A stretch of 28,168 nt of DNA, taken from Dehalococcoidales bacterium. Its GTDB lineage: Bacteria > Chloroflexota > Dehalococcoidia > Dehalococcoidales > JAUXAE01. A program made the translations under genes and the position numbers. Below the pieces are notes generated by a model that worked only from the letters and a program-made list of their open reading frames with translations, had not been told where the DNA came from and did no database searches. Location of the stretch: the NCBI GenBank assembly GCA_030620035.1, contig JAUXAE010000001.1, forward strand, positions 1 to 28,168. The letters are read 5' to 3'. Positions within the stretch are counted from its first letter, which is position 1; each line of letters starts with the position of its first letter. Below are positions 1 through 28,168 of this stretch, piece by piece.

Positions 1-2
1 CT

Positions 3-149
3 CAGCAGGGTGCAGCTGGCGCCGGCGGCACCGAACTTTTCCGCTTCAGGGCACTTAAAAAGGGTGAAGTCGAGATAACAATGGTCTATAAGCGACCGTG
101 GGAAGAAGAAAGCATTGATACTAAGGTATTTACGGTTAGTATAGATTAG
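3..149 (+). CDS. 3' end of a protease inhibitor I42 (chagasin) family protein, truncated by the window edge
   Basis: Frame from nt 3 reads QQGAAGAGGTELFRFRALKKGEVEITMVYKRPWEEESIDTKVFTVSID* (TAG 147-149). The GAGG...F.F.A...G...I...Y.RPWE pattern is characteristic of I42. Not in the ORF track. Confidence 0.8.
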   Translation, partial: QQGAAGAGGTELFRFRALKKGEVEITMVYKRPWEEESIDTKVFTVSID

Positions 150-666
150 AACCCTTCTTATTACTGGTGCTCGCCTCAAGGTCAAGAAGATACCGCTTCA
201 TCTCCACTCCCCCGCTGTAACCGCCGAGTTTGCCATCGCTTTTAACTACCCGATGGCAGGGAATGATTATCGGTAGCCGGTTTCGGGCCAGGGCCTGTCC
301 TACCGCCCGGGTCGCTTCGGGCCGGCCCAATGCTTGAGCCAGCCACTGGTAGCTCCGGGTCTCACCATAAGGAATGAGCCTTGTTGTCTGCCATACCTGG
401 CGCTGGAATTGGGTGGCCGCTGAGAGGTCAAGCTTATCGGTGAAGGCCACTTTATCGCCGTCAAGGTAGCCCCTGAGGCGGGCCGTCAAATCGTCAAAGT
501 GCTCAGGTGACCAGATGGCCTGTTTTGAGCCTAAAGCTAACAGCTTGATTGCCTGCTCGCTTGAATGCTGGGGTAGGGTAATAGCCAGCAACCCCCTGGC
601 CGAGCCTAAAATGCCCAGCCAGCCCATTTTGGTACTGAAGGTAGAGTATCTTAATTGGCTGACCAC
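136..666 (-). CDS. ogt: Methylated-DNA--protein-cysteine methyltransferase
   Basis: Active-site PCHRV motif, IPYGETRSY, RAVGQA and GGYSGG...K..LL..E. GTG start; TATAAT at 685-680. Confidence 0.95.
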   Translation of the reverse strand: MVSQLRYSTFSTKMGWLGILGSARGLLAITLPQHSSEQAIKLLALGSKQAIWSPEHFDDLTARLRGYLDGDKVAFTDKLDLSAATQFQRQVWQTTRLIPYGETRSYQWLAQALGRPEATRAVGQALARNRLPIIIPCHRVVKSDGKLGGYSGGVEMKRYLLDLEASTSNKKGSNLY

Positions 667-777
667 ACCCTTAAGACTGATTATATTTAGTTTCCCCTTC
701 TAAACTGGGTTAGGGGGCTTAATTTTGGACTTGAGCGGCTCTGGTAGCGGCCTGATAGTGGGCCTAGGCCTTTAAGG

Positions 778-1062
778 TCAGGAGCTTTGCTGGTGGCGGC
801 GCTGGATATAGGCGGCCACAAATATTAACATCACACCAAGAATAATACTGACTACTATCTTAAACAGTTGTGGCATATCCATACTCAGAAAGAACCCGTA
901 GGTAAAAATGCCGGTGACCACAGAAAGACCGTAGGCAATGTTATGGGCCTTAATCTGCTTTACTTTTAACTCCCCTTTTACCGCCCGGTAAATTAGCCAG
1001 CCAATGAAAGCCAAAAAAGCAGCCGTTATAGCTAGTGATATTAGTCCTAATACTATTTCCAT
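778..1062 (-). CDS. Small hypothetical membrane protein (94 aa, about 3 TM)
   Basis: ATG-started ORF with three hydrophobic stretches, co-oriented with its neighbours. No family recognised. Confidence 0.75.
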   Translation of the reverse strand: MEIVLGLISLAITAAFLAFIGWLIYRAVKGELKVKQIKAHNIAYGLSVVTGIFTYGFFLSMDMPQLFKIVVSIILGVMLIFVAAYIQRRHQQSS

Positions 1063-1066
1063 CTAG

Positions 1067-1243
1067 TTACCACCCCAGACCTTCAAAATATTTCCCCAGG
1101 AAGGCAAACATGGCTACCGTTAGTAGCAGTGAAATAAGCTTGCCTGCCTCGGAAAGATACCGCACATATTCTGCCGCCAGATAGCCGATGCCAGCCACAC
1201 TGAACAGAATTCCAAAACCATATAATATATATACCAGCCTCAT
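1067..1243 (-). CDS. Small hypothetical membrane protein (58 aa, 2 TM), absent from the ORF track
   Basis: ATG at 1243 preceded by AGGGAG; reads MRLVYILYGFGILFSVAGIGYLAAEYVRYLSEAGKLISLLLTVAMFAFLGKYFEGLGW* (TAA 1069-1067). Fills the gap between two co-oriented genes. Confidence 0.8.
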   Translation of the reverse strand: MRLVYILYGFGILFSVAGIGYLAAEYVRYLSEAGKLISLLLTVAMFAFLGKYFEGLGW

Positions 1244-1259
1244 AGGCTACTCCCTTTAA

Positions 1260-1757
1260 TTATCTTGCCGGAACCGGAAATTTGGGGGTGTAGTTAATAT
1301 AAAGGATTATCCTCTGTTCCAGTTCACCCCTCTTTATGATTACGGTATATTCGTAAGTCTGCTCTGGAGGAACCGGCTCCAGCTCCACGGTATCCACCAC
1401 CCATTCCAGCAGTCCACTATTAAAAGAAGCTATTTGAATCTGCTCAGATAGTAAATCGAGCACTTTCTGCTGGCTGCGCCACACTGAAACCTCAATATCA
1501 GCCGAGTAGCTTGAGAACTGGCGGTTGTCAACCTCGTAGCGGAAGAATACCTTTTCTCCCCAGTTGGTCCCCACTGACCACCAAATACCGTTGTCTTCTG
1601 ACCAGGAATCAGCCTCTATTTTCTGCTCCTGCTCTCCGGCAGTTATATAGACGGTGTCATAGATGCCCATATAGCCATCAAAAACAAATATGGCTACAAT
1701 ACCTAGCAAGCAGGCCAGGGCCAAATATAGGTATAGATTTTTTAGTCTGGCTACCAT
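1260..1757 (-). CDS. Hypothetical protein with N-terminal membrane anchor and beta-rich extracytoplasmic domain
   Basis: GGAG SD before the ATG; one N-terminal hydrophobic helix followed by an acidic beta-strand-like region. Confidence 0.75.
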   Translation of the reverse strand: MVARLKNLYLYLALACLLGIVAIFVFDGYMGIYDTVYITAGEQEQKIEADSWSEDNGIWWSVGTNWGEKVFFRYEVDNRQFSSYSADIEVSVWRSQQKVLDLLSEQIQIASFNSGLLEWVVDTVELEPVPPEQTYEYTVIIKRGELEQRIILYINYTPKFPVPAR

Positions 1758-1787
1758 ATATGGTTACTCCGATACCTTGTTGGAAGT

Positions 1788-2339
1788 TTACTCCTTATCA
1801 AGCTCAGGCTCAATCAGGCCGTAGTCGCCGTTCTTGCGCCGGTATAAAAGGCTAAGCCCCTGGCGGTCACTGCTGAAGAAGAGAAAGAAGTCGTGGCCCA
1901 GAAGCTCCATCTGTTCTATGGCCTCGTCTAGCAACATTGGCTTAATGGCAAACCGCTTGACCTTAACCACTCTATTGGCGACTGGTGGCGTGGCTGCCGG
2001 CTGGCCAGACCTGCCTCTGGCCGGTGAGTTGCCCCTCCCCTTATGATATAGCTTGCCTTTGTAGCGCCTGATTTGCCGGTCCATTATCTCGGCTACCTTA
2101 TCAATGGCCGTGAGCAGGTTTTCTCCCCTCTGCTCACCGCGCAGCAGGGTGCCGTTGCTATCTATGGTTAGCTGGGCGATGAAGCGATGCTGGGGCGACC
2201 TTGTCCTCTCCTCGGCTATTTCCAGCCTGGCCTCGGAAATACTGGCCAGATGGCGACCCAGCTTGCCCAGTTTGCCCTCAATGTGACGGCGTACCTGCGG
2301 TGATAGCTCTATATTCTTAGCGGTTATCTCAAGCTGCAT
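1788..2339 (-). CDS. hpf: Ribosome hibernation promoting factor, long form (RaiA/HPF plus S30AE C-terminal domain)
   Basis: MQLEITAKNIEL...IEGKLGKL, AIDKVAEIMDRQIRRYK, and C-terminal KPMLLDEAIEQMELLGHDFFLF...LYRRKNGDYGLIEP. AGGAG SD. Confidence 0.95.
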   Translation of the reverse strand: MQLEITAKNIELSPQVRRHIEGKLGKLGRHLASISEARLEIAEERTRSPQHRFIAQLTIDSNGTLLRGEQRGENLLTAIDKVAEIMDRQIRRYKGKLYHKGRGNSPARGRSGQPAATPPVANRVVKVKRFAIKPMLLDEAIEQMELLGHDFFLFFSSDRQGLSLLYRRKNGDYGLIEPELDKE

Positions 2340-2357
2340 CTTGGCTACTCCTGTTAA

Positions 2358-3065
2358 TTAGACTTCTCTGGCTAGGGTCAACCCCCAGACTGAGCTGGCA
2401 CCGGTAGCCTTTAAGGCGGCGGCACAGGCATCAAGGGTGGCCCCGGAGGTGGCGACATCATCTATCAGCAGTACCTGTTTGTCCCTTAGCCGGTCGTTAA
2501 GGCAGGCAAAGGCCTGGGCCACATTGGCCCGCCTCTGCGCCACGGTGGTTGTTTCCGCTTGTGGTGGCGCCGGCCGCTGTCTCAGAAGGCAATCGGTGAC
2601 CACGGGTAGCTCAGCCAGCCTACCCAGTTCCCGGGCCAGCAGCTGGGACTGGTTGTAACCCCGCTGCCTTAGGCGTTTCTGATGAAGCGGCACCGGCACC
2701 AGTACCTGGCCGGGTATCGGGTTGGCCGTCAGGTATTCATTTAATAGTCGGGCCAGCAGCCGGGCTATGGCCCTGAGGTTTCTGTATTTTAGCTGGTGGA
2801 TAGCCTGGCGCATTATCCCGTCAAAGCGGAACGGCGAGCGGATGCCATCTATCTCTGGCCGCTGGCTGGTACAGGCGGGACAGATTAAGCCGCTGGCTTG
2901 AGGGCTACTGCAGACGGGGCAAAACGGCCCTATCATTCTGGGTAACCGGCGCTGGCAGGAGGCGCAGATGTAAGCGCCCTCCCGGCCACAACCAAGGCAC
3001 CACTGCGGAAACAGGAGGTCAAGGGCTACCTCTTTAAGCCTGACCAACCGAGGAAGCGCGTTCAC
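2358..3065 (-). CDS. comF: ComF family protein (double zinc ribbon plus PRTase-like domain)
   Basis: LFPQWCLGC..CASC..CPVC..CPAC, VPVPLH..RLRQRGYNQS and LLIDDVATSGATL. Confidence 0.93.
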   Translation of the reverse strand: MNALPRLVRLKEVALDLLFPQWCLGCGREGAYICASCQRRLPRMIGPFCPVCSSPQASGLICPACTSQRPEIDGIRSPFRFDGIMRQAIHQLKYRNLRAIARLLARLLNEYLTANPIPGQVLVPVPLHQKRLRQRGYNQSQLLARELGRLAELPVVTDCLLRQRPAPPQAETTTVAQRRANVAQAFACLNDRLRDKQVLLIDDVATSGATLDACAAALKATGASSVWGLTLAREV

Positions 3066-3072
3066 TACCTGA

Positions 3073-3291
3073 CTAAAGCTGTTGGCGGGAGCGGCTGCTA
3101 TGCACCCCGCTCATAATGGGTTCGTTTAGATAGACATCACCGTTCCTGATCTTCAGGTTGAAGCCGCAATCAGGGTTGGTGCAAACCCAGGCCTTGTAGT
3201 GGATAGCCGCCCCTTGGCTGCCAAAATCGGATAGGGGCACCAGGTCGTCATCCTTGCACTTAAGGCATTTGGGAAAATTGAATTGTTCCAC
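3073..3291 (-). CDS. Small Cys4 zinc-finger-like hypothetical protein (about 72 aa)
   Basis: CLKC and CTNPDC. GGAGGT (3304-3299) positions the GTG at 3291 better than the track start at 3300. Confidence 0.8.
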   Translation of the reverse strand: MEQFNFPKCLKCKDDDLVPLSDFGSQGAAIHYKAWVCTNPDCGFNLKIRNGDVYLNEPIMSGVHSSRSRQQL

Positions 3292-3326
3292 TAGGACCAC
3301 CTCCCAACCAGAATTAGATTTTTAGC

Positions 3327-3355
3327 AGTATACATTAAACTGTGACCCTTGGCAA
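3327..3355 (-). promoter_or_regulatory. Sigma70-type promoter for the Zn-finger-comF-hpf unit
   Basis: TTGCCA (3355-3350), 17 bp, TATACT (3332-3327). Confidence 0.65.
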
Positions 3356-3359
3356 GGGC

Positions 3360-3947
3360 CTATTTCCCAGATTTTAGCTCTACGGAACCAATCTGGCTAT
3401 AGATGGCCCCCTGCCGGGTTAGCTGGCTCCTCATCAACTTGATGGCGGTGACCACAATGGGGTAACTTGAGGCAAACCGGGTGCTGATTATTAGCTGACC
3501 CAGGCTCTGCCGCTCGGCGGGCGATGCCTGTGGGCGCAGGCGGGCCAGGGTGAGATGGGGGCTAAACGGCCTTGTCTCAGGGACAAAACCCAGCCGGGCC
3601 AGGCTGGCTTCAAGCTGGGCCTGAAACCGGGCCAGCTTATCTACCTGGCCGCTTAGGCCCACCCAGGCTACCTGAGCCCGCCTGGGATTGGGGAAAACGC
3701 CTAGTCCCCCGATGGTCAGCTGGAAGGGTGGGATTCCCCGGGCGGCCTCATTCATCGCCCTGATTATGTCACCAGTTCTATCGGCGGCGATGTTGCCCAG
3801 GAACTTTAGAGTCAGGTGGATACCCTGGGGGTCGACCCACTTTACCCCACCCGGGTCAGCCGTTTTCAGCCTTGCCTGAAGCTCGGCCAGCTCCAGCTTT
3901 AGTGCCTCAGGCAGCTCAATGGCGATAAAAGAGCGTATTTGCTCCAT
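3360..3947 (-). CDS. thpR: RNA 2',3'-cyclic phosphodiesterase (2H family)
   Basis: RSFIAI, two HxT motifs (IHLTLKFLG, PHLTLAR) and C-terminal LMRSQL...GAIY. Confidence 0.95.
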   Translation of the reverse strand: MEQIRSFIAIELPEALKLELAELQARLKTADPGGVKWVDPQGIHLTLKFLGNIAADRTGDIIRAMNEAARGIPPFQLTIGGLGVFPNPRRAQVAWVGLSGQVDKLARFQAQLEASLARLGFVPETRPFSPHLTLARLRPQASPAERQSLGQLIISTRFASSYPIVVTAIKLMRSQLTRQGAIYSQIGSVELKSGK

Positions 3948-3962
3948 GGCCTTAATTTTTGG

Positions 3963-4802
3963 CTAGATACCCAGCAGCCCCTGGGCATTGCCGCCCAGGA
4001 TGAGGCCCTTTGCCTCCTCGGCTAGGTCAAGGGAGGTAACCTCCTTGAGCGAGCGGCCCTGTTCCAGCAGCGGAAAGTCGCTGCCGAAGAGAATCCTGTC
4101 GCTACCGATAAGCTGGATGACCTGGTTATATATCTGGGGACTGTAGAGAAGGGGCGAGGCCGCGGTGTCAAAATATACATTTTTTAGTGCCCTCTTTACC
4201 TCGGGCATCAGGGCGTAGAAGGGCAGGCCGCCGCCCCAGTGGGCCAAGACTATGGTTAGCTCTGGGTAGCTAGTAATAAAGGGGTAGAGCATATCCGGGG
4301 TCACCATCCCCTTGCCCGGGTAGTTATCGCCCACCGGCTCCGAGGCATGGCTGAGCAGAATGAGCTTATGCTTCCTTATTGTCTCAACGAAAGGCCTTAC
4401 TACTTCATCATCCACCAGGTTGAATAGCTGGATATCCGGCCTCAGTTCGCCAATACCCTTCATCCCGCCTTGGGCACAGCGTTCTATCTCAGCCAGGGCG
4501 GCTTCACAGGACAGCGGCTGGACGCTGCCAAAGCCTATCAGACGGTCGGGGTAGCGGGCTATGGACTCCAGGATATAGTCGTTGGTTTCCAGGCACAGCT
4601 CATGGGTTGTCCAGCCAATATTCAGGATGACCGAGATGTCTACCCCGTTCTTGTCCATGCTGGCAATAAGCTCATCGGCAGTGGCCAGTTTGGCCTCCTT
4701 CTTGGAGTAGAGGATGGCAAAGCAGGGGTCGCTCTCAATGTATCTACTGCGGTTTTTTACTATCTGCGGGGGAAAGACATGGCTGTGAAAATCAATTATC
4801 AT
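3963..4802 (-). CDS. Amidohydrolase_2 family metal-dependent hydrolase
   Basis: MIIDFHSH start, GIGEL, LAHWGGG, YFDTAASP and ILFGSDFP. Start moved to the ATG at 4802 (track start 4838). Confidence 0.9.
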   Translation of the reverse strand: MIIDFHSHVFPPQIVKNRSRYIESDPCFAILYSKKEAKLATADELIASMDKNGVDISVILNIGWTTHELCLETNDYILESIARYPDRLIGFGSVQPLSCEAALAEIERCAQGGMKGIGELRPDIQLFNLVDDEVVRPFVETIRKHKLILLSHASEPVGDNYPGKGMVTPDMLYPFITSYPELTIVLAHWGGGLPFYALMPEVKRALKNVYFDTAASPLLYSPQIYNQVIQLIGSDRILFGSDFPLLEQGRSLKEVTSLDLAEEAKGLILGGNAQGLLGI

Positions 4803-4808
4803 CACCCG

Positions 4809-4838
4809 ATTATAACAGGAGGCCTTGGGTAACTTCAA
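4809..4838 (-). promoter_or_regulatory. Extended -10 promoter placing +1 on the amidohydrolase ATG
   Basis: TTGAAG (4838-4833), 18 bp, TGtTATAAT (-10 at 4814-4809). ATG begins at 4802; no SD. Confidence 0.65.
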
Positions 4839-4850
4839 CCAGTCGTCGGT

Positions 4851-6065
4851 CTATGCCTGTCTTACCAGCCTGATAATCTCGCCCAGCTTGGGCGTCTTGC
4901 CGTACATCAGCAGGAAGGTTCTGAATACTTTGGCCACCAGCCACAGCGAGCCAACAATGGCCGCTACCAGCAGGGCCATGCTTAAGGCCAGCTGCCAGGC
5001 GGGGATTTCTGATATGCCCATCCTCATAATTACGGTTATCGGGGCGGAGAAAGGGAACAGGGTGAGAATTTGACTGATGATATGTTGGGGATTTTCTATT
5101 ATGAAATAGATGGCATAGAAGGGCAGCGCCGCCGGCAGGATAATAACCATTGACAGCTGCTGGCTCTCCCGGGCGGTGGCGCCGATGGCGCCCATGCCGG
5201 CCATCAGGACACCAAAGAGCAGATAACCCAGCAGGAAATACACCAGGCTTAGTATCACAAAGCTGGGCGATATTTCTATAGTACCTATGGCCTCGCTGAT
5301 GCCGGTGGGCAGAAGTTCAATCAGCAGCCTGGCCGAGAGCAGCCAGAAGACCATCTGCATCAATCCGGCGGCTCCCAGGCCCAGCACCTTGCCCGTGATT
5401 AGCTGCCGCGCCGAGACGGAGGAGAGCAGGATTTCCATAATCCGGTTCTCCTTCTCTTCGCCCAGTCCCTGGAGTACGAAGCCGGATGAGGTAAAGATGG
5501 CCATCAGAAGCAGAATGCTGAAGAGGTAGGGCAGGATGAGAGTGCCAGGGCCACCCTCCTCGTCGGTCGGCTGACCGCTCTCGTCCAGCACGGTGTTATA
5601 AAGCGCCAAGGGGAACTTGACCCTGTTGGTAATCTCCTCAGTGGTCTGCCCTTCAAGAAGGTTGCTCTGTAAAAAGTCCCTGATGGCGGTGATGGTCTTA
5701 TCCGGTGGCTTCAGCTCCCGCTCAAGGGTGAACCTGTAAATGGTGCCGCTGGTGACGTAGTCCGGAGGGATAACGAAATATTCACTGACCTCGTCATCAA
5801 GCAGGGCATCGGTGGCTTCTTCCGCCGTGGCAAACGGCGTCAGCTCAACCTGGTACTGCTCCCTGTAGCCGTCAAAGATGCCCACCTCATCCACATAGCC
5901 GATGCTTACCGCTTCGGCCGGTGGCGTCTCAACACCCTGGATAATCTGAAAGACACCGATGCCCAGCAGGCCCAGCACCGGGAAGGCGAGGGTCATTATG
6001 ATAAACGACTTCCTTTTCAGCGTCTGCAGGAACTCGTGTTTCAGTATCAGGACTGTCTTGTTCAT
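4851..6065 (-). CDS. ABC-2 type exporter permease (NatB/YhaP-like)
   Basis: N-terminal TM, large extracytoplasmic domain, EEKENRIMEILLSSVS..QLITGK motif and several C-terminal TMs. Overlaps the ATPase stop by 4 nt. Confidence 0.9.
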   Translation of the reverse strand: MNKTVLILKHEFLQTLKRKSFIIMTLAFPVLGLLGIGVFQIIQGVETPPAEAVSIGYVDEVGIFDGYREQYQVELTPFATAEEATDALLDDEVSEYFVIPPDYVTSGTIYRFTLERELKPPDKTITAIRDFLQSNLLEGQTTEEITNRVKFPLALYNTVLDESGQPTDEEGGPGTLILPYLFSILLLMAIFTSSGFVLQGLGEEKENRIMEILLSSVSARQLITGKVLGLGAAGLMQMVFWLLSARLLIELLPTGISEAIGTIEISPSFVILSLVYFLLGYLLFGVLMAGMGAIGATARESQQLSMVIILPAALPFYAIYFIIENPQHIISQILTLFPFSAPITVIMRMGISEIPAWQLALSMALLVAAIVGSLWLVAKVFRTFLLMYGKTPKLGEIIRLVRQA

Positions 6066-6973
6066 TGTTTCTTGGCGGCCACCTGAATGAATATCTCATT
6101 AAGGGAGGGGGTGGATACCTCAAAGCGGTTAAGGCTGCCTCCCCGGCTGACTAGCTGCTTGAGAACCTGCTGGGGTGTTGCCTCCCCATCCAGGAACAGC
6201 TCCGTGTACTGGCCGTAGTCCTTTATATCCACGACCCCGGCCAGCTCGCCCAGTTCTCCGTCAAACTCTACGAAGACAGAATTATTCCGGTATTTTGTTT
6301 TAATCTCGGTCAGCTTGCCGTAGAGGACGCTGCGTCCCACATCAATCATCAGTACCCGGTCACAGAGCACCTCAACCTCATTCATGCGGTGAGTGCTCAG
6401 GATAATGGCCTTGCCCTGACTCCTTAATTCAAGGATAATCTCCTTAAGCAGTTCGGTGTTAACCGGGTCCAGCCCGGCGAAAGGCTCATCCAGAATGACC
6501 AGCCGGGGGTCATGGATTATGGTAACCAGGAACTGGATGAGCTGGCCCATGCCGCGGCTGAGCTCCTCTATCTTCTTGTTCTTGTGGGGCAGCATGTCAA
6601 TCCGCTTCAGCAGCTCTTCAGCCCTGCTTTGAGCCCGATGGGCCGGGATGCCCTTTAATGAGGCCAGGTAGACGAGGGAGTGAAGTACGGTTATTTTTTT
6701 GTAGAGCCCTCTCTCCTCAGGGAGGTAGCCAATCCCGTTTTTGGCGGCCTCATTTAGGTGTTCTCCCAGGATGTTTATCTCCCCTGAGTCAGGCTTGATG
6801 ATGTCCATCATCATCCGGATGGTGGTTGTCTTACCGGCCCCATTGGGGCCGATTAGGCCAAATATCTCACCTTGGGCCACGGTGAACGAAACATCGTTAA
6901 CGACACGGCGTTTACCATAGATTTTGACGACGCTCTTGACCTCAACTGCGGGTGTAAAGTCCAGATCCTTCAT
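6062..6973 (-). CDS. ABC-2 exporter ATP-binding protein
   Basis: Walker A GPNGAGKT, signature LSRGM, Walker B VILDEP and H-loop STH. Confidence 0.95.
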   Translation of the reverse strand: MKDLDFTPAVEVKSVVKIYGKRRVVNDVSFTVAQGEIFGLIGPNGAGKTTTIRMMMDIIKPDSGEINILGEHLNEAAKNGIGYLPEERGLYKKITVLHSLVYLASLKGIPAHRAQSRAEELLKRIDMLPHKNKKIEELSRGMGQLIQFLVTIIHDPRLVILDEPFAGLDPVNTELLKEIILELRSQGKAIILSTHRMNEVEVLCDRVLMIDVGRSVLYGKLTEIKTKYRNNSVFVEFDGELGELAGVVDIKDYGQYTELFLDGEATPQQVLKQLVSRGGSLNRFEVSTPSLNEIFIQVAAKKQ

Positions 6974-6990
6974 GGTTAATAGCTTATTTT

Positions 6991-7653
6991 TTAGGATGAA
7001 GTCGGCTCGGCTTCTTCTTCAGTGGGAGCCTCAGCCTCTACCGCCTTAGCCGCCTCGGCCTCCTCAACCGCTACCTCTTCCTCTATCCTGGCTGCGGCCA
7101 CCTCAGTGACCTTAACCACCGGCTGGTCAGGCTCGGTGGTAACGGTAACCTCGGGGTCAAGGGCAATGTCGCTGACATGGATTGTCTGCCCCATCGCCTC
7201 TAGCTGGCTCAAGTCAACCTCTATCTGGGGTGGCAGCTTATCGGGCAGGCACTCAACACCTAGGTGGTTCAGGAGTTGGGTCACAATGTGCCCCTTTTCC
7301 TTCAGGGCCGGGGCCTGGCCAACAAAGACGATGGGAATATCGGCCGTCATCCTCTCCTTCATACTTACCCGATAGAAGTCAACATGAAGCAGCCGGCCAC
7401 TTAGGGGGTCTCTCTGGATTTCACGGATGAATACCATCTTGGGTTGCTTATCGGCTTCAATCTGAAGATTGATGAGCCGGGTCATACCTGCCTGGGCGAT
7501 AATGTACTCAAGCTTGCCAGTTGGGCCCTGCAGGGCCAGTGATTTGATATTGTGGCCAAAGAGATGGCTGGGGGTAATGCCCTGCCGCCGTAGAAATCGG
7601 GTCTTCTTGCCCAGTATATCTCTCTTGGTCAACTTTAGACTTAAATCTGCCAT
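6991..7653 (-). CDS. rplY: 50S ribosomal protein L25, Ctc/TL5 long form
   Basis: R..LGK..RFLRRQG..P..LFG, IQRDPL...LLHVDF, ECLPDKLP..IEVDLS.L...I.V.DI and an acidic tail. AGGAGG SD. Confidence 0.95.
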   Translation of the reverse strand: MADLSLKLTKRDILGKKTRFLRRQGITPSHLFGHNIKSLALQGPTGKLEYIIAQAGMTRLINLQIEADKQPKMVFIREIQRDPLSGRLLHVDFYRVSMKERMTADIPIVFVGQAPALKEKGHIVTQLLNHLGVECLPDKLPPQIEVDLSQLEAMGQTIHVSDIALDPEVTVTTEPDQPVVKVTEVAAARIEEEVAVEEAEAAKAVEAEAPTEEEAEPTSS

Positions 7654-7754
7654 CTATCCCTCCTACAGCTAGTTATTTAAGCAGAGGCGGCGCCAAAAAT
7701 CAATCTGGCTGGAACTAAATAGACGCCCGACAAAAAATAAAGTAGCCAGGCTAA

Positions 7755-7806
7755 CCCCTTGACAAAATACCTGACTTGTCAACACTGTGTCAACACATAT
7801 GTCTAG
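7755..7806 (+). repeat. Copy A of a 52-bp promoter/operator-like element; copy B is at 10323-10374
   Basis: CCCCTTGACAA-N22-TGTCAAcACaTATGTCtAG versus CCCCTTGACAA-N22-TGTCAAaACcTATGTCcAG: 11/11 and 16/19 identical blocks with the same spacing. Confidence 0.7.
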
Positions 7807-7813
7807 TGGCTGA

Positions 7814-8230
7814 CTAGATGAGCCCCCAGTCCCGGTAGCCCTGCTGGATAAGGGACAGGTATTGCGGTGCCGGCTTTGTTTCTTCTGACTGGCTGGCTCT
7901 GATATAGGTAAAGGCCGCTACCGGGTCACCGGTCTCGGTATTTACAATAACCCTTATCCGGTTAAAGGTCTCAGGATAACCCTCGTATTTGTCCAGCCGC
8001 CTCAGGTCATTCTCTGGGACATCATAGATAGCCCCCAGAACCTTCTCCCCGCGCTGTGGCTTGATACTGGCCGTGCCCCCGCGCCAGGCCCTAGACCAGC
8101 CAGCAAATATCAGCTTATAGTGGTTAAGGCTGGCGGTAAAGGCGGGCTTACTATCGGGGCAGCGTTCTCGCATCTGCTGGCGGTTGAGATTAGAGCCATA
8201 GGCAAAGTAATACATTTCTCTTCCTTCCAT
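7814..8230 (-). CDS. Gamma-glutamylcyclotransferase family protein
   Basis: YFAYGSNL...M..RCP, GAIY, LDKYEGY and P...YL..I..G. Start may be the ATG at 8215 (GGAAGG upstream). Confidence 0.9.
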   Translation of the reverse strand: MEGREMYYFAYGSNLNRQQMRERCPDSKPAFTASLNHYKLIFAGWSRAWRGGTASIKPQRGEKVLGAIYDVPENDLRRLDKYEGYPETFNRIRVIVNTETGDPVAAFTYIRASQSEETKPAPQYLSLIQQGYRDWGLI

Positions 8231-8297
8231 AGAGTTGGTGTTTAATTATAAACCCTTCCAGTCAATGTAGCCAGCCCCTTTTGGGTACCGGGCAGAT

Positions 8298-8327
8298 TTG
8301 ACAATAGGGCCTCAGGATGTTTATAGT
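8298..8327 (+). promoter_or_regulatory. Sigma70-type promoter for 8378-9358
   Basis: TTGACA (8298-8303), 18 bp, TATAGT (8322-8327). Confidence 0.55.
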
Positions 8328-8377
8328 GGCATTGGCTAAAAACTCCGACTGGAGGTGGTATCAAAGGGTCTACCGAG

Positions 8378-9358
8378 ATGAAGGCGGCTGACGAACCCAT
8401 TGCTGTTGATAGTTTGGCCAGACTCAATGAGTATGGCCCTGATGATCTTTTTATCTGTTGTGCCGGTTTTGAGGACAGGTGCCTGGCCGCCGCCGCCAAG
8501 ATGGGCGCCAACTTCCGGGTGAGATTTAGCATAATCTTTGTTATTGAGGAGCCGCGCTACCAGAAACTGGTAGATACCAACCTCTATAAATTACAGACCC
8601 TGCTGGCGAGAAGGACAGCTGAAGGCCTCTTTGTCATCCGGTGCCAGCGGGATGACCCCATTGACGCCGTTAATCAGCTAAAAAACATCTGGAGCCGTTG
8701 CCAGCCCAAGGATGCCGAAGAGCCCTTTATCACTGTTGATATTAGCGGCTTTACCAAGGTCTACCTGCTGGGACTGCTTTACTTTCTGGTCGCCGAGTTA
8801 AATCTGGGCATTCCCCGCATAATCCATACCACGCAGACCTATTTACCAACCAGGCTGACCCAGGGTGTGGCCCAAATATCCACGGTGACCAACTTTTTTG
8901 GCGGCATATCCATTGATAAGCAGACCGTTCTGGTGCTGTTTCTGGGCTTTGAGCCGGAAAGGTCGCTCAGCGTCTGGAAACACTTTAATCCGGCCCGGAC
9001 GATTGCCCTGATAACCACGCCGCGCCAGGGCAATGTTGACTATCTTAGATACGCTGAAAAAAATAATTCCTACCTGCTGTCACAGCCTTCTGTTGAGGTT
9101 AGGAATGTGCCCGCCGACAACCCGTATGCTGTCCGCAATGTCCTTGAGACCATCTATGATGAGACCAAGGGCTTATTCAACATGGTTACCGGCCCCTTCG
9201 GCACCAAACCCCAGACGGTGGGCCTCTTTCTCTTCTGGCTGGAGCATCCCAGGGTGCAGGTGGTTTATTCCTATCCTGTTGAGTACACCAAGTCTTACCT
9301 GAAGCGAAAGACGGGGCCGACCTTGATACTGCCCCTGGCCCCGGCGGTCAGGGCTTAG
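8378..9358 (+). CDS. Uncharacterised 326-aa protein with two tandem Rossmann/CARF-like alpha-beta units
   Basis: Long ORF with its own promoter. Repeated motifs LFICCAGFEDR / LVLFLGFEPER and ITVDISGFTK / MVTGPFGTKP. The fold assignment is inference. Confidence 0.6.
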   Translation: MKAADEPIAVDSLARLNEYGPDDLFICCAGFEDRCLAAAAKMGANFRVRFSIIFVIEEPRYQKLVDTNLYKLQTLLARRTAEGLFVIRCQRDDPIDAVNQLKNIWSRCQPKDAEEPFITVDISGFTKVYLLGLLYFLVAELNLGIPRIIHTTQTYLPTRLTQGVAQISTVTNFFGGISIDKQTVLVLFLGFEPERSLSVWKHFNPARTIALITTPRQGNVDYLRYAEKNNSYLLSQPSVEVRNVPADNPYAVRNVLETIYDETKGLFNMVTGPFGTKPQTVGLFLFWLEHPRVQVVYSYPVEYTKSYLKRKTGPTLILPLAPAVRA

Positions 9359-9807
9359 CCTTCAATCCGGGACTTTAACGCCTTATATCCGGCGGCCATT
9401 ACCCGGTCGTGGTTTCGCGCCAGCAGTGGCTTGAAAAGTAGACCGGCAAGGTTCATCAGCCAGCCGGTGGTGGTTATTTCCCAGAGGAATCTGGTCCTGG
9501 TCTCATCGCCGTCTGGCGCAAGCGTCCAGAGGCCAATCCCCCGTAAATCGCCGCTGCTTTTGAGAAGCAGCCTTTTATGAGGTTCAATTTCACTTACTTC
9601 TAGAGTGAAGTTGAGGTCTCCCAGCAGTCCTTTTACGGCCGCTTCTAATAAGGTGCCCACCTTAAGGGTCTTGTCGTCGCCCCTGATTTGGCATTTCTTG
9701 AGGCCCGGCCACCATGCTGGCATGGACTCGGCGTCCTTGATTACTTCCCAGACCCTCTCGACAGGGGCCTTAAATGACCATTCCGTTACAAAGTGATATT
9801 TCAGCAT
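9355..9807 (-). CDS. SRPBCC/START-fold (polyketide cyclase/dehydrase-like) protein
   Basis: FVTEWSFKAPVERVWEVI.D....P.WWPG and G.G.WTL.....T...F.W. The ATG at 9807 is preferred to the GTG at 9849. Confidence 0.85.
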   Translation of the reverse strand: MLKYHFVTEWSFKAPVERVWEVIKDAESMPAWWPGLKKCQIRGDDKTLKVGTLLEAAVKGLLGDLNFTLEVSEIEPHKRLLLKSSGDLRGIGLWTLAPDGDETRTRFLWEITTTGWLMNLAGLLFKPLLARNHDRVMAAGYKALKSRIEG

Positions 9808-10006
9808 CTTGTTCAAGGCCGCCCTGTAACCTGGAATATAATACAGCACCCGTCTTAAATCATCAAAAAACTGGCCAGACGGTCGCTTGATACCGATGGC
9901 TTGACCTTGAGCCAGCCTGGATAAACTAATTAACTAAAGATTCACTAGACTGGTGGTTGTATGGTCGCTAGTTACCTTTGGTTGGGCAAAATAGCCTAGA
10001 GACTAC

Positions 10007-10035
10007 TTGACATTGCCTGGTGAATGGTTTATCAT
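10007..10035 (+). promoter_or_regulatory. Near-consensus sigma70 promoter for the DUF5679 gene
   Basis: TTGACA (10007-10012), 17 bp, TATCAT (10030-10035); SD AAGGAGGT at 10051-10058. Confidence 0.8.
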
Positions 10036-10065
10036 TTAGGGCAAAATCCAAAGGAGGTAGCTTGA

Positions 10066-10206
10066 ATGCAAGGATACTGCATGAAATGCCGAACCAAGAG
10101 GGAAATGAAGGACACCAGGGCCATAATCATGAAGAACGGCCGACCGGCGACTCAAGGAGTATGCTCGGTATGCGGCACCAAGATGTTCAAGATAGGCAAG
10201 GCCTAA
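10066..10206 (+). CDS. DUF5679-type small basic zinc-ribbon protein (46 aa), absent from the ORF track
   Basis: MQGYCMKCRTKREMKDTRAIIMKNGRPATQGVCSVCGTKMFKIGKA*. Two CxxC motifs, a perfect SD, its own promoter and a terminator. Confidence 0.9.
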   Translation: MQGYCMKCRTKREMKDTRAIIMKNGRPATQGVCSVCGTKMFKIGKA

Positions 10207-10234
10207 CCTATATATTATAAACTGTCTGTTGCTT

Positions 10235-10279
10235 AAAGAGGCTGGGTATTTCGTCTGTAGGGATGCCCGGCCTCTTTTT
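10235..10279 (+). terminator. Intrinsic terminator after the DUF5679 gene
   Basis: AAAGAGGCTGGGTAT pairs with ATGCCCGGCCTCTTT (15 bp, two G-U), running into TTTTT at 10275-10279. Confidence 0.75.
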
Positions 10280-10322
10280 GGGCTGGGCATTAAGCGGCGG
10301 CAACAGGGAGCTCCTATTTAGC

Positions 10323-10374
10323 CCCCTTGACAATAGTCTGTTTTGACTATACACTTGTCAAAACCTATGTCCAG
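10323..10374 (+). promoter_or_regulatory. Promoter/operator of the HTH gene (copy B)
   Basis: TTGACA (10327-10332), 17 bp, TACACT (10350-10355). Inverted repeat ATAGTC-N6-GACTAT (10333-10350) fills the spacer. ATG at 10367. Confidence 0.75.
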
Positions 10375-10732
10375 GCAGGGTATGACCATAGCCCAGGCGG
10401 CCAAGTCGCTGGGGGTATCGACCCGAACGGTAAGGCGCTATATTAAATCGGGCAAGATTGATGCCCGACTAGTCAGCGGGCCCTTTGGTGAAGAGTACCG
10501 AATCCTGGCTCTGCCCCCGGAGCTTTATCGGTACCAGCCCCTGGACAATACCCCTAGCCAGACCCCTGTCCAGGCTATGGACATCGTCAGGGAGCTTCAG
10601 GAGAGGAACCTGACCTTAGCCGCCCAGTTTGGTGCCGCCACCGAGCGTATCCGAAATCTGGAGAACCAGATAAAGCTCTTAACAGCGGCCAAACAGCCCT
10701 GGTGGCGGCGGCTTTTCTCAAGGAAGGGCTAG
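10367..10732 (+). CDS. MerR/excisionase-like HTH protein with coiled coil and C-terminal amphipathic helix (RacA-like architecture)
   Basis: MTIAQAAKSLGVSTRTVRRYIKSGKI (HTH), VRELQERNLTLAAQFGAATERIRNLENQIKLL (heptads) and KQPWWRRLFSRKG tail. Start at ATG 10367 or 10382, not 10343. Confidence 0.85.
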   Translation: MSRQGMTIAQAAKSLGVSTRTVRRYIKSGKIDARLVSGPFGEEYRILALPPELYRYQPLDNTPSQTPVQAMDIVRELQERNLTLAAQFGAATERIRNLENQIKLLTAAKQPWWRRLFSRKG

Positions 10733-11295
10733 GCGGGGCGCATCAGCTTCTGCCTTGTCCTGACATAATGGGTGAGACCCACCAGGCAGGGTAGCCCGAT
10801 GCTATAAGCCACCAGCCCTCCGGAAACCCCCAGCCACCAGGAGACCAGCGACAGGGGCAGAAATAGAACGACACTGGCCAAAACTACATTCTTGGTTTTA
10901 ATCAGAACGGCGGCGGCCATTGCCCCTAATATCAGCATCGGCTGGGTTACCAGAATCAGCAGTACGCCAATAGTGGTTGCCTCGCCGCGGCCACCCTTGA
11001 AGCCGATAAAGACGGGCCAGTTATGTCCGATAATGACGGCGGCCCCGGTAGCTAGGATGGCCAGTTGGGGGATATTGACCGCCTGGGCAACAAGAATAGC
11101 CAGTGCTCCCTTGCCGACATCAACAATGCCTACGGTAACCCCTATCCTGGCCCCCAGCTGGCGGAAGGCATTTTGGGCGCCGACATTACCGTCGCCCATT
11201 TCCCGGATGTCCCTACCCTTAACGAGGCGTCCGGCAATATAGGCGGTAGGGATGGAACCCAGTAAGTAACCCAAAATCACTATCAGGTAAAACAT
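10729..11295 (-). CDS. plsY: Glycerol-3-phosphate acyltransferase PlsY
   Basis: GYLLGSIP, DIR..GDGNVGA.N..R, DVGKG, GHNWPVF..FKGGRGEAT. True start is the ATG at 11295; the track extension runs through a tRNA. Confidence 0.93.
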   Translation of the reverse strand: MFYLIVILGYLLGSIPTAYIAGRLVKGRDIREMGDGNVGAQNAFRQLGARIGVTVGIVDVGKGALAILVAQAVNIPQLAILATGAAVIIGHNWPVFIGFKGGRGEATTIGVLLILVTQPMLILGAMAAAVLIKTKNVVLASVVLFLPLSLVSWWLGVSGGLVAYSIGLPCLVGLTHYVRTRQKLMRPA

Positions 11296-11318
11296 AGCAA
11301 TATTATGCTCTATTTTAA

Positions 11319-11403
11319 TGGTGCCGGGGGTGGGACTCGAACCCACAAGGATTTCTCCGACGGATTTTAAGTCCGTTGCGTCTGCCACTTCCGCCACCCC
11401 GGC
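11319..11403 (-). tRNA. tRNA-Leu(TAA)
   Basis: GCCGGGGTGGCGGAAGTGGCAGACGCAACGGACTTAAAATCCGTC...GGTTCGAGTCCCACCCCCGGCACCA. Long variable arm, encoded CCA. Confidence 0.97.
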
Positions 11404-11416
11404 TTTGGCAAATGAT

Positions 11417-11445
11417 ATTTTACAGCGTTTGGTGAAAGGCTTCAA
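11417..11445 (-). promoter_or_regulatory. Promoter of tRNA-Leu(TAA) (and probably plsY)
   Basis: TTGAAG (11445-11440), 17 bp, TAAAAT (11422-11417). Confidence 0.7.
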
Positions 11446-11484
11446 GTAGACAGAGGAAAAACCATTTGTTATAGAGTGGAATGG

Positions 11485-11516
11485 TGCTATAATATAACTA
11501 AACATAATATAAAGGA
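11485..11516 (+). promoter_or_regulatory. Extended -10 promoter and SD of the AT-rich gene
   Basis: TGcTATAAT (11485-11493) and AAAGGA (11511-11516). Confidence 0.6.
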
Positions 11517-11525
11517 AAAATAACT

Positions 11526-12509
11526 ATGGACGTCATATATCAACTAACATTCTTCCTAGCCCTAGCAGTGCTTGCTATATTGGTAACAATTTTTGTTTTT
11601 GCGGTGTCTTTACTGGGTCGTGCATTAGAAAGGGCTTCAAAGGAAAAAGAGAAAACCTTGGAAGCACAAAAAGAAGCTACTGAAAAAGAAATAGCTGGGA
11701 TACAAAAACAAATTTCCAAATTATTGAAGAAAGAACACATTAAGAAAGAACTAGGAGAACTGGAGAAAAAACTTAGACAATTGAGGAAACAAGGCGAAGA
11801 ATTTGAAAAGAAAATAAGTAAAATTGGGAAAGCCCCAGAACTGCTGACAGTAAGGGGCGGTGTGATTCCTCCTGCAAGGATTTTAGCAATAGCGTTAATT
11901 CTCTGTGGTGTAGCCCTCGTTTTATATGAATCACAAATTGTTATCGCAAATCTTCTTTGGGTTTTAGGATTGGCTGCAATATTCTATAGCGTTTGGTGTA
12001 TTTACCAGTCTCTAAAGGTCATTGAAAGCGTTGCCATAACTTCTGAAGAGGCAGCTTTAGTTAGAGAAGTACAAGCGTTGAAGACGGCTTTCAGAGAATA
12101 CGATGAGGAGAAGAAACCAGAACTGATATTAGTATGGAAAAAACAACAGCCCCCTTTCCATACTAAGGCAGACTCTACCAAGAAACTTCTGTTTGGTCTA
12201 TATCTAACGAGGGGGGATGTTGCCGATGATGCAGATGTTATGTTATACGCTCCCCCGGGATTTAGCTTCCCCGATAGAAGCTCAATAACTCAAGAGGCAG
12301 ACCACCCTATCGCTCCAGAATTTGTCAGTGCTTGCGTTTACTACGGAGCACCGATTATAAGAGGAGGTACTGTTGCTCAAGAGGTCAACATTAAAGCACC
12401 GACTGCCGTGGGCAAGTTTGAAGCTTATTACCGAGTGTCATGCAGGGGCTTTTGTGGCGAGTATAAAAAATTTGAGATTGTAGTTGAAGAAGTGGATATA
12501 TCATCTTAG
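11526..12509 (+). CDS. AT-rich hypothetical membrane protein (TM, coiled coil, 2 TM, beta-rich C-terminal domain)
   Basis: 327-aa ORF with SD. Lys/Glu-rich heptad region at about aa 33-100. Low GC (16/60 at 11701-11760 versus 35/60 at 13201-13260). No family recognised. Confidence 0.8.
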   Translation: MDVIYQLTFFLALAVLAILVTIFVFAVSLLGRALERASKEKEKTLEAQKEATEKEIAGIQKQISKLLKKEHIKKELGELEKKLRQLRKQGEEFEKKISKIGKAPELLTVRGGVIPPARILAIALILCGVALVLYESQIVIANLLWVLGLAAIFYSVWCIYQSLKVIESVAITSEEAALVREVQALKTAFREYDEEKKPELILVWKKQQPPFHTKADSTKKLLFGLYLTRGDVADDADVMLYAPPGFSFPDRSSITQEADHPIAPEFVSACVYYGAPIIRGGTVAQEVNIKAPTAVGKFEAYYRVSCRGFCGEYKKFEIVVEEVDISS

Positions 12510-12548
12510 AATCAGGTAGTTGGGTTTCAAAGCATTTGCAAAATAAAC

Positions 12549-12623
12549 TGGAGGCGACGGGCGGATTCGAACCGCCGAATAAGGGTTTTGCAGACCCCCG
12601 CCTTGCCACTTGGCTACGTCGCC
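12549..12623 (-). tRNA. tRNA-Cys(GCA)
   Basis: GGCGACGTAGCCAAGTGGCAAGGCGGGGGTCTGCAAAACCCTTATTCGGCGGTTCGAATCCGCCCGTCGCCTCCA. Confidence 0.97.
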
Positions 12624-12662
12624 CCCTAAAACCCGCTTACCTTTGCGGCACCCATATTCAGT

Positions 12663-12737
12663 TGGAGCGGAAGATGAGATTCGAACTCACGACCTCCTCC
12701 TTGGCAAGGAGGCGTTCTACCGCTGAACTACTTCCGC
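12663..12737 (-). tRNA. tRNA-Gly(GCC)
   Basis: GCGGAAGTAGTTCAGCGGTAGAACGCCTCCTTGCCAAGGAGGAGGTCGTGAGTTCGAATCTCATCTTCCGCTCCA. Confidence 0.97.
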
Positions 12738-12745
12738 CTTTATTC

Positions 12746-12832
12746 TGGTGCCGAGAGGGAGATTTGAACTCCCACGAGCTTAACGCTCACTAGCCCCTCA
12801 AGCTAGCGTGTCTGCCATTCCACCATCTCGGC
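12746..12832 (-). tRNA. tRNA-Leu(GAG)
   Basis: GCCGAGATGGTGGAATGGCAGACACGCTAGCTTGAGGGGCTAG...GAGTTCAAATCTCCCTCTCGGCACCA. Long variable arm. Confidence 0.96.
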
Positions 12833-12834
12833 GC

Positions 12835-12911
12835 TGGCAGGAGTGGGAGGACTCGAACCCCCGACCTGCGGTTTTGGAGACCGCTGCTCTAGCCAGCTGA
12901 GCTACACTCCT
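12835..12911 (-). tRNA. tRNA-Trp(CCA)
   Basis: AGGAGTGTAGCTCAGCTGGCTAGAGCAGCGGTCTCCAAAACCGCAGGTCGGGGGTTCGAGTCCTCCCACTCCTGCCA. Confidence 0.97.
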
Positions 12912-12925
12912 AATTCCAGATAAAT

Positions 12926-12954
12926 ATATTAGCACAAATTAGGGCAAATGTTAA
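12926..12954 (-). promoter_or_regulatory. Promoter of the Trp-Leu-Gly-Cys tRNA operon
   Basis: TTAACA (12954-12949), 17 bp, TGcTAATAT (-10 at 12931-12926). Confidence 0.7.
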
Positions 12955-12969
12955 GGGCTAAATCAGGCC

Positions 12970-13977
12970 CTAGCAGATGCGGGGCAGTAGCTCACCGGTG
13001 AGCATATCCACTATCCGGGTAGTCCCCAGGAGCGTCTTCATAGTTACCCGGCCCGGATGCTGGGCAACAACCTCGCCGATTAGGACGGCACCCCGGCCGT
13101 AGCCGTTTTGCTTCATCGCCTTAAGAATCTGGCCGGCATACTCAGGCGGCACAATGGCCACCAGCTTGCCTTCATTGGCCACATAGAGGGGGTCAAGACC
13201 CAGTAGCTCGCAGGCGGCCCTTACCGCCTCATGGACCGGTATCCTCTCTTCGTCTATGTTGATGCCGACACCGGACTGGGCCGCCAGCTCGTTTAGGGTG
13301 GTGGCCAGCCCTCCCCGGGTAGGGTCGCGCAGGCAGTGGATATCCTTAGAGACAGCCAGCATATCGGCCACCAGGGAGGCCAGCGGGGCGCAGTCGCTCT
13401 CAATGGGTATCTTAAAACGCAGGCCCTCTCGCTGTGACATTATGGCCATGCCATGGTCACCGATGCCGCCGCTTAGGATGACCTTATCGCCGGGGACGGC
13501 GTTGGCACCGGAAATATCTACCCCTGGCGGGATGAGACCGATGCCGGCGGTGTTGATAAAGAGCTTATCGGCGTTACCCTGATTAACCACCTTGGTATCA
13601 CCGGCGACTACTTTAATACCGGCCTCTGAGGCTGCTCTCTGGATTGAGCCGACAACCCTCTCCAGCTCATCAAGGGGCAGCCCCTCTTCTATGATGAGCG
13701 ACAGGCTGAGGTAGCGGGGCGAGGCGCCGGACATGGCCAAGTCATTGACTGTGCCGCACACCGCCAGCTTGCCGATATCGCCGCCGGGGAAGAAGATGGG
13801 GCTGACCACATAGCTATCGGTGGTGAAGGCCAGGCGGCCGGAAAGTGAAAAAACGGCGGCATCATCCAGTTTGTCCAGGATCTGGTTGGAAAGCGGCCGG
13901 GCCAGGCTTTTCTTGACTAGGTCGTGGCTTAAGCGCCCGCCGCTGCCGTGGGCCAGCAGAATCCTTTTATTAGCCAT
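12970..13977 (-). CDS. hypE: Hydrogenase maturation carbamoyl dehydratase HypE
   Basis: ILLAHGSGG, FTTDSYVVSPIFFPGGDIGKLAVCGTVNDLAM, RDPTRGG and C-terminal LPRIC. True start is the ATG at 13977, overlapping the hypD end. Confidence 0.97.
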   Translation of the reverse strand: MANKRILLAHGSGGRLSHDLVKKSLARPLSNQILDKLDDAAVFSLSGRLAFTTDSYVVSPIFFPGGDIGKLAVCGTVNDLAMSGASPRYLSLSLIIEEGLPLDELERVVGSIQRAASEAGIKVVAGDTKVVNQGNADKLFINTAGIGLIPPGVDISGANAVPGDKVILSGGIGDHGMAIMSQREGLRFKIPIESDCAPLASLVADMLAVSKDIHCLRDPTRGGLATTLNELAAQSGVGINIDEERIPVHEAVRAACELLGLDPLYVANEGKLVAIVPPEYAGQILKAMKQNGYGRGAVLIGEVVAQHPGRVTMKTLLGTTRIVDMLTGELLPRIC

Positions 13978-15064
13978 GCCCGCCTCCGAAGTGATAGTAA
14001 GCGGCGCAGGTTCCCTCGGATGAGACCATACAGGGCCCCACCGGCTGCTCCGGGGTGCAGGCAGCGCCAAAAAGCTTGCAGTCCAGCGGCGTGGCTACCC
14101 CGCGCAGTATGGCCCCGCACAGGCAGCCGGCCGGCTCTTTAGGAGGCTCCTCAACACGGATGTCAAATGCCCTCTCGGCATCAAAGGCGGCAAATTCATT
14201 CCTGATTCTTAGTCCGCTGCCGGGCAAGGTGCCGATGCCCCGCCAGTTGGCCGGGCAGACTTCAAAGACCTGCTCCATTAGTTTCAGCGCCTGTCGGTTG
14301 CCCTCGGGGCGCACCGCCCGGGGATAGGCTATCTCCACCTTGGGCTGGCTACTCTCAATCTGCTCAACCAGCAGGCTGACGCAGTAGAGGATATCCAGTG
14401 GCTCAAAACCGGAGACGGCGCAGGCAATACTGTAGTTCTGGGGGATAAAATCCCAGGCCTGGGAACCGATGATGGTGCTGACATGGCCCGGACAGACGAT
14501 GCCGTCAAGCCTGATTTCCCCGGAGTCAAGCAGCACCTTGGTCACCGGCGGCGTCAGCTTGTGCAGCGAGATGACATAGTAGTTCTTCAGCCCCTCAGCT
14601 TCAGCCTGCAGGATGGAAGCGGCGATGGTTGGCGCCGTGGTCTCAAAGCCGATGCCGACAAATACCACCGGGCGGTCAGGGTTCTTGCGGGCGATATCCA
14701 GGGCATCCAGTGTCGAGTATACTACGCGGATGTCGCTACCCTCCGCCCGGGCTTCCTGCAGGCTGGAGCGGCTTGAGGGTATCTTGAGCAGGTCGCCGAA
14801 GGTGGCCGTAGTTATTCCGGGCAGGCGGGAAAGGGCGATAACCCTGTCCAGGTCTTCGGTGGCGGTAACACATACCGGGCAGCCGGGGCCGGAGAGCATC
14901 TCTATGTTGGGCGGCAGCAGCTGGCGGATGCCGTATTTGAAGATGGCCACGGTGTGCCCCCCGCAGAACTCCATCAGCCGGGCCGGCTTTTTAGACCTCT
15001 GGACTATCCTATCTATCAGTTTCTTACCGCTCTGGCTGTTGCGGAACTCGTCAACAAACTTCAT
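13970..15064 (-). CDS. hypD: Hydrogenase maturation protein HypD
   Basis: MEFCGGH, SGPGCPVCV, GFETTAP, PGHVS and CTPEQPVGPCMVSSEGTCAAYY. Confidence 0.97.
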   Translation of the reverse strand: MKFVDEFRNSQSGKKLIDRIVQRSKKPARLMEFCGGHTVAIFKYGIRQLLPPNIEMLSGPGCPVCVTATEDLDRVIALSRLPGITTATFGDLLKIPSSRSSLQEARAEGSDIRVVYSTLDALDIARKNPDRPVVFVGIGFETTAPTIAASILQAEAEGLKNYYVISLHKLTPPVTKVLLDSGEIRLDGIVCPGHVSTIIGSQAWDFIPQNYSIACAVSGFEPLDILYCVSLLVEQIESSQPKVEIAYPRAVRPEGNRQALKLMEQVFEVCPANWRGIGTLPGSGLRIRNEFAAFDAERAFDIRVEEPPKEPAGCLCGAILRGVATPLDCKLFGAACTPEQPVGPCMVSSEGTCAAYYHFGGGHG

Positions 15065-15072
15065 CTAGGCCT

Positions 15073-15288
15073 CTACACCATACCCATTTCCTGGAACATC
15101 CTGATGGTCTCCTGGGCCTCTTTCTGGTCGACTATCTGGATGGCGTAGCCGGTGTGGAGCAGGACATAGTCACCGACCCTGGCCCCGGGGGTCAGGGTGA
15201 TGCTGGCTTTATAGCTGGTTCCGGCCATGTCCACCTCGGCCTGATTCCCCTCAATTGATTTAATTAGTGCCGGCACGGCAAGACACAT
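15073..15288 (-). CDS. hypC: Hydrogenase assembly chaperone HypC
   Basis: MCLAVP start and VGDYVLLHTGYAI. Confidence 0.97.
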   Translation of the reverse strand: MCLAVPALIKSIEGNQAEVDMAGTSYKASITLTPGARVGDYVLLHTGYAIQIVDQKEAQETIRMFQEMGMV

Positions 15289-15291
15289 CTT

Positions 15292-17601
15292 TTAACCTCT
15301 CTTCATGATATTATTGGCGATAACCGCCTGACCCAGCGAGATACCACCGTCATTAGTGGGTACCTGATGGTGGGCCAAAACTTTTAGGCCGGCGGCGGTA
15401 AGGGTAGTGGTTACCTGCTGGAGTAGCCGCCGGTTCTGGAAGACACCGCCGGAAAGGGCCACGGTATTAATACCGCTTTGCTCAGCCAGCTGGCAACACA
15501 TCTGGACTATCATCCGGGTCACCGTGTTGTGGAATTTGGCTGAGATTTTGGCCAGGGCAACACCGCTTGACAGCTCCGAGATGATGCCCGAAAACAGCTC
15601 CTTGAGCCTGATAATTCTGATACCATCCTTTAGCTCTATAGTGAAGGGATAGCCGCCTTCAATTAGTATATCATCGGCGGCCATCTCAAGCTCAATGGCC
15701 GCCTGGGCATCATAGTCAATCTGGCCCCTTATGCCTATCAGGGCGGAGACGGCGTCAAAGAGGCGGCCGCAGCTTGAGGTCAGCGGAGAATTGATTTTTT
15801 TGTCTAGCTGCTGTTTTATCAGCTCTAATTCCACCTCGTCAACACGGCCAAGGCCGGGCAGCTTCCGGCTCAGGGCCTCCTCTCCCAGCAAATGGTAGAG
15901 GTAGCCGATGGCGGTGCGGTAGGGCTTTTTAATGGCGGCGGCACCGCCGGGCAGAGGCAGGTACTCCAGATGCCCCCGCCGTTGAAACCCTTTGTAGTCG
16001 GCTACCAGGAACTCGCCGCCCCAGATATGGCCGTCGCTGCCGTAGCCGGTGCCGTCAAAAGCCACGCCGATGACCGGCTCTTTAACCCCGTTGTCAACCA
16101 TACAGCTGACGATGTGGGCGTGGTGGTGCTGGACAGAAACCAAAGGCAGCCTTTCTTCCTCTGATTTTACTTGAGCCCACCTGGTGGCCAGGTAATCGGG
16201 GTGCTTATCACAGGCAATAATCTCGGGGCCAATGCGGAACATCTTCTGGTAGAGGGTGATGGTGGCCTCAAAGTGCTCCAGTGTTTCCTCATTTTCCATA
16301 TCGCCGATGTGCTGGCTCAGGAAGGCGTGGCCCTCCTTGAGCAGGCAGAAGGTATTCTTCTCCTCGGCACCGCAGGCCAGCACCGGCCGGGCATTGAAGG
16401 GCAGGTGAATTGGGTAGGGGGCGTAGCCGCGGGCCCGCCTTATTATGGTGGTCTTACCGGCCACCATGGTTACGCTGTCGTCATAGCGGGAGTAGATGTC
16501 CCGGTTGTGCCTCAGGAAGTAGTCGGCAATGCCCCGAAGCCTTGTTAGCGCCTCGTTATTGTCCTTGGCGATGGGCTCCTCACTCAGGTTACCGCTGGTC
16601 ATCACCAGCGGTAGCTTGGTGTCTTTCATCAGCAGGTGGTGCAGCGGTGTGTAGGGCAGCATTACCCCCAGGTATTTAAGGCCGGGGGCGACCAGTGTTG
16701 TGATTGAAGAGGAAGACTGCCATTTTAGCAGCACAATGGGGCTGGCCGGTGAGGTGAGCAGCTCCTCTTCCTCATTTGAGACAAGGCAGTGCTCCCTGAC
16801 CTCATCAAGGTCGGCCACCATTACCGCTAGCGGCTTGGCCGGCCGCTTCTTTCTCTGCCTTAAAGCGCTGACGGCAGCCTTACTGGTGGCATCACAGGCC
16901 AGAAGATAGCCACCCAGTCCCCTGATGGCCAGAATCTTACCCCCTTTTAGCAGCTGGCTTGAGGTGGCGATAACATCCCGGCCGGGAACGGTATTGCCTT
17001 GGGCATCGGCCAGCTCCAGTGACGGGCCGCAGGTGGGGCAAGCGTTGGGCTGAGCGTGAAAACGCCTATTTAAGGGGTCGTCATACTCCGCCTGGCAGGC
17101 GGGGCACATCCTGAAGCGGCGCATGGTGGTCAGCGGGCGGTCGTAGGGAATATCCTCAATGATGGTAAACCTGGGACCGCAGTTGGTGCAGTTGGTGAAG
17201 GGGTAGCGGTAACGCCGGTTATCGGGGTCCAGAAAGTCCTGCCGGCACGGGTCACAGGTGGCCAGGTCAGGGGAGATCAGCTGGTATTCACCGGCCTGGG
17301 CTAGACTTGGGCGAATCTCAAACCTATGATAGCCCACCGGCGGCTGCCGGCTTACCGATAGCTCATTGATACGGGCCTGGGGAGGCTGATTCTCTTTAAG
17401 GTCACTGAGGAAGCCATCAAGGTCGGCCTTCTCCCCCTCCACCTCAATCAAAACGCTACCCGAGGTGTTCAACACCCAGCCCTTGAGTTTGTGCTTCTGG
17501 GCCAGCTGATATATAAAGGGCCTGAAGCCAACACCCTGAACGACGCCCCGGACGCTTATCTTAAGTAGCTGCCTGTTTCCTATCGCCTGTGTCATGTTCA
17601 A
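15292..17601 (-). CDS. hypF: Carbamoyltransferase HypF
   Basis: Acylphosphatase domain GVVQGVGFRPF, Zn fingers (CDPC/CTNC, CPAC/CPTC), Kae1-like QHHHAH and PTNDGGISLGQA. Start is TTG 17601 or ATG 17595. Confidence 0.97.
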   Translation of the reverse strand: MNMTQAIGNRQLLKISVRGVVQGVGFRPFIYQLAQKHKLKGWVLNTSGSVLIEVEGEKADLDGFLSDLKENQPPQARINELSVSRQPPVGYHRFEIRPSLAQAGEYQLISPDLATCDPCRQDFLDPDNRRYRYPFTNCTNCGPRFTIIEDIPYDRPLTTMRRFRMCPACQAEYDDPLNRRFHAQPNACPTCGPSLELADAQGNTVPGRDVIATSSQLLKGGKILAIRGLGGYLLACDATSKAAVSALRQRKKRPAKPLAVMVADLDEVREHCLVSNEEEELLTSPASPIVLLKWQSSSSITTLVAPGLKYLGVMLPYTPLHHLLMKDTKLPLVMTSGNLSEEPIAKDNNEALTRLRGIADYFLRHNRDIYSRYDDSVTMVAGKTTIIRRARGYAPYPIHLPFNARPVLACGAEEKNTFCLLKEGHAFLSQHIGDMENEETLEHFEATITLYQKMFRIGPEIIACDKHPDYLATRWAQVKSEEERLPLVSVQHHHAHIVSCMVDNGVKEPVIGVAFDGTGYGSDGHIWGGEFLVADYKGFQRRGHLEYLPLPGGAAAIKKPYRTAIGYLYHLLGEEALSRKLPGLGRVDEVELELIKQQLDKKINSPLTSSCGRLFDAVSALIGIRGQIDYDAQAAIELEMAADDILIEGGYPFTIELKDGIRIIRLKELFSGIISELSSGVALAKISAKFHNTVTRMIVQMCCQLAEQSGINTVALSGGVFQNRRLLQQVTTTLTAAGLKVLAHHQVPTNDGGISLGQAVIANNIMKRG

Positions 17602-18254
17602 GCTCTAAGGCTTTTAAGTTCGGCCTCAAGCCATGATAGCCAGGGGTCAAGACCCTGGCCGGTCTTAGCCGATAGCTGGAATATCTCAACATCTGGGTTA
17701 AGTCCAATGACCTTCCTCTTAAAGGCATCCAGGTCAAAATCAAGAAGGGGCATCAGGTCAGTCTTGTTGATGACAACAGCTTCTGATTCGGTAAACATCA
17801 TCGGGTATTTGATGGGCTTGTCATCACCCTCGGGGACGCTGAGCAGGACCACTCGCTTGTGTTCACCCAGCCTGAATGCGGCCGGGCAGACCAGGTTGCC
17901 CACATTCTCAATAAAGAGAAGGTCTATCTCATTAAGTTTAAGATTATTTAGGGCGTTTTCTACCATGTTGGCATCCAGGTGGCAGCCGCCGCCGGTATTA
18001 ATCTGAACCACGGCCACTCCCTGGTCGCTTATCCGGTCGGCGTCAATAGTGGAGGCAATATCGCCTTCAATGACGGCGATTCTGGTTTTATCCTTAAGCC
18101 GGGCTATCGTCTTCAGGATCAGGCTTGTTTTGCCGGCCCCCGGCGAGGCCATGATATTCAGTGCCAGAATACGGTGATTATCAAGGAGCCGCTGGTTTTT
18201 CTGGGCCATCTGTGTATTGGCGTCCAGAATATTCTGTAATACCTTTACCTTCAT
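17598..18254 (-). CDS. hypB: Hydrogenase nickel incorporation GTPase HypB
   Basis: SPGAGKT, GGGCHLDA, ENVGNLVCPA, EGDDKP.KYP and NKTD. Confidence 0.97.
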   Translation of the reverse strand: MKVKVLQNILDANTQMAQKNQRLLDNHRILALNIMASPGAGKTSLILKTIARLKDKTRIAVIEGDIASTIDADRISDQGVAVVQINTGGGCHLDANMVENALNNLKLNEIDLLFIENVGNLVCPAAFRLGEHKRVVLLSVPEGDDKPIKYPMMFTESEAVVINKTDLMPLLDFDLDAFKRKVIGLNPDVEIFQLSAKTGQGLDPWLSWLEAELKSLRA

Positions 18255-18596
18255 TTAGTCCACCTCTATGCTGTCAATGTAGAATTCTTTGCCGGCGGTT
18301 ACCTCGGCGTCCCACTCTTTACACTTGGGACAGCTCCAATCTAATTTTTCCGGTGAGAAGGAGAAGCCGCACCGGCGACAGCGTACCTGCATGGGCACTC
18401 GCCTAAATGACAGCCTGGCATCACGGGCGATGCTGTCCTGGCTCAAGAAGTCGAAGTAGAACTGGACACTGTCATCAACAATGCCCGACATTTCACCGAT
18501 AACCAGGTTTATCTTGGTTATCCTGCTGGCCTGGGCCTCCCTGGCCTTGTTGAGGGCAATATCAAGCACCTCCTGGGTGACACCGAGCTCATGCAT
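18255..18596 (-). CDS. hypA: Hydrogenase maturation nickel metallochaperone HypA
   Basis: MHE N-terminus, CRRC and CPKC, and G.EFYIDSIEVD. Confidence 0.97.
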   Translation of the reverse strand: MHELGVTQEVLDIALNKAREAQASRITKINLVIGEMSGIVDDSVQFYFDFLSQDSIARDARLSFRRVPMQVRCRRCGFSFSPEKLDWSCPKCKEWDAEVTAGKEFYIDSIEVD

Positions 18597-18627
18597 ATGG
18601 CATCAGTCTTAAGACTTAAGTACTACT

Positions 18628-18656
18628 ATTATAATCTATTGGCCGATTTGTGTCCA
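18628..18656 (-). promoter_or_regulatory. hyp operon promoter
   Basis: TGGACA (18656-18651), 17 bp, TATAAT (18633-18628). Confidence 0.7.
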
Positions 18657-18674
18657 ACGGGGAAGGTGTCTTAA

Positions 18675-18704
18675 TTGACACCCAGTTAGCGATGCCACTA
18701 GAAT
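18675..18704 (+). promoter_or_regulatory. Promoter of the M16 peptidase gene (divergent from hyp)
   Basis: TTGACA (18675-18680), 18 bp, TAGAAT (18699-18704). Confidence 0.65.
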
Positions 18705-18734
18705 ATCTTTAGTTTTCATTAGAGGTTTAAACTA

Positions 18735-19997
18735 TTGTACCAAAAGACGACGCTGGCTAACGGTCTTCGGGTCATTACGGCCACCATGCCCCATGCCCAA
18801 TCGGTGTCCATCTGCTTTTTTATCGGCGTTGGCTCCCGGTATGAGAGCCAGGAGCAGGCCGGTATCTGCCATTTTATTGAGCACCTGCTGTTTAAGGGTA
18901 CTAAGAGGCGGGTGACCGCCCGGGAGGTCTCGGAGGCCATTGAGGGGGTGGGTGGTATTCTTAATGGTGGCACCGACCGGGAATTAACCAGCTACTGGTG
19001 TAAGGTGGCCAAGCCCCACTTTGAGTCGGCCCTGGATGTCCTGGCCGATATCCTGCTAAATTCCCGGTTTGACCCCCAGGATATAGACAAGGAGCGACGG
19101 GTCATCATTGAAGAGATTAATATGGGCTATGATGACCCGTCGCAGCGGGCCAGTCTGCTGATTGATGAGCTTCTATGGCCGGGTCACCCCCTGGGGCGTG
19201 ACATTGCCGGCAGCAAGCAGTCGGTGCTGGCCACCACCAGGGAGACGATGCTTGATTTTCTAGCCAGGCAGTACCTGCCCGGTAACTTGGTGGCGGCCGT
19301 TGCCGGTGATATTCAGCATGAAGAGGCGGTAGCCGCGGTGGGCCGGGTTATAGGTAACTGGACTGGCCCGGGGCCACCTTCGGGATATGAGGCCTACCGT
19401 GGGAAAACAGCCCGGCGGTTGTCTATTGAGAGGCGGGACATAGAGCAGGTCCATCTCTACCTGGCCCTGCCCGGCCTATCACTGGGTCATCCCAAGCGGT
19501 TTACCCTTGACCTGCTCAATGTTATCCTGGGCGAGGGGATGAGCAGCCGCCTGTTCGCTGAGATTCGTGACCGGCTGGGGCTGGCCTACAGCATTTATAG
19601 CTATGTTGAGCATTTCCACGATACCGGCTCGGTGGCCATCTATGCCGGTGTTGAGCCCAAGAACCTTCAGGTGGCCATCAGGGCCATCCTGGAGCAGCTT
19701 TCTGGGCTCAAAGAGACCGTCTCTGAACCGGAGCTGGCCAAGGCCAAGGAACTGGCCAAGGGGCGCCTGCTGCTGCGCATGGAAGACAGCCGCAGTGTTG
19801 CCGGCTGGCTGGGGGGACAGGAGACCCTCACCGGGCAGGTGCTCACAGTTAGCCAGGTGCTGGCCATTATTGATGCCATCACCGCAGATGAGCTTAAGTC
19901 TTTGGCCCAGGAGCTGATGGTGACCAGCCGGCTTCGCCTGGCCCTGGTGGGCCCGGTGGCCAAGGATGAGCCACTGGAAGGGCTGCTCAGGCTTTAG
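18735..19997 (+). CDS. M16 (pitrilysin/insulinase) family zinc peptidase
   Basis: Inverted zincin HFIEH, ERRVIIEEI and SSRLFAEIRDRLGLAYSI. TTG start. Confidence 0.93.
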   Translation: MYQKTTLANGLRVITATMPHAQSVSICFFIGVGSRYESQEQAGICHFIEHLLFKGTKRRVTAREVSEAIEGVGGILNGGTDRELTSYWCKVAKPHFESALDVLADILLNSRFDPQDIDKERRVIIEEINMGYDDPSQRASLLIDELLWPGHPLGRDIAGSKQSVLATTRETMLDFLARQYLPGNLVAAVAGDIQHEEAVAAVGRVIGNWTGPGPPSGYEAYRGKTARRLSIERRDIEQVHLYLALPGLSLGHPKRFTLDLLNVILGEGMSSRLFAEIRDRLGLAYSIYSYVEHFHDTGSVAIYAGVEPKNLQVAIRAILEQLSGLKETVSEPELAKAKELAKGRLLLRMEDSRSVAGWLGGQETLTGQVLTVSQVLAIIDAITADELKSLAQELMVTSRLRLALVGPVAKDEPLEGLLRL

Positions 19998-20006
19998 GAC
20001 ATAAAG

Positions 20007-20034
20007 ATAGCCGTGGCCCTAGGGCCACGGCTAT
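20007..20034. terminator. Hairpin between convergent M16 and groEL genes (likely bidirectional terminator)
   Basis: Perfect 28-bp palindrome ATAGCCGTGGCCCTAGGGCCACGGCTAT; followed by CTTTAT on the groEL strand. Confidence 0.75.
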
Positions 20035-20063
20035 TATAGCTGCTGACATCGGTTAGTGGTGCT

Positions 20064-21695
<1,632 letters not shown>

Positions 21696-21709
21696 TCATT
21701 GAAATTTAT

Positions 21710-22009
21710 CTATTTGGTAGTTTTCCTGGCCAGGACCTGGTTCTCAGGAAAGATTATCAGCTCCTCGTCCTCGACCTTGTATTCAACGCCGCCGAACTTG
21801 GGATAGATTACGAAATCGCCTACCTTGACATCGAGCTTCTCCCGCTTGCCATCCTTGTCTTTTCGGCCCGGGCCCACGGCGATGATCTCACCCTCCTGTG
21901 TCTTCTCTTGTGCCGTATCGGGTATTAAGACGCCACCCTTGCTCACCTCCTCCTTCTGGCTGGGCCTGATTACCACTAGGTTGCCCAGTGGCTCCAGTTT
22001 AACCGCCAT
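21710..22009 (-). CDS. groES: Co-chaperonin GroES
   Basis: LEPLGNLVVI, GGVLIPDTAQEK..EG.IIAVGPG and VKVGD.VIYPKFGG.E. GGAGGA SD supports the ATG at 22009. Confidence 0.96.
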   Translation of the reverse strand: MAVKLEPLGNLVVIRPSQKEEVSKGGVLIPDTAQEKTQEGEIIAVGPGRKDKDGKREKLDVKVGDFVIYPKFGGVEYKVEDEELIIFPENQVLARKTTK

Positions 22010-22052
22010 TAAAATCCTCCTTCCTTGAATTAGTTTATTTGGGCTCAATTTT

Positions 22053-22079
22053 TTAGCAGTCTCGGTCGGAGACTGCTAA
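22053..22079. promoter_or_regulatory. CIRCE-like HrcA operator
   Basis: TTAGCAGTC-N9-GACTGCTAA (canonical TTAGCACTC-N9-GAGTGCTAA), just downstream of the groES promoter. Confidence 0.85.
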
Positions 22080-22086
22080 CCCGAGT

Positions 22087-22115
22087 ATCATAGCCTAGTT
22101 AGGTCTATACCGCAA
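22087..22115 (-). promoter_or_regulatory. groESL promoter
   Basis: TTGCGG (22115-22110), 17 bp, TATGAT (22092-22087). Confidence 0.7.
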
Positions 22116-22247
22116 CTCAATTGATGGCTCTTTATAGTTAATATCAGATATTTACAGCAGTCTATAGTTAAAAATCAACCTTTTTCTCCGTTGATTGGCC
22201 ATTAGCTTATATATAGCCCGCTTTATCTCTGTTGACCTGAGATTGTT

Positions 22248-22276
22248 TTGACCTTTCCACCCAAGCGTGCCAGAAT
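22248..22276 (+). promoter_or_regulatory. Possible promoter of the macro-domain gene
   Basis: TTGACC (22248-22253), 17 bp, TGcCAGAAT (-10 at 22271-22276). Confidence 0.45.
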
Positions 22277-22306
22277 TTAGTTAGCCTGAATATATAATCC
22301 GGGGGT

Positions 22307-22819
22307 GTGGCCATGATTAGGGTTGAAGTCTATAAAGGGAATATCACCCAATTTGAGCTTGATGCCCTGGTCAATGCGGCCAACAACCGTTTGTGGATGG
22401 GTGGTGGTGTTGCCGGCGCCATCAAGAGGGCCGGGGGTGGAGAGATTGAGACCGAGGCAGTGAAAAAGGGGCCTATCGGCGTCGGTGAGGCGGCGGTTAC
22501 CGGGGCCGGTAGACTAAAGGCAAGCTATATCATCCACGCTGCCGTAATGGGACCGGATATAAGAACCGATGCCGAGAAGATAAGGCAGGCAACGGAAAAC
22601 AGCCTCAAAAGGGCTGAAGAGCTGGGCATTAAGAGCCTGGCCTTTCCCGCCCTAGGCACCGGCGTTGGTGGCTTCCCCCTTGATGAGTGCGCCCGGATAA
22701 TGATGGGTCAGGTGTTTAAGCATTCAGCCGGCGAGACAGGACTGGAGAGGGTGGTCTTTGTCCTGTATGATGAGCCGGCCTACCAGGCGTTTAAGCAGGA
22801 GCTTGAGCGGCAGTTATAA
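22307..22819 (+). CDS. Macro domain protein (YmdB/MacroD-like ADP-ribose deacylase/hydrolase)
   Basis: GNIT...DALVNAAN..L.MGGGVAGAI, IIHA and SLAFPALGTGVGGFP. Start is GTG 22307 or ATG 22313. Confidence 0.93.
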   Translation: MAMIRVEVYKGNITQFELDALVNAANNRLWMGGGVAGAIKRAGGGEIETEAVKKGPIGVGEAAVTGAGRLKASYIIHAAVMGPDIRTDAEKIRQATENSLKRAEELGIKSLAFPALGTGVGGFPLDECARIMMGQVFKHSAGETGLERVVFVLYDEPAYQAFKQELERQL

Positions 22820-22828
22820 CTGCTGTAC

Positions 22829-23806
22829 CTAGGCTATCCTGAGGTTGGGGACGACATCTAGATCTAGGCCATCTGTCTTGCCGGCCCTAAAGCGGTAGTA
22901 GCCGCAGGCGGCAATTACGGCGGCGTTGTCGGTGCACAATATCAGCTCGGGCACTAGCACCGGTATCGGTGAATTTTCCTTAAGGCGCTGGCGGAGAAGC
23001 CTATTGGCGGCCACGCCACCGGCCACCAGAATCTGCTTCACTTTCTGCTCCCTGGCGGCGGCTATTGTTTTGGTCACCAGGACATCTACCACTGCCTCCT
23101 GAAAGCTGGCGGCGGCATCGGCTACGGATGAGACCTGGCCGGCCTCGACCAGTCTTAATAGGGCTGTCTTGACACCGCTGAAGCTGAAGTCATAGCTCCC
23201 TTTTAGCCAGGCACGGGGTAGCTGGATGGTGGCCGTGCCTCTGCTGGCCGCCTGCTCAATGGCCGGGCCGCCGGGGTAGCCCAGGCCTAATATCCGGGCG
23301 GCCTTATCAAAGGCTTCACCGGCGGCGTCGTCCCTGGTTCTGCCTAGTAACTGGTAGTCCCCATGGTCTTTCATTAGCACCAGATCACTATGGCCCCCGG
23401 AAACAATCAGGCAGACCACGGGAAAGGAGGGGCACTGCCCTGAGAGCCAGTTGGCGTAGATATGGCCCTCAAGGTGATTGACCCCGGTGATGGGCAGGCG
23501 GCTGGCCAGGGCGATTACCTTGGCCACATTGACCCCCACCAGCAGCGAGCCGGCTAGGCCCGGGCCGATGGTAACGGCAATGCCGTCTAGGTCATTCCAG
23601 CCAGCCTTGGCTTCAGTCATCACCCGCTCGATGACCGGGATAATGGCCAGCAGGTGCTGCCTTGAGGCTACCTCGGGGACAACCCCTCCGTAGCGGGCGT
23701 GGATGGCCACCTGGGAAGCAATCTGGTGGGACAGGATTCTAGCGCCGTCCTCAACTACGGCGGCGGCGGTTTCATCACATGAGGTCTCAATACCCAGGAT
23801 TTTCAT
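22829..23806 (-). CDS. tsaD: tRNA N6-adenosine threonylcarbamoyltransferase TsaD
   Basis: [48 protein letters not shown] and CTDNA. Confidence 0.97.
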
Positions 23807-23815
23807 ACTTTAAGA

Positions 23816-23824
23816 ATTATAGCA
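23816..23824 (-). promoter_or_regulatory. Extended -10 promoter of tsaD (very short leader)
   Basis: TGcTATAAT (-10 at 23821-23816), 9 nt before the ATG; no SD. Confidence 0.55.
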
Positions 23825-23856
23825 CAGGCACCACTGCTGAAATAGGCCCTACCCTT

Positions 23857-23885
23857 TTGACACACCTACTAGCCAGTGTTATGAT
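23857..23885 (+). promoter_or_regulatory. Promoter of the corC-led operon
   Basis: TTGACA (23857-23862), 17 bp, TGtTATGAT (-10 at 23880-23885). Confidence 0.75.
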
Positions 23886-23940
23886 GATTTAAGAGGGGAT
23901 ACCCTTATATTTACTCAGGCGTTAAGTGGGGTGATATAGA

Positions 23941-25215
23941 ATGTCTGTTGAAACACTGTACCTGGTGTTTCTTGTTATCTGCCTTCTGTTGTCAGCCTTC
24001 TTCTCCAGTTCGGAGACAGCCTTCATTGCCTTACAGAGGTTCCGGCTGCAGCATATGGTTGACACTAAGGTTAAGGGAGCCCAGCGGGTAACCAGGTTGG
24101 TTGAGCGGCCGGAGAGGCTTCTATCCACCATCCTGCTGGGTAATAACTTCGTCAATGTGGCCGCCGCCGCCCTGGCCACCGTTCTGGCCGTTTCTGTCTG
24201 GGGACAAGAGCAGGGTGTACTGATTGCCACCATTGGCCTGACTATTGTCCTGCTGGTATTCTCCGAGATTACTCCTAAGACCCTGGCCACCCGGCATGCC
24301 GAGAAGCTATCCCTTTTCTACGCCCGGCCGATAGCGGCCATGGCCTGGATTTTTACCCCCTTCGTGGCCGTTCTAAGCTGGATTGCCTCAGGTGTCACCA
24401 GGCTGGTCGGCGGGACACCTTTGCACAGGTCTCTGGTCAGTGAGGAGGAGATTCGCAGCATGATAACGGTGGGCCACAAGGAGGGGCTGGTGGAGGAGGA
24501 AGAGGCCGAGATGCTGCACAAGGTCTTTGAATTTGGCGACCGCCAGGTCAGTGAGGCTATCGTGCCCCGCCCCGAGGTGATCAGTGTTGAGAAGGGGGCC
24601 ACCCTGGCCGACTTCCTGGCCATCTACGCCGAATCGCCCATGTCCCGCTTCCCGGTATATGAGGAGAATATGGATAATGTGGTCGGTATCCTTTCGGTAA
24701 AGGATGTCCTTATGGCCCTGGCCAAGGGCGCCATAACCCATGAGGACACCATTGATGACCTTATTCGGCCGGCCTACTTTACCCCTGAGACCAAGCGTAT
24801 CGGGGAGCTCTTTACCGAGATGCGCGACAAGAACTACCGTATGTGTGTCGTGGTTGATGAGTACGGGGGCACGGCCGGCGTCGTCAGCCTGAGCCGCTTG
24901 ATGGAGGAGATTGTGGGCCCGGTCGGGGATGAGCTGGCCGAGGCCGAGAAGGAATACGAGCCCATAAACGAGTATACCTTTCAGGTTGACGGCGGCATGC
25001 GCATTGACGAGGCCAATGAGGAGATGGGCCTGGAGTTGCCCGAGGGTGATTACGAAACCGTGGCCGGCTTTATCCTTCACCTGCTGGGCCATATACCCAG
25101 GCAGGGCCAGCAGATAAGGTATAAGGACTTGAAGCTGGTAGTGACCAGGATGCGGGGCAGGAAAATCGACGAAATTCTACTGACTAAGGAAAAACGTGCA
25201 CAGGCTGAGGGTTAG
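23941..25215 (+). CDS. HlyC/CorC (CNNM) family transporter-associated protein
   Basis: SAFFSSSETA, LSTILLGNN, FSEITPK, a CBS pair (SRFPVY, VVDEYGGTAG) and CorC_HlyC C-terminus (TVAGFIL..LGHIP). Confidence 0.93.
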   Translation: MSVETLYLVFLVICLLLSAFFSSSETAFIALQRFRLQHMVDTKVKGAQRVTRLVERPERLLSTILLGNNFVNVAAAALATVLAVSVWGQEQGVLIATIGLTIVLLVFSEITPKTLATRHAEKLSLFYARPIAAMAWIFTPFVAVLSWIASGVTRLVGGTPLHRSLVSEEEIRSMITVGHKEGLVEEEEAEMLHKVFEFGDRQVSEAIVPRPEVISVEKGATLADFLAIYAESPMSRFPVYEENMDNVVGILSVKDVLMALAKGAITHEDTIDDLIRPAYFTPETKRIGELFTEMRDKNYRMCVVVDEYGGTAGVVSLSRLMEEIVGPVGDELAEAEKEYEPINEYTFQVDGGMRIDEANEEMGLELPEGDYETVAGFILHLLGHIPRQGQQIRYKDLKLVVTRMRGRKIDEILLTKEKRAQAEG

Positions 25216-25843
25216 GTTCTGTCGTCGGTCAGAGTTAAAGTTCATCTCCCATCTGGATATAATGCGGCTGTGGTCGAGGGCCTTTCAGCGCGCTGACATC
25301 GCCCTGGCCTATTCTAAGGGCTTTAACCCCCAACCCCGTTTGTCTCTGGCGGCCCCCCTGGCCATAGGCGTCACCAGTGAGGCTGAGTTGATGGATGTCT
25401 TCTTAAGCCAGTGGGTATCTCCCCATTTCCTGGCCACAGCGGTAAATCAGCAGCTACCAGCCGGTATAGAAATAGTGCAGGTTTACCTGGTGGCCCTGAC
25501 TCAGCCATCACTACAGTCATTAGTTCGCCAGGCCGAATACAGGGTTGAGCTGGCCAGCGAAAAGAGTGACCGGGAGCTCCAGTCGGCTCTGGACTCTCTA
25601 CTGTCACTGGAGCACCTGCCCTGGCAGCACCAGCGGGATACCGGAGTCCGCAGCTATGACCTTAGGGCGCTCATTAGCGACCTGAGGCTTATCGGCCTGG
25701 AAGACAGTGTTGTTACCATCGGCATGCGCCTGCGCTGCGACAGTAGTGGCTCGGGCCGGCCGGAGCAGGTAGCCAAGGCACTCGGTTTTGGCCAGCGGCC
25801 CGGCTCCATTCACCGCACCAGACTTATTCTGAAAACAGGCTGA
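25196..25843 (+). CDS. TIGR03936/DUF2344 radical-SAM-linked protein
   Basis: RLRVRF......KFISHLD.MR...RA..RA.I.LAYS.GFNPQPRLS.AAPL.IG..SEAE. GTG start overlaps the upstream stop. Confidence 0.88.
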   Translation: MHRLRVRFCRRSELKFISHLDIMRLWSRAFQRADIALAYSKGFNPQPRLSLAAPLAIGVTSEAELMDVFLSQWVSPHFLATAVNQQLPAGIEIVQVYLVALTQPSLQSLVRQAEYRVELASEKSDRELQSALDSLLSLEHLPWQHQRDTGVRSYDLRALISDLRLIGLEDSVVTIGMRLRCDSSGSGRPEQVAKALGFGQRPGSIHRTRLILKTG

Positions 25844-27018
25844 TGGCATTGAATGATTCTTGCCTTGAAGAAAATCTGGGGCCGAAGCCCCTTCTGGACC
25901 CGACCAGGCAGCAGAAGGCCAAGGAATACGCCAGGCTCAAGCGCCGCCTTTCTCTGGCTGAGCTGGCCCTGGCCGGCAGTCTATTACTGTTGGTTATCCT
26001 AAGCGGCCTGTCCGCCAGGCTGGTCGGGCTGATTTCTCTGCCCCCGGTGCCGGCGGCGGCGGCGGCCTACTTTATCGGGCTGATGCTGGCCTATGGGCTG
26101 CTGACGGCACCATTAAGCTACTATGGTGGTTTTGTCCTGCCCAGGCGCTACGGACTGTCAACCCAAAAGCTTAGCGGCTGGCTGGGTGACACCCTAAAGG
26201 CGGCCGCCCTGGGCCTGGTGCTGGGGGTGGCTGTTGTGGCCGCTGTCTACTGGTTCTTAGGCGGCTGGCCGCAGCTCTGGTGGCTGTTCACCTGGGGCCT
26301 GGTGATACTGTTGAGTCTGGCACTGACTATCCTGGCACCGGTGGTCATTGTGCCGCTTTTCTACAAGATGGAGCCTCTTAGAGATAAAGGCCTGAAAGAG
26401 AGGCTAAAGAACTTGGCCGGCAAGGCTAAAGCTAGCATCAGCAATGTCTATACTTTAGAATTCAGCAGTAAAGGCACCGCCGCCAACGCCGCTCTTATGG
26501 GCGTCGGGAAAACTAGGCGGATAGTTCTGAGTGATACCCTGCTGGATAAATATTCCCCTGAGGAGATAGAAGTTATCATGGCCCACGAGCTGGGGCACCA
26601 TAGAAATAGGGATTTTATGCGCATATTCCTTTATCAGGCGATTATTCTTTTTGTATCTTTTTGGCTGACACACATTATCGCCAAAGCAACTGTACCGCCG
26701 CTTGGCTTTAGCGGCATTGATGATGTTGCGGCGTTACCTCTACTGGTCTTGGTATTTGCTGGTTTGAGTTCGCTGATTATGCCTCTTTCTAACACCTATG
26801 TAAGAAGCCGCGAACGGGCTGCTGATGATTTCGCACTGCGTTTGACCGGGAATCCACAGGCCTTTATTACTATGATGACCAAGCTGACCGACCAGAATCT
26901 GGCTGAGGCCAGGCCCAGCCGCTGGATTGAGCGTCTGCTCTATGACCACCCGAGCTATGCCAGTCGGCTGGCCTATGCCAGTTCTATTTCAGCCCACAAG
27001 TCTAACCAGGGGGGATAA
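25843..27018 (+). CDS. M48 family (Ste24/HtpX-like) membrane zinc metalloprotease
   Basis: N-terminal TMs, ANAALMG.G..RRIVLSDTLL, HELGH (HExxH), E..AD.FA and HP....R. TGATG coupling with the upstream gene. Confidence 0.93.
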   Translation: MALNDSCLEENLGPKPLLDPTRQQKAKEYARLKRRLSLAELALAGSLLLLVILSGLSARLVGLISLPPVPAAAAAYFIGLMLAYGLLTAPLSYYGGFVLPRRYGLSTQKLSGWLGDTLKAAALGLVLGVAVVAAVYWFLGGWPQLWWLFTWGLVILLSLALTILAPVVIVPLFYKMEPLRDKGLKERLKNLAGKAKASISNVYTLEFSSKGTAANAALMGVGKTRRIVLSDTLLDKYSPEEIEVIMAHELGHHRNRDFMRIFLYQAIILFVSFWLTHIIAKATVPPLGFSGIDDVAALPLLVLVFAGLSSLIMPLSNTYVRSRERAADDFALRLTGNPQAFITMMTKLTDQNLAEARPSRWIERLLYDHPSYASRLAYASSISAHKSNQGG

Positions 27019-27020
27019 GA

Positions 27021-27617
27021 TTGGTAAAAATTATTTTGGTAAGGCACGCTGAGACAGACTGGAATCAGGTAAGACGTATTCAGGGGGGCGGCAGCAACAC
27101 CCCGCTGAATGAAAGGGGCCTTAAGCAGGCCGAGAGCCTGGCCCGAAGACTCCAGACAGAGAGGCTTCAGGCTATCTATTCCAGCCCACTGGAACGGGCC
27201 CTGGTTACCGCCCGGGCCATCGCCGGCTACCATAAGCTGGAGGTGGCTGCTGAGCCGTCATTGAGGGAGATTGAGGCCGGTGAGCTTGAGGGGGTCACCG
27301 TGGCCGAGATAGGCAAGCACTTCAGCCAGATTCTAACGGCGGGCGGTCAGGGCGAGCCCTGGCCCAGGATACCCGGCGGCGAATCACTGCCCGAGGTGCG
27401 GGAGAGGGCATGGCGTACTATCCAGCGCCTGGTCACTAAGCACCCGGAGGGGACGCTGGCGGTGGTCAGTCACTACTTTGTTATCCTGACCATTATCTGT
27501 TCCGTGCTTGACCTGCCCCTGTCTCACATCGGCAGGTTTCGCTTGGGCACCGGCAGCATCAGCGTTGTTGAATTCAGCGACCAGGTGGCCCGCTTACTGG
27601 TCTTCAATGAGAGCTGA
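27021..27617 (+). CDS. Histidine phosphatase family protein (GpmB/CobC-like)
   Basis: LVRHAETDWN, YSSPL.RA..TA, LRE...G.LEG, PGGES and VVSH. TTG start. Confidence 0.92.
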   Translation: MVKIILVRHAETDWNQVRRIQGGGSNTPLNERGLKQAESLARRLQTERLQAIYSSPLERALVTARAIAGYHKLEVAAEPSLREIEAGELEGVTVAEIGKHFSQILTAGGQGEPWPRIPGGESLPEVRERAWRTIQRLVTKHPEGTLAVVSHYFVILTIICSVLDLPLSHIGRFRLGTGSISVVEFSDQVARLLVFNES

Positions 27618-27645
27618 TAGCGGCTGGATAATTAGGCCGGCAGTA

Positions 27646-27674
27646 TTGCCTCAAGCATTTCAGCCAACTATAAT
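27646..27674 (+). promoter_or_regulatory. tilS promoter
   Basis: TTGCCT (27646-27651), 17 bp, TATAAT (27669-27674); ATG 10 nt later. Confidence 0.7.
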
Positions 27675-27684
27675 GACACTTAAG

Positions 27685-28168
27685 ATGTCAGGAGAAAGGC
27701 CCCTTACCCTAGAACAGCGGGTTAAAGACTTTATCCGGGAGCATAATCTGGTAGCAAGCGGGCAGTGCCTGCTCGTGGCCGTCTCCGGCGGTCCCGATTC
27801 GGTCTGCCTGCTCCAGGTGCTGCTTAGGCTCAAAGACGAGCTAGGCATCAGGCTCCATGTGGCCCACCTTGACCACCAACTAAGGGGGGCTGAATCTGAA
27901 GCCGATGCCAATTATGTGGCCCATTTGACTGAGCGGCTGGGTGTTCCGGTGACTATTGACCGGCGTGATGTCAGGGCCTATAAGGCCCGGCGGCATATCT
28001 CGTTAGAAGAGGCGGCTAGGGAGGTGCGCTACCGCTTTTTGGCTGATACCGCGGCCACTATCGGCGCCAACCGGCTGGCCGTCGGTCACACCCTTGATGA
28101 CCATGTTGAGACCATCCTGATGCACCTGGTGAGGGGCAGTGGTACCAGGGGCTTAAGAGGTCTTAAAC
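27685..28168 (+). CDS. tilS: tRNA(Ile)-lysidine synthetase, 5' part (runs off the window)
   Basis: MSGERPLTLEQRVKDFIREHNL...LLVAVSGGPDS..LL..L...AHLDHQLRG.ES..D...EEAAREVRY.F...GHTLDDHVETILMHLVRGSG. Not in the ORF track because it has no stop within the window. Confidence 0.96.
   Translation, partial: MSGERPLTLEQRVKDFIREHNLVASGQCLLVAVSGGPDSVCLLQVLLRLKDELGIRLHVAHLDHQLRGAESEADANYVAHLTERLGVPVTIDRRDVRAYKARRHISLEEAAREVRYRFLADTAATIGANRLAVGHTLDDHVETILMHLVRGSGTRGLRGLK

Follow-up and report, generated by a model that had tools for sequence, protein, structure and literature searches.

A DNA stretch from a Dehalococcoidales bacterium (the window, 28,168 nucleotides in all) contains a genuine gene for a 46-residue zinc-ribbon protein of the DUF5679 family, which most likely binds nucleic acid. 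Among the roles that we weighed, the one we favor, tentatively, is that of an abundant, chaperone-like protein that binds RNA or other single-stranded nucleic acid. We rank this role ahead of a nucleoid protein that works like Cren7, which in turn ranks above an accessory part of the ribosome or RNA polymerase and above a protein-protein adaptor or zinc buffer, and we leave the remainder to other explanations. Since the family occurs in every sampled genome of the order, has near-consensus expression signals and is found fused to CSD, RRM and topoisomerase I domains, it is a concrete candidate, cheap to test, for a major nucleic-acid-binding protein of the Dehalococcoidia, a group that includes organohalide respirers used in bioremediation as well as abundant lineages of the ocean and the subsurface.

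The gene and its expression signals

The gene was brought to attention by an earlier note on the same DNA, which described it as hidden and strongly expressed. It indeed has no entry in the open reading frame track, because of the 60-residue length cut-off used there, but it is hidden in that sense only, as public NCBI records annotate the exact protein. The promoter and the Shine-Dalgarno sequence AAGGAGGT were present exactly where the note had placed them (Table 1). The promoter matches the consensus at 11 of 12 positions and was the best of the 8 promoter-like sites recovered by a consensus scan of positions 9000-11500 (shuffles, 2.1 ± 1.4). The terminator is likewise a real and strong hairpin, although its stem has 18 pairs and the 15 bp given before was too small. 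The fold of 96 nt that contains it has a ΔG of -39.6 kcal/mol (z = -4.5), and none of 200 shuffled sequences folded equally well; the hairpin was absent from the output of a simple terminator scan. The 5′ leader is short, about 24 nt. With a near-consensus promoter and a strong Shine-Dalgarno sequence, the gene is probably very highly expressed. None of the listed records that contain the stretch is an RNA, and four metatranscriptome or related runs yielded contigs of relatives and of the adjacent tRNAs only.

Table 1. Features of the DUF5679 transcription unit, in window coordinates
Feature	Position	Strand	Details
Sigma-70-type promoter	10007..10035	+	-35 TTGACA 10007-10012, 17-nt spacer, -10 TATCAT 10030-10035
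Shine-Dalgarno AAGGAGGT	10051..10058	+	7 nt 5′ of the ATG at 10066
CDS, 46-aa DUF5679 C4 zinc ribbon	10066..10206	+	ATG 10066; stop TAA 10204-10206 included
Intrinsic terminator	10235..10279	+	18-pair hairpin 10235-10252 / 10260-10277, 7-nt loop, into TTTTT 10275-10279

The encoded protein, MQGYCMKCRTKREMKDTRAIIMKNGRPATQGVCSVCGTKMFKIGKA, is 46 residues long and carries 7 lysines and 4 arginines against 1 aspartate and 1 glutamate. The translated sequence thus bears out the basic composition noted before (11 K/R, 2 D/E), together with two CxxC knuckles, at residues 5-8 and 33-36 (C5, C8, C33 and C36). The suggestion that the protein fits the DUF5679 pattern was also correct, as it matched PF18930 with 58.7 bits (gathering cut-off, 27), residues 4-43 aligning to positions 1-40 and hence to the whole model. 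It has the features of the family, in that its four cysteines flank a conserved K-N-G-R/K-P-A hairpin. In an alignment of 47 sequences (A3), C5, K7, C8, K23, N24, G25, P27, G31, C33, C36, T38, K39 and I43 were invariant. Judged by its sequence, therefore, the window protein is an ordinary member of a catalogued family that has no assigned function.

We recovered 654 homologues of the window protein, the best 120 of which were 76-98% identical to it. The top-scoring ones belong to Dehalococcoidales, Dehalococcoidia and Dehalogenimonas, identity across the Dehalococcoidales is 80-90%, and at NCBI close homologues bear the name "DUF5679 domain-containing protein". The mentions of DUF5679 that we found in the literature searched were entries in domain lists, for polinton-like or virophage-like elements and for an entomopoxvirus protein, and a tblastn search of 50,697 phage records gave no match. 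We found nothing on nucleoid proteins of Dehalococcoides in the literature searched, and a paper on the Dehalococcoides complexome is silent on the DUF5679 protein. Trypsin yields only one peptide of useful length from the 46 residues, NGRPATQGVCSVCGTK, and standard trypsin-based proteomics would for this reason probably miss the protein.

To place the expression signals in the context of the family, we surveyed 98 non-redundant DUF5679 loci, using as controls 497 upstream regions of other ORFs from the same loci. A sigma-70 match of at least 10 of 12 positions was present at 63 of the 98 DUF5679 loci compared to 46 of the 497 controls, and a Shine-Dalgarno sequence of at least 6 nt at 79 of 98 compared to 64 of 497. 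The typical promoter of the family has a perfect TTGACA, a spacer of 17-18 nt and a TATxxT that ends 21-39 nt 5′ of the start codon. We considered whether the 11/12 promoter of the window gene was a chance match and dropped this idea, since most loci of the family have this promoter, and at an equal distance. The strong signals reported for the window gene are therefore a property of the family, and we infer with good support that DUF5679 genes are monocistronic and strongly expressed.

Distribution, paralogues and Cys-less homologues

DUF5679 was present in each of the 41 genomes that were sampled in the order, with 1-14 matches per genome. Across the Chloroflexota it was present in 193 of 301 genomes, and it was found in none of 14 control genomes. 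(The 301-genome tallies, for DUF5679 and for HU, include four unpublished genomes, G076, G199, G218 and G292, whose omission shifts each cell by at most two.) Outside the Chloroflexota, proteins with 72-83% identity to the query P0317 occur in MAGs labelled Thermoleophilia, Eremiobacterota, Armatimonadetes and ammonia-oxidising archaea, the labels being given as recorded.

The source assembly (1.04 Mb in 132 contigs, 79% complete) contains three DUF5679 copies: that of the window, one on contig C79 that differs by two residues and one on contig C51 with about 64% identity. Near identity between the copies of the window and of C79 extends over everything from the -10 region as far as the terminator, whose stem is also kept on C79. 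This suggests that a complete transcription unit was duplicated recently or underwent gene conversion. The C51 copy lies directly 3′ of infB-rbfA-truB, and this arrangement, infB-rbfA-truB followed by one class of DUF5679 paralogue, was found at 16 loci.

The earlier note had also proposed that the gene forms a chromosome-organisation module with the HTH gene downstream, and that the co-occurrence of the two could be tested. When this was done, the proposal was not borne out. We found a homologue of the HTH gene in only 15 of the 41 genomes that carry DUF5679; it adjoins a DUF5679 gene in four of the 15 and lies 1.3 kb away in a fifth. In the survey of loci, the HTH gene was downstream of DUF5679 in 14. 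The two genes have separate promoter-like sites, and DUF5679 ends in a terminator of its own. Moreover, they are part of a larger block, consisting of a CARF-like gene, an SRPBCC gene, DUF5679, the HTH gene, plsY and tRNAs, that is syntenic in a complete relative. Because the whole block is syntenic and each gene has its own promoter-like site, we attribute the adjacency of the two genes to conserved gene order.

Low-scoring matches to PF18930 in three Dehalococcoidia genomes (G320, G082 and G399) proved to be homologues of 58-64 residues that lack the cysteines and retain Y6, K-N-G-R and V-F-R, and with them the basic hairpin and the aromatic residues. In a profile comparison with hhalign, these Cys-less proteins matched DUF5679 with a probability of 98.1% (E 1.2e-13). 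The copy in G399 follows immediately after a Fur-family gene (PF01475, 59 bits), and that in G082 fills the slot between truB and ino1 that is held by the C51 paralogue in the source genome. For the Cys-less family we count at least 182 clusters, which lack Pfam annotation and for the most part stem from marine Chloroflexi; in these organisms it seems to be the prevailing form and not a mere spare. We found no Cys-less copy in the source genome and none beside Zur-ZnuABC in three relatives (G011, G013 and G091). The low-scoring matches in G002 and G007 were degenerate copies and not clean Cys-less paralogues.

Since the Cys-less homologues keep the basic hairpin and the aromatic residues, the function conserved in the family does not require zinc itself. 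Zinc-ribbon ribosomal proteins offer a precedent, as L31, L33, L36, S14 and S18 have Cys-containing and Cys-less paralogues under the control of Zur. DUF5679 resembles these pairs in having Cys-less homologues, one of them directly downstream of a Fur-family gene, but it is not a known ribosomal protein. By analogy, Cys-less homologues would be expected of an abundant zinc-ribbon protein whose function requires no metal.

Predicted fold and domain fusions

We examined the predicted structure of the protein. The AF2 model (pLDDT 89.5) has four strands, at residues 2-5, 10-21, 27-33 and 39-43, the long β2-β3 pair ending in the K-N-G-R-P hairpin, and the predicted fold is that of a type-2 zinc ribbon. 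Foldseek returned nothing at E < 0.4, its top rows being zinc ribbons, and searches of PDB sequences with a profile and with the single sequence returned nothing at E ≤ 0.7, so that no solved chain of a ribosome or polymerase was matched. In comparisons with VIA-align, the best match was the ribbon of NrdR (Z 4.0-4.3, rmsd 3.2-3.4 Å over 42-44 residues). Similar scores were obtained for eL42 (Z 3.6-4.1), Rpp21 (Z 3.9), the SMN Tudor domain (Z 3.6) and Cren7-dsDNA complexes (4r55, 5wwc, 3kxt and 6a2i; Z 3.5-4.0, rmsd 2.6-2.9 Å over 44-45 of the 46 residues), and a lower one for RPB9 (Z 3.2). All of these matches are tied, with Z ≤ 4.3, below the noise level that VIA-align itself quotes. The nearest solved structures (NrdR, Cren7, eL42, Rpp21 and RPB9) are nucleic-acid-binding zinc ribbons or their SH3-like derivatives. 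The N-terminal ribbon of NrdR, a DNA-binding C4 ribbon that equals DUF5679 in length, is the closest in structure; however, NrdR is a sequence-specific repressor of ribonucleotide reductase with an ATP-cone, DUF5679 has no sequence similarity to it and the match lies within the noise.

Another possibility is that DUF5679 serves the ribosome or RNA polymerase as a small accessory subunit or factor, its ribbon docking on rRNA or on the enzyme. In favor of this, ribbons of eL42, Rpp21 and RPB9 are among the structural ties, the conservation of DUF5679 is extreme for a free protein, and the slot 3′ of infB-rbfA-truB that is held by one class of paralogue is the one that rpsO occupies in E. coli. 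Cys-containing and Cys-less pairs are a hallmark of zinc-ribbon ribosomal proteins, and E. coli topoisomerase I contacts RNA polymerase through its zinc ribbons. Against this idea, 1-14 copies per genome are unlike a stoichiometric subunit, the genes are monocistronic and lie outside ribosomal operons, a third of the Chloroflexota and all the control genomes lack the family, and the PDB searches matched no ribosomal or polymerase chain. We consider a function of this kind unlikely.

At 80-89% identity to the window protein, we found fusions of the form CSD-DUF5679 (122 aa) and DUF5679-RRM_1 (145 aa), each of which occurs in dozens of independent 90% clusters. Our check of these two small fusions at the DNA level covered CSD-DUF5679, for which one ORF on a Dehalococcoidia contig (L038) was confirmed to encode both parts; DUF5679-RRM_1 is known from protein clusters. 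The CSD fusion at L038 retains a Shine-Dalgarno-like sequence, GAGAGAGGTGA, 5′ of the internal DUF5679 methionine, and therefore both fused and free products are possible. In the source genome itself, the CSD gene runs off a contig end (C76).

At lower identity, topoisomerase I carries a DUF5679 homologue as its N-terminal domain, in proteins of about 780-835 aa with the arrangement DUF5679-Toprim-Topoisom_bac-Zn_ribbon_Top1. We verified this fusion at three loci from three Chloroflexota families (G233, G248 and G177). In family f57, open frames of about 773-835 aa recur, and most sampled genomes of that family have a single DUF5679 match. Other relatives of DUF5679 are fused to a membrane alpha/beta-hydrolase, to an FGE-sulfatase (with 7 repeats) and to DUF5752.

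These last fusions could be explained if DUF5679 were a general zinc-ribbon adaptor for protein-protein contacts, or a buffer or store for zinc, with no role in nucleic-acid binding; the Cys-less homologues also tie the family to zinc economy. Such a role does not account for a surface that is strongly basic and invariant, or for the repeated fusion to CSD, RRM and TopA. It also fits poorly with the Cys-less homologues, which retain the basic hairpin and the aromatic residues, so that the function conserved among them is not zinc binding. We regard it as the least probable of the roles considered and, in itself, as improbable.

CSD, RRM and the zinc ribbons of topoisomerase I all bind single-stranded nucleic acid. 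Because the handling of single strands is the most economical common denominator of these three partners, we place a single-strand- or RNA-binding role first, and because the closest homologues are fused to the RNA- and ssDNA-binding CSD and RRM, a pure dsDNA chromatin role becomes less likely. The copy number and conservation of the family, the place of one paralogue class 3′ of infB-rbfA-truB, the nucleic-acid-binding nature of the nearest solved structures and the existence of Cys-less homologues also count in favor of the role that we place first. There are also observations that weigh against a preference for single strands. Fusions are indirect evidence, in some relatives the fusion partner has nothing to do with nucleic acids, the internal Shine-Dalgarno sequence of the CSD fusion means that its parts may also be made separately, and the top two structural neighbour families, NrdR and Cren7, bind double-stranded DNA.

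A model that accommodates the single-strand-binding role, and which we put forward as a suggestion, is as follows. A monocistronic, constitutive and strong gene would supply a 46-residue, highly basic type-2 zinc ribbon. The zinc would be structural, four invariant cysteines in two knuckles clamping a three- or four-stranded sheet. The protein would bind nucleic acid without sequence specificity, probably through the sheet (with the conserved Y4, F41 and M/L22) and the invariant basic tip of the hairpin (K23-N24-G25-R26-P27). Its preferred ligand would be single-stranded, either RNA or the ssDNA exposed during transcription, and it may work, in large amounts, as a chaperone or a coat on the nucleic acid, alongside cold-shock (Csp) proteins, RRM proteins and topoisomerase I in the processes that these serve. 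In this respect DUF5679 would resemble the CspA family and the bacterial RRM proteins (Rbp), which are likewise small, multi-copy, monocistronic and strongly expressed (for DUF5679, as judged from its signals) and to both of which it is found fused. The folds are unrelated, however, a zinc ribbon in one case and an OB fold and an RRM in the others, and cspA has a long 5′ leader, unlike the window gene.

Cren7, HU and the chromatin question

The earlier note had suggested that the layout of the protein parallels that of Cren7 and that it may be an abundant nucleoid-associated protein. In this scenario, DUF5679 would bind dsDNA through its sheet and K-N-G-R hairpin, bend and compact it, and take over part of the role of HU in Dehalococcoidia that lack HU. 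The likeness concerns the neighbourhood of the predicted fold, the spacing of the knuckles and the G-R hairpin. Both proteins are of similar size and basic, with a similar strand order, as predicted for DUF5679, and a G-R hairpin between two strands; in both, the second knuckle is followed by an aromatic and a basic residue; and both families have Cys-containing and Cys-less members. The hairpin of DUF5679 is one residue shorter, though, and the strand before the second knuckle three residues shorter, and DUF5679 is mainly bacterial (Chloroflexota), while Cren7 is found in Thermoproteota.

The likeness does not extend to homology in sequence or profile. PF11520 (Cren7) was absent from the 25 most frequent families recovered at E ≤ 10 for 61 DUF5679 members. 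Hhalign gave DUF5679 and Cren7 a probability of 5.6% over 11 columns, and the Cys-less DUF5679 proteins and Cren7 one of 2.5%, collinear over 36 columns. We therefore reject membership in the Cren7 family, and it is possible that DUF5679 works like Cren7 even so.

To calibrate the structural comparison, we used canonical Cren7 and zinc-bearing Cren7 proteins of 47 aa (Zn-Cren7), both from Thermoproteota genomes; Zn-Cren7 proteins score 45-48 bits on PF11520. The model of one true Zn-Cren7 (pLDDT 92) reached a Z of just 5.2 on the same Cren7 chain, and 4.8 and 4.3 on NrdR, with a near-identical list of neighbours. Since a true Zn-Cren7 itself reaches no more than this and has almost the same neighbours, the two belong to the same fold neighbourhood. 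The structure search thus supports the earlier suggestion in so far as Cren7-dsDNA complexes are among the best neighbours, and fails to single out Cren7, which is tied within the noise with NrdR, eL42 and Rpp21, several of the tied ribbons being RNA-binding. Global alignment of Zn-Cren7 with DUF5679 scored 44, compared to 17 ± 8.8 (z 3.0) when the cysteines were held fixed and the other columns permuted, and 0 of 300 permutations scored as high. Cren7 and Sul7 have been shown to be type-2 zinc ribbons that lost the metal, and type-2 zinc ribbons and SH3-like barrels have a common nucleic-acid-binding face (Kaur, Iyer, Subramanian and Aravind, 2018; PMC5906684).

We determined which nucleoid proteins accompany DUF5679. 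In the source genome and three complete relatives, HU/IHF (PF00216) was not found, and the window protein itself had no match to PF00216; YbaB was found, and neither a histone fold nor Alba. HU was also not found in 34 of the 35 sampled Dehalococcoidia genomes, and the sole positive, G082, is one of three that have no canonical DUF5679. To our knowledge, HU/IHF is an almost universal chromosome protein of bacteria, and in the literature searched no paper addresses what replaces it in Dehalococcoidia.

Among the 301 Chloroflexota genomes, 70 had both HU and DUF5679, 123 had DUF5679 only, 70 had HU only and 38 had neither. DUF5679 was thus present in 123 of 161 HU-negative and in 70 of 140 HU-positive genomes, an inverse relationship with an odds ratio of 0.31 in which kinship between genomes is ignored. 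This relationship argues for a nucleoid role, as do the fusions to topoisomerase I, the strong monocistronic signals and the several paralogues. The exceptions argue the other way: HU and free-standing DUF5679 occur together in 70 genomes and neither in 38, the HU-negative family f60 has no DUF5679 in any of its six sampled genomes and, in the HU-negative family f79, the one locus examined (G177) has DUF5679 inside TopA, the listed members mostly having one match each. The closest fusions, moreover, are to the RNA-binding CSD and RRM.

Weighing these observations, we consider it possible, though doubtful, that the HU-less Dehalococcoidia and other HU-less Chloroflexota have in DUF5679 their principal chromatin or nucleic-acid-coating proteins. 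These proteins would then be a bacterial, zinc-retaining counterpart of Cren7, with zinc-free versions that are common in zinc-poor marine lineages and that may serve as a Fur/Zur-linked spare. If DUF5679 does bind DNA as Cren7 does, it would represent a second, independent zinc ribbon recruited for chromatin, with zinc-free derivatives of its own. Binding to single strands, the role that we favor, and a nucleoid role of this kind are not mutually exclusive.

One further lead came from a protein-language-model search with a Dehalogenimonas homologue (P0093) as query. The nearest named clusters were archaeal proteins of 54-56 aa from Bathyarchaeota (0.77-0.80), and in one of these clusters, which we treat as a lead only, 35% of the members carry Cren7.

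The window gene, its C79 copy and the third paralogue

Comparison of the window copy of DUF5679 with the copy on contig C79 of the source genome (G000) revealed near identity over the entire transcription unit, spanning the -10 region, the CDS and the terminator stem. The flanking DNA is unrelated, and the two sequences point to a complete mini-cassette recently duplicated, or gene-converted, between these sites. The block around the window gene is syntenic with a locus in a complete 1.5-Mb relative (G011), which carries an extra MarC-like membrane gene between SRPBCC and DUF5679. The third paralogue, on contig C51, follows infB-rbfA-truB, a slot that is occupied by rpsO in E. coli. The order rbfA-truB-DUF5679 recurs in 16 related loci.

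Features and coordinates of the DUF5679 loci and their homologues
Feature	Coordinates	Genome
CARF-like 326-aa gene / SRPBCC / DUF5679 / HTH coiled-coil gene / plsY / tRNAs	window 8378-11505	G000
Syntenic block (L023)	G011:C1:1330000-1340000	G011
Region with the window transcription unit	window 9990-10280	G000
Region with the C79 transcription unit	L002:1395-1735, minus strand	G000
Region with the third DUF5679 paralogue (C51), before inositol-1-phosphate-synthase-like gene	L001:1-2931	G000
Topoisomerase I with N-terminal DUF5679	L028:2945-5449, L029, L031	G233, G248, G177
Cold-shock-domain gene	G000:C76:5197-5358 (L033:1393-1665)	G000
Cys-less homologue	L176:3009-3188	G320
Cys-less homologue	L177:2957-3148	G082
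Cys-less homologue	L175:2973-3146	G399
DUF5679 gene with nrdR	L070:2642-3485	Vulcanimicrobiota MAG

Chromosome proteins and zinc-bearing Cren7

HU/IHF (PF00216) gave no match in the source genome or in complete Dehalococcoidales genomes and was not found in 34 of the 35 sampled Dehalococcoidia genomes. An HU match was also missing in further Chloroflexota families (f59, f69, f73, f79 and f81). YbaB/EbfC was detected in the source genome and its relatives, where searches turned up neither a histone fold nor Alba. Among archaea, many Thermoproteota genomes (L148-L167; G517-G709) encode one to three copies of a 47-aa, zinc-bearing Cren7 (CxxC ... CxxC), which scores 45-48 bits on PF11520 while covering model positions 10/20-53 only.

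Fusions, Cys-less homologues and an nrdR neighbor

In several Chloroflexota families, topoisomerase I carries an N-terminal DUF5679 ribbon and keeps its usual C-terminal Zn_ribbon_Top1 repeats. Most sampled genomes of family f57 contain one DUF5679 match, several of which lie inside open frames of ~780 aa. Fusions of a cold-shock domain to DUF5679 occur in relatives of the source genome; the sole cold-shock-domain gene found in its own assembly, a possible further case, is truncated by a contig end.

DUF5679 homologues of ~60 aa that lack the Cys form a large unannotated family of at least 182 clusters, for the most part from marine Chloroflexi. One has a Fur-family regulator gene directly 5′, and another occupies the truB-ino1 slot in a genome with HU and without canonical DUF5679.

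In a Vulcanimicrobiota MAG, nrdR lies immediately 3′ of a DUF5679 gene. The NrdR zinc ribbon was the best structural match to the predicted DUF5679 model, and the coincidence of this match with that adjacency is probably fortuitous.
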